From contig JAAOIK010000043.1 in NCBI GenBank assembly GCA_015163855.1, positions 3,133-67,132 of the forward strand: 64,000 bases of DNA. The letters run 5' to 3'. Under the pieces are notes generated by a model. That model saw only the letters and a list, made by a program, of their open reading frames with translations, had not been told where the DNA came from and made no database searches. Each line of letters begins with the position of its first letter. The first letter of the stretch is position 1. Source of the DNA: Pseudobdellovibrionaceae bacterium. GTDB lineage: Bacteria; Bdellovibrionota; Bdellovibrionia; Bdellovibrionales; UBA1609. Of this stretch, positions 1-64,000 are shown piece by piece. The position numbers and the translations under genes were made by a program.

Positions 1-685
1 TAAAAAACTCATCGGGCTTTGCCATTTCTAAAATTTTACCATCAGCCATAAAAATAACACGATCTGCCACCTCTTTTGCAAAGCCCATTTCGTGGGTTAC
101 TACAACCATAGTAATATTTTCTTTAGTTAGCTCTATCATAATATCTAAAACTTCTTTTACCATTTCGGGGTCTAGGGCCGAAGTAGGTTCGTCGAACAAT
201 AAAATTTTTGGTTGCATACACAGCGACCTAGCAATAGCGACCCTTTGTTTTTGTCCTCCAGAAATTTGCCCAGGATACTTGTAGGCTTGCTCTTTTATTT
301 TTACCCGGTCTAAATAAAACAACGCCCTTTCTTCTGCTTCTTGCTTAGAAACTTTCTTTACCCAAATGGGCCCTAAAGTTAAATTTTCCAAAATAGTTAA
401 ATGCGGAAATAAATTAAAGTGCTGAAACACCATGCCCACTTCTTCTCTAATCTGATGAATATTTTTAGCATTACTATTTAGCTCCGTCCCCGAAACTACA
501 ATTTTTCCCTTTTGATGCTCCTCTAACCGATTAAGACATCTAATCATAGTCGATTTTCCCGAACCCGAAGGCCCACAAACCACTAAAATTTCCCCCTCAT
601 TAACGGTTAAATTCACATCCTTTAAAACATGAAAATCCCCATACCACTTATTAACATCGGTTAAACTAATAATATTATCACTCAT
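1..685 (-). CDS. aapP: Polar amino-acid ABC transporter ATP-binding protein (AapP/GlnQ type); 3' end runs off the window start
   Basis: Own translation of the minus strand from ATG (685..683): [46 protein letters not shown] (Walker A), [16 protein letters not shown] (ABC signature), [14 protein letters not shown] (Walker B). AGGAAGGAG RBS lies 6 nt upstream. Absent from the ORF track because it is open at the window edge. Confidence 0.9.
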
Positions 686-715
686 AAAAAACTCCTTCCT
701 TTTTACCACTTAACT

Positions 716-825
716 TTATTTACAAAGGGAGAGTCTTAGTTAATTCAAACCCTCTGGCGACTCAGCCCAAAGGGGTGCCAGAGCCCGAGGGCTTGAATTA
801 ACTAAGACTCTCCCTTTGTAAATAA
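716..825. repeat. Long perfect inverted repeat (hairpin/cruciform) between aapM and aapP. The apical ~48-nt module (747-794) is shared with the hairpin at 50594-50683.
   Basis: 716-748 (ttatttacaaagggagagtcttagttaattcaa) is the exact reverse complement of 793-825. Pairing continues at 750-754/787-791 with one A.C mismatch. Apex core is cgactcagcccaaaggggtgccagag (758-783). The right arm overlaps the last 28 nt of the 798..1838 CDS. Confidence 0.85.
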
Positions 826-1838
826 GTTTCTAAATATTGAGCGTACTTTCCCATCATAAAACATAATATAAAATAAATAGCGGCGATAAATAAGTAAGCT
901 TCTACGCTGAAGCCTACCCAGCTAGGGTCAGTCACCGCTGCTTTTGCCGTGTACATTAAATCAAATAAAGCGATGATTACTAATAGTGATGTGTCTTTAA
1001 AAAAACCAATAATAGTATTTACTGTGGGAGGGATTACTACTTTTAAGGCTTGAGGTAAAACAACTTTTCGCATTTTTTGGTAATAGTTTAAGCCTAAACT
1101 TTCGGCACCTTCGTATTGACCGTTGGGAATAGACTGCAACCCTCCCCTAACAATTTCTGCCATGTAGGCGGAGAAAAACATAATCATGGCTACTTGGGCG
1201 CGAAATAGTTTTCCAATTTCTACACCCTCTGGCAAAAATAATGGAAGCAACACTGCAGACATAAATAATAAACTGATTAAGGGAATACCTCGAATAAATT
1301 CAATATATAAAATGGATAAGTATTTTAATAAAGGCAAAGAGCTTCTTCTAGCTAAGGCCAGTAACACTCCTAAGGGGTAAGCTACTACTACTCCGCACAC
1401 AGAAACAATAATAGTTAACAGTAAGCCTCCCCATTGTTCGCTATCGACTAATGCTAAACCAAAAAAGCCACCTCGAATTAAAAAAGCACAAAGTAATAGT
1501 ATTACTCCAAAGTAAGAAAAATTTTTAACATGCCAATGTTTTGGATGTTTAATGTAAGAAATAAATCCTGCAAATAATAAAAAGGCTAATGCTGGTCTCC
1601 ACAATTTATCGTCGGGATACAAACCTACTAAAATATATTGAAATTTTGCCCTAATAAACGACCAACAAAACCCAGAACTCGCCCGACAAGTGTCAGCGTC
1701 TCCTTGCCAAACTCCATTAACTATAAAGTATAAAAATAAATGATAAAAAACATACAGTAGCCCAGTAATTAGCAACACGCTAACAGTAGAATTAAAATAG
1801 CCTTTAAATAAATTATTTTTAATATTTTTAAAATCCAT
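798..1838 (-). CDS. aapM: Amino-acid ABC transporter permease (AapM/YhdY-like)
   Basis: Polytopic membrane protein with the His/Glu/Gln/Arg/opine permease signature region EFIRGIPLISLLF ... AYMAEIVRGGLQSIPNGQYEGAESLGL...VVLPQALKVVIPP. It follows the second permease with a 1-nt gap. Confidence 0.88.
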   Translation of the reverse strand: MDFKNIKNNLFKGYFNSTVSVLLITGLLYVFYHLFLYFIVNGVWQGDADTCRASSGFCWSFIRAKFQYILVGLYPDDKLWRPALAFLLFAGFISYIKHPKHWHVKNFSYFGVILLLCAFLIRGGFFGLALVDSEQWGGLLLTIIVSVCGVVVAYPLGVLLALARRSSLPLLKYLSILYIEFIRGIPLISLLFMSAVLLPLFLPEGVEIGKLFRAQVAMIMFFSAYMAEIVRGGLQSIPNGQYEGAESLGLNYYQKMRKVVLPQALKVVIPPTVNTIIGFFKDTSLLVIIALFDLMYTAKAAVTDPSWVGFSVEAYLFIAAIYFILCFMMGKYAQYLETYLQRESLS

Positions 1839-1839
1839 A

Positions 1840-2802
1840 TTACCGTTCTACCAAGGCGATTTTTTTATTATACCAATTCATAAAAACAGCAGTTAATAAC
1901 GAGAAGGTTAAATACACTAATAGAATTAATAAAATAACTTCTAAAGCTTGCCCCGTTTGATTCATAATGGTGTTGGCCACCGAAACAAAGTCGGGATAAG
2001 CAATAGCCACCGCTAAAGAACTATTTTTTGTTAAATTTAATATTTGACTCGTTAAAGGGGGGATAGCCACTCGCAAGGCTTGTGGAAAAATAATTAATTT
2101 AATGGTTTGCCAAGACGATAAACCTAAAGTGCTTCCCGCCTCCCATTGCCCTTTAGAAACACTTAACAAGCCCGCACGAATAATTTCTGCAATAAAAGCT
2201 GCAGTGTAAGTTACTAAACCAAAAAGTAAGGCAGAAAATTCTATGGATAAGGTGCGGCCTCCTTCAAAATTAAATGCTTTTAATTGCGGATAAGACCAAC
2301 TAAAACTACTCCACTCAAACCAAGGAATGGCAACTCCCCGGTTAGAAAAAAAGGCTCCCGCAAAAGAAAAAGCCTCTTGAGGAGCTGGTAATAAACTGCT
2401 CATAAGAGTGTACCAAAAAAATAATTGCAGCAACAACGGTGTGTTTCGCATTACTTCTACATAGCTACGACAAATTTTTTCTACCAATATGTTGGAACTT
2501 AAAAGGCTAATTCCCACTAATATCCCTAATATAAGAGCTAAAAAATTACCTAAGACAGATACCTTTAAAGTGTTTAACACACCTGCGGTTAAGGCCTTTT
2601 TATAAGTGTCAAAAGAGGAGTACTCTATTAAGCTTTCGCTAATTTCAAAACCAGACTCTTCTTGCAAAAAGCCAAAGCCTGAAGAAATATTTTGAGCGGC
2701 AATTTTTTGTTGTGTGCTGTAAGCTATAAAACCTAATGTGCCAATGACAAACAGCAAAATAATAATTTGAATAATATTTTTTTGTTTCATATCTATGCCC
2801 AA
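1840..2802 (-). CDS. aapQ: Amino-acid ABC transporter permease (AapQ/YhdX-like)
   Basis: Motifs RNTPLLLQLFFWY and AAFIAEIIRAGLLSVSKGQWEAGSTLGLS...IIFPQALRVAIPPL are typical of the polar amino-acid permease family. It lies between the binding-protein gene and the second permease gene. Confidence 0.88.
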   Translation of the reverse strand: MGIDMKQKNIIQIIILLFVIGTLGFIAYSTQQKIAAQNISSGFGFLQEESGFEISESLIEYSSFDTYKKALTAGVLNTLKVSVLGNFLALILGILVGISLLSSNILVEKICRSYVEVMRNTPLLLQLFFWYTLMSSLLPAPQEAFSFAGAFFSNRGVAIPWFEWSSFSWSYPQLKAFNFEGGRTLSIEFSALLFGLVTYTAAFIAEIIRAGLLSVSKGQWEAGSTLGLSSWQTIKLIIFPQALRVAIPPLTSQILNLTKNSSLAVAIAYPDFVSVANTIMNQTGQALEVILLILLVYLTFSLLTAVFMNWYNKKIALVER

Positions 2803-2886
2803 CTAAAAACTAAAATTTAACCTATAGTCCCTGTATTTTGTAACAATACTTTTTTTGTTTTTAACTAATACGCAGGGGCTAAATAC

Positions 2887-3879
2887 TTATTTCATTGGCG
2901 GAGCATACATTAAGCCAGACTTTGTCCAAAGATTATTTAAGCCTCTTTTAATTTTTAAAATCGATTTTGCCCCAACATTTCTAGAAAAAATTTCTTTATA
3001 ATTACCCACTTGTTTAATAATATTATAAGACCAACGAGAGCTTAAGCCCAAAGCTTTTCCGTTACCCTTAGTAGCGCCTACAAATTTTCTAACATTTAAA
3101 TCTCTAGATTTTAGGTGTTTGTGAATGTTTTTAGAATTTAAACCCAACTCCTCTGCAGTAATTAAAGCATAAACCGTCCACGAAACAATATCTAACCACT
3201 GATCATCACCATGGCGAACCGCTGGAGCTAAGGGTTCTTTAGAAATAATTTCTGGCAAAATTTTAAATCCCGATTTAAATTTAACACTAAAAGTAGCAAG
3301 GCTAGATTTATCTGCTGTATAAGCGTCGCAAGCTCCTTGCACAAAAGTTTTAGTAGATTCTTCAAAGGACTCAAACACCTTTACCTTTAATTTTAATTTA
3401 TGCTTTCTAAAATATGCCGATAAATTTTGCTCAGTACTAGTGCCCTGTTGAGTACAAATGGTTGCTCCACTTAAATCTTTAACAGATTTAGCCTTAGATT
3501 TTTTCTTAACAATAAAGGCTTGCCCGTCATAATACATAACTGGAGCAAAGTTAAACCCTAAATTAGTTTCTCTGCTTAAATTTCTAGTGGTGTTTCTAGA
3601 CAAGACATCAACTTCTCCCGACTGAAGAGCGGTAAACCTTTGTTGAGCGCTTAAAGGAACAAACTTTACTTTATTAGGAGAGCCAAAAATGGCCGAAGAC
3701 AAAGCTTTACAAAAATCTACATCCAACCCAGACCACTTGCCCTTACTGTTGGGGGCAGAAAAGCCTGTTAAGCCCGTACTAACTCCACACTTAATTACTT
3801 TATTTTTTTTTACGCTAGACAAGGTATTAGCCTGAACAGATAGGGGTAATAACAACAAGGTTACCAAAAAAATCTTCAT
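2887..3879 (-). CDS. aapJ: Periplasmic amino-acid-binding protein of the ABC importer (AapJ/YhdW-like)
   Basis: Signal peptide MKIFLVTLLLLPLSVQA. Family-3 solute-binding features (IKCGVSTGLTGFS, VDVLSRNTT, GTSTEQNL). First gene of the J-Q-M-P order. Confidence 0.8.
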   Translation of the reverse strand: MKIFLVTLLLLPLSVQANTLSSVKKNKVIKCGVSTGLTGFSAPNSKGKWSGLDVDFCKALSSAIFGSPNKVKFVPLSAQQRFTALQSGEVDVLSRNTTRNLSRETNLGFNFAPVMYYDGQAFIVKKKSKAKSVKDLSGATICTQQGTSTEQNLSAYFRKHKLKLKVKVFESFEESTKTFVQGACDAYTADKSSLATFSVKFKSGFKILPEIISKEPLAPAVRHGDDQWLDIVSWTVYALITAEELGLNSKNIHKHLKSRDLNVRKFVGATKGNGKALGLSSRWSYNIIKQVGNYKEIFSRNVGAKSILKIKRGLNNLWTKSGLMYAPPMK

Positions 3880-3915
3880 TTAAAATCCTTTTTTACTTAA
3901 GTTAAGCTAACTCAA

Positions 3916-5229
3916 TTAAGTATTTTTAGCAAGAGGCGTAACTGCAATCTCTAATGGCTCTTTACTATCTAAAGAGTCTAATACTTCTACCGACTGAAGA
4001 CGCCTAGACATGGCGTTGGTTCTTTTATGCTCTAGCTCTTCTAATGAGCCGCTGACTGTGCGTAATTGTTTATTTACCTTAGCTAATTGAGCGCTAAACT
4101 TTTCAAACTCGCCCTTAACAGAAGCTAAAACTTTCCAAACTTCACTACTTCGCTTTTGCAAGGCTAAAGTTCTGTATCCCATTTGCAAACTGTTTAAAAA
4201 GGCCGACAAAGTGGTGGGCCCCACTATGGTAATATTATGTTTTCTTTGTAGTGTTTCAAATAAGCCAGGGTGCCTTAGCACTTCGGCATACAAACCCTCC
4301 ACTGGCAAAAACATTACTGCAAAATTAGTAGTATGAGGTGGGTCTAAGTATTTTTCTGAAATTTCTTTAGCAAATAGCTCTATGGATTTTAATAGTTTTT
4401 TTTCTGCTATCTCTAACGCTGCCTTATCTCCAACATCATATGCAGATAATAATCTGTTATAACTTTCTAATGGAAACTTAGAATCAATGGGTATCCAAAG
4501 TTCGGCACCTTTTTCATGGCCTGGTAGTTTTACCGCATACTCCACATTAGCTTGGCTACCTTTTTTAGTGGCCACATTGTGAGAGTATTGTTGCGGTGAT
4601 AAAATTTGTTCTAAAATATTACCCAACTGATATTCTCCTAAAATACCTCGAGTTTTAACATTAGATAAAACTTTTTTTAAATCTCCAACCCCCACTGCAA
4701 TATTTTGCATTTCGCCCAAACCTTTGTGCACTAGCTCTAACCTTTCGCTAACTTGTTTAAAAGATTCTCCTAAACGCTTTTCTAAAGTGCTTTGTAATTT
4801 TTCATCCACTGTTTTTCGCATTTCTGTAATTTGTTTGTTGTTATCTTCTCGAATATTTTTTAACTGCTCGTCGACCACCATCCTAAGATCTTTTACTGCC
4901 TCTCGAACATCTTGCCGATTATCTAACAGCATTTTATTAGATTCTTGTCTGGATTCTGATAATATTTTTACTAACGAGTCTTGAAAGGATTTAAAAATTT
5001 CTCTTAACTCTTTGCGGCTCTCTGACCCTATGCTTCTGTTATCTGTCTTTAAAGTAACAAATTCTTCTTTCATGCGCCCATCAATATTAGATACAAAATC
5101 TTTATAAAACGGCGAACTAGAATCTAAATTCCACTTATTTTTTAATTCTACATTACTCTTCCAAAGAAAATATAAACTCAAAATTATTATTACACTTAAC
5201 CCTGCTAGCACAATAAACCCTAATACCAT
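3916..5229 (-). CDS. rmuC: DNA recombination protein RmuC
   Basis: N-terminal TM helix, a long coiled-coil, then an RmuC-type C-terminal domain (VEYAVKLPG..LWIPIDSKFPLESY, FAVMFLPVEGLYAEVL, ITIVGPTTLSAFLNSL). Confidence 0.85.
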   Translation of the reverse strand: MVLGFIVLAGLSVIIILSLYFLWKSNVELKNKWNLDSSSPFYKDFVSNIDGRMKEEFVTLKTDNRSIGSESRKELREIFKSFQDSLVKILSESRQESNKMLLDNRQDVREAVKDLRMVVDEQLKNIREDNNKQITEMRKTVDEKLQSTLEKRLGESFKQVSERLELVHKGLGEMQNIAVGVGDLKKVLSNVKTRGILGEYQLGNILEQILSPQQYSHNVATKKGSQANVEYAVKLPGHEKGAELWIPIDSKFPLESYNRLLSAYDVGDKAALEIAEKKLLKSIELFAKEISEKYLDPPHTTNFAVMFLPVEGLYAEVLRHPGLFETLQRKHNITIVGPTTLSAFLNSLQMGYRTLALQKRSSEVWKVLASVKGEFEKFSAQLAKVNKQLRTVSGSLEELEHKRTNAMSRRLQSVEVLDSLDSKEPLEIAVTPLAKNT

Positions 5230-5239
5230 TTATAACCTC

Positions 5240-6331
5240 CTATGATTTACTAACAAAATTAAAGTCTAAAACTTTGTATTTATGTTCTTTTAATTTTTTT
5301 TGTAACGAAATTTTTTTCTCTGCATCAACCCAAACCAATACACAACCCCCAGCTCCCGCTCCACAAACTTTAATTTCTACACCGCCCCATTGCAAAGCAA
5401 CGCTGCGTAAGCTTTCTATTTCTTTAGTAACAAACCCAGAGTTCAATTGCTTTCTTAAGCCCAACTCTTTAATAAATAATTTTGGTATATTAGAAAACCA
5501 CTTTTTAGCAAAATCCTCGTTTTTTGAAAAATTTTCTTCTAGCTGACAAAAACATTTTTTCATTTCTTGGGAGACTTCTGCCAAACCCTGCAGTGCCAAA
5601 CTTACCGATTTAGATCCATCTAAATAATCTCTAATAATTTTCCAGTTACTAATTCCCGAATGGTGAGGTTGACCTGTATAAACTAACACTAAATGCTTGG
5701 CTAAGCTATTTAAATAGGGGGCAGTTAAAAGATTGTCCACAAAGCCTTTTGGGCCGTAATCAACAATGTGCAAACCCTCCGTAAGGGCTGGAAAATAATC
5801 TTGTGTTCCTGTTGGCATTTTTAAAACTTTAGCCTCTAAGTTAGCCGCAAGGTTTACTATTTGGTTTTTAAAAAGCACACCTTCATTTTTTTCTAAAATA
5901 TCTTCTAGTGGCTGAGTACAAAAATTATGCTTAGCTAACTCTTTAAATACTTTTATTAAACTAATGCACAAACTAGAGCTAGCCCCAAGCCCTGCCCCAA
6001 TAGGGCTTTCGGATTGAACAATGAGTTTAAAGCAAGTGCTGGGCTTTGGTTTCCAAAACATTAACTGAGCTTGTACCAAAGATAGGTGCTCTTCTTTGCT
6101 TTCTAAACACTCGGCTAAAGAGGAAAAACAATAGGCTTTATTTAAGTCGGGCAACTCGATACTGATGCCCTTTTTTTGTAAAACCAACTCTACCTTTGTG
6201 TAAATATCAATCGATATATTTATAGTGCTCACTGGTAAAAAATATAAATACAATGGCCAACAGTCCAAAGTGCCACCAGATAGATCTACCCTTGAGGGAG
6301 ATTTTGCCTTACAAGAGTTAAAAAGTGCCAA
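5240..6331 (-). CDS. GHMP-family sugar kinase (fucokinase/heptose-kinase-like); TTG start
   Basis: N-terminal SPSRVDLSGGTLDCWP, GHMP ATP-binding motif ESPIGAGLGASSSLCISL and C-terminal KVCGAGAGGCVLV. Substrate cannot be assigned. Confidence 0.7.
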   Translation of the reverse strand: MALFNSCKAKSPSRVDLSGGTLDCWPLYLYFLPVSTINISIDIYTKVELVLQKKGISIELPDLNKAYCFSSLAECLESKEEHLSLVQAQLMFWKPKPSTCFKLIVQSESPIGAGLGASSSLCISLIKVFKELAKHNFCTQPLEDILEKNEGVLFKNQIVNLAANLEAKVLKMPTGTQDYFPALTEGLHIVDYGPKGFVDNLLTAPYLNSLAKHLVLVYTGQPHHSGISNWKIIRDYLDGSKSVSLALQGLAEVSQEMKKCFCQLEENFSKNEDFAKKWFSNIPKLFIKELGLRKQLNSGFVTKEIESLRSVALQWGGVEIKVCGAGAGGCVLVWVDAEKKISLQKKLKEHKYKVLDFNFVSKS

Positions 6332-6340
6332 GTTACAACC

Positions 6341-7720
6341 TTATTTTTTTTTCTGCTTTTTAGACTTTAATAAAAAAGCTTTTGTTAAAGCCTTCCACTT
6401 TAAAGACGAGACAGTAAAATATTCTTGCGAATTTTTTAAATCTAAAAGCACTAAATCTTTTAAATTATTTTTCTTTTGCGAGCTTATGTAACCACGCACC
6501 TGTATGCTTGCTACAGGCTTATTTTTACTAGTAAAAGATAAGCTCTCTAAAACCATTGGCTTTTTTATAGTTTTTTTAGGTATAAACTTAACTACTTTTA
6601 ACTGCGCAATAGAGGAAAATAAATGCTCCACTTTTTTCTTTTCCCACGGCTTTTGTTTTGAAAAAAACCACTGCCCTTTTAACAAATGCCAAGCGCTTCT
6701 TTTTCGCTTACCCCTTTGATAAAAAATAGCATCTACACTATTTGTGTTTATTTTAAAAACAGAAGATCGGTCTCTTATATTGTCTAAAGATACTGACAAA
6801 GACTTGTAGTCCTTTTTAAAAAGACTATAAATAGTGCTTCTTTCAGAGGTTTTAGCATAGGTAAGTGACTTTTTTCTATCTTGCGCTATTGCGATGGTCC
6901 AAATTTTCTTAGCTTTTAAAAAAACAGACAAAACAAGTTCTGGGTTTAATAATTTGTATTGTTGTAAAAGTTTTTTAGATTTTTTGCTGTTTTCTTTGAT
7001 AAATGTTTTTGCCTCTAAATGCTTAATGGTAGAAATAAATTCATCTACTTTTTTTTCATCTAAATTTATCAAATTATTTTTAAAAGAATTTAACGCCCCC
7101 TTCCACAAATTGTTTTTTTTATATAAAACAATCCTGCGGCCTTTCTTTTTAATAATTATTTTGTCAAAACTTCCTTTTAAGAAAAATAATTTTTTAAGTC
7201 TAAATAAAGAAAAAGTTTTTTCTGTAATAAAATTTAAATGCGAGCTAGCTAAAAATAAATCTTTTTTTTCGCCAAGCAAAACAAAGCGTCTTTTGTCAAA
7301 AGACTTTGCCCCTAAAAATAGCTGCTGTATTTTTTTATTATTAGCATCATAAAAAACTATTTTTCTTTTTGGAGAGTCCAATTGATAATTAACTAGATTT
7401 TTAGGGCTAGTAATTTTTTCTTTTTGAGTAGTAAAAAGCTGTCTTAAAAAGATACTGGTAACCACAGGGTCTGCTTTATCCTGAACATTGGCCTTTGTAA
7501 CAAACCACTTCTTTTTTTTTCTTGTTAACTTGTAGTCTAATTGTGATTGTAAATAAAAGTTTATGCCCGAAATAGATCTTTTACTAATGTTAGAAAACAG
7601 TTTTCCAGATTTTTGTTTTTTATTCGCAATGGTTTTAGTTTTTTGAAATTCAAAAAAACTAAACAAGCCTAAAATTAAAAATACACTTAATAAAATGCCA
7701 TTTTTTTTAAACCACTTCAT
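6341..7720 (-). CDS. Lys-rich membrane-anchored protein, DUF4340-like (position-based call)
   Basis: Single N-terminal TM (GILLSVFLILGLFSFF). It sits immediately downstream of a GldG-like gene, the usual position of DUF4340 proteins. I recognise no catalytic motif. Confidence 0.4.
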   Translation of the reverse strand: MKWFKKNGILLSVFLILGLFSFFEFQKTKTIANKKQKSGKLFSNISKRSISGINFYLQSQLDYKLTRKKKKWFVTKANVQDKADPVVTSIFLRQLFTTQKEKITSPKNLVNYQLDSPKRKIVFYDANNKKIQQLFLGAKSFDKRRFVLLGEKKDLFLASSHLNFITEKTFSLFRLKKLFFLKGSFDKIIIKKKGRRIVLYKKNNLWKGALNSFKNNLINLDEKKVDEFISTIKHLEAKTFIKENSKKSKKLLQQYKLLNPELVLSVFLKAKKIWTIAIAQDRKKSLTYAKTSERSTIYSLFKKDYKSLSVSLDNIRDRSSVFKINTNSVDAIFYQRGKRKRSAWHLLKGQWFFSKQKPWEKKKVEHLFSSIAQLKVVKFIPKKTIKKPMVLESLSFTSKNKPVASIQVRGYISSQKKNNLKDLVLLDLKNSQEYFTVSSLKWKALTKAFLLKSKKQKKK

Positions 7721-7732
7721 AAGCTATCACCT

Positions 7733-9289
7733 TTAAGCATTTCTGCGACGAAACCAAAGCACTGTTGCTAAAATTAAGGATAAAAGAGGTATAAAAATAC
7801 CAAAAACTATTAATATTTTCGAGTCAGAACTAGTTAAAGTCACCTTAGTTCCCTTTGGTTTTTTGGGCTTAATATTAATTAAGCTGTCTTCTTTTAATAA
7901 AAATTCTAAACTGTTTAAAGCCACTCTGCTGTTTAAATTAATACCCCAATCCTTATTAGAAAGAAAGTCACTATCCCCAAAAATTACCCCTAAAAATTTC
8001 TTAGCCTTTGTTTTTGCTTTTTTTATAGGCAAAATGCTTCCTTCCACACTGACTCCAAGAATAATTCCTCGCTCTTTTAAAGAGGCTTCTTTAATAGCTT
8101 TTTCTGACAATTCATTAACAGAATAGCTGTTGGGCGCGCTTTGTACCAAAAATTTTACTTTTAGGTGCTCTTCCCTTAAAGGTGCTGGCACCAACTCACT
8201 AGCTAAATCTAAAAGCATAAACTGCTGGCCTTCAAAATCTTTAGTAATAGAACTCGTCTTAGAAAAAATTAGCCCCAAAGCTCCTGCCCTACCTCTTCCT
8301 TTAACCTGCAGCCTGTTGTTCATAGTATAATTATTTTTAAACTCCACCCCTAAGCTTTTAGTAAGTAAGGCTAAGTTATGCTTAGTCCCTGGGTCTATAG
8401 CAAGAAAAAGACTTCCCCCTTTTTTAAGAAAACCTAATAACAAGTCTAGCTCTTGAGCTAAAAATGCTCCTCGAGAACCTATAATGGCTATGGCATCGGC
8501 GTCATCGGGAATGGCTAAACTTTTTATTAAGTTTAATTCTTTTGCTTTAAAGGAAAAGTCTTCTAAAGCTAATTTAAAATTACTAAGACCGTTTAAGCCT
8601 GTTCCTGACAAAGATCGCTCGCTATGACCAGTAATAAAGTAGATGGTAGATGTTTTATTACGCGTTAATTTTACAATAGCTTTCGTGATTTTTTCTTCAT
8701 CTAAGGGAGCTTTTATTTTTACTTTCTTTTTTAAATATTCTGCAAACACTACTGCCGTCTTCATTTGTGCAATGTCTTTTAAATATTCTTTGGCCGAAAT
8801 ATTATCTACATAAGCATCGATAGATTCAACGGAAATGTTTGTGCTCGCCTGCTTATACATATTTAATTGATTAATAATTTCTACCTTACTAGGCTTGTCT
8901 TTTTCTCCTCGATAAAAAATTTTAAATCGAATAGGCTTTTTTAAAGAATTTAATACAGCCACTGTTTCTTTTGAAACAGAGTTAATTTTTCCTTGAGTTA
9001 AATCCCACGATGTTGAGTATTGTACCGCCAGGTAATTTACAAAAGACAAACTAACAAAGAACAGCAAAACAGCACTGAACATATTAAGTCCGTTTTTTGT
9101 GGTTTTCGTTGTTAAAAATTCAAAATAAAATTTTACATCTACCAAAAAACCAACGGTAGAACTAACTAAAAAAATACCCAAGGGGAAAAACATAAAATTT
9201 AGCCAACCTCCCAAGATAAAGCGAGTAATAGCTAACAATAAAACAGATAAACCAGCGACAATAAGTAATACTTTTCCTAAGCGACTCAT
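7733..9289 (-). CDS. ABC-transporter auxiliary component, GldG-like
   Basis: N- and C-terminal TM segments flank a large periplasmic domain containing IYFITGHSERS (the IYFLxGHGE motif of the ABC_transp_aux/GldG family). It follows the ABC-2 permease with a 2-nt gap. Confidence 0.7.
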   Translation of the reverse strand: MSRLGKVLLIVAGLSVLLLAITRFILGGWLNFMFFPLGIFLVSSTVGFLVDVKFYFEFLTTKTTKNGLNMFSAVLLFFVSLSFVNYLAVQYSTSWDLTQGKINSVSKETVAVLNSLKKPIRFKIFYRGEKDKPSKVEIINQLNMYKQASTNISVESIDAYVDNISAKEYLKDIAQMKTAVVFAEYLKKKVKIKAPLDEEKITKAIVKLTRNKTSTIYFITGHSERSLSGTGLNGLSNFKLALEDFSFKAKELNLIKSLAIPDDADAIAIIGSRGAFLAQELDLLLGFLKKGGSLFLAIDPGTKHNLALLTKSLGVEFKNNYTMNNRLQVKGRGRAGALGLIFSKTSSITKDFEGQQFMLLDLASELVPAPLREEHLKVKFLVQSAPNSYSVNELSEKAIKEASLKERGIILGVSVEGSILPIKKAKTKAKKFLGVIFGDSDFLSNKDWGINLNSRVALNSLEFLLKEDSLINIKPKKPKGTKVTLTSSDSKILIVFGIFIPLLSLILATVLWFRRRNA

Positions 9290-9291
9290 AA

Positions 9292-10068
9292 CTACCTCCA
9301 GCGAGATGATTCAATCACCCTGTTTGTTAAAAAAATAAAAAAACTAATGAAGCTTAAAAAATATACTATCGCCTTAATTTGTAATAAACCCTTCATAAAT
9401 GTGATAAAGTGGTTTCCGATAGATAAATACTCTACCATAGACTGCAGCACGGGGTAGTTAGATAAAAAGTCGGCCTGACCTAAAACAATTAGGATGCTTA
9501 AATTTAAAATTACCCCCATCATTACACTCAACAATGGTGACTGTGTTAATGAAGAGGCCAGTAAACCCACCGCTACATAGGCGCCCACAATAAGAGATAA
9601 TCCTAAGTAAGCGGAAAACAAAATAGAATAACTAAAGTCGGCAACCAAACCTGTTCCCAAAGGGTATAATGCAGAAACAAAAACCAAAACTAAAGCCGCC
9701 CCAAAGCCTGCTAAAAACTTACCGACAGCAATAGCTAGCGAGCTAACAGGAACTGTTAAAAGTAAATTATAAGTTTTCTGCTTTCTTTCTTCCGATAACA
9801 ATTTCATAGTTATTGCAGGAATTAAAAATAAAAAAATTATATTAGATAACGAGATGTGCTTTGCAAACACTTCGTAATAAATATTTAAAGAGCCCGCACC
9901 TCCCATAGGTCCTCCACTTGTAAAAGCACTTCGCTGCACAAAAGTACTTAGCTCTCTTAAATATAAATAACTCCATATAGCCGAGCATAAAGTGACTATT
10001 ATCCACATAGGGGCAGAGCAAACCAAAGACTTAAAATCTTTTTTAGCTATAACTAAAATTTTTTTCAT
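9292..10068 (-). CDS. ABC-2 family permease (GldF/PilI-like)
   Basis: 258 aa with about six hydrophobic segments. It lies directly downstream of an ABC ATPase gene. Confidence 0.7.
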   Translation of the reverse strand: MKKILVIAKKDFKSLVCSAPMWIIVTLCSAIWSYLYLRELSTFVQRSAFTSGGPMGGAGSLNIYYEVFAKHISLSNIIFLFLIPAITMKLLSEERKQKTYNLLLTVPVSSLAIAVGKFLAGFGAALVLVFVSALYPLGTGLVADFSYSILFSAYLGLSLIVGAYVAVGLLASSLTQSPLLSVMMGVILNLSILIVLGQADFLSNYPVLQSMVEYLSIGNHFITFMKGLLQIKAIVYFLSFISFFIFLTNRVIESSRWR

Positions 10069-10077
10069 TTTCTTCTC

Positions 10078-10986
10078 CTACTTTGTTAATTCTATAAAAA
10101 TATTTTCTAACTTTAAGTCTTGCAAACTTTGTTCGATAAGCCCTACTTTCGAGTTAACCAAAAATTTAGAAAGCTCTATTAACAACTCGTTACTAGCATT
10201 TTTTAAATGAACTTCGGTTTTATTATTTTTGTGCGAACAATGATTTACATAAGGTAAATTTAATAGTTGTGTTTCTATTTGTGCAGTAAATCCCGACAAA
10301 CGCAAAGACACAACGCTAGAACTACCTTTATGAATTAAATCTTGAATGTTATCTTCTAAAACAATTTGCCCCTCTTTAATGATAATTGCTTTAGTACAAA
10401 TATTTTGAACTTCACTTAAAATATGAGAAGACAATAAAACACTATGCCCCTTTAAGTTTTGAATCAATTCGCGGATTTCTATAATTTGCTGAGGGTCTAA
10501 GCCTACCGTAGGCTCGTCTAAAATTAACAACGGGGGGTTGCCCAATAAAGCTTGAGCCAAGCCCACCCTTTGTCGAAATCCTTTTGATAAATGTTGAATA
10601 TAGCGGCCAGCAACAGACTCTAAGTGTGTTTTTCCAATAACTTCCTCGGTCTCTAAAGCTAGGCTGGCTTTTGTAATTCCCTTTAACTGCGCAACATATT
10701 TTAAGTAATCCAAAACACGCATATCTTCATACACGGGAGGAATTTCGGGCAAGTAGCCTATTTGCTTTTTTACTTCTTGTGGGTTTTCAAAAACATCATA
10801 GCCTCCCACAGTTACCACGCCAGAGCTCGGCGCCAATGCCCCTGCAATAATTTGCATGGTTGTGGTTTTTCCAGCTCCATTAGACCCTAAAAAGCCTAAT
10901 CGCTCTCCTTTTTCTAATTTAAAAGATAAATCTTTAACCGCATGAACAGAGCCGTATTTTTTATTTAAGCCTTTCACCTCTAACAT
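10078..10986 (-). CDS. ABC transporter ATP-binding protein (GldA/PilH-like, ABC-2 subfamily)
   Basis: Walker A GSNGAGKTTT, signature LSKGFRQRVGLAQAL, Walker B LLILDEPTVGLDP, H-loop SSHIL. Confidence 0.85.
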   Translation of the reverse strand: MLEVKGLNKKYGSVHAVKDLSFKLEKGERLGFLGSNGAGKTTTMQIIAGALAPSSGVVTVGGYDVFENPQEVKKQIGYLPEIPPVYEDMRVLDYLKYVAQLKGITKASLALETEEVIGKTHLESVAGRYIQHLSKGFRQRVGLAQALLGNPPLLILDEPTVGLDPQQIIEIRELIQNLKGHSVLLSSHILSEVQNICTKAIIIKEGQIVLEDNIQDLIHKGSSSVVSLRLSGFTAQIETQLLNLPYVNHCSHKNNKTEVHLKNASNELLIELSKFLVNSKVGLIEQSLQDLKLENIFIELTK

Positions 10987-11016
10987 AAAAAAACTCCTTT
11001 GCTTTATTGTGTAAAA

Positions 11017-11039
11017 TCACCCTCCTTCTAAAAGGGTGA
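11017..11039 (-). terminator. Possible weak intrinsic terminator after the DUF814 gene
   Basis: Minus strand reads UCACCC-UUUUAGAAGGA-GGGUGA followed by UUUUACAC. The stem is 6 bp and the loop 11 nt. Judged by eye only. Confidence 0.3.
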
Positions 11040-11068
11040 AGGAAAAATCTCACAATATTCGAACAATA

Positions 11069-12466
11069 TCAAAGTAAAATAGTTTTTTCATTTTTATATG
11101 ACACTCTGCCTAAAGAGTCGCCCTTAATGCTTTTTACAAAACGGCATTGCGTATACATTGCATCTAATTTAATTTCAGCCAAATGACCCTTTTTTAAGCT
11201 AAACTCTGCAAGCCATCTCCCGACCATTATAATTTCTTTATCTGTGATTTTTTGAGCCTTTGTGGTTAAAATAATAGCATGGCTAGAAGGATAATCCCTT
11301 AAATGAACCCATATATGCCATGGTCTAGCCTGTCTTAATAAGTCCACATTGGCTTTTGCATTTTTACCCGCAACTACGGCAACCCCCGAATCTAGCAACA
11401 AACTTCGTTTCGCTACACCTGGAAATAAAACGGTTTTTTCCAAAGAAGGTTTTTGCCCCTGCGCTGGTATAAACTTTTTAAAAACTCCTTTTTTAAAAGC
11501 AAGCTCATAAGAAGGCTCTCCCCCTAATAATAGTTGAGGGATTTTTTCGACCTTACACTTTTTAAGTAACGAAATATCGATGACTATATTTAAATTTTTT
11601 AAAAAAGGCGTTTCTATTAAAGTGACTAAAGTATCTAAATCTTTTTGTAAATCTTTTTGTCGCTTTTGCGTTTGCTTTAATTTGTGTGTTATTTTTTTAT
11701 ATTTACTAAATTGATCGTCCATATTCCATGCCCAAGATTGCTTTTCTTTAATATGGATAATTTGATCGCTGCTTAAATTTGTTAAACTGCTAGTGGTGCG
11801 AAGCTTAAAGGCTATTTCTTTGGCCATAGCCCCAGCTCTTAATCTACCTTCAATGTCTTTTTCATTTTTTAGCAAGGCGCGCTGAGTTCGCTTTGTTTTA
11901 TTAGAAAAAAAATGGATCAATGCATTTTGTTTATTTTTACTCTTTTCTTTGCTGTCACGCTGCACCTGCCGACTATCTAACCACTCTTTTTTTATATTCA
12001 ACAGACCTCTAGAGCTTGTTATATCTGTCGAGCAACTATCTTCGCCTTCTTTCTTTACTTTGTACCAACACAAAGATTTATCGTCATAGCTAACTTCTAT
12101 ATTTGCAAAATGGGGAATCATGCAAAACTCTAACAAAAAAGATTCAAAATTAAATTGCAAAATACGCCTAGAACTAAAAGGCATAGCAATAGCACTTAAT
12201 TTTTTTCCTTTTAAATGACTCTTGCAAAATAATCCCACAGGGCTTTTAAACACATTGCTGTCCAGCCTTGGTTTATCAGCAAAATCAAAACACAGTGGAC
12301 TAATCTTGTTAATGTCAAAAAAAAGGTATTGTTTTTTTAAGGCCGAACTCCATAGCTCTAACAAAAGTTGGTTGCCTTGATAAGAAAGATTTTGAACTCT
12401 AGAGCCTTTTAGTGAGTTAAGTTTTTTTAATAACTGGCCAACCTCTAATAAAGATAATGCCCTCAC
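11069..12466 (-). CDS. NFACT/DUF814-domain protein (FbpA/RqcH-like)
   Basis: C-terminal HIWVHLRDYPSSHAIILT matches the DUF814 (NFACT-R) signature. The middle has a basic coiled-coil. It starts 17 nt after the pilR stop. Confidence 0.5.
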   Translation of the reverse strand: MRALSLLEVGQLLKKLNSLKGSRVQNLSYQGNQLLLELWSSALKKQYLFFDINKISPLCFDFADKPRLDSNVFKSPVGLFCKSHLKGKKLSAIAMPFSSRRILQFNFESFLLEFCMIPHFANIEVSYDDKSLCWYKVKKEGEDSCSTDITSSRGLLNIKKEWLDSRQVQRDSKEKSKNKQNALIHFFSNKTKRTQRALLKNEKDIEGRLRAGAMAKEIAFKLRTTSSLTNLSSDQIIHIKEKQSWAWNMDDQFSKYKKITHKLKQTQKRQKDLQKDLDTLVTLIETPFLKNLNIVIDISLLKKCKVEKIPQLLLGGEPSYELAFKKGVFKKFIPAQGQKPSLEKTVLFPGVAKRSLLLDSGVAVVAGKNAKANVDLLRQARPWHIWVHLRDYPSSHAIILTTKAQKITDKEIIMVGRWLAEFSLKKGHLAEIKLDAMYTQCRFVKSIKGDSLGRVSYKNEKTILL

Positions 12467-12482
12467 TGGTAATTACTTTTTA

Positions 12483-13919
12483 TTAGCTAGCAGTGCCTAA
12501 TTCTTTTTCGTCTTTTTCGTCTTTTTCTAAAAGATGCTTCTCTAATCTATAGCGCATCGAGCGAAAGGTAATGTTTAATAGCTTGGCCGCTACTTTTTTT
12601 ACTCCATTAGACAAATGTAATGCTTTAACTAAAAGTTCCTTTTCTAGTTCATCTAAAACTTTATCTAAAAAAATTCCTTTACTAGTAAATTGGAAATTTT
12701 TTAAAACGTTTAGTTGCTCTGGTTGGCTTAATTCTAATAATAAAGGTGGTAAGTGCTCTGGCAAAATAATGGGCTCTGATTCTATTGCAATAATGCGTTC
12801 AATAATATTTTCTAATTCTCTTACATTTCCCGGATAGCGGTACTTTTTTAATTTTTCCGCTGCCTCGGCACTTAGCTGTGACACTGACTTATCAAATTTC
12901 TTTGCAAACTTTTTTAACGCATAGTTTGCCAATAAAATAACATCATCACCTCGGCTACGCAGAGGAGGAAGCGATACTTCAATCACATTAATTCTATAAA
13001 ATAAATCTTCACGAAAAGCTCCTGTCTTTACCATTTCTAGCAAATCTCTATTCGTAGCAGATAAAATTCTGACATCTACCTTTATATTTTCTGTAGACCC
13101 TACTTTGCGAATTTCTTTTTCTTGCAGCACTCTTAATAATTTCGCCTGCATTTCTAGGGGTAATTCGCCCACCTCATCTAAAAACAGCGTTCCTCCAGAG
13201 GCTGCCTCAAACAACCCCTCTTTATCAGAAACTGCACCTGTAAAAGCGCCTTTTCTATGACCAAAAAACTCTGACTCTATTAACTCTGAAGGGATAGCTC
13301 CGCAGTTTACAGGAACAAATGCGGCCCTACTAACAAGGCTATTGTTGTGAATTGCTCTAGCAACTACCTCTTTACCTGTTCCACTTTCTCCTATAATTAA
13401 AATATTAGATTGCGAAGGAGATACTTTTTTTATTAAGTCAAAAACCTGATGCATAGGCTCTGAGTCACCAATGCAATTATCAAAACTATACTCTTGCTGA
13501 ACTTCCCTTCTTAAAAAACGATTTTCTACTTCTAAATCTTTCGCACTAAAGGCTTTTTTTAAATTTATCTGAACCTCTTCAATATTAAAAGGCTTGGTTA
13601 AATAATCGTAGGCTCCAAGCTTCATAGCCTCAATAGCCGTTTCCATACTTCCAAAAGCGGTAATTACCATAAATAACACAGAACTATTTTCTTTAACCAA
13701 TTGCTTTAATAATTCTAACCCCGTCATGTTAGGCATTTGTAAATCAGAAATTACCATATCAAAAGATTGCTTTCTATACACCGATAGAGCTTGCGCACCA
13801 TCTTCTGCACAAACAACATCATAGCCCTCTTTAGTTAGCATAATGTTTAAAAAATCTCTTATGGAAGATTCGTCATCTACAACTAAAATTTTTCTTTTTT
13901 TCATACCTTCGCTCTCCAT
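12483..13919 (-). CDS. pilR: Sigma-54-dependent two-component response regulator (NtrC family, PilR-like)
   Basis: Receiver domain (ILVVDDE...DLQMPNMTG), AAA+ sigma-54 activator domain (GESGTGKEVVARAIH, intact GAFTGA, ESEFFGH) and C-terminal Fis-type HTH (VKKVAAKLLNITFRSMRYRL). It lies next to the pilS-like kinase and pilBTC. Confidence 0.85.
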   Translation of the reverse strand: MESEGMKKRKILVVDDESSIRDFLNIMLTKEGYDVVCAEDGAQALSVYRKQSFDMVISDLQMPNMTGLELLKQLVKENSSVLFMVITAFGSMETAIEAMKLGAYDYLTKPFNIEEVQINLKKAFSAKDLEVENRFLRREVQQEYSFDNCIGDSEPMHQVFDLIKKVSPSQSNILIIGESGTGKEVVARAIHNNSLVSRAAFVPVNCGAIPSELIESEFFGHRKGAFTGAVSDKEGLFEAASGGTLFLDEVGELPLEMQAKLLRVLQEKEIRKVGSTENIKVDVRILSATNRDLLEMVKTGAFREDLFYRINVIEVSLPPLRSRGDDVILLANYALKKFAKKFDKSVSQLSAEAAEKLKKYRYPGNVRELENIIERIIAIESEPIILPEHLPPLLLELSQPEQLNVLKNFQFTSKGIFLDKVLDELEKELLVKALHLSNGVKKVAAKLLNITFRSMRYRLEKHLLEKDEKDEKELGTAS

Positions 13920-13936
13920 TGCTTAGTTTTTTACAA

Positions 13937-15574
13937 TTATGCTACCTTCATACGCTCGTGTTGAGGTGATGAATATTTAAATATTGGAAATTTTAAACTA
14001 AAGCGTGTTCCTTTATTTACTTCTGTTTCTACAAGTACATCACAATTATGTTGTCGCAAAATATTATAGCTTGTAGCTAGCCCCAGGCCTGTTCCATTAG
14101 GTTTTTTAGTAAAGAAGGGTTCGAAAATTTTTAGCCGATCCTTTTCTTGCATGCCACAACCATTATCTTCAATATCTATAACTGCATAAGAATTTTCAAA
14201 ATATGTTTTTACAGATAACCGCGGGTTAGCTGTTTCTTGCATAGCCTGATAAGCATTAATAAAAAAGTTTAGCAAAGACTGCTTAATCCTTTGCACATCA
14301 CCTTCTATAAATATAGAGGACGACAAACTTAGCTTTTGTTCAATTTTAGAACTATAATTTTTATCAAAAGTTAATAGTTGTAAAATTTCTTTAATGAGCT
14401 CTGATACATTAATAGAAGAAACTACTAAGGGTTTTTCTACGCTATAATCTAAAAACTCTGTGATTAAATTATTTAATCGTCCAACCTCTTTAGAAATAAT
14501 GGAAAATAATTCTTTAGACTCGGTAGATTCTAAATTTTTAGAGACCTGCAGCATTTGTACGCTGCCACTAATTCCGGCTAAAGGGTTACGAATTTCATGC
14601 GCAATACTCGCTGCCAAACTACCAACTATTGCTAACTTTTCTTTTTGGCGATCTAACACCTCTTTTTGTTTTTTTTCTGTTATGTCCTGTATCAACAAAG
14701 TGTATATTTTGGTTTTAAGAAGGTCGTCAGCCATAGTTGAAATTAAAACTTCAAAACTCCTTTCATTATGCTTTTCTTCAAAAACACAAGAAAACATTTT
14801 TTTACCCAAAGGTGGCGTAACAAAAAGCAAATTTATTTTGCGTGTAATCTCTGGAAAAAATGCCAATAGGTCGCGAGCTTCTAAGGACTGGCAATTTAAA
14901 AGTTTTTTAGCCTGTTTATTAGCTGCTTGAATAACCAAAGCGGAATTAATAGTTAGCAGGCCTGCTTGAATATTATCAACTATTAGCTCGTTTAAATTTT
15001 TTAATGCTAAAACATCTTTTGTTCTTTTTTCTAATTTTTCTTGAGTTTTTTGAATTTTTTTAATAACAAAAGGAGATAAATAAGCAGTTACAAAAAATAA
15101 AATATGGCTAAATACAAATTGTCCCCACAGCACAGCGGGCTCTGCAATATTTTTTAGCGCAATGTTTGCTCCTAACAGAAAAGAAACCAAAGTTCCAAAT
15201 AATACGGCAGAAGAAAAGCCATATAATATTCCCACACAAGAAATATATAAACTTGCTGATACTAAAAAAATGCTATTTGGCAATAGTCCGCTATAAAAAC
15301 ATAAAAATATAGCTAAAAACTTTCCTACCAGCAAAACTGGAAAAAATGATTTTTTTTCTAAAAACAAGTAAAGCAAGTGCAGTGTGGCCGAACCAATTAA
15401 ACTGTAATAAATCAATGCATTGGCACTCTCATTTAAATAAAGAGGGTGAACAAAACGATAAAACTGCAAAGAAAGAAAAATAACGATATCTAAAATAAAT
15501 AACGATGTAGTAGATAAATTTTGTAAATTTAAGTGGCGGTTTTTAAATGTGATCTCTGACGACACAAGCTTCAT
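13937..15574 (-). CDS. pilS: Membrane sensor histidine kinase (PilS-like)
   Basis: Multi-TM N-terminus, H-box SIAHEIRNPLAGI, N-box NAYQAM and G-boxes DNGCGM / GTGLGLA. Confidence 0.8.
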   Translation of the reverse strand: MKLVSSEITFKNRHLNLQNLSTTSLFILDIVIFLSLQFYRFVHPLYLNESANALIYYSLIGSATLHLLYLFLEKKSFFPVLLVGKFLAIFLCFYSGLLPNSIFLVSASLYISCVGILYGFSSAVLFGTLVSFLLGANIALKNIAEPAVLWGQFVFSHILFFVTAYLSPFVIKKIQKTQEKLEKRTKDVLALKNLNELIVDNIQAGLLTINSALVIQAANKQAKKLLNCQSLEARDLLAFFPEITRKINLLFVTPPLGKKMFSCVFEEKHNERSFEVLISTMADDLLKTKIYTLLIQDITEKKQKEVLDRQKEKLAIVGSLAASIAHEIRNPLAGISGSVQMLQVSKNLESTESKELFSIISKEVGRLNNLITEFLDYSVEKPLVVSSINVSELIKEILQLLTFDKNYSSKIEQKLSLSSSIFIEGDVQRIKQSLLNFFINAYQAMQETANPRLSVKTYFENSYAVIDIEDNGCGMQEKDRLKIFEPFFTKKPNGTGLGLATSYNILRQHNCDVLVETEVNKGTRFSLKFPIFKYSSPQHERMKVA

Positions 15575-15579
15575 AATAT

Positions 15580-16716
15580 TTACCCAGCTCCCCCTGCCAT
15601 ACCAAAAATCGGCAGATACATAGCCACTACCAAGAAACCTACAATTCCACCCAGCACAACTAGCAAAATTGGTTCAATCATTTTTAACATTGTTTCGGAT
15701 GCAATTTCTAATTCGTCATCATAAAAATCACAAATCTTTCCTAACATATAATCTAGCCGGCCTGTACCTTCACCGGTTTTCATCATGTCTACTACCATAA
15801 TGTCTAAATAAGGGCTGTTTTCAAATGCAGAATAAAGCGGCTTTCCGGCTGTAATGTTTTTTTGGGCATCTGTAAAAATTTTTTTAATTATACTATTGTT
15901 TACTAGGCTTGAAGCTATCTCTAACCCTCTAAGAATATCCACACCTGCCTCTAATAAAACCGACAATATACGAAAACTTTTAGCAACAATAGCCTTGGTT
16001 AAAAAATTTCCTAAAACAGGTATCTCTAAAACAATCGCATCTATTTGTTTTTTAGATGACTGGTTATTCATTAAGCTTTTTATCATTATACCAATGGCAA
16101 CCATCCCCAAAATAAGCAGATGTCCTTTTGTGCGTATAAGCCCACTAAAATCTAATACCATCTGAGTAAGGGCTGGCAAATCTTTCCCCATACCAGCAAA
16201 CATACTAGCAAAGGTGGGAATCACAAAAATTAAAATAGCCGTAATAGCTATTCCGGCTACACACAAAATGGCAATAGGATATACCATTGCCCCCTTTACC
16301 GCAGACTGCATTTTAAGAGATTTTTCTAAAAACACTGCGTGGTTGCGTAGAACTTTAGCTAAAACTCCACCTTCTTCACCAGCCTTTATCAAATTTACAA
16401 AAATAGAATCAAAAACTTTTGGGTGCTCTGCCAAAGATGCTGAAAAAGTTTTTCCTCTATCAATAGACAATTTTACTTTTTTAATTATATCGGATAAATC
16501 TTGGCTACGCCCAGAGCGAGAAAGCGTTCCTAAACCTTCTGATAAGGGAACTCCCGCATCAATTAAAATAGATAACTGACGAACAATAATTTGCAAATCT
16601 TTGGGCTTTATGTCTAAACCTATATTAAAGTTTAACCCTTTTTTGTTTTTGCCCCGCTCTTTGCTTTGCACAAAGTTCGTCTTTGCTGAGTTTTTTCTAC
16701 CTTGATTGAAGTTCAT
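15580..16716 (-). CDS. pilC: Type IV pilus platform protein PilC (GspF family)
   Basis: Two T2SSF-type repeats, three TM segments and C-terminal EPILLVVLGGIVGFLVVAMYLPIF. Confidence 0.9.
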   Translation of the reverse strand: MNFNQGRKNSAKTNFVQSKERGKNKKGLNFNIGLDIKPKDLQIIVRQLSILIDAGVPLSEGLGTLSRSGRSQDLSDIIKKVKLSIDRGKTFSASLAEHPKVFDSIFVNLIKAGEEGGVLAKVLRNHAVFLEKSLKMQSAVKGAMVYPIAILCVAGIAITAILIFVIPTFASMFAGMGKDLPALTQMVLDFSGLIRTKGHLLILGMVAIGIMIKSLMNNQSSKKQIDAIVLEIPVLGNFLTKAIVAKSFRILSVLLEAGVDILRGLEIASSLVNNSIIKKIFTDAQKNITAGKPLYSAFENSPYLDIMVVDMMKTGEGTGRLDYMLGKICDFYDDELEIASETMLKMIEPILLVVLGGIVGFLVVAMYLPIFGMAGGAG

Positions 16717-16757
16717 ACTTTTACTTCCTTGTTATATAGCTTTATACAGCACACGCC

Positions 16758-17837
16758 TTAAGCCACAGCTTTTAATAATAAACTTTGTAATTCTTTTTTA
16801 TTAGGGGAGTAGTATAGCGCTCGTTGCATGTCTAATTTTCCTCTTTGAACTAAGCGCAATAGTGACTGATTCATAGTATGCATTTTGGTTTCTGTCTGGC
16901 CCAACTGCATTAAAGAGTAAATTTGATGTAACTTATTTTCTCGAAGCAAATTTTTAATACCATCGTTCATAAATAACATTTCTGTGGCCATTGTATTTTT
17001 TCCCGAAACATCTATAACCAGCTGCTGATTAACTACAGCCTTTAAAACAAAACTTAGCTGTGTGCGCACTTTATTTTGTGCATTACTCGGAAAAGAATCA
17101 ATAAGTCTAATAAGGCTATCTACAGCACTACCTGCATGAATAGTGGAAAATACTAAATGTCCAGTTTCCGCAAGTCTTAGCCCCATTTCTACAGTTTCTA
17201 AATCTCTTAACTCTCCAATTAAGCATACATCGGGGTCTTGTCTTAAAGCATATTTTAAGGCAGAAGAAAAATCATCAACATCCGAACCCACCTCTCTTTG
17301 AGTGACAATGCTTTGTTGAGAAAAATGGTAAAACTCAATGGGGTCTTCTACCGTAACAATATGCTTTGCCTGTTCTTTATTAATTTTATCAATTAAAGTA
17401 GCAATGGTAGTGCTTTTTCCACTTCCCGTGGGGCCAGATATTAAAACTAATCCGCTAGGTATGTTCACCAAACTATTTATAGACAGTGGTAAGCCTAACA
17501 AACTTTGATCAGGAATAACATGAGGAATTGTCCTCATCACTGCTCCCACCTGAGCTTTTTGAAAAAAAAGATTAACACGAAAGCGAGCCAAGTTTTTAAC
17601 ACCAAAACTAAAATCTAAATTTTTGTTTTCTTCAAAAAGAGCTTGCTGCTTTTCTGACAATAGTGAGTAACATAAAGCTCTAATTTCATCAGAACTCAAA
17701 ACAGGCATTTGGCCTAAAGAAGAGATTTGACCTTCTATGCGAACGCTCGGCTTTTCTCCTGCAGATAAATGCAAATCCGAAGCACCTGTTTCTAATACTT
17801 TTAACAATAAATCTTTTAAAGCTAATTCTGTACCCAC
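16758..17837 (-). CDS. pilT: Twitching-motility retraction ATPase PilT
   Basis: Walker A GPTGSGKST, Asp/His boxes (DPDVCLIGELRD, TGHLVFSTIHA) and the PilT-specific GIKNLLRENKLHQI (AIRNLIRE-type) motif. Confidence 0.92.
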   Translation of the reverse strand: MGTELALKDLLLKVLETGASDLHLSAGEKPSVRIEGQISSLGQMPVLSSDEIRALCYSLLSEKQQALFEENKNLDFSFGVKNLARFRVNLFFQKAQVGAVMRTIPHVIPDQSLLGLPLSINSLVNIPSGLVLISGPTGSGKSTTIATLIDKINKEQAKHIVTVEDPIEFYHFSQQSIVTQREVGSDVDDFSSALKYALRQDPDVCLIGELRDLETVEMGLRLAETGHLVFSTIHAGSAVDSLIRLIDSFPSNAQNKVRTQLSFVLKAVVNQQLVIDVSGKNTMATEMLFMNDGIKNLLRENKLHQIYSLMQLGQTETKMHTMNQSLLRLVQRGKLDMQRALYYSPNKKELQSLLLKAVA

Positions 17838-19585
17838 TACATACTCTCCTCGTCATCCCCAATAGTAACTCTAAGCACTTCCCTCACCGTAGTAATTCCC
17901 TTAGCTAGCTTTTCTAAAGCATGTTGCCTAAGACTTATAAAACCCTCTGCTAAAGCTATTTTTTTAAATGCATCCCCTTTAACCCCTTCAATTAAAGCTT
18001 TTTTTAAAACACTGGTAAATTCTAAAACTTCAAAAACGGCACTTCTTCCTGAAAAACCCGTTTGATTACAGCGAACACAACCTCTGCCTTTTTTTAAATT
18101 TTTAAATTGATTTAAATTTTTTTCTTTTACGCCAACGCTTAATAGCACTTGCTCATTAACTTCTTCCGCAACTAAGCAAAATTTGCAGTTAGTTCTTACT
18201 AACCTTTGGGCAACAATTACAGAAGTAGAATCTGCAACGATATAACCAGGAATACCCATGTCTAACAATCTGCTAACCGAAGAAGGGGCATCGTTAGTGT
18301 GCAAGGTGGACAAAACTAAATGTCCTGTGGAAGAAGCTTTATAAGCAATTTCTGCTGTTTCTAAATCACGAATCTCCCCTATCATAATAATTTCTGGATC
18401 TTGTCTTAAAAAAGCCCTTAGTGCATCAGAAAAATTAAACCCAATGGCTGGGTTAACCTGTACCTGATTAATTCCTTCAAAATTAAATTCCACTGGGTTT
18501 TCCGCTGTGGAAATATTTTTTTCTTCTGTGTTTAAGGTCTGCACAGCAGAGTATAGCGTTGTAGTTTTACCACTTCCTGTGGGACCTGTTACCAAAACAA
18601 TCCCTTGTGGCTTTGCAACAGCCTTTTGAAATTGTTCTAACTGGCTTGGAATGAACCCCAATTTAGTCATATCTACTTGCAAATTAGTTTTGTCTAATAA
18701 ACGCAACACAATTTTTTCACCAAAAAGCGTAGGCAATGCACTAACCCTAAAATCCACCACTTTGCCATTTTCACTTTTTGCTTTTAGACGACCATCTTGC
18801 GGTTTTCGCTTTTCAGAAATATCCATACCAGAAATAATTTTAAGCCTGCTTACCGCAGCCAAAGCAATACTTTTAGGTGGCCGTACTTTCTCTAAAAGCA
18901 CTCCATCTTTGCGGTAACGAACTCTAAAAATTTTTTCATATACTTCGAAATGAATATCTGAAACATTTTCCATGATTGCTACTTGTATTATGTCACTAAT
19001 AAATTTAATAACCGCACTTTCGCTAGCGTTACTATCTACTTTTAAGTCCAGCTCTATAGATTCGGCATTGTCTAAAGCCAAACTCTTTCCCTCTGCTTCT
19101 AATGTGGCTGTAGAAGATTTGTTAACAATGGTCGATCCGTATAACTTTTGCCCATAAGAAGTAAGCTCTGCCCCTTCGCATAAAATTATACTTACCTTCA
19201 TCCCTGATGTGTATGCTATCGAAGATTTTATTTTCTCTGGTAATAAATCCACAGCGGCTACCACTAACATACTTCCTATTTTTTCCACAGGTACCACTTG
19301 GTATTTAATATAAGTAGCTTCGGGAATAAGTTTTATTAACTCTGGTTTAATAGCAAAAGCGGTAAGTTTAACAAAATTAATGTTATGGTATTTTTTTAAA
19401 AAAAGTTTTATTTGTTCAAGAGCTTTTGGCTTTTTTTTAATAAAGCCAGAAAGAATACCTAGCCCCACCAAGTTTTCAAACCTAAAACCCTGAGGCTTAG
19501 TAGTTTTTAAACTACCTTGTTTGGCATTATTATCCGAGCTAATTTCCTCGCCTAATTGTAATGCTATGTTTTTATTAGATGACAT
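17837..19585 (-). CDS. pilB: Type IV pilus assembly ATPase PilB (GspE family)
   Basis: Walker A GPTGSGKTTTLYS, QDPEIIMIGEIRD, TGHLVLSTLHTN and tetracysteine CKFC...CVRC. The stop overlaps the pilT start by 1 nt. Confidence 0.92.
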   Translation of the reverse strand: MSSNKNIALQLGEEISSDNNAKQGSLKTTKPQGFRFENLVGLGILSGFIKKKPKALEQIKLFLKKYHNINFVKLTAFAIKPELIKLIPEATYIKYQVVPVEKIGSMLVVAAVDLLPEKIKSSIAYTSGMKVSIILCEGAELTSYGQKLYGSTIVNKSSTATLEAEGKSLALDNAESIELDLKVDSNASESAVIKFISDIIQVAIMENVSDIHFEVYEKIFRVRYRKDGVLLEKVRPPKSIALAAVSRLKIISGMDISEKRKPQDGRLKAKSENGKVVDFRVSALPTLFGEKIVLRLLDKTNLQVDMTKLGFIPSQLEQFQKAVAKPQGIVLVTGPTGSGKTTTLYSAVQTLNTEEKNISTAENPVEFNFEGINQVQVNPAIGFNFSDALRAFLRQDPEIIMIGEIRDLETAEIAYKASSTGHLVLSTLHTNDAPSSVSRLLDMGIPGYIVADSTSVIVAQRLVRTNCKFCLVAEEVNEQVLLSVGVKEKNLNQFKNLKKGRGCVRCNQTGFSGRSAVFEVLEFTSVLKKALIEGVKGDAFKKIALAEGFISLRQHALEKLAKGITTVREVLRVTIGDDEESM

Positions 19586-19587
19586 AA

Positions 19588-19614
19588 GTACCTCTGTTAT
19601 ATAAACGGAGGTAC
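19588..19614 (-). promoter_or_regulatory. SD-sequestering hairpin immediately 5' of the pilB start codon
   Basis: mRNA sense reads GUACCUCCG-UUUAUAUAA-CAGAGGUAC-UU-AUG. The stem is 9 bp (one G.U). The 3' arm contains the only GAGG Shine-Dalgarno, 5 nt before the AUG. Confidence 0.45.
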
Positions 19615-19666
19615 AAGATAAAAACTAAAGTAACTTTCCCCAGACTAAGGCCTATTTTACCTCTTT

Positions 19667-20224
19667 CTATTTAGGCATAGGGCGACCTAATAATGCCTCT
19701 AACTCTTTCCATTGCTTTGCCTTATAACAAGCGCGCAATCTTGAGCTAGAAACTTTGCTGCCATCCCAATAAACATCAGAAAAAATCTCTAACTCAATAC
19801 CCCTAGACAAACACCAAGTTTTTAATGTGGAGGTTGTTCCCAAGGCTTTGTGGCCAAAACAAAAATCTTCACCAACTACTATAGCCTTTGGTCTAAGAGG
19901 TAGTAGTTTTATGTTTAAAAAATCTTTTGCGCTTAAAGAAGCTAATAGCTGATCAAATTTTAACAGAATTAAATAATCGATGCCTAATTTTTTTAACTGC
20001 TTGGCTAAATCTTGCGTTGAGAATAAACGGACTTCTTTTTTTGTAAAAAAATTTACAGGGTGAGGGTCAAAGCTTATAACTACGCTGGGAACTTTATACT
20101 GTTTTTGTCTGTTTAATAAAGTTTTTAATAACGCTTGGTGCGCAATGTGGACGCCATCAAAATTACCAACACTTACTACACAAGAGGTAAAATCTATATT
20201 GTCATAATTAGAGAAAATTTTCAT
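19667..20224 (-). CDS. ribF: FMN adenylyltransferase (FAD synthetase N-terminal domain only; no riboflavin-kinase domain)
   Basis: VSVGNFDGVHIAHQALL nucleotidyltransferase motif. The ORF stops at ...ALLGRPMPK, where the kinase domain of bifunctional RibF normally begins. Only 81 nt remain before pilB. Confidence 0.75.
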   Translation of the reverse strand: MKIFSNYDNIDFTSCVVSVGNFDGVHIAHQALLKTLLNRQKQYKVPSVVISFDPHPVNFFTKKEVRLFSTQDLAKQLKKLGIDYLILLKFDQLLASLSAKDFLNIKLLPLRPKAIVVGEDFCFGHKALGTTSTLKTWCLSRGIELEIFSDVYWDGSKVSSSRLRACYKAKQWKELEALLGRPMPK

Positions 20225-20228
20225 TTTA

Positions 20229-20849
20229 CTAAGCCTCTAAAACCCACTGGTTTTGAAAAGCAATATTAGCGAGTAATTTATATTGATAAGATTTTCTTAA
20301 AACTTTAATTTTATCCTCTTTCACTTTAATCACAGTACTTGGAATATGTAGTTTTTGCAAAAAATTATTAAAATGCGAACAAATTTTAATGTCTGCATTT
20401 AATTTTCTTATGCTGCTTGCTTCATTACAAATTGAAGACCCACTAACATTAGCGCTTGTGGTAATCAGCACACCCTCCCATTGATTTAATAATTTTTCAA
20501 CAAAGTCATTATTAATACAGCGAAAAGCAACAGTGCCATCTAAAGAACCTAATCGACTAGCCCAACCAAAATTTTTAGCCTTGCATACTATGCTAAACGA
20601 ACCTGGCCAAACTTCTTTAACTACATTTTTTTCAAAGTTCGACAAAGTAGCATGTTCACTAAGGCTTTTTACAGAGGGAATTAGTACGCTAAACCTTTTA
20701 TCTGCAGGTCTGTTTTTTATACGAACTAAGTTGTCCACAGCCTGCGTGTTACAGGCATCGACGCTTAACCCCCAAACAGTATCTGTGGGAAAAGCAATAA
20801 CTTTTCCCTGTTTTAAAAATTGAATGTAACTAGTTATACACGCCTGCAT
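20229..20849 (-). CDS. tsaC: L-threonylcarbamoyladenylate synthase (TsaC/YrdC/Sua5 family)
   Basis: AFPTDTVWGLSVDA, RIKNRPADKRFSVLI and LITTSANVSG motifs. Confidence 0.85.
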   Translation of the reverse strand: MQACITSYIQFLKQGKVIAFPTDTVWGLSVDACNTQAVDNLVRIKNRPADKRFSVLIPSVKSLSEHATLSNFEKNVVKEVWPGSFSIVCKAKNFGWASRLGSLDGTVAFRCINNDFVEKLLNQWEGVLITTSANVSGSSICNEASSIRKLNADIKICSHFNNFLQKLHIPSTVIKVKEDKIKVLRKSYQYKLLANIAFQNQWVLEA

Positions 20850-21604
20850 TATAATTGCTCTTTTTTATAAGATTTTAATTTTGCCTGTAAATGCCCGCGC
20901 TTTAACTTAAAGCTAAATCTACTAACTATATTATTTTTTTTATATCGGCCAACCCATACCTTTAAAGATATTGCTTTTTCTTTGTCTGAATAAACAGAAA
21001 ATTTTTGTACTTTTATTTTTTTATTTATAACTAAAACTTCTTTTACGCTTAATGCCTTAATTTTAGCTGCAACTATTTTTTTTTTATATAAAAGGTATAT
21101 GCTTTCGGTTTTTTTCTTTTTCCAAGGTTTGGCGGCAATATACCAGGGGGCTGTCCATAAACTGTGAACGCTTTTGCTGGCCTTCAAGGACAACAATTTT
21201 TTATTAATGGCTACTTTTTTTTTATTAAAATTAACTAGCTGTGTTTTTTTAAAAAATCTTGTAGGTGGCAGCAATCGTATATGCTCGTAAGTGCTTTTTT
21301 TCTTTACTACTTTAGTATTTTTCCATTCCCTAAGTTGTAAAAATTGGCCGCTAATTACGGCAAAAAGAGATTGGTTTAGGCTGTAGATCCAAGCTAGTTG
21401 TTTTTTTGTACCCAGTCTCATGTTAAAGCGAATTTCTTTTTTGCTTTTTTTAGTAATATTAAGGTGGATTTCGCCCACGCTGATATTAAAATATTTTACA
21501 CTATAAACATATTTTTCTTTGTAAAAAAAATTTTTACTCTTTGCCTTGCAAACTCCAGGTAAGTTTATATATAAAAAAATAAAAAATAAAAAATAACTTT
21601 TCAT
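20849..21604 (-). CDS. Secreted Lys-rich hypothetical protein (possibly DUF3108-like)
   Basis: Signal peptide MKSYFLFFIFLYINLPGVCKA. Beta-rich alternating pattern (YVYSVKYFNISVGEIHLNI). Overlaps lpxK by 4 nt. Confidence 0.35.
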   Translation of the reverse strand: MKSYFLFFIFLYINLPGVCKAKSKNFFYKEKYVYSVKYFNISVGEIHLNITKKSKKEIRFNMRLGTKKQLAWIYSLNQSLFAVISGQFLQLREWKNTKVVKKKSTYEHIRLLPPTRFFKKTQLVNFNKKKVAINKKLLSLKASKSVHSLWTAPWYIAAKPWKKKKTESIYLLYKKKIVAAKIKALSVKEVLVINKKIKVQKFSVYSDKEKAISLKVWVGRYKKNNIVSRFSFKLKRGHLQAKLKSYKKEQL

Positions 21605-22602
21605 AACCCGTTAACTTTGCTTAAAAATAAATCTTCATTGTTTACAAATTGGACTTCTAATTTTATATAAAATAAAAAATCTTTCCATTTTAAAAATTCT
21701 TTTAACTTATGCCAGTCTTTTTCGGTACAGAGCACTTGGTTAATACCGTGCTCTAGGCAATAAGCAAGCACAGAGTTAACCTCCTTTTCTGTATAAAGAA
21801 AGTGGTCTTTGTACATAAAATGTTTTTGTATTAAAAAATTTTGTTTTACTACACTTTTTTCAAACACAGAAGGGTTGGCAATTCCTGACAGTAAAACTGT
21901 GGGCTTGCTTTTGTCTATTTTTTTGCCGTTGCCCGAAACAACATCTGTAAGGTAATAACCAACATCGCAAGATAATATATTTTTAAAACAAAATTTTTGG
22001 CTCAGGTTTTTTTTAAACTGGCTTAGCCTTTCTTGTGATATTAAATTTACTTTTGTGAACAAAATAATATCTGCTCGCTTTAAAGAAGAATAACTTTCTC
22101 TTAATCGCCCTTTTGGAAATGCTTGATAAAAATTTTTAGGCTGACTAACATCTAGTAAAACAATATTAATGTCTCTAAATATTTTTCTGTGCTGAAAGGC
22201 GTCGTCTAAAACAAAACAATCCGCCCTTTCTTTATTCAATAAGTGCTTGCCCGCCTTCCATCGATTTTTTCCCACAGCATAGTGAATATTATGTTTAGAA
22301 TATAACATGTAGGCTTCGTCGCCAAAAAATGCCGCAGCATTTTTTTTGCTACTGTTTACCAATTGTATGCCCTTGGATATTCTGCCATAACCTCTAGATA
22401 AAATGGCTGGTGCTTTTTTATTTTTTAATAAGTATTTTACTAAGTAATCCACCAGTGGGGTTTTTCCCGCACCTCCCATAGATAAATTTCCAACGCTAAT
22501 TACTGGTACGGGTAATTTTAAAGTTTTTAAATATTTGTTGTCATATAAATAATTTTTTATACAAACAAAAAACTTAAATATAATTGATAAAAAATATAGC
22601 AT
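21601..22602 (-). CDS. lpxK: Tetraacyldisaccharide 4'-kinase LpxK
   Basis: VISVGNLSMGGAGKTPLV P-loop, ILSRGYGR and LDDAFQH. Confidence 0.9.
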   Translation of the reverse strand: MLYFLSIIFKFFVCIKNYLYDNKYLKTLKLPVPVISVGNLSMGGAGKTPLVDYLVKYLLKNKKAPAILSRGYGRISKGIQLVNSSKKNAAAFFGDEAYMLYSKHNIHYAVGKNRWKAGKHLLNKERADCFVLDDAFQHRKIFRDINIVLLDVSQPKNFYQAFPKGRLRESYSSLKRADIILFTKVNLISQERLSQFKKNLSQKFCFKNILSCDVGYYLTDVVSGNGKKIDKSKPTVLLSGIANPSVFEKSVVKQNFLIQKHFMYKDHFLYTEKEVNSVLAYCLEHGINQVLCTEKDWHKLKEFLKWKDFLFYIKLEVQFVNNEDLFLSKVNGL

Positions 22603-22605
22603 AAT

Positions 22606-23754
22606 TTACTTGTAGTTTAATAAAATGTTGCCCACCTCTTCAATGGGTTGCTTTTCTTTTAAAATTTCTTTTAAGTGCTTTAAATCTTCCTTTGTTTGCT
22701 TTTGTAAAGCTGTCGAGTGTAGATAGTTTTCTACATATTGTACAATTTCTTTTGTTTTCATTTTTTTTTGTATAAATTCAGGAAACACCGGTTTATTTAA
22801 AATTAAGTTGGGAAGGCTGAAAAATTTTAACTTTTTATTTAAAATAAGTTGCGCTATAAACATAGTCAAACTATGTACTTTATACATAACTACACAGGGT
22901 TTTAAAAATAAAGCCGCATAAAGAGTGGCTGTGCCCGAAGCACATAAGATAAAATCGGGAATTCGCAAAACTGTTGCAGAGGGGGCTTTTACAATAGAAA
23001 CCGGGGCGCTTGTGTTTTTTAAATATTCTTGCACACTTTCTTTTTCTATAGACGGTGCTAAAAAAATACTAAATTCTAATTTAGGGTCCTTTTTATATAA
23101 TTGCTCTACAACTTGTATTTGAGTAGGTAAAATATATTGAATTTCGCTCTTTCTACTGCCTGGTAACAGCCCAACAACTTTGGCATTAGAAGAAAATCCA
23201 TATTTTTGTCGAATAGCTTGATTGGTATCTTTGTCTAAATAATTTTTTGGAATAGTATTTACCAAAGGATTTCCTACATATACAAATTTTTCTTTAAAGT
23301 GTTTGTAAAAAGGTTTTTCAAACTCAAAAATAGACAAAATTTTATCGCAAGTTGCCTTTAAATCTTTAATTCTATTTTTTCGTGAAGCCCAAATTTTAGG
23401 AGGAATAAAGTAAACCACTGGTATATTTCTTTTTTTACAAGCCTTAGCAAGCCTTAAATTAAACCCTGGGTAATCTATTAACAAAACTACTTTTGGTTTT
23501 TGTAATTCTATTTCTTTTACTAATTTAGCAAAAGCCTTTTTTAAAAAAAAATACTGTTTAAATATATCGGTAATGCCCATAATAGAAAATCGCTTGGCAG
23601 GAAACACAGAACAAAAACCTTTTTTTTCCATTTCTACGCTGCCCAAACCAAAAGTTTTTAGCCCTGGTTCTTTGATTAATAAGTAATCTAACAGTTGCTC
23701 GGCATATAAATGAGCAGAGTCTTCGGCTGCAGAAATAAAAAGCGTAAAACTCAT
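22606..23754 (-). CDS. lpxB: Lipid-A-disaccharide synthase LpxB (start moved to the internal ATG)
   Basis: MSFTLFISAAEDSAHLYAEQLL matches the LpxB N-terminus. The ATG at 23754..23752 forms an ATGA overlap with the lpxA stop. The 31 extra codons in the ORF track lie inside lpxA. Confidence 0.85.
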   Translation of the reverse strand: MSFTLFISAAEDSAHLYAEQLLDYLLIKEPGLKTFGLGSVEMEKKGFCSVFPAKRFSIMGITDIFKQYFFLKKAFAKLVKEIELQKPKVVLLIDYPGFNLRLAKACKKRNIPVVYFIPPKIWASRKNRIKDLKATCDKILSIFEFEKPFYKHFKEKFVYVGNPLVNTIPKNYLDKDTNQAIRQKYGFSSNAKVVGLLPGSRKSEIQYILPTQIQVVEQLYKKDPKLEFSIFLAPSIEKESVQEYLKNTSAPVSIVKAPSATVLRIPDFILCASGTATLYAALFLKPCVVMYKVHSLTMFIAQLILNKKLKFFSLPNLILNKPVFPEFIQKKMKTKEIVQYVENYLHSTALQKQTKEDLKHLKEILKEKQPIEEVGNILLNYK

Positions 23755-24539
23755 CGAGCTAAACCCAAGGCAGAAGATTTTACAAATTGTATTAAAGTTT
23801 TTGCACTGTCTGATAAATCTTTTTTTTCTTCTAATTGGCAAAGCCACTCTTCTTGAGTTTGCTTGCCACTTAACAAAGAACGAAAGGCGCTGCGCAATTC
23901 TAAAATGTCTTTTTGTTTAAAGTTTGCTCTTTCTAAGCCTATTTTGTTTACTGCTCTAAGACTCGCCCACCTTCCTGCGGCAATACTAAAAGGCGCAATA
24001 TCTTTGTTCACAGAACTGTCTCCTGCCACATAGGCTAAGTTTCCTAAGCGCACCTTTTGAGCAACTAAAACTCCTCCCCCAATAACCACTTGGCTATCTA
24101 CTTTAACATGACCTGCTAGCTGAACTAAATTTGCCAACACCACCTTGTCTTTAATGTGACAGTCATGAGCTATGTGCACATAGGCCATAATTAAATTGTG
24201 ATTACCAACACTAGTAAGCCCTTGGTCTTTTGCAGTTCCCGCATCCATTGTTACAAAAGATCGAATAGTATTATTGTCCCCTATAGATAATTTGGTTTTT
24301 TCTTGTTTATAACTTAAATCTTGTGGAGGCAGCCCTATCATAGAGCTACTAAAAATATGATTATTTTTTCCAATACTTACCTCTGTAGAGGGGGAGCCAA
24401 CACAAACATGACTATCTATTATAGTGTTTTTTCCAATGCAAACATTGTCGTGTATAATGCTATAAGGCCCTATTATTACGCCTTCATCTAGTTGTGCAGT
24501 TGAAGAAACCTGAGCCGTTAAGTGAATTTTTGTAGACAT
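23751..24539 (-). CDS. lpxA: Acyl-ACP--UDP-GlcNAc O-acyltransferase LpxA
   Basis: Left-handed beta-helix hexapeptide repeats, PQDLSYKQEKTKLSIGDNNTIRSFVTM, MAYVHIAHDC and an LpxA-type helical C-terminus. Confidence 0.9.
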   Translation of the reverse strand: MSTKIHLTAQVSSTAQLDEGVIIGPYSIIHDNVCIGKNTIIDSHVCVGSPSTEVSIGKNNHIFSSSMIGLPPQDLSYKQEKTKLSIGDNNTIRSFVTMDAGTAKDQGLTSVGNHNLIMAYVHIAHDCHIKDKVVLANLVQLAGHVKVDSQVVIGGGVLVAQKVRLGNLAYVAGDSSVNKDIAPFSIAAGRWASLRAVNKIGLERANFKQKDILELRSAFRSLLSGKQTQEEWLCQLEEKKDLSDSAKTLIQFVKSSALGLAR

Positions 24540-24567
24540 AAGCTAACACCTGTTTAAATACTACCAA

Positions 24568-25011
24568 TTATTTTAAGTGGCAAAGTAACTCGGCCTCGGC
24601 CACCAATTTATCATTTACAAAAGCTTTAGTTAAGCCTAAAACATTAGGCTTTCTATACTTTATAATTACGCTAGACAACACCAACTGATCGCCTGGCAAA
24701 ACTAGCGACTTAAATTTTGCGTTTTTAATACGCCCCAGCAAAGGAACAGAGTGTGGTTTTTTGTCAAAGCTCATTAAAACACCCATGCTCTGAGCCAGAG
24801 CCTCAATAATTAAGACTCCTGGAAAAATGGGTTTTCCTGGAAAGTGTCCTTTAAAAACTGGGTCTTCTGCCGAAATATTTTTTAAAGCTAAAATTTTAGA
24901 ACCCACTACCTCGGGTAGATAATCCACCTGCGTTACTTCGTCAACCAGCAGAAAGGGAAACCTGTGAGGGATACGCTTTTTTATTTCTTCAACAGATAAA
25001 ACAGAAGGCAT
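24568..25011 (-). CDS. fabZ: 3-hydroxyacyl-ACP dehydratase FabZ
   Basis: IPHRFPFLLVD, DPVFKGHFPGKPIFPGVLIIEALAQ. Confidence 0.93.
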   Translation of the reverse strand: MPSVLSVEEIKKRIPHRFPFLLVDEVTQVDYLPEVVGSKILALKNISAEDPVFKGHFPGKPIFPGVLIIEALAQSMGVLMSFDKKPHSVPLLGRIKNAKFKSLVLPGDQLVLSSVIIKYRKPNVLGLTKAFVNDKLVAEAELLCHLK

Positions 25012-25026
25012 GCAAAAAGCCCTTAC

Positions 25027-25545
25027 CTACCTGCGGTGTTTTTTATTATACGCCTTAACAACGGTTTCTGTAATGTCTATATTCTTAGAGGCCCAAACAA
25101 TACTTTGTCTATCTAAAACCAAAGAGTATTTATTTTTTTTTGCCAATGACTTAATTAAAGCTTGTACATTTTTTAAAATGGGTACGGTTAATTTTCTTTC
25201 TCTTTTTTGAATGTCTGCCTGAGATTTAGAAACACTTTCTCTATATTTTAAAACTTTTTCTTGTAAGTTTTTTTGTTTTTGTAAAAAAACTACATCAGAT
25301 AAAACGCTACGCTTTTTTTCTAAATCCTTACCTAGTTGTTTTAAAACCTTTTCTTGCTTTGATAAAAATTTTCTTTTTTTATTAAACTCTTTAGATAAAA
25401 CAGCTTTAGCATTTTTTCCTGCCTTTACTGTTTGTAAAACATATTGCATATTTACAAATACTGTTTTTGCCGAAACAGAAATAGAAAATCCGTAAATTAA
25501 AACTGCTAAACTCCATTTAAAACCAGTAAACATATGTGCCTCCAA
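25027..25545 (-). CDS. skp: Periplasmic chaperone Skp/OmpH
   Basis: Signal peptide plus a Lys/Gln-rich coiled-coil of ~170 aa. Canonical position between bamA and fabZ. Confidence 0.7.
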   Translation of the reverse strand: MEAHMFTGFKWSLAVLIYGFSISVSAKTVFVNMQYVLQTVKAGKNAKAVLSKEFNKKRKFLSKQEKVLKQLGKDLEKKRSVLSDVVFLQKQKNLQEKVLKYRESVSKSQADIQKRERKLTVPILKNVQALIKSLAKKNKYSLVLDRQSIVWASKNIDITETVVKAYNKKHRR

Positions 25546-25605
25546 TGACTCTGTAATGCCTATATAGTAGCCTATAGTACTTTTGAAAACTTGCCAAATA
25601 AAAAA

Positions 25606-27894
25606 TTAAAAAGAATTTCCAATATAAAATTGAAATTTATAGGTGGGGCTATGGTGCACACTTGGATTTATTGGCCAACCAAATTCAAAGCGCAAAGGGC
25701 CAAGGGGGGAGAACCACCGAATGCCTAGCCCAACATCACTCTCGATATTGTTAGTGTTAAAACTATTGCCAGACAAGCCTGCATCAAAAAATACTGCCCC
25801 TCTAATTTGCGCCTCTGAAAGTAAGGGAAACTCTAACTCCGTTTGCAATAATACTTTTTTGGTTCCACCAAAAGCCTTCTCTGACAAAAACCGACGACGA
25901 GTTTCGTCGGTTTCTTTAGATCTATCATAGGCTTTTTGAGAAAACTTATAAGGCCCCACAGAAAACCAATTATAACCTCTTAAACTTAAAGGCCCTCCTA
26001 ATAGAAATAACTCGTTGAAAGGATAAGAGCCTCCCGGGGCAAATAGCTGAGCATAGTCTAAATTATTTTTCCAAACCAGGCCAAAAGATTTAGACAGCGT
26101 TTTATAAAAACGAAACTGAGAAGAAAGAACAGAAAACTGCAAATCTCCCCCTGCTCCAGTATAGTCATAGCCAAGATTAAAATATTTACCCTTAGTAGGA
26201 TTTATTCTGTTGTCCCTAGAGTCATAAGTTATGCTCGTGCCAATAGTGCTAGCAATTCCGTTAACTGTATTCACTGGAAATAAGTCTGGGTCTCCACTTG
26301 CCTCTAGTTGGATTTTTGTATTCTTTAAAGAATAGCTATAAGAAGTAGACCACTGTTTATTTAAAGGCTTACTCCCTCGAATAGAAAACCCAGTTTTTTT
26401 ATCTTTATACTCTTCTCTGTCGGATTGACTGTTAAAAAGACTTCCCGAAAGACTCCAGTCCGTATTTAATAAGCGTGGATAGATATAACTAATACTCAAT
26501 AAGAAACTTTTTTTACTTATATCCACAGAGCTTACCAAAGTATGCCCTAAGCCTAAAAAATTAGGTTGATTGACCCCCGCCTTAAAAGAAAAGCCCAAAT
26601 ACTCGCTATAACCTGCTGATAAATTAATAGCTCCCACTCGCTTAGGCTTTACTATTAAGTTTAAGTCTACCTCGTCAGGCCTGTCCAAAGAGGATTTTGT
26701 TATGAAATCTACAGATTCAAAAAAACCTAAATATCGCACTTTATTAATGCTTTCTTCTTTTTTGCTATTGCTATAATTTTCTCCACCCGACAGTAACAGC
26801 TCTCTGCGAATAACATGGTCATGAGTTCGGCTATTACCACTAACGATGACTTTTCCAATGCTTACACTTGGGCCTAAATTAAATTTAAAATAAATATCCA
26901 ACAAACCTTTTTCTTCGTTAATTCTTATGTCGGGTAATACTTGAACAAAAGCATAAGATTTATCGCCATACAAACGCTCTAAAACTTTAATACTGCTTTG
27001 AAACTGAGCGTAAGAAAAGGCGTCGCCCTCTTTTAATGGCATTTGTTCTTTTAACTCTTCTTGAGAAAAAGAGTCAGATTCCGCTTCTATTTTTCTAATA
27101 AAATATTTTTTCCCTTCAACAATGTGAATAACTATATTTATGTTATTGGTAAGACTGTCTAAATATACCTTCGGAGCTTTAACTTCCACTCCGTAATAGC
27201 CTGCTTGTAAATACAAATAACGGATCAACTGAATATCTCTGCTTAAAACTTCTTTTCTATATACTCCCGAATCAGAAATAAAACTTAAAAAACCTTTTTC
27301 AGAAGTTTGCATAAACTTTTTTATTTTTCCTGTAGATAGGTGCTTGTTTCCAAAAATTTGTATGTTTTTAATTTTTGCTGATTTTTTTTCTACTACCTTG
27401 ATGCGTAGCTGGTAATTTTTGTTTTTTAACTGCCGCAGTTTGTAAGTAATCTTTGAAGCAAATAAACCTTCTGCTTCATACAAAGCTTTTAAATTCGCCA
27501 GACTGTCTTGCAGCTTCACTTGACTAAAAACAGCACCTGCTTTTAACACCAAGGCCTTTTGCACCTGTTCGTCTTTTGGCGTTTCTGCTCCTTTTAAGGA
27601 TAGCGTTTCTAAAATCGACCTTTCCTTAACTCTATAAATAATTTTGCAATATTTTTTAGACAATATTTTCTTATCTATACGAATAAAACTAAATTGCTCT
27701 AAGTTTTCTAAATTTTGTAAATCTAGTTCTGTGTTAATTCGAGAGCACCTGTGAGACAATTTGGTGTTTAAAACGCTTTTTACCAAAGCACTAGACAGCC
27801 TTTTGTTTCCCTTAATTAAAATAGAACTAACTACTCTAGCTTGCGCATTTAATGCTGTAAAAAACAAAAAAAACAAAAAAATATATTTACTCAT
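25606..27894 (-). CDS. bamA: Outer-membrane protein assembly factor BamA
   Basis: Signal peptide, POTRA-like repeats (I.I.GNKRLS..., IQIFGNKHLS, VIVSGNSRTHDHVIRREL) and a C-terminal beta-barrel ending ...FQFYIGNSF. Confidence 0.9.
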   Translation of the reverse strand: MSKYIFLFFLFFTALNAQARVVSSILIKGNKRLSSALVKSVLNTKLSHRCSRINTELDLQNLENLEQFSFIRIDKKILSKKYCKIIYRVKERSILETLSLKGAETPKDEQVQKALVLKAGAVFSQVKLQDSLANLKALYEAEGLFASKITYKLRQLKNKNYQLRIKVVEKKSAKIKNIQIFGNKHLSTGKIKKFMQTSEKGFLSFISDSGVYRKEVLSRDIQLIRYLYLQAGYYGVEVKAPKVYLDSLTNNINIVIHIVEGKKYFIRKIEAESDSFSQEELKEQMPLKEGDAFSYAQFQSSIKVLERLYGDKSYAFVQVLPDIRINEEKGLLDIYFKFNLGPSVSIGKVIVSGNSRTHDHVIRRELLLSGGENYSNSKKEESINKVRYLGFFESVDFITKSSLDRPDEVDLNLIVKPKRVGAINLSAGYSEYLGFSFKAGVNQPNFLGLGHTLVSSVDISKKSFLLSISYIYPRLLNTDWSLSGSLFNSQSDREEYKDKKTGFSIRGSKPLNKQWSTSYSYSLKNTKIQLEASGDPDLFPVNTVNGIASTIGTSITYDSRDNRINPTKGKYFNLGYDYTGAGGDLQFSVLSSQFRFYKTLSKSFGLVWKNNLDYAQLFAPGGSYPFNELFLLGGPLSLRGYNWFSVGPYKFSQKAYDRSKETDETRRRFLSEKAFGGTKKVLLQTELEFPLLSEAQIRGAVFFDAGLSGNSFNTNNIESDVGLGIRWFSPLGPLRFEFGWPINPSVHHSPTYKFQFYIGNSF

Positions 27895-27964
27895 TGATTA
27901 AATTCGCTCCATAAAATGCTCTTCTAAAACTTAACGCAAAATTTATTAAGAGCAAGGAAAAAAA

Positions 27965-28705
27965 CTAAAAAGACTCCCATCGGCCCGCCTTCATAGACAG
28001 GCTTCTGTCGCACTCTAAAGCAAAATTTATATCATGAGTCACCACTGCCAAAGATAGGCCTAAATCTTTTTGCAGCCTAAACAATAGCTGCTGTAACTTT
28101 TCTCCATTTTCTTCATCTAAGTTTCCTGTAGGCTCATCTGCAAATAAAATATCTGGCTCATGAATTAAAGCTCTGGCCATAGCCACCCTTTGTTTTTCTC
28201 CACCGCTTAAATCTTTAGGGTAAAAGTTCAACCTATGGCCCAAGCCTAAATAAACTAAAAGCTCCTTGGCCCTTGCTCTGGCCGATTTTAATACTAGAGG
28301 CGAACCATAAAAAGATTTAATGCGCAAAGGCAGCAGCACATTTTCTAAAACGGAAAAATCCTCTAAAAGATAGTGAAATTGAAAAACAATGCCTAGGTTT
28401 TTTCGGCGTAATCTTTCTAGCTCTGCTTTATTATGGTAATCCACCTCCACAGAACCAATTTGAATTTTTCCAGAACTGGGCTCCATCAAAGTTGCTAAAA
28501 TGTGCAGCAATGTGCTTTTTCCAGCTCCCGAGGCTCCCGTAATTGCAACACTTTCTTGCTTTGCCAAAGAAAAATCTATGGACTGCAATACTTTTACTTC
28601 TTCGCCGGCTTGGTGAAAATTTTTTACAATGCCTTGGGCTTTTATTATCGTTGGAGCGTCGAATTCATTTGTCGCGCTATCTAAAACAAAAGTATTAAAG
28701 CTCAT
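27965..28705 (-). CDS. lolD: Lipoprotein-releasing system ATP-binding protein LolD
   Basis: GASGAGKSTLLH, LSGGEKQRVAMARAL, ILFADEPTGNLD. Overlaps the upstream FtsX-type permease gene by 11 nt. Confidence 0.85.
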   Translation of the reverse strand: MSFNTFVLDSATNEFDAPTIIKAQGIVKNFHQAGEEVKVLQSIDFSLAKQESVAITGASGAGKSTLLHILATLMEPSSGKIQIGSVEVDYHNKAELERLRRKNLGIVFQFHYLLEDFSVLENVLLPLRIKSFYGSPLVLKSARARAKELLVYLGLGHRLNFYPKDLSGGEKQRVAMARALIHEPDILFADEPTGNLDEENGEKLQQLLFRLQKDLGLSLAVVTHDINFALECDRSLSMKAGRWESF

Positions 28706-29909
28706 GAGAAAGACCCTCTGGCAAACTATTTTTTCCTGCCCTGTAAACAGGAATAATAGCTGTTAATAAAACCAAAAATAAAACCACTGCTATAATAATT
28801 AACATATCCCACAAAGGAAGACCAATCTTAAGGTGATTAAGTTTATAAATTTGTGATAAAACAGAAAAATAACGCGACTGTATTAATAAAAATAAGTAAG
28901 CCCATAAATATCCTAGCGCAAAACCCAGCGTTAAAGATAACAAGCCTGTAAAAACAGCCTGCAAACTGAATATCGCATAAATAGAGGTAACGCTTAATCC
29001 CGCTACTCTTAATATACTTAACTCTTTAGTTTTTTGTACAATCAAAATAAATAAAGCGCTCATAATATTAAATGCTGCAATAATTAAAATGATTAGTAGA
29101 ACTAAAAAAATCATTTTTTTCTGGCTTTTTGTAGCTTCTAGTAAATTATTTGCCCACTGTCTCCAGTGCTGTGCTATTAGTTTTGATGAAAAATGCTTTT
29201 GTATTTTAAAAGATAGCTCTTCAGAAAAAACTTTGTCTGCTAACCATAGGCGCGCTCCGCTGGTTTTTTTTTTCGATAGCTTTAATGGTTTTTGCAAAGC
29301 CTCAAAAGAAGTTAAAAGATAGCGACGGTTGTAATCTGATCGACCAAAATCTAAAACCCCTTTAACATAAAACTTTAAAACCTTTCTGTTAAAATCGTTT
29401 TTCCCCATGCTTTTAGCCACTACTGCAGAAAAAGCGTCTCCCAACTGCAAAGACATATCTTTCATCAAAAGAACGGGAACATAAGCTCCGTACCTATCCT
29501 TTGAAAAATTGGTAATCGCGGTGTTGTTTAGTGTTTTTTTTAAAAAAAACGAACTGGCTTTTTTTTCAAAAGCTGGCAAGCCTTCAAGCAAAACCCCCTT
29601 AACTTTTCCGTTTTTTACTAAAAGAGCCTCTTGGTGTATAAAAGAGGTAACTTTAGCTACTTTAATTTTTTCTTTTTGTAAGTAACTAAGAACTTTTGGC
29701 AAAGATATGTTTGGCGACAAATAAGAAATTTGTATTTGCCCCAAAAGCTGAGTAATGCTTTTTTCAAAAGTTTTTTCGTAAGCGCTAATTACCAACAAAG
29801 ACACCACCATTAAAGAAATAGCCAAGGCAAAACTAAGAACAGCCAACCAATAAGAAGGCCTTTGTAATTGTGATTTGGTATATTTAAAAGCCAGCTGAAA
29901 AAGTAACAT
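28695..29909 (-). CDS. lolC: Lipoprotein-releasing system permease LolC/LolE (FtsX/MacB type)
   Basis: TM1, a large periplasmic domain, then three C-terminal TM segments. LRVAGLS motif (ILRVAGLSVTSIYAIF). Confidence 0.8.
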   Translation of the reverse strand: MLLFQLAFKYTKSQLQRPSYWLAVLSFALAISLMVVSLLVISAYEKTFEKSITQLLGQIQISYLSPNISLPKVLSYLQKEKIKVAKVTSFIHQEALLVKNGKVKGVLLEGLPAFEKKASSFFLKKTLNNTAITNFSKDRYGAYVPVLLMKDMSLQLGDAFSAVVAKSMGKNDFNRKVLKFYVKGVLDFGRSDYNRRYLLTSFEALQKPLKLSKKKTSGARLWLADKVFSEELSFKIQKHFSSKLIAQHWRQWANNLLEATKSQKKMIFLVLLIILIIAAFNIMSALFILIVQKTKELSILRVAGLSVTSIYAIFSLQAVFTGLLSLTLGFALGYLWAYLFLLIQSRYFSVLSQIYKLNHLKIGLPLWDMLIIIAVVLFLVLLTAIIPVYRAGKNSLPEGLSHEL

Positions 29910-31038
29910 TTATTTTCCGTTTTTGTTTTCTGAGCGATATTTTAAAAAAGCACGACTAAATTTATCTAAATTACCATCTAATACAAGGTTGGGCTGTCCG
30001 CTTTCCTCTCCCATGCGGTGATCTTTTACTAATTGGTAGGGGCATAAAATATACGATCGAATTTGACTACCCCATTCATTAGATTTTTTTGTTTCTGCAG
30101 CCAATTCTTGTTCTTTTTTCTTTTCTTGAGTAGCAAATCGATACAATGCCGACCTTAACATCTTCATCGCTTGATCTTTATTAGCATGTTGGCTTCTTTG
30201 GTTTTGACACTGCACAACAGTCCCCGTGGGCAAATGGGTAATTCGCACTGCCGAATCGGTAGTATTAACATGTTGCCCTCCAGCTCCGCTGGCTCTATAA
30301 GTGTCCACCCTAAGCTCATCGGTTTTTATGCTAATATCCACAGAATCTTCTAATTCGGGAGAAACAAATACCGACGCAAAACTAGTGTGCCTTCGTGCAC
30401 CCGAGTCAAAAGGGCTAATTCTAACTAAGCGATGCACGCCGCTTTCTGATTGAAAAAGCCCAAAACTATTAGAGCCTTTAACTAAAAAATGTATAGATTT
30501 AAAACCTGCCTCTTCTCCGTCGTTGGTATTTAAAACCTCTGTACTAAATTTATTTTTTTGAGCATAGCGCATTAACATACGGCTTAACATCGCCACCCAG
30601 TCGCAAGATTCTGTTCCTCCCGCGCCAGCATGAATGGAAATATAGCAATTACACTGATCATATTTTTGCGATAAAAAATGTTGTGTGTGTAAACTTTCTA
30701 ACAATACTTTAATATTATTTAACTCTTTACTAACATCTAAAAGTAAGCTTTCTCCCTCTTGAGGGTCTTCTTTAATGCAATTTAGTAATTCTTTAACAGA
30801 GCTTAGTTTATAATCGAACTCTTTCCATTGTTTTAAAGATTTTTCTAAAAAACTTTTTTCTTGATTTAATTTTTGTGATTTTTTATAGTTTTCCCAAACT
30901 TCTTTGTCTTGTAACTCTTGTTCTATGACTTGTAAGCGTTGTGCCTTTTGATTTAAATCAAAGAGACCCCCGAGTCTCTTGAGAATCTTTATCCATTTGT
31001 GCTAATATATCTTGAAAGTCGGCTATAGTTTGTGACAC
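29910..31038 (-). CDS. prfB: Peptide chain release factor 2 with programmed +1 frameshift
   Basis: Frame 0 from GTG 31038: MSQTIADFQDILAQMDKDSQETRGSL then TGA (30960..30958). The +1 frame continues DLNQKAQRLQVIEQELQDKEVWEN... into the tracked ORF, which carries SPF (RISPFDS) and GGQ (GAGGQHVNTTDSAVRITH). Confidence 0.9.
30958..30974 (-). promoter_or_regulatory. prfB +1 frameshift site (internal SD-like GGGGG + CUU UGA)
   Basis: Minus strand reads CTCGGGGGTCTCTTTGAT. Compare the canonical E. coli AGGGGGTATCTTTGAC. Confidence 0.85.
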
Positions 31039-31066
31039 TGTTTCTCTTTTAAACTCTTTTAAGAGT

Positions 31067-31507
31067 TTATTTTTTTTGCAAGCTAGCAAAAATACTGTCT
31101 TGTATTTTGTACATTCTTTTTTCTTCTTTAAGGCTTTTTTCGTGGTCTAAGCCCAACAAATGTAATAAACCATGGATAAATAAATATAACAACTCTTGTT
31201 TTATAGCATGCCCGTTTTGTAAAGCCTGCTTTTTAACCAAACTATAATCAAAAACCAATTCTCCAAAAGACCTCCCTCGCTCTAAAGAAAAACTAAGAAT
31301 GTCTGTGGTTTTATTTTTATTTCTATATTTTTTATTTATAGTTTTCATTTTTTGACTAGATACAAATACCAAGTGTATTTGTGTTTTAACTGCGGGCGGG
31401 CACAGCTTTGCTTTTTTTAATTCTTTTAAAATGCTTGGCAAAGCCTGCTTTAAAAAAGCTTTAGGAATATAATACCTTCCTTGCTTAATAAAATGAATAG
31501 TCATCAA
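31067..31507 (-). CDS. ybeY: rRNA maturation endoribonuclease YbeY
   Basis: HGLLHLLGLDHE zinc-binding motif; ~146 aa. Confidence 0.9.
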   Translation of the reverse strand: MMTIHFIKQGRYYIPKAFLKQALPSILKELKKAKLCPPAVKTQIHLVFVSSQKMKTINKKYRNKNKTTDILSFSLERGRSFGELVFDYSLVKKQALQNGHAIKQELLYLFIHGLLHLLGLDHEKSLKEEKRMYKIQDSIFASLQKK

Positions 31508-31565
31508 AACCTCAGTATGCTAAAAGACTTAATCGGTTCAATAAAACTATACACGGAGGCCTAAT

Positions 31566-32357
31566 TTGTTTCAATATAGAAAATTTACTGAGTTAATAAA
31601 AATTATAGCCCATCTTCGATCTCCTAATGGCTGCCCTTGGGACAAAGCACAAACGCATAAAAGCATAGTTAAAAATTTGATTGAGGAGTCTTTTGAGCTA
31701 GTGGATGCCATCGAAAACGATGATGTTCTTAACACCAAAGAAGAATTGGGCGATGTTTTGCTTCAAGTTATGCTGCACTCTCAAATTGCAGCCGATAATA
31801 AAAGTTTTTCTATTGATGATGTGGTGGAGGAGCTGGGCAAAAAATTAGTAAGGCGACACCCTCATGTTTTTGGCGACAAACAAGCCCGCACCGAAGAAGA
31901 AGCTCATCAATCTTGGTTAGATGCAAAAGCCTTAGAAACCGATAAAAATAAAAAAAACACCGACGCCTTTAATATACCTAAACACTTGCCCCCGCTAGCC
32001 TTTGCTCAAAAAATAGGAAGAAAAATGGGTAAAGAAGATTTTGATTGGAACAATAACCAACAGGTAATACAAAAAATAAAAGAAGAACTTTTAGAATGTA
32101 CCGAAGCGCTAAAGGAGCCCTCTGCAAACCCAAACCCACATCTTAAAGAAGAAATTGGAGACTTATTATTTATTACTTGCCAATTTGCAAGGCATAATAA
32201 TATTCAAGCTGACGAGGCACTTAGAGGAGCTAATAAAAAAATAGAAAAGCGTTACTTTCAGGCAAAAAATTTAGCGCAAAAAGACAATCACCCTTGGCAA
32301 AGCCTTTCTTTGGATAAAAAAGAAAGCTATTGGCAACAGGTAAAGTCTTTAAAGTAG
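31566..32357 (+). CDS. mazG: Nucleoside triphosphate pyrophosphohydrolase MazG (TTG start)
   Basis: LRSPNGCPWDKAQTHKS, EESFELVDAIE, ELGDVLLQVM and a second MazG repeat EEIGDLLF. Confidence 0.88.
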   Translation: MFQYRKFTELIKIIAHLRSPNGCPWDKAQTHKSIVKNLIEESFELVDAIENDDVLNTKEELGDVLLQVMLHSQIAADNKSFSIDDVVEELGKKLVRRHPHVFGDKQARTEEEAHQSWLDAKALETDKNKKNTDAFNIPKHLPPLAFAQKIGRKMGKEDFDWNNNQQVIQKIKEELLECTEALKEPSANPNPHLKEEIGDLLFITCQFARHNNIQADEALRGANKKIEKRYFQAKNLAQKDNHPWQSLSLDKKESYWQQVKSLK

Positions 32358-32360
32358 TTT

Positions 32361-33938
32361 TTACTTATGTCTTCGTTGTTTTTTAAGCAGACTTGTTACA
32401 ATAGTTGCTTCTGGAATAGCTAAAAGAGTGCTGATAAAAAAATAAATGCTTGCGCCTCCCAAAACACTAACTAACAACAAAATAATTTGTTTTAACTTTA
32501 CCGAGGATAAAACTAAATTTTCTTGTAGCCACGGAGGCAAGTATTTTAAAAAAATGCTCATAACAATAACAGGCAGTAAATAGTGTAAAAATTTTTTCAA
32601 TAAAGCTAATGCATGAAATTTTTGCACAAACATGCTGTATAGCAAAAAGGCTGATAAAAAATTAATTATAGTAGATACACTCATAGAAAAGGCTAAGCCT
32701 GTAATTCCGTATTGGGGGCTAAAAGAAAAGGCTAAGGCTAAATAGACCATAAAAGCTAATCCGCTAGAGATTGCAGGAAGGTGGGTTTTTCCGCAAGCAA
32801 AAAAACCAGAAATTAAAACTTTATATAAGCCTAAAAAAATTAAGGAAAAAGATAATATCTGTAGCACCTGCACTGTATATAAAATTTGCTCTCTATTAAA
32901 AGCTCCTCTTTCAAAAAAGAAACTTAAAATAGGCTCTGCTAAAAAAAACAATCCAACAGCGCTTGGCAAAAGTAAATATAATGAAATGTGTAAGTTTTTT
33001 TGTAAAATTTTGTTAAATTGGGTCAGCTCTTTTTTTACCCACAGGGTGCTTAAGCTAGGCAACAGTGCTGTGCCAACGCTAATAGCAATTAAAGAAAAAG
33101 GCAGTTGAAAAATTCTGTCTGACAAATATAAACTCGATAAGCTTCCGCTGGGCAAAGAAGAGGCAAAATAAACATTAAATAAAGAAATGCATTGATAAAA
33201 GAAAATGCTTAAAAAACCTGGAAGCATTTTTACTAAAACGGTTTTTAATCCACTACCCCTCCACTTCCATGTAAAGCTTGGCAAAAATTTATTTTTCCAC
33301 ACAGGAAAGAAAACCAATCCAAACTGTAAAGCTCCTCCTACCAACACCCCTGCGATTAAATAATTTAATTGTTTTTCTTGTAAGCGATAAAAAATACTAA
33401 AAACAATTAAAGAAACATTTAAAAGTGCAGGCGCTAAAGCCGCTAAGAAAAATTGATTTTTTACCTGCAATAAAGCAGAAAAATGCACATAGGATAGTAA
33501 AAAGAAAATATAAAGTAAAAAAAAGCGCGAAAGATAAACAATGCTTTGAAAATTTACCAAATTAAACTTCCCTTCTTGTAATAAAGCATTTAGAACTTCG
33601 GGCATATATAAAGACAGAAAAAATACAACAAAGCTGGAAAAAAGCATTAAAAAACTAAAAACGGCATTGGACAATAATTCTTGCCCTGCTTTAGAGTTTC
33701 TCTTTTGTATATAAAGCGGCAAAAAACTAACAGAAAAATTACCCTCTCCAAAAAAAGCCCGAAATAGATTAGGAATTTTCATCGCCACAATGAAGGCATC
33801 TAGCACAGGAACTGCCAAAAGGGCTGTAAAGGCTATATCGCGAGCTAAGCCTAAAAAGCGACTACACAAAGTGCCCAAAGACATAAAAATAGATAATCGA
33901 AAAATTGACATTTTTCCCTGATATGTTATTAAATTCAC
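32361..33938 (-). CDS. murJ: Lipid II flippase MurJ (MviN)
   Basis: About 14 TM segments. N-terminal SRFLGLARDIAFTALL and PNLFRAFFGEGNFSVSFLP motifs. Confidence 0.85.
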   Translation of the reverse strand: MNLITYQGKMSIFRLSIFMSLGTLCSRFLGLARDIAFTALLAVPVLDAFIVAMKIPNLFRAFFGEGNFSVSFLPLYIQKRNSKAGQELLSNAVFSFLMLFSSFVVFFLSLYMPEVLNALLQEGKFNLVNFQSIVYLSRFFLLYIFFLLSYVHFSALLQVKNQFFLAALAPALLNVSLIVFSIFYRLQEKQLNYLIAGVLVGGALQFGLVFFPVWKNKFLPSFTWKWRGSGLKTVLVKMLPGFLSIFFYQCISLFNVYFASSLPSGSLSSLYLSDRIFQLPFSLIAISVGTALLPSLSTLWVKKELTQFNKILQKNLHISLYLLLPSAVGLFFLAEPILSFFFERGAFNREQILYTVQVLQILSFSLIFLGLYKVLISGFFACGKTHLPAISSGLAFMVYLALAFSFSPQYGITGLAFSMSVSTIINFLSAFLLYSMFVQKFHALALLKKFLHYLLPVIVMSIFLKYLPPWLQENLVLSSVKLKQIILLLVSVLGGASIYFFISTLLAIPEATIVTSLLKKQRRHK

Positions 33939-33971
33939 TTAAATATATAGTAAAGCATTGGAGGCTATAAA

Positions 33972-34235
33972 TTGGCAAACCATAAATCATCAGTTAAAAG
34001 AACTCGTCAGACTATTAAAAAACAAGCTCGCAATCATGTTCATAAAAAAGAAGTGGGCACTTTTGAAAAAAAACTACGAGCAGCCATTTCGGAAAAAGCC
34101 TCTGACACAGCCCTAAGTCTACTTAAAGTATTTAGCAAAAAAATTAATACCGCTGCTCAAAAAGGCTTATTTCATCAAAATAAAGTCGCTAGAAAAGTGA
34201 GCCGGTTAGCTAAACAAGTTAACAGTCTTTCTTAA
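33972..34235 (+). CDS. rpsT: 30S ribosomal protein S20 (TTG start)
   Basis: MANHKSSVKRTRQ...; 87 aa, basic. Confidence 0.92.
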   Translation: MANHKSSVKRTRQTIKKQARNHVHKKEVGTFEKKLRAAISEKASDTALSLLKVFSKKINTAAQKGLFHQNKVARKVSRLAKQVNSLS

Positions 34236-34300
34236 ATTTAAACTGCTTTTCTGTAAAATATAGTTTTTAAAACGGCTTAAGATAGCTGTCTGAACCCATC

Positions 34301-35287
34301 TTAACCACAAACTTGCACAATAAAATTTTCTAACCACAAGTGAGATGCTACAGGCTTAGTTTTTAAGGCTTTGTCGGTTTCGTACAATAACTCCAAGGTT
34401 TTATTTAATTGTGCAGAGGTCCACTTAGCATTTTGTGACAAATACTCTTGTAAAAAAAAACTAGGAATGCCCACTTCTTTACTGATTTGAGAGGAGCTTA
34501 AACCTTCCCCCAGTAACAGCTTTACCTCTCGCAATAGACGAAAGTGTCTGGCCACTAAACCAATAATCCCCACTTCGCTTTGTCCTAAATCTAATAAATC
34601 CACCAACAAACGAAGAGACTTTCCACAATCTTGGCTGGCAATGGCCTTAGTTAAGTCGAAAATATTATCTAAATGGCAGTGAGACAAAACCTCGGCAAGC
34701 TCTTTGCTTTGTACATTCTTGGGGTCTTTAACAAAAGAACTAAGTTTTTTTAATTCTAAATCGATCATACCTAACTTTGTACCAAACACCTGTCTAATTA
34801 AAAAATTTTGTTCGTTAGTTAGTTTTAAATTATAAGTTTCCGCAATAAAAGAAACCCATTGAGGCATTTGATTATCATAAGGAGGGCTTGTGTTTATAAA
34901 CTCTGCACACTTAGACAAACTTTTATACAATTTTAATCGCTTATCTATTTTTTTTAAAAAAAGCACTAGCACACTACTTTCGCAAGGCCTGTCTAAAATC
35001 TCTGTTAAGTTTTCCCAGTGAGAGGCTGTCATTTTTTCTAAATTTTTAAAAACTACCAATCGCTTATCACTCATAAATGGTAAGGACTCCACCGTGTCTT
35101 TAACCTCTAAAGCACAAGATTCTCCAACAAAAACATTATAATTAAAGTCATCTGCCTCTTGGGGAAATATTTCTGCCTTTATATAGCTGTGTGCCAGATT
35201 ATTTAAATACAAATCGCCGCCAACACACACATAAATAGGTTTTATAGAAGTTTTTAAATGCTTTTTTAAATGCGCAATACTAATCAT
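34301..35287 (-). CDS. holA: DNA polymerase III delta subunit HolA
   Basis: Size and N-terminal pattern (IYVCVGGDLYL...), C-terminal helical domain, and the conserved lptE-holA pairing. Confidence 0.7.
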   Translation of the reverse strand: MISIAHLKKHLKTSIKPIYVCVGGDLYLNNLAHSYIKAEIFPQEADDFNYNVFVGESCALEVKDTVESLPFMSDKRLVVFKNLEKMTASHWENLTEILDRPCESSVLVLFLKKIDKRLKLYKSLSKCAEFINTSPPYDNQMPQWVSFIAETYNLKLTNEQNFLIRQVFGTKLGMIDLELKKLSSFVKDPKNVQSKELAEVLSHCHLDNIFDLTKAIASQDCGKSLRLLVDLLDLGQSEVGIIGLVARHFRLLREVKLLLGEGLSSSQISKEVGIPSFFLQEYLSQNAKWTSAQLNKTLELLYETDKALKTKPVASHLWLENFIVQVCG

Positions 35288-35289
35288 GA

Positions 35290-35820
35290 TTAAAACCTAT
35301 CTGTCAGTGCTGTATAAATATCCCCAGACACCGTCTTAGCAATATTAGAAAAAGTTAACTGAAGAGCACTGTTGTTATAAAAACTACTTACCGAGGATAG
35401 CTCGGAAATACTAATTTGTGGAGGAATGTAGCTAACCTCTCTTTTAAAAGTTTTAGACCACAACATTTTTTCCTTCCACCTTTGCATTAATTTTACCCTT
35501 AATACTACTTCTACTCTATACTCGGTAACTAAAACCACCGAACCCACACTACCTCGTGAAATAGGAGATACTTTTGCAGATAAAATATCGGCCTGTATTT
35601 CTACGGGAGCAAAGTCTTGAATTAGTTTTTTGTTACCTAAATTTATTCGAGTAATCAAATTATTAGTAAAAACCGACTCTAATCCCACATATTGAGTTTG
35701 ATTATCAAACAACTTAATGCGCACTTTATCGTACTTTCCCAACAAAGTGGTCGGCTTATACCCCATGGAATAAGAGCATGCGTTTAAGAAAAAAAAGGAG
35801 AAAAGCATTGAAAACTTCAT
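35290..35820 (-). CDS. lptE: LPS-assembly lipoprotein LptE-like
   Basis: Lipobox FFLNAC, ~176 aa, immediately upstream of holA (conserved lptE-holA order). The sequence itself is weakly diagnostic. Confidence 0.5.
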   Translation of the reverse strand: MKFSMLFSFFFLNACSYSMGYKPTTLLGKYDKVRIKLFDNQTQYVGLESVFTNNLITRINLGNKKLIQDFAPVEIQADILSAKVSPISRGSVGSVVLVTEYRVEVVLRVKLMQRWKEKMLWSKTFKREVSYIPPQISISELSSVSSFYNNSALQLTFSNIAKTVSGDIYTALTDRF

Positions 35821-35844
35821 CTAAGAAAATTATAATAACAACCA

Positions 35845-38303
<2,459 letters not shown>

Positions 38304-38336
38304 AGCCGCACAGTAATATTGTGTTCTATTTCTAGA

Positions 38337-38365
38337 TTGACAAATTTCCATACTTCCATAAGTAT
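38337..38365 (+). promoter_or_regulatory. Possible sigma-70-type promoter for the tRNA pair
   Basis: TTGACA (38337-38342), a 16-17 nt spacer, then TAAGTAT, about 12 nt before the tRNA-Lys 5' end. Motif match by eye only. Confidence 0.3.
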
Positions 38366-38377
38366 TGGTTACTTGAT

Positions 38378-38453
38378 GATCCGCTAGCTCAGTTGGTAGA
38401 GCATCTCCCTTTTAAGGAGAGGGTCCTTGGTTCGAGCCCAAGGCGGGTCACCA
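38378..38453 (+). tRNA. tRNA-Lys (anticodon UUU), CCA encoded
   Basis: Manual cloverleaf: acceptor GATCCGC/GCGGGTC (one G.U), D-arm GCTCAGTTGGTAGAGC, anticodon arm TCTCC-CTTTTAA-GGAGA, T-arm CTTGG-TTCGAGC-CCAAG, then A-CCA. Confidence 0.9.
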
Positions 38454-38503
38454 TTAATTATAGTATTTACAGTTTTATAACTAACTCTATAAGTACTTCC
38501 GCT

Positions 38504-38579
38504 GTCCCCTTCGTCTAGCGGTCTAGGATGTCACCCTTTCACGGTGAAGACACGGGTTCAAGTCCCGTAGGGGACGCCA
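38504..38579 (+). tRNA. tRNA-Glu (anticodon UUC), CCA encoded
   Basis: GTCCCCTTCGTCTAGCGGTCTAGGA... is typical of bacterial tRNA-Glu. Anticodon arm TCACC-CTTTCAC-GGTGA, T-arm ACGGGTTCAAGTCCCGT, acceptor AGGGGAC-G-CCA. Confidence 0.9.
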
Positions 38580-38599
38580 TTTTTTAAAGGTCATGGATA

Positions 38600-39103
38600 A
38601 TGAACTCCAATATTACCCTATCTCACATTACCGCCGTTGACCAAAATAATGGCATTGGCATAAATGGCGAACTTCCCTGGAACATTCCCAAAGACATGGA
38701 GTTTTTTAAAACCACAACACAAAATAAAATCATTATTATGGGGCGCAAAACTTTTGATTCCATTCACCACCCCTTACCTAACCGACTAAATATTGTTATT
38801 AGCCGCAGTAAACACACCCACCCCTCCAAACAAGTGCTTTTTGTTTCTTCCATAAATGACGCTATAACAGAGGCAAAAAAACACACTGCCCAATACGATA
38901 AAGAAGTTTTTGTTATTGGAGGGGCAGAAATTTACAAACAGAGCTTAAGTTTAGTAGATCGCATTTATATTACCCGTATCGCTTATAATTATAATTGCGA
39001 TGCTTTTTACCCTTCTATTTCTGAAAAAGAATTTAAGAAAACTAGTAGCATTGAACACCGGGGCAATCCTGATTTTAGTTTTTTGACTTTAGAAAGGCTT
39101 TAA
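38600..39103 (+). CDS. folA: Dihydrofolate reductase FolA
   Basis: AVDQNNGIGINGELPWNIPKDMEFFKTTT, IIMGRKTFDSI, VIGGAEIY. Confidence 0.92.
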   Translation: MNSNITLSHITAVDQNNGIGINGELPWNIPKDMEFFKTTTQNKIIIMGRKTFDSIHHPLPNRLNIVISRSKHTHPSKQVLFVSSINDAITEAKKHTAQYDKEVFVIGGAEIYKQSLSLVDRIYITRIAYNYNCDAFYPSISEKEFKKTSSIEHRGNPDFSFLTLERL

Positions 39104-39117
39104 GCCAATATAAAAAA

Positions 39118-41931
39118 ATGTCTAAAACTACAAAAACTCCAGAGCAAATTAAATTAGCTGAACAAATTAAAAACAGCTTAAACTTGCCTCAAACAGACTT
39201 TCCCATGCGGGCACAACTCCCACAGAAAGAACCCGGTTATATTCAAAATTGGGTAGATAAAAAACTGTATCACGCTATTTTAGAAAAAAATAAAGATAGT
39301 AAAGTGTTTTCATTTTGCGATGGCCCACCTTACGCTAATGGGCATTTACATCTTGGCCACGCATTAAATAAAATTTTAAAAGATATTACAGTAAAGTATA
39401 AAAATTTATCGGGACATAAAACTCAGTTTATTCCCACTTGGGACTGTCATGGTTTACCCATTGAGTTAAATGTTTATAAAAAATTAAAAAAAGAAGCTCG
39501 TAACAAAAGCAAAAGTGAAATTCGAGCAGAGTGTAAAAAAGAAGCGCAGCATTGGGTAGAAATACAAAAAAAAGAATTTATGCGACTTGGCGTGATTGCC
39601 GATTGGGAAAACCCACGCCTTACTACAGATAAAAACTATGAGGCCGAAGAGGTTAATTTACTAGCTGATATTTTAGAAAATAATTTACTCTACCAAGGCT
39701 ACAAGCCTGTGTATTGGTGCTGTAAATTACAAACTGCCCTTGCCTCGTCAGAAGTGCAATATCAAGATCACACTAGCTCTTCTATTTTTGTAAAATTTTA
39801 TTTAGAGCCCGAAAGCCTTAATCAATTAAAACTTTCTCACAAAAAAACGGCTTTTGTAATTTGGACTACCACTGCGTGGACTCTTCCTGCCAATGTGGGC
39901 ATTTGCCTTAACCCTCAATTTGTTTATGGGTTGTACGAAATCATTGAAGGCGAACACTCAGACACTCATATTATTATTGCTAAAGATTTAAAAAGTTCTG
40001 TAGAAAAAAATTGCCACATACAATTAAAAGAATTACGCACTTTTAAAGCTTGCGAGTTAGAATTACTTTTTGCCAAGCACCCCTTTATAGAAAATCGTCA
40101 ATCTAAAGTAATTTTAGGAGAGCATGTTACCTTAGAGGCCGGAACAGGTTGTGTGCACACCGCCCCCGGGCATGGACTTGACGATTACCATGTGGGAACA
40201 AAATATCAATTACCTGTGTTAAGCCCCGTAGACCCCGCTGGTCGTTACACTTCTGACTTTCCTAAATATGAGGGAGTAAAAATTACAGAAGCTAATTCGA
40301 AAATTGTGGCTGACTTAAAAGAATCTAAACACTTAATTTTTGAAAAAGAAATCACTCACAGCTACCCCCATGGTGATCGCTCTAAAGCTCCTTTAATTTT
40401 TAGAGCTACCCCACAATGGTTTATTAACAGAACTTCGCCATCTTATAATTTAAAAAAAGAAGCACTAAAACTAATCGACTCTAAAGCCATTGCATTTATC
40501 CCTGGCTGGGGAAAAGCACGCTTAAACGCTATGACTGCCAACGCTCCCGACTGGTGTGTGAGTCGACAAAGAACATGGGGTGTTCCCATACCTGTGCTTT
40601 ACTGTACAGAGTGTGGACACAGTTTAGCCAAGCCCGAAATCATGCGAAAGATTGCTGTAAAAATGAAAGAAACCAACGGGATGGAAGCTTATTTTTCCAC
40701 CCCTGTAAAAGAGTTTAGCAAAGGTTATCAGTGTGAAAAATGCCAATCCGATTCTTTTAAAATTGGAAGTGATATTTTAGATGTGTGGTTTGATAGCGGC
40801 GCTTACCATAGAGTTAATCAAGTAAACCAACCTTCCGAAAACTTTCCTGCCGACCTTTACCTAGAGGGCAGTGATCAACATCGCGGCTGGTTTCAAACCA
40901 GCTTATTTGCCTCTTTAGCCGCCAATAAAAAACCGCCTTTTAAACAACTTGTTACCCATGGCTTTGTTACTGATGCACATGGAAAAAAAATGAGCAAGAG
41001 CCTTGGTAATGTTCAAAGCCCTATGAAAATTGTAGAAAAGTATGGGGCAGAAATTTTACGCCTATGGGTTGCTCACGAAGACTATTCGCAAGACCTGTCC
41101 TTTAAAGAAGAAGGTTTAAAACAACTCACCGACACTTATAGAAAAATTCGTAACAGCCTTCGCTTTTTATTGGGAAATATTCACGACTTTAACCTAGAAA
41201 AAGACAGCCTAAATTACAAAGACCTTAGTGATTTAGATAAATTTGCTTTGCATAAATTAAATGTATTGATTAAAAATACTACAGTTCATTATGATAACTA
41301 CCAATTTCATAAGGTGTACCACGAATTAAATACTTTTTTTGTTACACTGTCTTCGCAGTATTTAGATTTATTAAAAGATCGTCTTTATACTGCCAAAACT
41401 ACGGGCCCGTCTAGGCGATCGGCTCAAACAGTTTTTTACATATTATTAAAAAACTTAAGCCCTTTAATGAGCCCTATTTTAAGCTTTCTTTCTGAAGAAA
41501 TACACAAAAATATTAATACTAACGATGAGGTATTTTCTGTTTTCTTACTGCCTTTTCCAAAACCCAACCCCCAATGGGAAAATACAAAATTATTTGATTC
41601 TATAAACCAACTACTCGAGCTAAAAACAAAAGCTTATAAAGATATTGAAGATTTAAGAGCTCAAAAAAAAATTGGCTCTAGTTTAGAAATAGAATTAGAA
41701 ATATATAACCTTCCTAAAGAGCTTGCCCACTACACAGAAAGTTTTTTAGTTGAGTTTTTTATTGTCTCTAAGGTGGTTTTAAAAAACACACAAGACAAAG
41801 CTTTAAAAATAAACAGTTTAATTAGTAGTGGAGATAAATGTCCTCGGTGCTGGACTTATAGTTTAGAACTAATCGAACACAAACCTTGGGGTACAAATAT
41901 TTGCAAAAAATGTGTAGATGCTTTACTCTAA
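39118..41931 (+). CDS. ileS: Isoleucyl-tRNA synthetase IleS
   Basis: PPYANGHLHLGHALNK (HIGH), KMSKSLGN (KMSKS) and C-terminal zinc-finger cysteines CPRCW...CKKC. Confidence 0.95.
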   Translation: MSKTTKTPEQIKLAEQIKNSLNLPQTDFPMRAQLPQKEPGYIQNWVDKKLYHAILEKNKDSKVFSFCDGPPYANGHLHLGHALNKILKDITVKYKNLSGHKTQFIPTWDCHGLPIELNVYKKLKKEARNKSKSEIRAECKKEAQHWVEIQKKEFMRLGVIADWENPRLTTDKNYEAEEVNLLADILENNLLYQGYKPVYWCCKLQTALASSEVQYQDHTSSSIFVKFYLEPESLNQLKLSHKKTAFVIWTTTAWTLPANVGICLNPQFVYGLYEIIEGEHSDTHIIIAKDLKSSVEKNCHIQLKELRTFKACELELLFAKHPFIENRQSKVILGEHVTLEAGTGCVHTAPGHGLDDYHVGTKYQLPVLSPVDPAGRYTSDFPKYEGVKITEANSKIVADLKESKHLIFEKEITHSYPHGDRSKAPLIFRATPQWFINRTSPSYNLKKEALKLIDSKAIAFIPGWGKARLNAMTANAPDWCVSRQRTWGVPIPVLYCTECGHSLAKPEIMRKIAVKMKETNGMEAYFSTPVKEFSKGYQCEKCQSDSFKIGSDILDVWFDSGAYHRVNQVNQPSENFPADLYLEGSDQHRGWFQTSLFASLAANKKPPFKQLVTHGFVTDAHGKKMSKSLGNVQSPMKIVEKYGAEILRLWVAHEDYSQDLSFKEEGLKQLTDTYRKIRNSLRFLLGNIHDFNLEKDSLNYKDLSDLDKFALHKLNVLIKNTTVHYDNYQFHKVYHELNTFFVTLSSQYLDLLKDRLYTAKTTGPSRRSAQTVFYILLKNLSPLMSPILSFLSEEIHKNINTNDEVFSVFLLPFPKPNPQWENTKLFDSINQLLELKTKAYKDIEDLRAQKKIGSSLEIELEIYNLPKELAHYTESFLVEFFIVSKVVLKNTQDKALKINSLISSGDKCPRCWTYSLELIEHKPWGTNICKKCVDALL

Positions 41932-41937
41932 TACCTT

Positions 41938-42417
41938 ATGCTAACAAAAAAACATATCCACTTTGGGCTCCTTTCTATAATTTTAATTTCCCTAGACCAA
42001 GTTACCAAACTTTATATTCATACTCATTATAGGCTGGGAGAAACTCACCCCATCATTAATGGTTTTTTTAACCTAAGTTATGTACAAAACAAAGGAGCTG
42101 CCTTTGGTATTTTAAGCCAAGGCGATTCTTCTTTAAGAGATTGGTTTTTTTTGCTGCTAGCCCCCTGCGCGGCTATGTTTATTTTATTTTTACTTAAAAA
42201 AGCAAAAAGTGCATCATGGATTTATATCTCTTCCCTAGCTTTTATTTTTTCCGGCACCGTGGGTAACTATTTAGACCGCTTGCAATTTGGCTATGTTATA
42301 GACCTCTTTGATGTTCACTATAAAACTTTATACTATTGGCCCGTTTTTAATGTTGCCGACGCTGTAATTGTCATCGGCGTGACCGCTTTACTCTTTCTTC
42401 CACAGCCCAAGACCTAA
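41938..42417 (+). CDS. lspA: Lipoprotein signal peptidase LspA
   Basis: FNLSYVQNKGAAFG, FNVADAVIVIG and the conserved ileS-lspA order. Confidence 0.9.
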   Translation: MLTKKHIHFGLLSIILISLDQVTKLYIHTHYRLGETHPIINGFFNLSYVQNKGAAFGILSQGDSSLRDWFFLLLAPCAAMFILFLLKKAKSASWIYISSLAFIFSGTVGNYLDRLQFGYVIDLFDVHYKTLYYWPVFNVADAVIVIGVTALLFLPQPKT

Positions 42418-42479
42418 TCAGCCCTAAAATTGTTTCAAAATAAAACACTTTTTAGCACGTATTTTGCTTATAAAAAGCT

Positions 42480-43331
42480 ATGCAAACCTATTTTTATCTA
42501 TTTGTTTATATTTTTAGTTTATTAATCCTGCCCGCCACTGCTTTGGCCAACTCAACATCTTTTTCTTGTTTTAAAAATTTTAAAAATTATAAAAGTGCTC
42601 CCGTAATGGACTTAAATAAAGAGTTAAATACTAAAGACTCTATGTCTGGAGGACAAATTGTAATTAGAAAAAAACCCAACGGCTCTATCTTGGTGCAAAG
42701 AAATCACTGCGTTACTCGTTACAAAAACAAAGAAATACTTAGCCGTTATCAAAATTGGCTTGTCTTTAAACAGCTGCACCTATCCACTAAGCCAGGAGAG
42801 GTGTTTAGTAATTCGCTACCTTTGTCTAAAAAACTAAAATCTTTTTTATATCACTTTGCCATGAGCCCTGCCGGCGCACTTTGGGTACAAAAAGTGGTTA
42901 ACTTGGATTTATATTTACTACAAAAAAATTACTATAGTGTCTCTGTAAAAAAAAACCAATTAGTTTTTACTCCTACAGAAGATTTTTTATTTGAACTAGC
43001 CTATTCTAAATTTTATATTACAGAAACACAATCTAGCACTTACGCTTCTGGTAGCTTTATTGCCATTGCCTCTGACTTTTTATCTAAAAAAGAATTTTCT
43101 CAAAGTAAACAAAAAATCGATCATATGGCCGTGCTTTCTCATGAGTTTGGTCATACTAAGTTTGGCGAACCTAAAACAAGAGCAAATATTTACTCCGAAG
43201 CAGACACCGTGTTGCGCTATGAAAACCCCGTAAGAATTTTAAATCATTTTTTACCAAGAAAAACCTATTTTGATAATAAAACAGGTCGTGTAATTAGTAT
43301 TTACACAAAAACACTTAAAAAAGCTAAGTAA
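42480..43331 (+). CDS. Secreted hypothetical protein with a zincin HExxH motif (putative metalloprotease)
   Basis: Signal peptide (LLILPATALA). C-terminal LSHEFGHTKFG followed by E..DTVLRYENPVR, a pattern reminiscent of effector/toxin-type zincins. No firm family assignment. Confidence 0.45.
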   Translation: MQTYFYLFVYIFSLLILPATALANSTSFSCFKNFKNYKSAPVMDLNKELNTKDSMSGGQIVIRKKPNGSILVQRNHCVTRYKNKEILSRYQNWLVFKQLHLSTKPGEVFSNSLPLSKKLKSFLYHFAMSPAGALWVQKVVNLDLYLLQKNYYSVSVKKNQLVFTPTEDFLFELAYSKFYITETQSSTYASGSFIAIASDFLSKKEFSQSKQKIDHMAVLSHEFGHTKFGEPKTRANIYSEADTVLRYENPVRILNHFLPRKTYFDNKTGRVISIYTKTLKKAK

Positions 43332-44066
43332 CTAAAAATACGCCGAAAAGCTTATCCCCCAAAAAAAAGAACTAAGAATTTTTCGATCGACAAACTCTAT
43401 CTCTACATCGCCATGGCTTTTATGATGTAGCAACAGATTAATAAATGGGCCCACTCTTAACTGGCGCCACAATTTATACTGTAAAGATAAATCTAGTTGC
43501 TCGTATAAGATATTTCCCTCTCCTGGAATTATTATTCTAAAGTTTGATTTAGCCGGCTTTAAAAGGTAGCCTTGAACATTATAGTTGGTTTTCCACATAG
43601 CATTATTTAAAGAAATGTGCGCTGTCACAAGCCACTTACGCCAATAGTAAGTATTTAAAAGGCCCACTTGCATAAATTGATAGTCAGAAAGTTCGCCATC
43701 ACTAAAGTGCCTTTGGCTCATCGAGTAAGCTCCTGTTACAGAGCTAAAAAAAGACCCTTCTTTGTACCAAGAATAATTTATTGCCAAGGTGGGTATTGCT
43801 TTTTCTTGCTTTTCTAAAAAAAAGTGCAAATCCAAAGCGGGCCCCAGCCCATAACCTATTCCCACACCTTTAACGCCCTGTAAGCCAACAGGGTTTACAC
43901 TTTTTTTTCTAGCAGAGCTATAATAACCACGCTGAAACACATTAACCACTATGTTACCCCTACCCAAAGGCTTTGCCGTATTTAACACGGGGTGAGGTGG
44001 CAGCACACAGCCTGTGCCGGCAATAATAAATAAAAACAAAATTCCTAATTGGCAAGAAAGTTTCAT
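43332..44066 (-). CDS. Hypothetical lipoprotein / small outer-membrane beta-barrel candidate
   Basis: Lipobox IAGTGC, alternating aromatic-rich strands and a C-terminal ...FSAYF (terminal Phe as in OMPs). Its stop codon abuts the stop of the convergent 42480..43331 gene. Confidence 0.4.
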   Translation of the reverse strand: MKLSCQLGILFLFIIAGTGCVLPPHPVLNTAKPLGRGNIVVNVFQRGYYSSARKKSVNPVGLQGVKGVGIGYGLGPALDLHFFLEKQEKAIPTLAINYSWYKEGSFFSSVTGAYSMSQRHFSDGELSDYQFMQVGLLNTYYWRKWLVTAHISLNNAMWKTNYNVQGYLLKPAKSNFRIIIPGEGNILYEQLDLSLQYKLWRQLRVGPFINLLLHHKSHGDVEIEFVDRKILSSFFWGISFSAYF

Positions 44067-44177
44067 AACAACACCTTAGTTATTTTTACCCTATAAATTC
44101 TTTATAAAAAGCCAATTTAGTCTTAAAAAAAATACATACAATAAAAACTCTTAAAATAGAAAAAAGTACACGAGTGA

Positions 44178-45440
44178 CTAAAAATAAGACAACGGCCCCT
44201 TGGTTAAAGGCAAAAATTCAGGAAAACTTTTAGAAACAGCCTCTTCGTTAGAGCATGTAATAGAAAAACCCGCAGTCTTTAATACATAAGCAGCCATTAC
44301 CAAACGATGGTCTTTTTTCGTATCAAAAATAATATTTTTTTTCAGCGCTGGCGATGCTTTTAAAGACTGCCATTTTTTTACAACAAAGGTGTTTTGCTTA
44401 AGGTCTACCTCTCTTCCCAATAAATTTAACAAGGTTTTCATTTCTTTTAAGCGATTAGATTCTTTATAAGCAATATGTGCCGTATCGTGAAATACACTTT
44501 CGCCAGTTAACAAACAAGCCAAAGCTGCTAAAACCGGAAATAAATCGGGAGTGTTTTTTAAAGAAACCTCGAAAGCTTTTTCTAATTTTTTTGTCATTTT
44601 GTGACCGCAAAAAGGGGTTTTAAATACAGAGGCTTCTTTAACTTGTAATGTAACCACCCCTTCCCCCTCCATTTTGGTGTGAATATTAGCTCCAACCTCT
44701 TTTAAGTAGGGGATAAAAACACTGTCTCCTTGAAGGCTTTTTACTGGAAATTTGGTAATTTGTGCGTGCCCACTAACAGAAGCTATGGCGGCTAATGCAA
44801 ATACACTGCTCATGTCTGGTTCTAAAAAAACAGGAGTTGCGTTTACTTGTTGTTGTTTAGGAATATAAATTTCATAAGGCTTTTCATTGCTGTAGTTAAT
44901 ACTCATTCCCTGTTGTTGACATAATTTTATTGTCATTTGTAAATAGGTTTTAGAAAGCAATGTATCTCCTAAAGAAATATAGCAAGGAGCAGTTAAGTTC
45001 CAAGCATTCAATAAAAAAGCCGAAACAAACTGGCTTGATTGTTTGGCAGAAATAGAAAGACTGTCTCCCATTAAACTCCACCCCAAAGAAGTTATATGTA
45101 AACCCTTTTTATCAAAAACGGCCTGACAAGATAACTGTGATAATAACTTAATTAGTTCTTTTTGTGGTCGGTTTAATAATTGTTCATCTGCTTTTAAGTA
45201 ATACTTACCTGGTTTTTTAGAAACACGAATAGCTAAAAAGCGCAATACCGTTCCCGCAGAACCACAGTAAAGCTCGGTTTTACCTTCTGAAAAATCTTTT
45301 AATGCCTTTTTCATTAAGGCCACATCGTCGCACTGACTAAAGCCGTTTATTAATAAATTATCCTCAAAGCTTTTTAAAATTAATGCTCTGTTAAATAAAG
45401 ATTTAGAAGAGGGGACTTCTCCCACAAAAGAAAATTTCAT
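44178..45440 (-). CDS. aroA: 3-phosphoshikimate 1-carboxyvinyltransferase AroA (EPSP synthase)
   Basis: PSSKSLFNRALIL, CGSAGTVLRFL, KESNRL, DHRLVMA. Confidence 0.9.
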   Translation of the reverse strand: MKFSFVGEVPSSKSLFNRALILKSFEDNLLINGFSQCDDVALMKKALKDFSEGKTELYCGSAGTVLRFLAIRVSKKPGKYYLKADEQLLNRPQKELIKLLSQLSCQAVFDKKGLHITSLGWSLMGDSLSISAKQSSQFVSAFLLNAWNLTAPCYISLGDTLLSKTYLQMTIKLCQQQGMSINYSNEKPYEIYIPKQQQVNATPVFLEPDMSSVFALAAIASVSGHAQITKFPVKSLQGDSVFIPYLKEVGANIHTKMEGEGVVTLQVKEASVFKTPFCGHKMTKKLEKAFEVSLKNTPDLFPVLAALACLLTGESVFHDTAHIAYKESNRLKEMKTLLNLLGREVDLKQNTFVVKKWQSLKASPALKKNIIFDTKKDHRLVMAAYVLKTAGFSITCSNEEAVSKSFPEFLPLTKGPLSYF

Positions 45441-45443
45441 AAT

Positions 45444-46505
45444 TTACTTTATATAATTAGCTCGCTGCAACTCTGTAATTAATGACTTTAAAGGCGTGGG
45501 TTTTATCGCATATCCCTTAGAGGTAAAAAACACAAAGTGAATACTGTTTTTATTATTTATTTTTTTATCTTGAAGTAACAACTTTACAGCTTTTGTTTTA
45601 GAAAGCGTTTTAACTTCTTTTCTCCACTGTTTTACTAAGGGCTTTAACGCCTCAGAGTAAGGCTGAAAAATTGGCTTAGATATTAGTTTTTTACGCAAAC
45701 TCCAATTTAAAGAAAAATCTAAACCTAAAATTACTGCAGCTCCATGGGGAATAGAAAACTGTAATTCTAAAATATGAGCTATAGTATGCCCTAGGTTTAA
45801 GTACATTCTTTGTCCCGTTGTTTCTAAAGGGTCTTTTTGAATATAAAAATATTTACCTTGTATTAGCTTTGGTAATAACCTCCAAATTAAAGAAGCCGAG
45901 GGGTAAGGTGTGTTTTTTAATTTAGAAAATAGTGCTTTTCGTAAAAAAGCCATTTTAAAAATTTCACCATAGGCCGATTCCAAAGAAGAACTTTGTAATA
46001 TGTTTTTAATAATAACTATTTGGCTAGCACAATAAAAACTTCCTAATTGGTTTTTTCCAAAATCTATATTTAATGCCGTTTTTCCTCCGTGAGCCGAATC
46101 CACAGCGGCCAGCCATGTGCTGGGAATATGGGTTAGCCCCAACCCTCGCTTCCACACGCTGGCTAAAAATCCAACAAAGTCTCCAACAGAACCCCCTCCC
46201 ACAGAAACAATATGCGTTTGGCGAGTAACTTGATTAGAATACTTTTTATTTAACGCCGAAAAGTGATGCACAAATTGAGACAATTTTTTTAAAGGTTCCC
46301 CCGCCTCTAAACAATAGCTAAGCGCAGCTTGTTGCTTTAGTTTTTTAAAAGGCCGTAAGCCTTCTAACTGTTTATCATAAATTAGTAAAATATTTTTTTT
46401 ATCTGTTTTAATGATTTTAGATAAATTAACCGCTTTGGCCAACTCCGCATAATAAACCTTAGTTTGTTTCTGCTTGTGTTTGATAGTGTAAATTGAATTA
46501 GTCAT
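45444..46505 (-). CDS. aroB: 3-dehydroquinate synthase AroB
   Basis: VGGGSVGDFVGFLAS, metal-binding LNLGHTIAHILE..HGAAV. Adjacent to aroA. Confidence 0.85.
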   Translation of the reverse strand: MTNSIYTIKHKQKQTKVYYAELAKAVNLSKIIKTDKKNILLIYDKQLEGLRPFKKLKQQAALSYCLEAGEPLKKLSQFVHHFSALNKKYSNQVTRQTHIVSVGGGSVGDFVGFLASVWKRGLGLTHIPSTWLAAVDSAHGGKTALNIDFGKNQLGSFYCASQIVIIKNILQSSSLESAYGEIFKMAFLRKALFSKLKNTPYPSASLIWRLLPKLIQGKYFYIQKDPLETTGQRMYLNLGHTIAHILELQFSIPHGAAVILGLDFSLNWSLRKKLISKPIFQPYSEALKPLVKQWRKEVKTLSKTKAVKLLLQDKKINNKNSIHFVFFTSKGYAIKPTPLKSLITELQRANYIK

Positions 46506-46526
46506 TGTTCTTAAGCTTTTGTAAAA

Positions 46527-47240
46527 TTAGTCACCCTTCACACTTAACCAGTTAACAGGAGTTTTATTTTTTTGCACTAAATAGGTGCTGGTTTTAGAAA
46601 ATACTTTTGAACCAAAAAAACCGCGATACGCAGAAAGGGGTGATGGGTGCGCAGAACATAAAACTAAATGCTTTTTTTTATCAATGCATTGTGCTTTTTT
46701 TTGTGCATAAGCACCCCATAAAATAAAAACTAGATTATCATATTGATCATTTAGTTTATTAATAATAGCCGTGGTAAAAGTCTCCCACCCTTTATCTGCA
46801 TGAGAGGCCGGGCAACCTTTCTTTACCGTTAATACCGAATTTAATAAAAGCACTCCTTGATGAGCCCACGGTAATAAAGAATTTTTTTCTAAGTTTTGCA
46901 AAGAAGTGTTTAAATCTGTGGACAGTTCTTTAAAAATATTTTTTAAAGACGGTGGTCGCTGTATATTGTTGGGCACAGAAAAACTTAAACCTTCTGCTTG
47001 CTCGGGCCCGTGATAAGGGTCTTGCCCTAAAATAACGACCTTTACCTTATGGGGAGAAACTGCTGATAGTGCCCGAAAGATTAGTGGCACTGCGGGGTAA
47101 AAAGGCTCGGGCTTTTGACTTTGTTGAGATAAAAAAGTCTCTAATTGTAAAAAATAATCCTTAGAAAGCTCTTCTCTCATAAGTTTATGCCAGCTGGAAG
47201 GAAAATTAGAGGATAAAAACATAACTCTCTCTTTTTCCAC
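46527..47240 (-). CDS. ung: Uracil-DNA glycosylase Ung (start may be the ATG 18 nt downstream of the tracked GTG)
   Basis: VVILGQDPYHGPEQAEGLSFSV, GVLLLNSVLTV, CSAHPSPLSA. Confidence 0.93.
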   Translation of the reverse strand: MEKERVMFLSSNFPSSWHKLMREELSKDYFLQLETFLSQQSQKPEPFYPAVPLIFRALSAVSPHKVKVVILGQDPYHGPEQAEGLSFSVPNNIQRPPSLKNIFKELSTDLNTSLQNLEKNSLLPWAHQGVLLLNSVLTVKKGCPASHADKGWETFTTAIINKLNDQYDNLVFILWGAYAQKKAQCIDKKKHLVLCSAHPSPLSAYRGFFGSKVFSKTSTYLVQKNKTPVNWLSVKGD

Positions 47241-47249
47241 TAATTAAAA

Positions 47250-47296
47250 GCAAAGGAAAAGCAGTTATTACACGCTGTTGCTTTGCGTTATTTTTT
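47250..47296. terminator. Terminator-like imperfect hairpin with T/A tracts on both sides in the ung/dapF divergent spacer
   Basis: gcaaag(47250-55)/ctttgc(47281-86) plus agcag/ctgtt (one G.U), with a 10-nt loop. Followed by gttatttttt on the plus strand and by ttttaatt on the minus strand. Confidence 0.25.
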
Positions 47297-47438
47297 CTTT
47301 TCTAATTTGAAAATCTACAAAAAAACTTTTAAATTCTCTTTTATGCTTAATAATTTACAAAACGCTCTGTTTACAGCTGATTATAAGGTTGTTTGTATGG
47401 AAAAAAACAAGTCTTAATAAGGCAAGGCAGCAATTCCT

Positions 47439-48404
47439 TTGTCAAACTTTCCTTACACCCCCACTTCTCTTTTTCATATTAACAGCACTGGTAATACTTT
47501 TGTTGTAGACGAAACCCCTTTGTTAAAAAAACTTTCTCCAGCAGAGGTAAGCTTTTGGAAAGAAGAAGAAAAAATACAGCAAGCTTGCCATAAGCACAAA
47601 GTGGATGGCTTAGCCATACTGTTTGCAAATAACAAACACCATTTGCAATGGCAATTTTTTAATGCCGATGGAAAGCCTGCAAATATGTGCGGAAACCTCG
47701 CGCGAGGTTTAATTTACTATTTATCTAAAAAATTTCCTCACGAAAAAACCGCCTTTTCTTTGTTGGGGCCCAACAATACTGTGCAAACCGGTTGTATTAA
47801 AAATAGCCTTCCTTTTCTTTCTATGCCGCAGGGAAAAAAATTACCTTCTTCTAACGAACCTTACTTGCAAGAGTTATACTCAACCACTTTTTTAAAATCT
47901 CTTTCTGAAGCTTATAGTGCAGTTACTTATATAGACCTTGGTGTCCCCCATGCCCTATTGCCCATTTATCCAGACCAACTTTCTCTTCCTGTGGAATTTA
48001 TCCGTTTTTTTAATGCTGGTGCTGATTTAAAGCAACACTCTTTGCACTTAATGCAATATAAAATACAGCAGCTTAATACTGATTTGCAAAAAATAATACA
48101 AACTATTCGCTGCCAAAATGACAAAGGCTTTAATGTTACTTTGTTTAACCCAAACACTTTACACGCTATTAGTTTTGAACGAGGGGTGGAAAACTTTACT
48201 TTGTCTTGCGGCACCGGAGCCTCGGCTTTGGCATATTATTTAAAAACTTTCGTGCCTTTATATAAAAGTGCAACAGAAGTAAGTATTTCCATGCCTGGAG
48301 GAAGTTTATTAATTAATGTAGAAAAAAAAGAGTACCTGTTAGGTGGAAAATGCCAGATACTCAGTGTAAATTCCATAGAAAAGTGTTTTGAACATAAAAA
48401 ATAA
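47439..48404 (+). CDS. dapF: Diaminopimelate epimerase-like protein (DapF fold, both catalytic Cys present; TTG start, longer than usual)
   Basis: HINSTGNTFVVDE, FNADGKPANMCGNLARG (Cys1), ERGVENFTLSCGTGASA (Cys2). Confidence 0.7.
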   Translation: MSNFPYTPTSLFHINSTGNTFVVDETPLLKKLSPAEVSFWKEEEKIQQACHKHKVDGLAILFANNKHHLQWQFFNADGKPANMCGNLARGLIYYLSKKFPHEKTAFSLLGPNNTVQTGCIKNSLPFLSMPQGKKLPSSNEPYLQELYSTTFLKSLSEAYSAVTYIDLGVPHALLPIYPDQLSLPVEFIRFFNAGADLKQHSLHLMQYKIQQLNTDLQKIIQTIRCQNDKGFNVTLFNPNTLHAISFERGVENFTLSCGTGASALAYYLKTFVPLYKSATEVSISMPGGSLLINVEKKEYLLGGKCQILSVNSIEKCFEHKK

Positions 48405-48415
48405 GGCTAAGTGTT

Positions 48416-49585
48416 ATGAGTGACAATGTATTAATCTCTGCAACAGTGAAAAGCAAAATTATAGAAAGCCCTACTACAGTTTCTTTAGTGTTAAAATTAA
48501 CTGACCCTAAACAAAAATTTCACTATGTTGCCGGCCAATTTATTTCTCTTTATGTAAACATAAATGGTAAGGAAATTAAAAGAAGCTATTCTTTGTCTTC
48601 TGCCCCTTATGAAGACTCTATTCAAGTGAGTATTAAAAAAGTGGACAAAGGCTGTTTGTCTATTTTTTTAGTAGACCAGATTGCAGAAGGAACTGTGGTA
48701 AAAATTAGCCCCCCAAAAGGTCGTTTTTTTGCTTGGCCACAAAGTACACCTAAACAATATATATTATTTGGTGCTGGCAGTGGTGTTGCGCCTTTATTTT
48801 CTATAGTAAAATTTCTATTACACAATAATCAAAAGGATAAAGTTATTTTTGTTTGTTCTCACAAAAATAAAGAAGAAATTTTATTTAAAACTTTGTTAAG
48901 CCAATTAGCAGAAAAGTACTCTCAGCGACTTCAACTGATTTATACTTTAAGCCAAAGTGGAGAACAAGAAACTACCTGCCCTCAACCTAATATTGCTTTG
49001 TACTCTGGTCGTTTAAGCCGCAAATTAATGCAAAATGTTTTTAGCCAACACTTAACCCCTTTATGGGAAAAAGAATTTTATATCTGTGGGCCCACAGAGT
49101 ACATGACCGAACATATAGAAAATTTATTATTTTTAGGTGTGCCAACAAAACATTTACATATCGAATCTTTCGTATCAAAAATTCGTAAAGCTAATGATGA
49201 AGACAATCCCTTTAAGCGTTTATTAAATTCTTCCTCCGAAAATATAACAGAAAAAAAAGAAACGGCTGACGCAGGTTTTTTAATTGGAGACAATAGCGCC
49301 AAACAAGAGAAAACCAAAACTATTTTGGTGGACATAGACGAACAAATCCATACTTTAGACTATAAAGAAGAAAAAAGTATTTTAGAAACTATTTTGGACG
49401 CTGGCATCGATGCCCCCTATTCTTGTCTTAGTGGTGCTTGCCTATCTTGCCTGGCTACCGTGACCGAGGGGTGTGTAAAACAACAGGATTTAGGAATTTT
49501 AGATGCTTCGAACATTAACAAAAAAGAAAGCTTATTGTGCCAAGCCTTTCCTTTATCCAAAAGCGTTAGTGTTCGGTTTGATTAA
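48416..49585 (+). CDS. FNR-type flavin reductase fused to a C-terminal plant-type 2Fe-2S ferredoxin (PaaE/Hmp-reductase-like)
   Basis: FAD motif RSYSLSS, NAD(P) motif LFGAGSGVAPLFS and cluster cysteines CLSGACLSCLATV...LLCQAFP. Confidence 0.75.
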   Translation: MSDNVLISATVKSKIIESPTTVSLVLKLTDPKQKFHYVAGQFISLYVNINGKEIKRSYSLSSAPYEDSIQVSIKKVDKGCLSIFLVDQIAEGTVVKISPPKGRFFAWPQSTPKQYILFGAGSGVAPLFSIVKFLLHNNQKDKVIFVCSHKNKEEILFKTLLSQLAEKYSQRLQLIYTLSQSGEQETTCPQPNIALYSGRLSRKLMQNVFSQHLTPLWEKEFYICGPTEYMTEHIENLLFLGVPTKHLHIESFVSKIRKANDEDNPFKRLLNSSSENITEKKETADAGFLIGDNSAKQEKTKTILVDIDEQIHTLDYKEEKSILETILDAGIDAPYSCLSGACLSCLATVTEGCVKQQDLGILDASNINKKESLLCQAFPLSKSVSVRFD

Positions 49586-49670
49586 ACTAGCCTTTGCGCC
49601 TGTTTATTTTTTACACTAAAAAGTCGATAATTTGTGCATCAATACTTATCAGAAGTAAAGGAGCAGAAAT

Positions 49671-50573
49671 ATGCAAAAATTAATACTAGGATTATTAACA
49701 ACTACCTTAATGGCTTGCGGTAGCGGCGGCTGGGGCAATGGCAGTAACGGCGGGCAAGGCGGCGATGATAATGCTTGGACAGGAGATTTAAGAGTACAAA
49801 GCACAAGCTTTTTATCCAGCTATAATTTGTGTGGAAATACAAACGCTCGTGTGAAGCAAGATCTAATCGGTACAGGCATCGCCCGATTATTAACGGGCAG
49901 CTTAAGCTGGAGAAATACGCTTTCCGACGGCTTAGGTATCGCATTTAATCGCGGACTTATTCAAAACTGTGGTCGAATGAAAAAAATGTTGGTAACTATG
50001 TATTCTTATCAACCTTATTTGCCCGAGGGCGATTCGGTATTATATCTAGAACCTGTGGCACAAGCAGCATGGCATTATAGTTATGGCCCACAAAATAATA
50101 TTTACTACGAAAAACTGAATAGCTTTATCCAAGCAGGACGAACTCGTTCTGGCTCTACTCCTCCCCTAATTTTAAAGAAAAAAAGCAAAGACACTACAGC
50201 CACTTCTGCTAGTGTGAGTGCGTTTTTATGGAACCAAGATGTAGATGCAAGAGGTAACACGCAAGGAGACCTCCGTCTTAGCTCTATTAATAGAAAATTA
50301 AAAATTACTACTTGGCGCACAGACTCAACCTCTACTTACGACAGAGATATTGAAATTAAAATTGAGCAGGGTGGCCGCACCGTAGGAACAGGCACTTTAG
50401 TGTTTGATGACCAAAGCTACTATAACCAAAACAAAACCGCAAACAAAAGACAATTAGCTTCACTTATAAGCAAAATAAAAAATCAACCCTTCTTAATATG
50501 GGGAGTTCTTTGCGGGTTAATTTTACTAATGATAACCGCTCTATTTTTATTACCAAAAAAAACTAAAAGCTAA
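49671..50573 (+). CDS. Hypothetical Gly-rich lipoprotein with an additional C-terminal TM helix and basic tail
   Basis: Lipobox TTLMAC followed by GSGGWGNGSNGGQGG. The C-terminus PFLIWGVLCGLILLMITALFLLPKKTKS resembles a sorting-signal architecture. AAGGAG RBS upstream. Confidence 0.5.
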   Translation: MQKLILGLLTTTLMACGSGGWGNGSNGGQGGDDNAWTGDLRVQSTSFLSSYNLCGNTNARVKQDLIGTGIARLLTGSLSWRNTLSDGLGIAFNRGLIQNCGRMKKMLVTMYSYQPYLPEGDSVLYLEPVAQAAWHYSYGPQNNIYYEKLNSFIQAGRTRSGSTPPLILKKKSKDTTATSASVSAFLWNQDVDARGNTQGDLRLSSINRKLKITTWRTDSTSTYDRDIEIKIEQGGRTVGTGTLVFDDQSYYNQNKTANKRQLASLISKIKNQPFLIWGVLCGLILLMITALFLLPKKTKS

Positions 50574-50593
50574 AAGAGCACATCTGCCAAAAC

Positions 50594-50683
50594 GCAAGAG
50601 GCCTTAAAATAATAAGCCCTCTATGACGACTCACCCAAAGGGTGCCAGAGTCATAGAGGGCTTATTATTTTAAGGCCTCTTGC
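50594..50683. repeat. Perfect 33-bp-arm hairpin between convergent genes. The apical module is shared with 716-825. Likely a bidirectional terminator.
   Basis: 50594-50626 (gcaagaggccttaaaataataagccctctatga) is the exact reverse complement of 50651-50683. The loop is cgactcacccaaagggtgccagag. It is flanked by CAAAAC on the left and ATTTTG on the right. Confidence 0.85.
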
Positions 50684-50723
50684 ATTTTGACGTGGCGTTT
50701 TGGCGTGGCATTTTGACGTGGCG
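50684..50723. repeat. Three tandem ~13-nt repeats (A)TTTTG(A)CGTGGC(G)
   Basis: attttgacgtggcg / ttttggcgtggc / attttgacgtggcg, directly abutting the hairpin and 27 nt beyond the polA stop codon. Confidence 0.8.
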
Positions 50724-50749
50724 TTTTTAGCCAGCTGTGCTTTTTTACC

Positions 50750-53500
50750 TCAACACTCCAACCAATTAGCCCCGCAAGAAATATTCACTTCTAAAGGAAC
50801 TTTTAATGGAACTACCGATTCCATAATATTTTTTAACTCTAAAATATTATCTTCGCGATTTTCTATTAAACTTTCTATAATTAATTCGTCATGTACTTGT
50901 AACAATAAAAAAGCATCTAAACTGCTGGCCACTTTTACCATAGCTAATTTAATCAAGTCACTAGCCGTGCCTTGCATGGGGGCATTAGTGGCTGCTCTTT
51001 CTCCAAACTTTTGCACATTTACACGGCTAGATAATAAGTCTGGCAAGTAACGCCGTCTTCCTAAAAGGGTTTTAACATAAATGTCCTCATGGGCCTGCTC
51101 TTTAACACTTTCCATATACTCTTGCACTAAAGGAAATCGACTGTGATAGTTTTTAATAATACTGCTGGCCTCGGCCCGAGAAATTCCTAAACTTTCTGAT
51201 AAACCAAAAACGCCCTGCCCATAAGAAATACCAAAGTTTACCGCCTTAGCCCTACCCCTTTGTTCTTTGGTCACTTTTTTTAAAGGCGTTTTAAAAATTT
51301 GAGAAGCAGTAAAAGCATGAACATCTTCTTTGTTAATAAATGCTTTGCATAAATTTTTATCTCCTGATAGGTGGGCCAATATTCGTAATTCTATTTGGCT
51401 ATAATCTGCTGCAATAAATTCATAACTGGGGCGCGCAACAAAAGCCTTTCTTAATAGTTTTCCACGAGCCGTTTTAATGGGAATGTTTTGCAAATTAGGA
51501 TTAGAGCTAGATAACCGCCCCGTGCTAGTTACCGACTGGTTAAACTGCGTGTGCAAATAAACCTGCTTATTTAATCGCTTTAACAAACCCGTCACATAAG
51601 TGGATTGCAACTTACTTAACTCTCTAAATTCTAAAATAAATTTTACTATTTTATGCTTTTTTAAAGGCTCTAAAACTGAAGACGCTGTGCTATAGGCCGT
51701 TTTTGTTTTTTTCCCCACAGGAAAACCTAGTTTTTCAAATAAAATAACGCCCAACTGCTTAGGGCTTGCAATATTAAACTCTTCACCCGCCTCTTCATAA
51801 ATACTTTTAGTTAACTTATTAATATCTTCGCTTAGTTGTTTTTCTTGTGTTAATAAAAATTTTTTATCCATTAACATGCCTCTATTTTCCATATCGTACA
51901 ATACAGAAATTAAAGGAAGTTCTACTTGAGAAAAAATGTATTCTGTGTCAGAAAGTTTTAAAAAATGCGAAAATACAATTTCACACTCAAGGTGTAGCCT
52001 TAAAATATCAAAAGCCGAAATTGTATTTTTAAAATCTTTTTTTATTTCAATATCTTTTTCTAAATATTTAAAGCACAAACCTTCCCACGATTTAATATTG
52101 TTAGATGTTCCCACATGGGCAGCTAATTGATTGTCCCATATTGTAATACCTGCTTTTTTAAAACCCATTTGCGTCCACAGGTTTTTAATATCGTAGGATT
52201 TAAAACCAATCTTTTTGCTCTCTAACACCTCTCCAATATCCCGCAAGCTGTCTGTGGCTTCAGAAGAAAGGTTTAACTGCTCATTTAAGTTATCAGCAAA
52301 CGGAATTTTTAAAAAATGTTTTCCAAAAAAAAGAAAGACGCTAGACTCGTAACAAAACACCCATGCCTTTTCGTAGGGAGGCAACACTTCCTTTAGCTCT
52401 TTAACAGAAATACTTTTTATCTTTTTAGGAATAAAAATATCTTTTATTTTTTTTTTAACAATAGTGTCTGTAATAGAAGATTTAGTAAAAGCTAAAAACG
52501 ATTTATCTACTTTTGTCTTAACAGAAGTTTTAAGACTGGCTTTTGACAAATGGTTTTTTTCTTTTATTAACTTAAAGCCTTGCTCGCCCCCTGGGGCTAA
52601 AACATTTTTTTCTTCAAAGTTAAGTTCGCTGCCCCCTGATTGCCACTCCATAAAGCCTGTATAGGTATTTTTAAAAGCAAATTGCTCGGTATAGGCTTTA
52701 AAAGCTTTTTCGTTGATGGGGTTTAACTTCCAGTCGCTTTCAGAAATAGGAAGGCTTACTTTTGTGTCAATTTTAACTAAAGTTTGCGATAAAAATGCGA
52801 TTTTTTTTGCTTCTAATAACTTTTTTTTAACTGTATCTGAGGCTATTTTTTCTACATTGTCATAAATGTTTTTTAAGGTTTTAAACTCTAATAATAATTT
52901 TGATGCCCCTTTTGGGCCAATCCCCCTTACTCCTGGAATATTGTCACTGCTGTCTCCCACTAAGGCTAAGTAATCAATCATCTGCTCTGGCTTTACATTC
53001 CACTTTTCTAACACTTGCTTGTTGTCATAAATTATTTCGCGGTGGATGTCGTACATACAAATGTCTTTATTAATTAATTGAGCAAAGTCTTTATCTCCGC
53101 TAACTATAGCCACAGAGTAACCTTTTTTTTCGCCGTCTTTTGCAAGAGACCCTATAACATCATCGGCCTCAAAACCTTTTTTGCTAGCCACGCATATGCC
53201 AAGAGATTTTATTAGGCCCTCAACAAAAGGTAGCTGCTCTGCTAAATCGGGGTCTAAATCTTTTCGATTAGCCTTATACTCTGAATATATTTTTTTTCTA
53301 AAGCTGGGGTGAGGGGTGTCTAAGCAAAAAACCACCGTGCTGGGCGCTTTGGTTTTTAATAGTTTTAAAACCACTTTTAAAAAACCAAACAAAGCATTAG
53401 TCGACTGTCCCTCTTTGTTTTGCATAGGAGGTAAAGCGTAAAAAGCTCTAAAAACAATAGCGCTAACATCTACTAAATAAAGAATTTTTTTATTTTTCAT
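50750..53500 (-). CDS. polA: DNA polymerase I PolA
   Basis: 5' nuclease N-terminus (LYLVDVSAIVFRAFYALP, GIGPKGASKLL). Polymerase motif A DYSQIELRILAH, motif B RGRAKAVNFGISYG, motif C LLLQVHDELIIE. Confidence 0.95.
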   Translation of the reverse strand: MKNKKILYLVDVSAIVFRAFYALPPMQNKEGQSTNALFGFLKVVLKLLKTKAPSTVVFCLDTPHPSFRKKIYSEYKANRKDLDPDLAEQLPFVEGLIKSLGICVASKKGFEADDVIGSLAKDGEKKGYSVAIVSGDKDFAQLINKDICMYDIHREIIYDNKQVLEKWNVKPEQMIDYLALVGDSSDNIPGVRGIGPKGASKLLLEFKTLKNIYDNVEKIASDTVKKKLLEAKKIAFLSQTLVKIDTKVSLPISESDWKLNPINEKAFKAYTEQFAFKNTYTGFMEWQSGGSELNFEEKNVLAPGGEQGFKLIKEKNHLSKASLKTSVKTKVDKSFLAFTKSSITDTIVKKKIKDIFIPKKIKSISVKELKEVLPPYEKAWVFCYESSVFLFFGKHFLKIPFADNLNEQLNLSSEATDSLRDIGEVLESKKIGFKSYDIKNLWTQMGFKKAGITIWDNQLAAHVGTSNNIKSWEGLCFKYLEKDIEIKKDFKNTISAFDILRLHLECEIVFSHFLKLSDTEYIFSQVELPLISVLYDMENRGMLMDKKFLLTQEKQLSEDINKLTKSIYEEAGEEFNIASPKQLGVILFEKLGFPVGKKTKTAYSTASSVLEPLKKHKIVKFILEFRELSKLQSTYVTGLLKRLNKQVYLHTQFNQSVTSTGRLSSSNPNLQNIPIKTARGKLLRKAFVARPSYEFIAADYSQIELRILAHLSGDKNLCKAFINKEDVHAFTASQIFKTPLKKVTKEQRGRAKAVNFGISYGQGVFGLSESLGISRAEASSIIKNYHSRFPLVQEYMESVKEQAHEDIYVKTLLGRRRYLPDLLSSRVNVQKFGERAATNAPMQGTASDLIKLAMVKVASSLDAFLLLQVHDELIIESLIENREDNILELKNIMESVVPLKVPLEVNISCGANWLEC

Positions 53501-53503
53501 AGG

Positions 53504-53863
53504 CTATTTCTTGCGCTTTTTATATTTTTGAGTTTTTTGCACTTTTTGTGTTTTTTGGTCAATAAACAAAAAAAGCAATTCGTTTTTTCGAGACCAATTT
53601 AACTTATCCTTAACTAAAAAATCTACATACTGAGGGTCTTTTAAATTAGCCTTTGCAGTGTCTATGCTTTTAATTCTTACTTTTAATTCTTTAACTTCTT
53701 TTTTTAAAGAACTTAGCCGATAATACAAACTGCTAAATTTAAAGAAGCTTTCGTCAAAAAGTAAACTGAAAAATAAAAATAAAAATAAAAAAATAAAAAC
53801 CTTTCTTGGGTTCATCATTGCTTGATCAAAAAAAGAAATAATGGTTTTGAAAAAAGATTTCAT
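53504..53863 (-). CDS. ftsB: Septum-formation initiator FtsB/DivIC-like protein
   Basis: Single TM plus a coiled-coil (LKKEVKELKVRIKSI), then DPQYVDFLVKDKLNWSRKNELLFLF. Conserved position directly downstream of eno. Confidence 0.65.
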   Translation of the reverse strand: MKSFFKTIISFFDQAMMNPRKVFIFLFLFLFFSLLFDESFFKFSSLYYRLSSLKKEVKELKVRIKSIDTAKANLKDPQYVDFLVKDKLNWSRKNELLFLFIDQKTQKVQKTQKYKKRKK

Positions 53864-53871
53864 TTTTTTAT

Positions 53872-55140
53872 TTATTTTTTTGCAAATGCTTGTTTGCCTA
53901 AAAACTCCGCTCTTTCCGCCAGCTCTTCTTCAATTCTAAACAGTTGGTTATATTTAAGCGTTCTTTCGCCTCTGCAAACGCTACCGGTTTTAATTTGTTC
54001 GCAAGAAAAGGCTATGGATAAGTCGGCAATACTACTGTCTTCTGTTTCGCCACTTCTGTGAGAAATAACACTTTTCATGCCTCCCTTTTTAGCTAATAAA
54101 ATAGCGGCTTGGGTTTCAGAAATACTTCCAATTTGGTTCATTTTTACTAACAAAGCATTGGCCGAGTTTTCTTGCAAACCTCTTTCTAGTCGCTGACAAT
54201 TAGTAACAAATAAATCATCGCCTACCACTTGCACATCTGTGCTTTTAGTAAATGCAGACCAAGCTGACCAATCTTCTTCTTCAAAAGGGTCTTCAAAACT
54301 AATAATAGGGTACTTCTTTAGCCAGCTTTTATAAATTTCGCTTAATTCTTCTGAGCATAAAGTTTTATTTTCCCATTTGTATAAAGAATTTTTATTATAA
54401 AATTCACTGGCCGCTACATCTAAGGCTAAAAAAATATCTTCTCCCAATGTATACGCCGACTGATCCACTGCCTGGCATAATAAATCTAAAGCTTCTGTGT
54501 TGCTTTGAAGGGCTGGGGCAAAACCGCCTTCGTCACCCACTGCGGTAGACAAAGATTTTTTGTTTAAAATATTTTTTAAGTGCGTAAAAACTTCACTACC
54601 TGCTCGCACAGCTTCTTTAAAAGATCCTCCGCAAACAGGAACCAACATAAACTCTTGCACATTTAGATTGTTGTTACTGTGCGCCCCTCCGTTTAAAACA
54701 TTGATTAGCGGTGTTGGTAAAAAATATTTTTCTCCATTATTAATAAATTTATATAAAGGCTCTTTGTTGTGTATGGCCATGGCCTTAAGCCACGCCAAAG
54801 ACACGCCTAAAATAGCATTGGCGCCTAGTCGTGATTTATTTTTTGTTCCATCTAATTGAATTAAGTTTTTATCCAACTCTTGAATGTCAAAAAAGCTTTT
54901 ACCACTTATGGCCTTGGCAATTTCTGTGTTAACATTGTTAACAGCCTTCAACACGCCTTTTCCAAAAAAGTAAGACGGCTTTTCGTCGCGTAGCTCGCAG
55001 GCTTCAAAGCTTCCCGTAGATGCTCCCGAAGGTATCGCTGCCCGCCCCAAAGCTCCCGAATCTAATAAAACATCTACCTCCACCGTGGGCTGGCCTCTGC
55101 TGTCTAGTATTTCTCTAGCTAAAATTTTTTTGATTTTCAT
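53872..55140 (-). CDS. eno: Enolase
   Basis: AREILDSRGQPTVEVDV, GDEGGFAP, VGDDLFVTN, SHRSGETEDS. Confidence 0.96.
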   Translation of the reverse strand: MKIKKILAREILDSRGQPTVEVDVLLDSGALGRAAIPSGASTGSFEACELRDEKPSYFFGKGVLKAVNNVNTEIAKAISGKSFFDIQELDKNLIQLDGTKNKSRLGANAILGVSLAWLKAMAIHNKEPLYKFINNGEKYFLPTPLINVLNGGAHSNNNLNVQEFMLVPVCGGSFKEAVRAGSEVFTHLKNILNKKSLSTAVGDEGGFAPALQSNTEALDLLCQAVDQSAYTLGEDIFLALDVAASEFYNKNSLYKWENKTLCSEELSEIYKSWLKKYPIISFEDPFEEEDWSAWSAFTKSTDVQVVGDDLFVTNCQRLERGLQENSANALLVKMNQIGSISETQAAILLAKKGGMKSVISHRSGETEDSSIADLSIAFSCEQIKTGSVCRGERTLKYNQLFRIEEELAERAEFLGKQAFAKK

Positions 55141-55187
55141 TGTTAGTCCTTTTGCACTTGCAGGCCTGGTTTATGGCGGTTTTATGC

Positions 55188-56030
55188 TTAATCTAAGTCA
55201 AAGCTAAATTGATTGGTGTTGTTTTTTTTCTTTTTTATTTTTGTTTTCTTAGTATTTAGTTTTGCAGATTTAGAAAGGTTAAACAACTGTCCAAAAGAAT
55301 CTAGTAAACTGTTTTTTAATTGTTTCTCTTGTTTTTTCTTCTCTAATGCTAATTCTTTTTCTTTTTCTTTTATATGTTCTTCTTTTTGTAACAAAGTTTT
55401 TTCACGCAGAATTAATAATTCTTCTTTTTTCTTAAAGTCTTCTAACAGCGAATTCATTAGCTCGGGAGTAATATGTGTTCTTGTAGTGCTTGTGTCAAAA
55501 ATGCTTTCTTGTTGGTTAAAGAAATGGATTTTAAATAAATCTCCCTGCCAAGAACAGGTCATGTTACGATTTTTAGTAAAACAAGGAATATAAGTAACAC
55601 AAGCACTCAGGTACTTTGCAATTTCTGGAAAGCCTTGTTCTGGTATAGAGGTTTTTAAAATCACTTCATTTTCTTGCAAAGACACACTATTTAACTCTAT
55701 GTTTGGCGATACAAAATAAGAAAAAAATTGTGCTAAAAAATAAACAAGTCGGCTTTGCTCTGGCGTGGGCATAATTCGCAATACGCTACCTAACCCCTCC
55801 CAAGCCCGTAAAGAAAAAGAAGCCTCCGCCCAATCTTTATAAAAACAAGCGTTTACAAAAGCCTTTGTGTATTCTTGTTCGGCCTGCCTAATATACAAAG
55901 CCGTGCTTGCGGGGTCTAGCCAACAAAGAGGAGTGTTAGGGCTAAGCTCCATATCATTTAACGAAACAGAAATTTGTTTTTTTTCTAAAAAATAAAAAAG
56001 AGATTTTGTAATTCTAGAGCTTACTTCCAC
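55188..56030 (-). CDS. Hypothetical protein with a Lys/Glu-rich coiled-coil C-terminus (GTG start)
   Basis: I recognise no motif. The ORF is long and codon usage looks like its neighbours. It lies 51 nt downstream of the CpaF-like ATPase gene. Confidence 0.5.
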   Translation of the reverse strand: MEVSSRITKSLFYFLEKKQISVSLNDMELSPNTPLCWLDPASTALYIRQAEQEYTKAFVNACFYKDWAEASFSLRAWEGLGSVLRIMPTPEQSRLVYFLAQFFSYFVSPNIELNSVSLQENEVILKTSIPEQGFPEIAKYLSACVTYIPCFTKNRNMTCSWQGDLFKIHFFNQQESIFDTSTTRTHITPELMNSLLEDFKKKEELLILREKTLLQKEEHIKEKEKELALEKKKQEKQLKNSLLDSFGQLFNLSKSAKLNTKKTKIKKKKNNTNQFSFDLD

Positions 56031-56081
56031 AGGTTCTTTGTAAAGGGAAAGGCTTAAAAACTCAAGAGAAACCCTGCAAAA

Positions 56082-57188
56082 TTAAGCGGCTTTTTTAAAT
56101 ACTTTCTTATACTTAAAAGGAATGCCTAAGTCCTTAATTTCTTTCATAAAAGAAGGCTCTTGCCCCGTAGGCTCAATTTGTCCTAAGATACGCCCCGCCT
56201 CATCTCTGCTAAAATCCTGTAGGGCGTAAAGCGGTTTTACATTATAGTCGCCATCATTGGTAAAACCTAACACCTCTGACACCTCTACTACCTTGCGTGA
56301 GCCATCAGCAAGCCTAGAAACTTGAACAACTAAGTCTATAGCTCCTGCAACTTGGTGCCGCAAGGCTTTCTCGCTAATTCTAGCGCCCGCTCCCTGAGCC
56401 AAAGCTTCTAGCCGAACCATTGCGTCGATTGCCGTATTGGCATGAACCGTTCCTAAACAACCTTTGTGGCCTGTGTTCATTGCTTGAATTAAATGAAAAG
56501 CTTCAGACCCTCTTACCTCACCTACAATAATTCTATCTGGTCTTAAGCGTAAGCTACTTCTTAATAAATCTTCAATACTAACCTCTCCATTTCCTTCTTC
56601 ATCTTTTACTCGTGTTTCAAAAAATACTACATGTTCGTAATCCACGCTCAACTCCGTAGAGTCTTCAATAACAATAATGCGCTGACCCTTTGGGATTCTT
56701 TCACACAACACACCCAATAAAGTGGTTTTTCCCGACCCCGTTCCACCGCTGACTAAAATATTTTTTCCAAGCTTCATAGCTACATCTAAAAATTGAGCCA
56801 CCTCTACGCTCATTGCCTTAAGCCCAATATAATCTTTAAGAGTCATGCTTGTGGAAAAAAATTTACGAATGGCCACCGTGGTTCCATTTCTTGCGCAGGG
56901 AGGAATCACCACATGAATGCGGTACCCGTTAGGCAATCGTGCATCTAAACAAGGCTCTTCGTCGTTAATTTTTCGCCCTACACTTTGAGCAATATTGTTT
57001 ACCGCCGCACGAAGAGAGTCTTCGTCAGAAAACTGTGAATCCGTCTCTACTATTTTACCAGATCTTTCGACCCAAATTTGTTTGTGCCCGTTAATCATAA
57101 TTTCGCTAACGCTTTCGTCCTCTAAAAGATGGGCGATGGGTGCTAGAAAATTTTTTAAACTGCTTTCAAAAATACTGTTATCAGACAT
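56082..57188 (-). CDS. CpaF/TadA-type (VirB11-related) secretion/pilus ATPase with no cognate Tad genes nearby
   Basis: VSEIMINGHKQIWVERSGK, Walker A SGGTGSGKTTLL, RLRPDRIIVGEVRGSEAFHLIQAMNTGHKGCLGTVHANTA. Confidence 0.85.
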   Translation of the reverse strand: MSDNSIFESSLKNFLAPIAHLLEDESVSEIMINGHKQIWVERSGKIVETDSQFSDEDSLRAAVNNIAQSVGRKINDEEPCLDARLPNGYRIHVVIPPCARNGTTVAIRKFFSTSMTLKDYIGLKAMSVEVAQFLDVAMKLGKNILVSGGTGSGKTTLLGVLCERIPKGQRIIVIEDSTELSVDYEHVVFFETRVKDEEGNGEVSIEDLLRSSLRLRPDRIIVGEVRGSEAFHLIQAMNTGHKGCLGTVHANTAIDAMVRLEALAQGAGARISEKALRHQVAGAIDLVVQVSRLADGSRKVVEVSEVLGFTNDGDYNVKPLYALQDFSRDEAGRILGQIEPTGQEPSFMKEIKDLGIPFKYKKVFKKAA

Positions 57189-57209
57189 TAAGCCTTCTTT
57201 TGTAAAAAA

Positions 57210-57500
57210 TTAATGAACAACGACTTGCTTGTTTTTATACTGCTCGCACTCTAACATTTCTAAACCTACTTCTATGGCTAAATACTTTAAAATTAAAGAG
57301 GGAAAAGCCTCTAGCGCGACCTTTAATTTTGTCGGGTCAGAGTCACAACTATTAACTATGTCTACGGCTTTATCACATTCCTTTCGATGACGCTTGGCCT
57401 TGTTTAAAAATAACTGCCAATCCATTTGCAATACCTCATCAATACAGCTCATAGAATCTAATGCGTTAAATAATAACTCCAAATTGCCTTGTAAATACAT
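57210..57500 (-). CDS. Small helical hypothetical protein (96 aa), first gene of the ATPase module
   Basis: ORF ends 21 nt before the ATPase start. No recognisable motif, so its coding status is moderately uncertain. Confidence 0.4.
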   Translation of the reverse strand: MYLQGNLELLFNALDSMSCIDEVLQMDWQLFLNKAKRHRKECDKAVDIVNSCDSDPTKLKVALEAFPSLILKYLAIEVGLEMLECEQYKNKQVVVH

Positions 57501-57606
57501 ACATCTCCCTAGATGTAAGCTCTATCGGCAAGTTTTTATCAAAACAGAACTGCTCTTTAAAAAAAACTGTCTCAAAATGAACAGGAACAATCCCACTTTT
57601 TACTTT

Positions 57607-57622
57607 TGGTACCTTTCTTGCA
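57607..57622 (+). promoter_or_regulatory. Sigma-54-like -24/-12 promoter element upstream of the 1053-aa ORF
   Basis: TGGTAC-CTTTC-TTGCA versus the consensus TGGCAC-N5-TTGCW. GG-N10-GC spacing is correct. It ends 66 nt before the ATG at 57689. Confidence 0.4.
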
Positions 57623-57623
57623 G

Positions 57624-57655
57624 ATTAACGCATTAACGCATTAATGTATTAATAC
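57624..57655. repeat. Four tandem 8-mers ATTAACGC ATTAACGC ATTAATGT ATTAATAC (contains the palindrome CATTAATG)
   Basis: Read directly. It starts 2 nt after the -12 element and spans the predicted transcription start region. Confidence 0.8.
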
Positions 57656-57688
57656 AAAACTGTATAGCTAACTGTTTTTAAGGAGCCT

Positions 57689-60600
57689 ATGTTTTCACTA
57701 TTCACTATGTCAAATAAGAAGAACCTGCTTATATTTTGGTGTATTAGCCTATTTTTTATATCTTCTGCAATGGCTCTTGCCGACCGCACAATGGCCCCTA
57801 CTGACCGCGGTAATTGGCAATCTAGTGACCAAAAAATTGACAAAAAACAAGAGTTTTACTCTCACCTTTGTCAGTTACAAGTTTATATGCTCGACCCCTC
57901 ATACCAAAAAACCATTAAGAAAAAATATGCAACCACCGTGCTTTTTTCAAAAGCCTTGTTGAAACAATATAACCCTTTGGCAACCGCCGACTATACTGTG
58001 CAAAGCCTGTTAGACAGGTCTATGGTGCTATCTCCATTTTCGATTTCTAATTCGGCAAATGTTTTTAAAAAAGAATTAGAAGCTTATAGTGTTGCACAAC
58101 TATCTAGCCATATAAACCGCTTTGCACAATTTTTAAAACACCCCGTTAAAAACCAAGCATTAAACTCTTGTCTAAATAAGCAGTACCCGAAAATAAATAT
58201 ACAAACACCACTTGCATCTATAGGTAAGCGACAAAAGCTATTAACGCAGTTAAGAAACACTGCTCTTTTGTATCAAAAATGGATTAAAAACAGTAAAAAA
58301 CAAAATTCTTATACTAAGCTGTCCAACGCTGTTGAAAAAATTCATAACGATATTGCCAACAAACCTTTGCATAGTGTTTTAATTAATTTTCAATCTAAGT
58401 GGTCTGTAAAACTAAAGCATTCTCTACTGCCCCAACTAACTTCTTTGGGGCAATCTTTAATTGCCAATTCATCAAGCTTTACAAAAAAAACTCATAAATT
58501 ATTAGACAAAAAACTACACTCCTCTATTGCCAGCTTACAAAAACTAACAAAAAAGGTTTGTCAAAAAAAAGTGACTAACTTGCATCACGATGTATTTGCT
58601 GTGGAAGAGGCTGTTTTAAAACACAGCTCTAAAGTTACCTTTCCCCTTCCTGTAATTTCTGAAGATTTAGCTGCATACTGCTACTTAAATCAAAAGCACC
58701 CCAAAAAAAAAATAGGTTCTAGTTGGAAATCTGATACCGGGCTAGGAATCTTTGGAGTCGCCTTTATTGCTCGTATTTTTAATTGGATTGGAAAAAAAAC
58801 ACTTATAGCCTCAAGTCTTACCAGTACTGCGCTGTTTTCTGCAGACACTTATAATAATTGGAAAATTAATTCCTCTCAAAAAACACTATATGATATACAA
58901 AAATATCACTCTATAACTAGTGCAAAAACTTTAAAAACTTTAAAAAAAGATCAAGACTTAGTACACCTAGATTCTGGCTTGTTGCTTTTACCCTCTTTAG
59001 TATCAAAAATAACTAACTTTGTTCAAGCTAGAAAAATACAAAGGCTTTCTTCTTTGTTTAAACAAAATTCCGCAAAGACTACTAATTATTTTTTAAAAAC
59101 ATATATAAACAGCCCCTCCAAGTGGTGGCCTTATTATAACTCTTTAATTAAAAATTTAAAAATTAAAGAACTTAAACAATTTTTTTGGGCAAAGCATGAT
59201 CGCCTAAAACCTTTAAGAGTTAGTAAGTCCTATGCCATTAGAAAAAAGGCCAGCGAGTTTTTTTCTAGAATTAATCAAAATTATATAGCTCCTGCCCGAT
59301 ATTTAACCGATAAAGATTTTGTAAAAACTTTGATCTTCTTAAAAAACGGCAAAGGGGCAATTGCTTCTGCAGAGACAAAGGCAGGCTTACAATATATACA
59401 AAAATTACTTAAAAAAACACATCTTTATACAGTAAATGTAAATAAAATAATAACTCAGTCCATAGAGGCCACTGCACAATTAAAAAAATTGAAATCCCTG
59501 CGTATTAAACCTAAGTACTTTGCCAACAATAAAAAGGTAACAATTAACAGTTGGCCTATTGCAAAAAATGGCGAGATGGTAAAAGTGAAAACATTTACAT
59601 TTAATTCTTACAATGAATACAAATCGTTTTTTGCAGAGTTAAAAATAAAATCCAATTACCTGCCTACGCGAGCTATTGATGATTTATTACAAAAAAAACG
59701 GCTTTATGCAGAGCAGTTAAAGCAGGGAAGTAATATTAGAAGGCTACAAATTATAACTGATAAATTACAATTACTGCAAAAAACACAAAAATTAAACGCT
59801 TCTCAATTAAAAATATTAGCGTCTGTAAAAAGTGCATTAAAAAATGCAAACATCTACCCTCCCAACAGAGCTTTTAAAAAGATTTTTTTAAAAGAGCTAA
59901 GTGCAGAAGTGCATTATTTAAAACAAGGCATACAAAACAGAAAAGCTTTTGTAAAAAAAGCCTATTCCAGCTTTCCTGAAAAAAATGTTGAAGCCCTATA
60001 CGCAACCACTTCTTTTTTAACCAATCATTTAAAGCAAGTTGTATGGACTGGTGTAAGTATCGCCGTGGTGGGCGGAACTGCTAAAGGTGTGCAGAAATTT
60101 GGTTTGGATTATATTATAGCTCAATTTCAAGATAAAATGCGCCGCATTGATAGAATATTTACTTCTTCCGGTTACACCGGCGAGGAAAAAGATTGTGCAC
60201 TTAATTCAGAAAGCTTTAAAAAATTTATGCTTTGCTATAATAAATTAATTAAACAAGAGGTAAAAGTCGACATTTTAAGACTAAGAAATTTTGAATTTTT
60301 GCAAGACAAAGACATAGATGAAAAAGATACTCAGGAATACCGGTTGAAATTATACTCTTCTATTAAGAAAAAATTGCAAAAATATACCTATGGGTTATTG
60401 TCACTGCGATCTCAATTTAGCACACAAGAGCTTTTTTATAACTCGCAAATACAAATAAACAATGCTTTAAGTGAGCAGTTTATTTACCAAGTGCTAAAAA
60501 GTATTAAAAAACATTTGGGAGAAAAAAGTTTTCAGTATGCAAAATCCATTTTAACTACGAACGCAGAAAGAAAAGCCTCTTTTAAACAAATTACTAACCT

Positions 60601-60850
60601 TAGTAAAATAGTTGATACTGGTGCTACAAATATTATCTTGCTGCAAAATATCCTTTACCAAGTTTACAGTAATCAAAAAAAATATAGTTTGTACTTTAAA
60701 AATACAGGACAATTACCTATAGAGTTACGAGCCTTAATAAAAAATAAAGATCTTATTGAATTACAAGAATTAAATGAGTCTGAAAAATTTAATATTCTTT
60801 CTGGCGGATTGTTAGAAAATGTAGACTTTTTGCAAAACCTAGTGTTTTAA
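57689..60850 (+). CDS. Large (1053 aa) Lys-rich hypothetical secreted/membrane protein
   Basis: Perfect AAGGAG RBS 6 nt before the ATG. Signal-like N-terminus (LLIFWCISLFFISSAMALA). Internal hydrophobic segments (GLGIFGVAFIARIF, VVWTGVSIAVVGG). Otherwise predicted helical, with no motif I recognise. Confidence 0.6.
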   Translation: MFSLFTMSNKKNLLIFWCISLFFISSAMALADRTMAPTDRGNWQSSDQKIDKKQEFYSHLCQLQVYMLDPSYQKTIKKKYATTVLFSKALLKQYNPLATADYTVQSLLDRSMVLSPFSISNSANVFKKELEAYSVAQLSSHINRFAQFLKHPVKNQALNSCLNKQYPKINIQTPLASIGKRQKLLTQLRNTALLYQKWIKNSKKQNSYTKLSNAVEKIHNDIANKPLHSVLINFQSKWSVKLKHSLLPQLTSLGQSLIANSSSFTKKTHKLLDKKLHSSIASLQKLTKKVCQKKVTNLHHDVFAVEEAVLKHSSKVTFPLPVISEDLAAYCYLNQKHPKKKIGSSWKSDTGLGIFGVAFIARIFNWIGKKTLIASSLTSTALFSADTYNNWKINSSQKTLYDIQKYHSITSAKTLKTLKKDQDLVHLDSGLLLLPSLVSKITNFVQARKIQRLSSLFKQNSAKTTNYFLKTYINSPSKWWPYYNSLIKNLKIKELKQFFWAKHDRLKPLRVSKSYAIRKKASEFFSRINQNYIAPARYLTDKDFVKTLIFLKNGKGAIASAETKAGLQYIQKLLKKTHLYTVNVNKIITQSIEATAQLKKLKSLRIKPKYFANNKKVTINSWPIAKNGEMVKVKTFTFNSYNEYKSFFAELKIKSNYLPTRAIDDLLQKKRLYAEQLKQGSNIRRLQIITDKLQLLQKTQKLNASQLKILASVKSALKNANIYPPNRAFKKIFLKELSAEVHYLKQGIQNRKAFVKKAYSSFPEKNVEALYATTSFLTNHLKQVVWTGVSIAVVGGTAKGVQKFGLDYIIAQFQDKMRRIDRIFTSSGYTGEEKDCALNSESFKKFMLCYNKLIKQEVKVDILRLRNFEFLQDKDIDEKDTQEYRLKLYSSIKKKLQKYTYGLLSLRSQFSTQELFYNSQIQINNALSEQFIYQVLKSIKKHLGEKSFQYAKSILTTNAERKASFKQITNLSKIVDTGATNIILLQNILYQVYSNQKKYSLYFKNTGQLPIELRALIKNKDLIELQELNESEKFNILSGGLLENVDFLQNLVF

Positions 60851-60857
60851 TCAATTT

Positions 60858-61847
60858 ATGGATTTATTAAAGGCCCTACATAAAAACCCCTTTGTGTTGG
60901 CTCCTATGGCGGGCATTACCGACGCTCCTTTTCGCTCTTTTATGAAAGAAATGGGCTGTGGCATAATGACCACAGAGTTAATCTCGGCCACGGGCCTTAA
61001 ATTTAACAGCGAAAAAACCAAAAAACTAATGGCTTTCAGCCAAGATCAACAACCCGTAGGGGTTCAGTTGTTTGGAACCGATTTAAAAGATTTAGAATAC
61101 GCCTCTAAATATATAGAAGACCAAGGGGCCAGCTTTATTGACATAAATCTTGGCTGCCCCGTTAACAAAGTAGTAAAAAAGGGTGCAGGGTCTGCCTTGT
61201 TAAAAGATTTAAAAACACTTTCTGGTATTTTTTCTTGTATAAAAAAAGCGGTTAACATACCAGTAACTGCAAAAATCAGAACCGGCTGGGACTCTCAAAG
61301 TAGAAATTCTTTAGAGGTGGCCACCCTCGCCTATAATGAAGGCTTAACTTGGGTGAGCATACATGGTCGCACAAGGGCTCAAGGCTACAGTGGTCTTGCC
61401 GACTGGGAGTATATTAAATCCGTAAAAAAAGACAGCCCCATACCTATTATTGGTAACGGTGACATTCACACCTACCAAGATGCAATTAATTATTTAAACA
61501 CTTCCCAGTGCGATGCTGTAATGATTGGCCGTGGCTGCTTAAAAAATCCTTGGATATTTTTAGAGGCCAGCAAAAAACAAACGCTTACTCGAAATTTTTC
61601 GCAACTATTTAAAACGCTCGCCAAACACTTTGAACAATACGAAGAACGCATACAACTATTACAAATAAAAAAATTATCCGCTTGGTATTCGGCAGGATAT
61701 AGAAATTCTACAGAATTTAGAAAAGAAATTTTTCAAATAAAAGAAAAACAAAATTTACTTAATGCCGTAGAACAATTTTTTATAAATATGCACGAGGCAC
61801 CCAAAGACACAAGAAATGAAAACTTTTTGATGGGTGGTCATGGCTAA
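60858..61847 (+). CDS. dus: tRNA-dihydrouridine synthase (Dus family)
   Basis: LAPMAGITDAPFR, DINLGCP, HGRTRAQGYSG, VMIGRG. Confidence 0.9.
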   Translation: MDLLKALHKNPFVLAPMAGITDAPFRSFMKEMGCGIMTTELISATGLKFNSEKTKKLMAFSQDQQPVGVQLFGTDLKDLEYASKYIEDQGASFIDINLGCPVNKVVKKGAGSALLKDLKTLSGIFSCIKKAVNIPVTAKIRTGWDSQSRNSLEVATLAYNEGLTWVSIHGRTRAQGYSGLADWEYIKSVKKDSPIPIIGNGDIHTYQDAINYLNTSQCDAVMIGRGCLKNPWIFLEASKKQTLTRNFSQLFKTLAKHFEQYEERIQLLQIKKLSAWYSAGYRNSTEFRKEIFQIKEKQNLLNAVEQFFINMHEAPKDTRNENFLMGGHG

Positions 61848-61858
61848 AAAAATCTTTA

Positions 61859-62848
61859 CTAAATAAATTTATTTTTTTTTGACCACAATACGCTTTTAAC
61901 AATAGCCTCTTTGGCTAAGCCTGGAGTAAAATTTAATTCTTTTTGAGCCTTAGTAGAATCAAACCAGTGGTATAGGCTGGCGACTTTTACCTTTTCTAAA
62001 GTAAATGGAAAGGAGATTTTAATATAAGACAATATATCGCCAATAAACCCTAAGATATAAAATAAAAACTGAGGTACTTTTAAAAAGGGGCTTTGCACAT
62101 TAGCTGCTTTAGAAATGCTTTGTAATAAGTGTTGTATCTCTATGTTTTCGCCAGACAAAATATAACGCTCACCTATTTTACCTAAAGTTGTAGAATTAAT
62201 AATAGCTTGTACCACATTTTCCACACCAACTACACTAACCCCTCCCTGGGTATAAAAAGGTAATTTTCCTTTAGCCGCTAGTTTTTGTAATTTTCGACTA
62301 TCCTTTTTTACATCCCCTTCGCCATATACTGTAGAGGGGTTTAGTATTACCGCCGGTAGATTTTCGTTCTGTACAGCAAAGCGCACTAATTCTTCTGCTC
62401 GTTTTTTAGTATCAAAATACGAAAGCTTGTTTAACTTGTCCTCATAAACACTATCTTCATTTAAAATTTCTTTATTAGCACTAGCCCCCACAGCTACCAC
62501 CGAACTAACATAAATTAATCGCTTTATAGAATGCCTTAAACACGCTTGAATAACATGCCTTGTGCCTTCTACATTAATTTTTTCCATTAAAGCTTTGTCT
62601 TTATGACTAGAAGAAATTAAACCAGCAAGATGAAAAACATAATCTTTTCCTTGTATCGCTTTATCTAAACTACTGGGGTCGGTTACATCGCCTTGCACAT
62701 AAGTTACAGAAGAACCTAAAGACAAAAAAGCCTCTAAATTACTAGAGGCTCTGTGTAAAATACAAACTAAATAATTTTTTTTAACAAGAGCTTTAACTAA
62801 ATGAGTTCCTATAAACCCCGTAGCTCCTGTTACTAAAATTTTTTGCAT
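61859..62848 (-). CDS. NAD(P)-dependent epimerase/dehydratase-family SDR
   Basis: VTGATGFIGTHLV Rossmann motif, catalytic YFDTK (YxxxK), ~329 aa. Confidence 0.8.
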   Translation of the reverse strand: MQKILVTGATGFIGTHLVKALVKKNYLVCILHRASSNLEAFLSLGSSVTYVQGDVTDPSSLDKAIQGKDYVFHLAGLISSSHKDKALMEKINVEGTRHVIQACLRHSIKRLIYVSSVVAVGASANKEILNEDSVYEDKLNKLSYFDTKKRAEELVRFAVQNENLPAVILNPSTVYGEGDVKKDSRKLQKLAAKGKLPFYTQGGVSVVGVENVVQAIINSTTLGKIGERYILSGENIEIQHLLQSISKAANVQSPFLKVPQFLFYILGFIGDILSYIKISFPFTLEKVKVASLYHWFDSTKAQKELNFTPGLAKEAIVKSVLWSKKNKFI

Positions 62849-62857
62849 ATAAAAATA

Positions 62858-63517
62858 CTATTCTCTAACAATTTTTACGCTTTTCATTTTTATTTCTTCT
62901 AAAGGGCGATCTTGAGCACCTACAGGTGTGGATCCAATGGCCTTAACCACATCTAAACCTTCAACCACTTCGCCAAACACTGTGTGTCTGTCATCTAAAT
63001 GAGGAGTTGGCGCTAAAGTAATAAAAAACTGACTGCCATTGGTTCCTGGCCCTGCATTGGCCATAGAAAGTATTCCTACTTTACTATGTCGTAATTCTGG
63101 GTGAAATTCATCAGCAAATTGGTAGCCTGGGCCTCCCATTCCTGTTCCCGTAGGGTCTCCTGTTTGAATCATAAAATTATCAATTACCCGATGAAAAATA
63201 ATGCCATCGTAGTAAGACCCTTTCTTTTTTTCTTGAGTTTTAACATCTGTAAATTCTTTTTTTCCCTCGGCTAGTTCAACAAAGTTAGCTACCGTTTTTG
63301 GCGCTCGCTTGTTAAATAATTTAATTTTAATAGCTCCTTTATCTGCACCGGCTTGAGTTACATTAATGATTGCGTACATACTGCCCCCTGTTGTTGTTTT
63401 AACTTCCTCTTGTTCTGATCCTCTTCTCTGGTTTTGCTTTGTTGTGGCATACCACATTGCTGCTACTAAAATTACCAAAGGTATAATCAGTAATTTAAAA
63501 AATTTTTTACCGTTCAT
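62858..63517 (-). CDS. Cyclophilin-type peptidyl-prolyl isomerase with an N-terminal membrane anchor/signal
   Basis: [43 protein letters not shown]. Confidence 0.9.
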
Positions 63518-63589
63518 TTCTACTCCTTGTTATTTATTGTTATTCATAATTTTAATAAAGAAGTCTACTAATTAATAATAACTTTTTAT

Positions 63590-64000
63590 CTAACGCGACC
63601 ACTTTGGTCTTTCATAAGACCCTGCCCCCGAGGTAATAGCCCTTAAGCCTCCCCCGTCGCTGGCTCTCATAATATATAAGTGCTTAAAGCCCGTTTTATC
63701 ACTAGAAAAAACCACCATCTGACCATCGGGCGAAAAAGAAGGGTCTTCGTTATTGGCCCACCTTCCTCCTTTAGCTCTTATAGAAGTTAAACGCTTTAAT
63801 TTGTTTCCATCCTTAGAGATACTAAAAATATCATAATGACCCTTGCTATAACCTGCAAAAACTATCGTCTTACTGTCGGGCGACCAGCTGGGTGAAGAGT
63901 TGTAACGACCTGCAAAAGTTAAACGCTTCGATTTTTTGTTTTTTAAATTCATAACATACAACATCTCTCGGCCCACTTTATTAGACGAATAGGCTAACCA
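63590..64000 (-). CDS. tolB: TolB C-terminal beta-propeller region; 5' part lies beyond the window end
   Basis: Repeated SPSWSPDSKTIVFA / PSFSPDGQMVVFSS blades. The reading frame stays open to position 64000 (LAYSSNKVGRE...). Confidence 0.8.
   Translation of the reverse strand, partial: WLAYSSNKVGREMLYVMNLKNKKSKRLTFAGRYNSSPSWSPDSKTIVFAGYSKGHYDIFSISKDGNKLKRLTSIRAKGGRWANNEDPSFSPDGQMVVFSSDKTGFKHLYIMRASDGGGLRAITSGAGSYERPKWSR

Follow-up and report, generated by a model that had tools for sequence, protein, structure and literature searches.

Two long hairpins in a 64,000-nucleotide stretch of Pseudobdellovibrionaceae DNA (the window, to whose numbering the coordinates below refer unless a contig is named) carry nearly the same small apex on unrelated arms. 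They belong to a family of intergenic stem-loops that is lineage-restricted, being found in one clade of Bdellovibrionaceae/Pseudobdellovibrionaceae-like MAGs, and that is supported at small scale. The heritable unit is an asymmetric apex of about 25 nt. The element does not include the long outer arms, as established for two of them, which derive from host DNA. The best reading of the family, to which we give roughly even weight for and against, is that of a terminator-like 3'-end or intercistronic RNA hairpin module whose arms would have been built secondarily from the host flank.

The window has a G+C content of about 35% and is housekeeping chromosome of a Bdellovibrionaceae/Pseudobdellovibrionaceae MAG; its polA and permease proteins have identical counterparts in an NCBI MAG with that label. 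It encodes lpxA/B/K, bamA, prfB, murJ, holA, purA, folA and ileS, together with aroA/B, eno, polA and type IV pilus ATPases. The first hairpin, H1 (716-825), lies in an amino-acid ABC transporter operon between the second permease gene (798-1838, minus strand), whose stop and last eight codons are inside the H1 arm, and the ATPase gene (start at 685, minus strand). The second, H2 (50588-50689), sits between two convergent genes. One is polA, coding for DNA polymerase I (50750-53500, minus strand), and the other codes for a 300-aa protein (49671-50573, plus strand) that is syntenic in relatives and has no Pfam match.

The arms of H2 are 40 nt long (50588-50627 and 50650-50689) and contain one mismatch (C50593/A50684). 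A first-pass annotation of the sequence had described 50594-50626 and 50651-50683 as exact reverse complements. This is confirmed, and the perfect pairing is one base longer, reaching 34 nt (50594-50627/50650-50683). H1 has arms of 43 nt (716-758 and 783-825) with two mismatches, at 749/792 and 755/786. The apical core of H2 (50627-50649, minus strand) reads TCTGGCACCCTTTGGGTGAGTCG in the sense of polA and that of H1 (758-782, minus strand) reads TCTGGCACCCCTTTGGGCTGAGTCG in the sense of the permease gene. In H2 the apex is a 5-bp mini-hairpin, CACCC/GGGTG, with unpaired TCTGG and AGTCG on either side. On the plus strand the cores are CGACTCAGCCCAAAGGGGTGCCAGAG in H1 (758-783) and CGACTCACCCAAAGGGTGCCAGAG in H2 (50627-50650). 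The two single-G indels noted in the annotation are the sole differences between them, both cores being on the plus strand, and the module strings that it quoted are exact. Together with a lower stem, AAGCCCTC...GAGGGCTT, the core makes up a module of about 50 nt (50614-50663 in H2).

Several comparisons set these structures apart from the background. The core pattern was matched in none of 100 dinucleotide-preserving shuffles of the window. The hairpins have folding z-scores of -13 to -17 relative to shuffles, and the 50-nt H2 module has a folding energy of -31.5 kcal/mol. No other comparably long, perfect inverted repeat was found in the window or in about 230 kb of DNA from relatives. H1 and H2 are more than chance features.

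Beyond its arms, H2 is enclosed in a palindrome larger than first annotated. A decayed outer layer has its left half at 50568-50586 and its right half at 50732-50750, where it abuts the polA stop codon. The two halves pair at 16 of 19 positions, a score reached by 8 of 2000 shuffles. On the right side this layer is interrupted by 3.3 copies of a 13-nt tandem repeat, TTTTGACGTGGCG (50685-50727, plus strand), which begins within the right arm of H2. A single inverted unit of the repeat is present at about 50586-50595. The layering of the H2 palindrome indicates repeated rounds of building and decay. No outer palindrome layer was found beyond the H1 arms, and ARAGORN detected no tRNA-like or tmRNA features at either hairpin.

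Orthologous regions from relatives were fetched by synteny, with polA 69-78% and permease 75-88% identical to those of the window, and further copies were sought by synteny and with an nhmmer profile (L numbers below denote contigs). The search for further copies that the annotation had called for located four in this way. The family thus numbers six copies, with nhmmer E-values of 2e-15 to 5e-3, and these occupy three intergenic sites in four or five genomes. Site A, between the permease and ATPase genes, is occupied by H1 (also W1) and by a copy in L033 (2920-2975). Site B, at the 3' end of polA, holds H2 (also W2) and a copy in L015 (12776-12866). Site C, between rmuC and the SBP gene, is about 3 kb upstream of site A in the same ABC operon and is occupied in L021 (7858-7930) and L018 (7740-7845). 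All six copies are directly 3' of a stop codon.

What the six copies have in common, when read in one orientation, is about 25 nt with the pattern TC(T/G)GRCAYCCC-TTT-GGGYTGARTCG. This apex consists of a GC mini-hairpin of 5-6 bp, CA(N)CCC-TTT-GGG(N)TG, with unpaired shoulders, TCKRR and ARTCG, of about 4-5 nt each. At two of the three sites the apex is carried by a GC-rich lower stem of 8-14 bp. The lower stem AAGCCCTC/GAGGGCTT is confined to sites A and B, the inner stem at site C being another one (TTTTAAAAGC..CTTTTTC). The module of about 50 nt that had been proposed as the shared unit is accordingly common to H2, H1 and, in degraded form, the L015 and L033 copies; it holds for sites A and B, but the copies at site C lack it and the conserved unit shrinks to the apex.

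Occupancy varies among the relatives, and presence of the apex is patchy across the polA identity tree. All three sites are empty in the genome of L011/L019, as are sites A and B in that of L016/L021. Over the sites that each contig covers, the module is absent from L022 at sites A and C and from L034 at site B. The window itself has two copies in 64 kb, and the clade has six in about 290 kb. At site C the window has a small hairpin with no core (3880-3915, minus strand). It resembles the outer arms of L018 and L021 by eye; the alignment is not significant, and the hairpin was rejected as a remnant of those arms.

That the family is undescribed, as had been suspected, is borne out at this small scale. 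A search of the whole window against Rfam 15 returned two tRNAs and no other family at gathering thresholds. Relaxed searches with both hairpins gave generic long-hairpin (miRNA-precursor) matches of 46-48 bits, against thresholds of 67-90, and nothing else. In GTDB representative genomes the core pattern had seven matches, all attributed to chance and none in a hairpin. JGI metagenomes gave no match to the strict core pattern and nine chance matches to a degenerate one, and viral contigs gave one chance match and then none. A BLAST search of the module against plasmids and phages produced nothing meaningful. A core-like word inside ileS (40058-40116) went undetected by nhmmer and was taken as chance.

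Several known structures were compared with the hairpins and set aside. The G.A pairs of a K-turn RNA motif are out of register. An integron attC site has conserved R''/R' core sites (RYYYAAC/GTTRRRY) at the stem base and a variable centre; the hairpins show the opposite pattern, a variable base with a conserved centre, and no such motif is found at their arm ends. A rolling-circle origin with iterons was also rejected; the 13-nt repeats are confined to H2, with none in L015. The likeness to a tRNA D-arm or variable arm, or to a type I-C CRISPR repeat, we take to be that of any short GC hairpin, and these origins were dropped.

The origin of the arms is clearest at H1. The outer part of its right arm (798-825, minus strand) is the native 3' end of the permease gene, the codons for YLQRESLS and the stop. 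This C-terminus is kept in orthologues that have no hairpin, including those in L019 and L021, where the permease stop overlaps the ATPase start (ATGA). The outer part of the left arm (716-743) is an exact inverted match to the permease 3' end and is missing from the empty-site orthologues in L019 and L021. Because the permease C-terminus is conserved in hairpin-free orthologues, the left arm is the inverted duplicate of the coding sequence. The module and the inverted copy are flanked by a direct repeat, TTAACT, at 710-715 (plus strand) and 798-803. Judged from its sequence this repeat is ambiguous, and it may represent either switch-back microhomology or a target duplication.

At H2 the polA-distal arm matches the plain terminator of L016 (its 3' half and U-tract) at 21 of 27 positions, a score reached by 8 of 2000 shuffles. 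This match indicates that the distal arm is native and the proximal arm its copy. An ancestral arm whose inverted copy is absent from outgroups is therefore found at H1, with a weaker case at H2. The annotation had also considered a diverged MITE-like palindrome kept perfect by intra-element conversion. Conversion of this kind agrees with the observations, but a MITE with diverging terminal inverted repeats does not, since one arm at H1 is host coding sequence and one arm at H2 matches the plain terminator of a relative.

The stems appear to be kept perfect as the genomes diverge. Two Logan contigs from the window organism, L003 at H2 and L032 at H1, stop exactly 30 nt (k-1, with k = 31) inside the perfect stems. 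The L018 contig, from a different genome with a permease 85% identical to that of the window, ends at the same position of site A, and its coding arm differs at three positions. This contig end implies that the L018 stem at site A is still perfect over at least 31 nt, the non-coding arm tracking the coding arm. Another contig, L014, ends inside sequence that looks like the H2 arm by eye; its best alignment is not significant. The L018 and L014 cases are both read from contig ends.

The apex has also changed orientation between copies. At site A the L033 copy aligns to W1 with a score of 52 in reverse complement and of 27 in the same orientation, and at site C the L018 copy is inverted relative to that of L021 while the inner stems are still homologous. 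The spacer is thus inverted between orthologous copies, for which independent insertion in opposite orientations may be an alternative. The arms of L033 have decayed and its lower stem has partly turned into a direct repeat; the outermost 14 nt, as read from the sequence, pair with the permease end at 12 of 14 positions. Two relatives have small hairpins that lack the apex. L022 has at site A a 10-bp stem, TTTACAAAAA/TTTTTGTAAA, which corresponds to the outermost words of the H1 arms and carries no module, and at site B L016 carries a plain terminator hairpin of small size. Such hairpins could have arisen by central deletion, or they could be ancestral ones that were never invaded.

Both sides have changed in 16 of 28 stem pairs, a number that none of 500 shuffles reached. 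A conserved apex with a covarying stem, one of the readings offered in the annotation, is in this respect present. Template-switch copying explains the covariation equally well, so it is no evidence of RNA selection, and the case warns against reading selection on RNA into every covarying stem that surrounds a conserved apex. Apex similarity follows a pattern of its own. The two apices of the window, W1 and W2, are paralogues in one genome and are identical at 23 of 25 positions, while pairs from orthologous sites share 17-20 of 25. The flipped copies of L018 and L033, from different sites, share 20 of 25. L015 and L018 come from one sample and from different sites, and both carry TCG...AATCG. 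This decoupling of apex similarity from site orthology speaks for mobility in the past, for ectopic conversion or apex-targeted insertion, or for co-evolution of the apex with a binding factor.

If the family is an RNA hairpin module, as we prefer, it would act in the sense transcript at 3' ends or between cistrons. At the polA site it would serve as a bidirectional intrinsic terminator, a role already proposed for H2 and plausible from its sequence: the flanking genes converge, the inner stem is GC-rich and is followed by UUAUUAUUUU (also given as TTATTATTTT) on both strands, and the L015 copy is flanked by flawless A23 and T23-type tracts, with T-rich 23-mers on both strands. Plain terminators are found at site B in the relatives L011 and L016. 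H2 and L015 resemble known bidirectional intrinsic terminators in lying between convergent genes and in having a GC-rich stem that is preceded by an A-tract and followed by a T-tract. They differ in their stems of 40 bp and in a structured apex of 22-25 nt where an intrinsic terminator has a loop of 3-8 nt, and also in that their apex is found again at other loci, one of them within an operon. A consensus terminator scan did not call H2, the loop being longer than 8 nt. In the ABC operon the module would be a partial terminator, a stabiliser or a substrate of RNase III.

The sense RNA folds better than the antisense RNA in four of five hairpins, by 1.4 to 9.7 kcal/mol. There are 11 G.U pairs in the sense strands and 4 in the antisense strands, a marginal difference (one-sided p about 0.06) that could stem from transcription-associated C-to-T bias. 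Against this reading, a strong terminator inside an operon, as H1 would be, would be harmful, and the U-tract of H1 is poor. A flip of an apex that acts as RNA should also destroy its function, yet the flipped L018 copy persists with an intact stem. Because flipped copies persist, we would expect the apex to be tolerated or selfish and not essential.

For the arms, the preferred reading draws on template switching. At inverted repeats this process homogenises and expands arms, inverts spacers and creates perfect RNA hairpins (PMC8604942, PMC13100816, PMC8794818), and intramolecular template switching also maintains such hairpins (PMC8604942, PMC13100816, PMC8794818, PMC5941160). During replication the nascent strand would fold at the module, whose small and stable hairpin would be the nucleus for a switch, and the polymerase would change template. 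It would then copy adjacent host sequence in inverted form, at H1 including the last eight permease codons. The same switching would keep the arms identical while genomes diverge, would flip the asymmetric apex and would accompany central deletions, and would thus account for arms that are unrelated yet perfectly self-complementary. The apex-free hairpins of L022 and L016 fit insertion of the module into a pre-existing hairpin equally well, in which case template switching perfected the arms and did not create them. The apex itself may have reached its three sites by old transposition, ectopic conversion or apex-targeted insertion.

The hairpins share with template-switched inverted repeats (quasi-palindrome correction) the homogenisation of arms (perfect arms of 34-43 nt that track a diverging coding arm), the expansion of an arm into the flank (the H1 arm being the permease 3' end) and the inversion of the spacer (the apex flipped in L033 and L018). 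The arms of H1 and H2 are unusually long for bacteria, and one has recruited coding sequence including a stop codon. Template switching is, however, a mutational process and not an element family, and the presence of the same 25-nt spacer at three loci is unaccounted for by it. The hairpin-loop minute inversions of plastid non-coding DNA (reviewed in PMC12371153) are similar in that a short asymmetric loop between inverted repeats flips repeatedly among related genomes; each plastid hairpin is a single locus and no loop sequence is shared across loci, unlike here. The window and its relatives offer a clean natural bacterial example of host sequence being built into a long perfect palindrome with a small hairpin as its nucleus. 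Even the final codons and the stop of a gene have been recruited, and relatives still show intermediate, flipped and decayed states and possibly deleted ones.

A different account, possible but clearly less probable than the preferred one, makes the apex or the module of about 50 nt a selfish, non-autonomous mobile element that inserts into the apical loops of hairpins and terminators in either orientation. Its mover would be encoded elsewhere, for example a RAYT or an IS200/IS605-type single-stranded DNA transposase, and any terminator activity would be incidental. The account explains why one apex is found on three unrelated stems, why hairpins like the outer arms occur without it (L022 at site A and L016 at site B) and why the apex has opposite orientations at one site in different genomes. 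Apex similarity that is independent of site orthology, as between W1 and W2 and within the flipped pair, is also in its favour, as are the TCG...AATCG variant shared by L015 and L018 within one sample and the patchy distribution on the polA identity tree. However, a Pfam scan of about 38 window ORFs found no transposase, integrase, HUH or RAYT gene. Target-site duplication is not consistent: H1 has an ambiguous 6-nt repeat, and no direct repeat flanks H2 or the L015 copy. The known copy number is low, and searches of GTDB representatives, JGI metagenomes, viral contigs, plasmids and phages yielded no matches beyond chance. Inversion of spacers is a documented outcome of template switching by itself, and the three sites, each shared between genomes, look more like vertical inheritance with loss.

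A more specific form of this account, in which the apex is the cis core of an undescribed tiny mobile element that targets hairpin apical loops, has no terminal repeats and has its arms copied from the host flank by template switching, is rather unlikely. Such an element would in effect parasitise terminator hairpins. Targeting of hairpin apices as such, the annotation's second reading, we rate as doubtful, at or slightly above the same level. If the apex is mobile and does target hairpins, it would represent a new style of minimal bacterial repeat.

The described families of small repeats offer partial parallels. To our knowledge, the apex and arms have no sequence resemblance to MITE, Correia/NEMIS, ERIC, RUP, BOX or Rickettsia RPE families. 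These elements are likewise small, non-coding, hairpin-forming and intergenic, and they can enter the 3' ends of coding sequences. They differ from the present family, in which the terminal inverted repeats vary between copies and are host-derived in two cases. A fixed target duplication, as in MITEs, is not seen here, the TTAACT pair at H1 being the one repeat of this kind. Like REP, BIME and REPIN sequences, the family consists of short, GC-rich, imperfect palindromes that are extragenic and follow stop codons in an AT-rich genome; it has multiple copies, is lineage-restricted and apparently long-lived, and could stabilise or terminate mRNA 3' ends (PMC3116915, PMC3337134). REPINs conserve their arms (the REPs) around a variable spacer, and here the reverse holds, with a conserved apex and arms that vary (PMC3116915, PMC3337134). 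Unlike REP/REPIN-RAYT systems, which have tens to hundreds of copies per genome, our copies have no GTAG-type 5' tetranucleotide, the 64 kb searched contain no RAYT, and the known copy density is far lower.

Less probable still is that the apex serves as a DNA recognition site for a host protein, whether a nucleoid protein, a regulator or a cruciform-binding protein, and is presented to it by a hairpin or cruciform. Orientation would be irrelevant to such a site, consistent with the persistence of the flipped L018 copy with its stem intact. Genome-specific apex variants would reflect co-evolution with the protein, and variants are indeed common to a sample and different between genomes. Two of the three sites, the one upstream of the SBP gene and the one preceding the ATPase gene, belong to a single amino-acid ABC transporter operon; the third, the polA 3' end, has no functional link to that operon. 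We have no candidate protein and no match to a known motif. TGGCAC in W1 and W2 recalls the -24 box of a sigma-54 promoter, a likeness that breaks down: the GG-N10-GC arrangement (TGGCAC-N5-TTGC) is not matched, the -12 GC falling out of register, and L015 and L033 have no GG. A GANTC word, which would suggest a CcrM-type site, is present in only five of the six copies. An asymmetric 25-nt site with an internal mini-hairpin would also be unusual for binding to double-stranded DNA. Should the apex indeed be bound by a factor, its copies would point to a small regulon in an uncultured lineage of predatory bacteria.

An artefact of assembly or amplification, a fold-back chimera in which only the short module is real, is a very improbable source of the long perfect arms: palindromes are a classic chimera product and Logan assemblies fail at the hairpin positions, but the hairpins are internal to their contig (the longest record is 71 kb), where the genes on either side are collinear. 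At H1 the inverted copy is inserted ahead of a spacer, RBS and ATPase start that are all intact. Two runs, assembled independently, yield the same arm and break off exactly at k-1 = 30 nt, as a true repeat of at least 31 nt predicts, related copies occur in three other assemblies, and an analogous long, near-perfect hairpin is present inside the L018 contig at site C. Stems like these give one tangible reason why contigs break in k-mer assemblies of these MAGs.

We tallied stem mismatches in the hairpins at 716-825 (between the permease and ATPase genes) and 50588-50689 (H2, at the polA 3' end) of the window and in two contigs from relatives, L021 (7853-7936) and L018 (7737-7850). In these four stems the mismatches are mostly G.U when read as gene-sense RNA and A.C as antisense, with 11 G.U pairs in the sense versus four in the antisense. 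Of the two strands, the sense is the more stable, with a difference of as much as 9.7 kcal/mol.

Small hairpins lacking the apex, the asymmetric tip of about 25 nt, are found between rmuC and the SBP gene in the window (3880-3915), between the permease and ATPase genes in L022 (4573-4613), and at the polA 3' end in L016 (about 12785-12815). They occupy the same three sites where other genomes have apex-bearing hairpins, and are either remnants of central deletions or ancestral hairpins that were never invaded. In ileS (window 40058-40116), a 12-bp inverted repeat surrounds GCACCCCTTTATAGAAAATCG, which resembles the apex. As nhmmer did not detect this word, the resemblance is probably due to chance.

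A 13-nt tandem repeat, TTTTGACGTGGCG, present in 3.3 copies (window 50685-50727), starts within the right arm of H2, and a single inverted unit lies across the hairpin at about 50586-50595. The repeat is not present in the H2 orthologue in L015, and its appearance suggests that the end of the arm was expanded by slippage.

In the Logan assemblies (k = 31), contigs L003 and L032 end exactly 30 nt inside perfect stems, and L018 and L014 probably do too. Assemblies in this clade are thus systematically broken by the hairpins, whose copies will be under-represented when assembled from short reads.

The relative lacking all three hairpin copies (L019; GCA_015163875.1) has a distinct intergenic repeat family. 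Between the ABC ATPase gene and clpP (11772-12087), ATGTACCTGACCCTCAAGTCT recurs about five times in direct orientation, and in some of these copies AATTAAACAAGACT comes next.

Elsewhere in the window, prfB (RF2) has a classic programmed +1 frameshift site, GGGGG TCT CTT TGA T (30955-30971, minus strand); the N-terminal portion of the PCRF domain is missing from the ORF as listed (29910-30704). A 1053-aa ORF (57689-60850, plus strand) without a Pfam match adjoins dusB and a T2SSE/PilT-like ATPase gene, and is retained in synteny in all relatives (1034-1086 aa).
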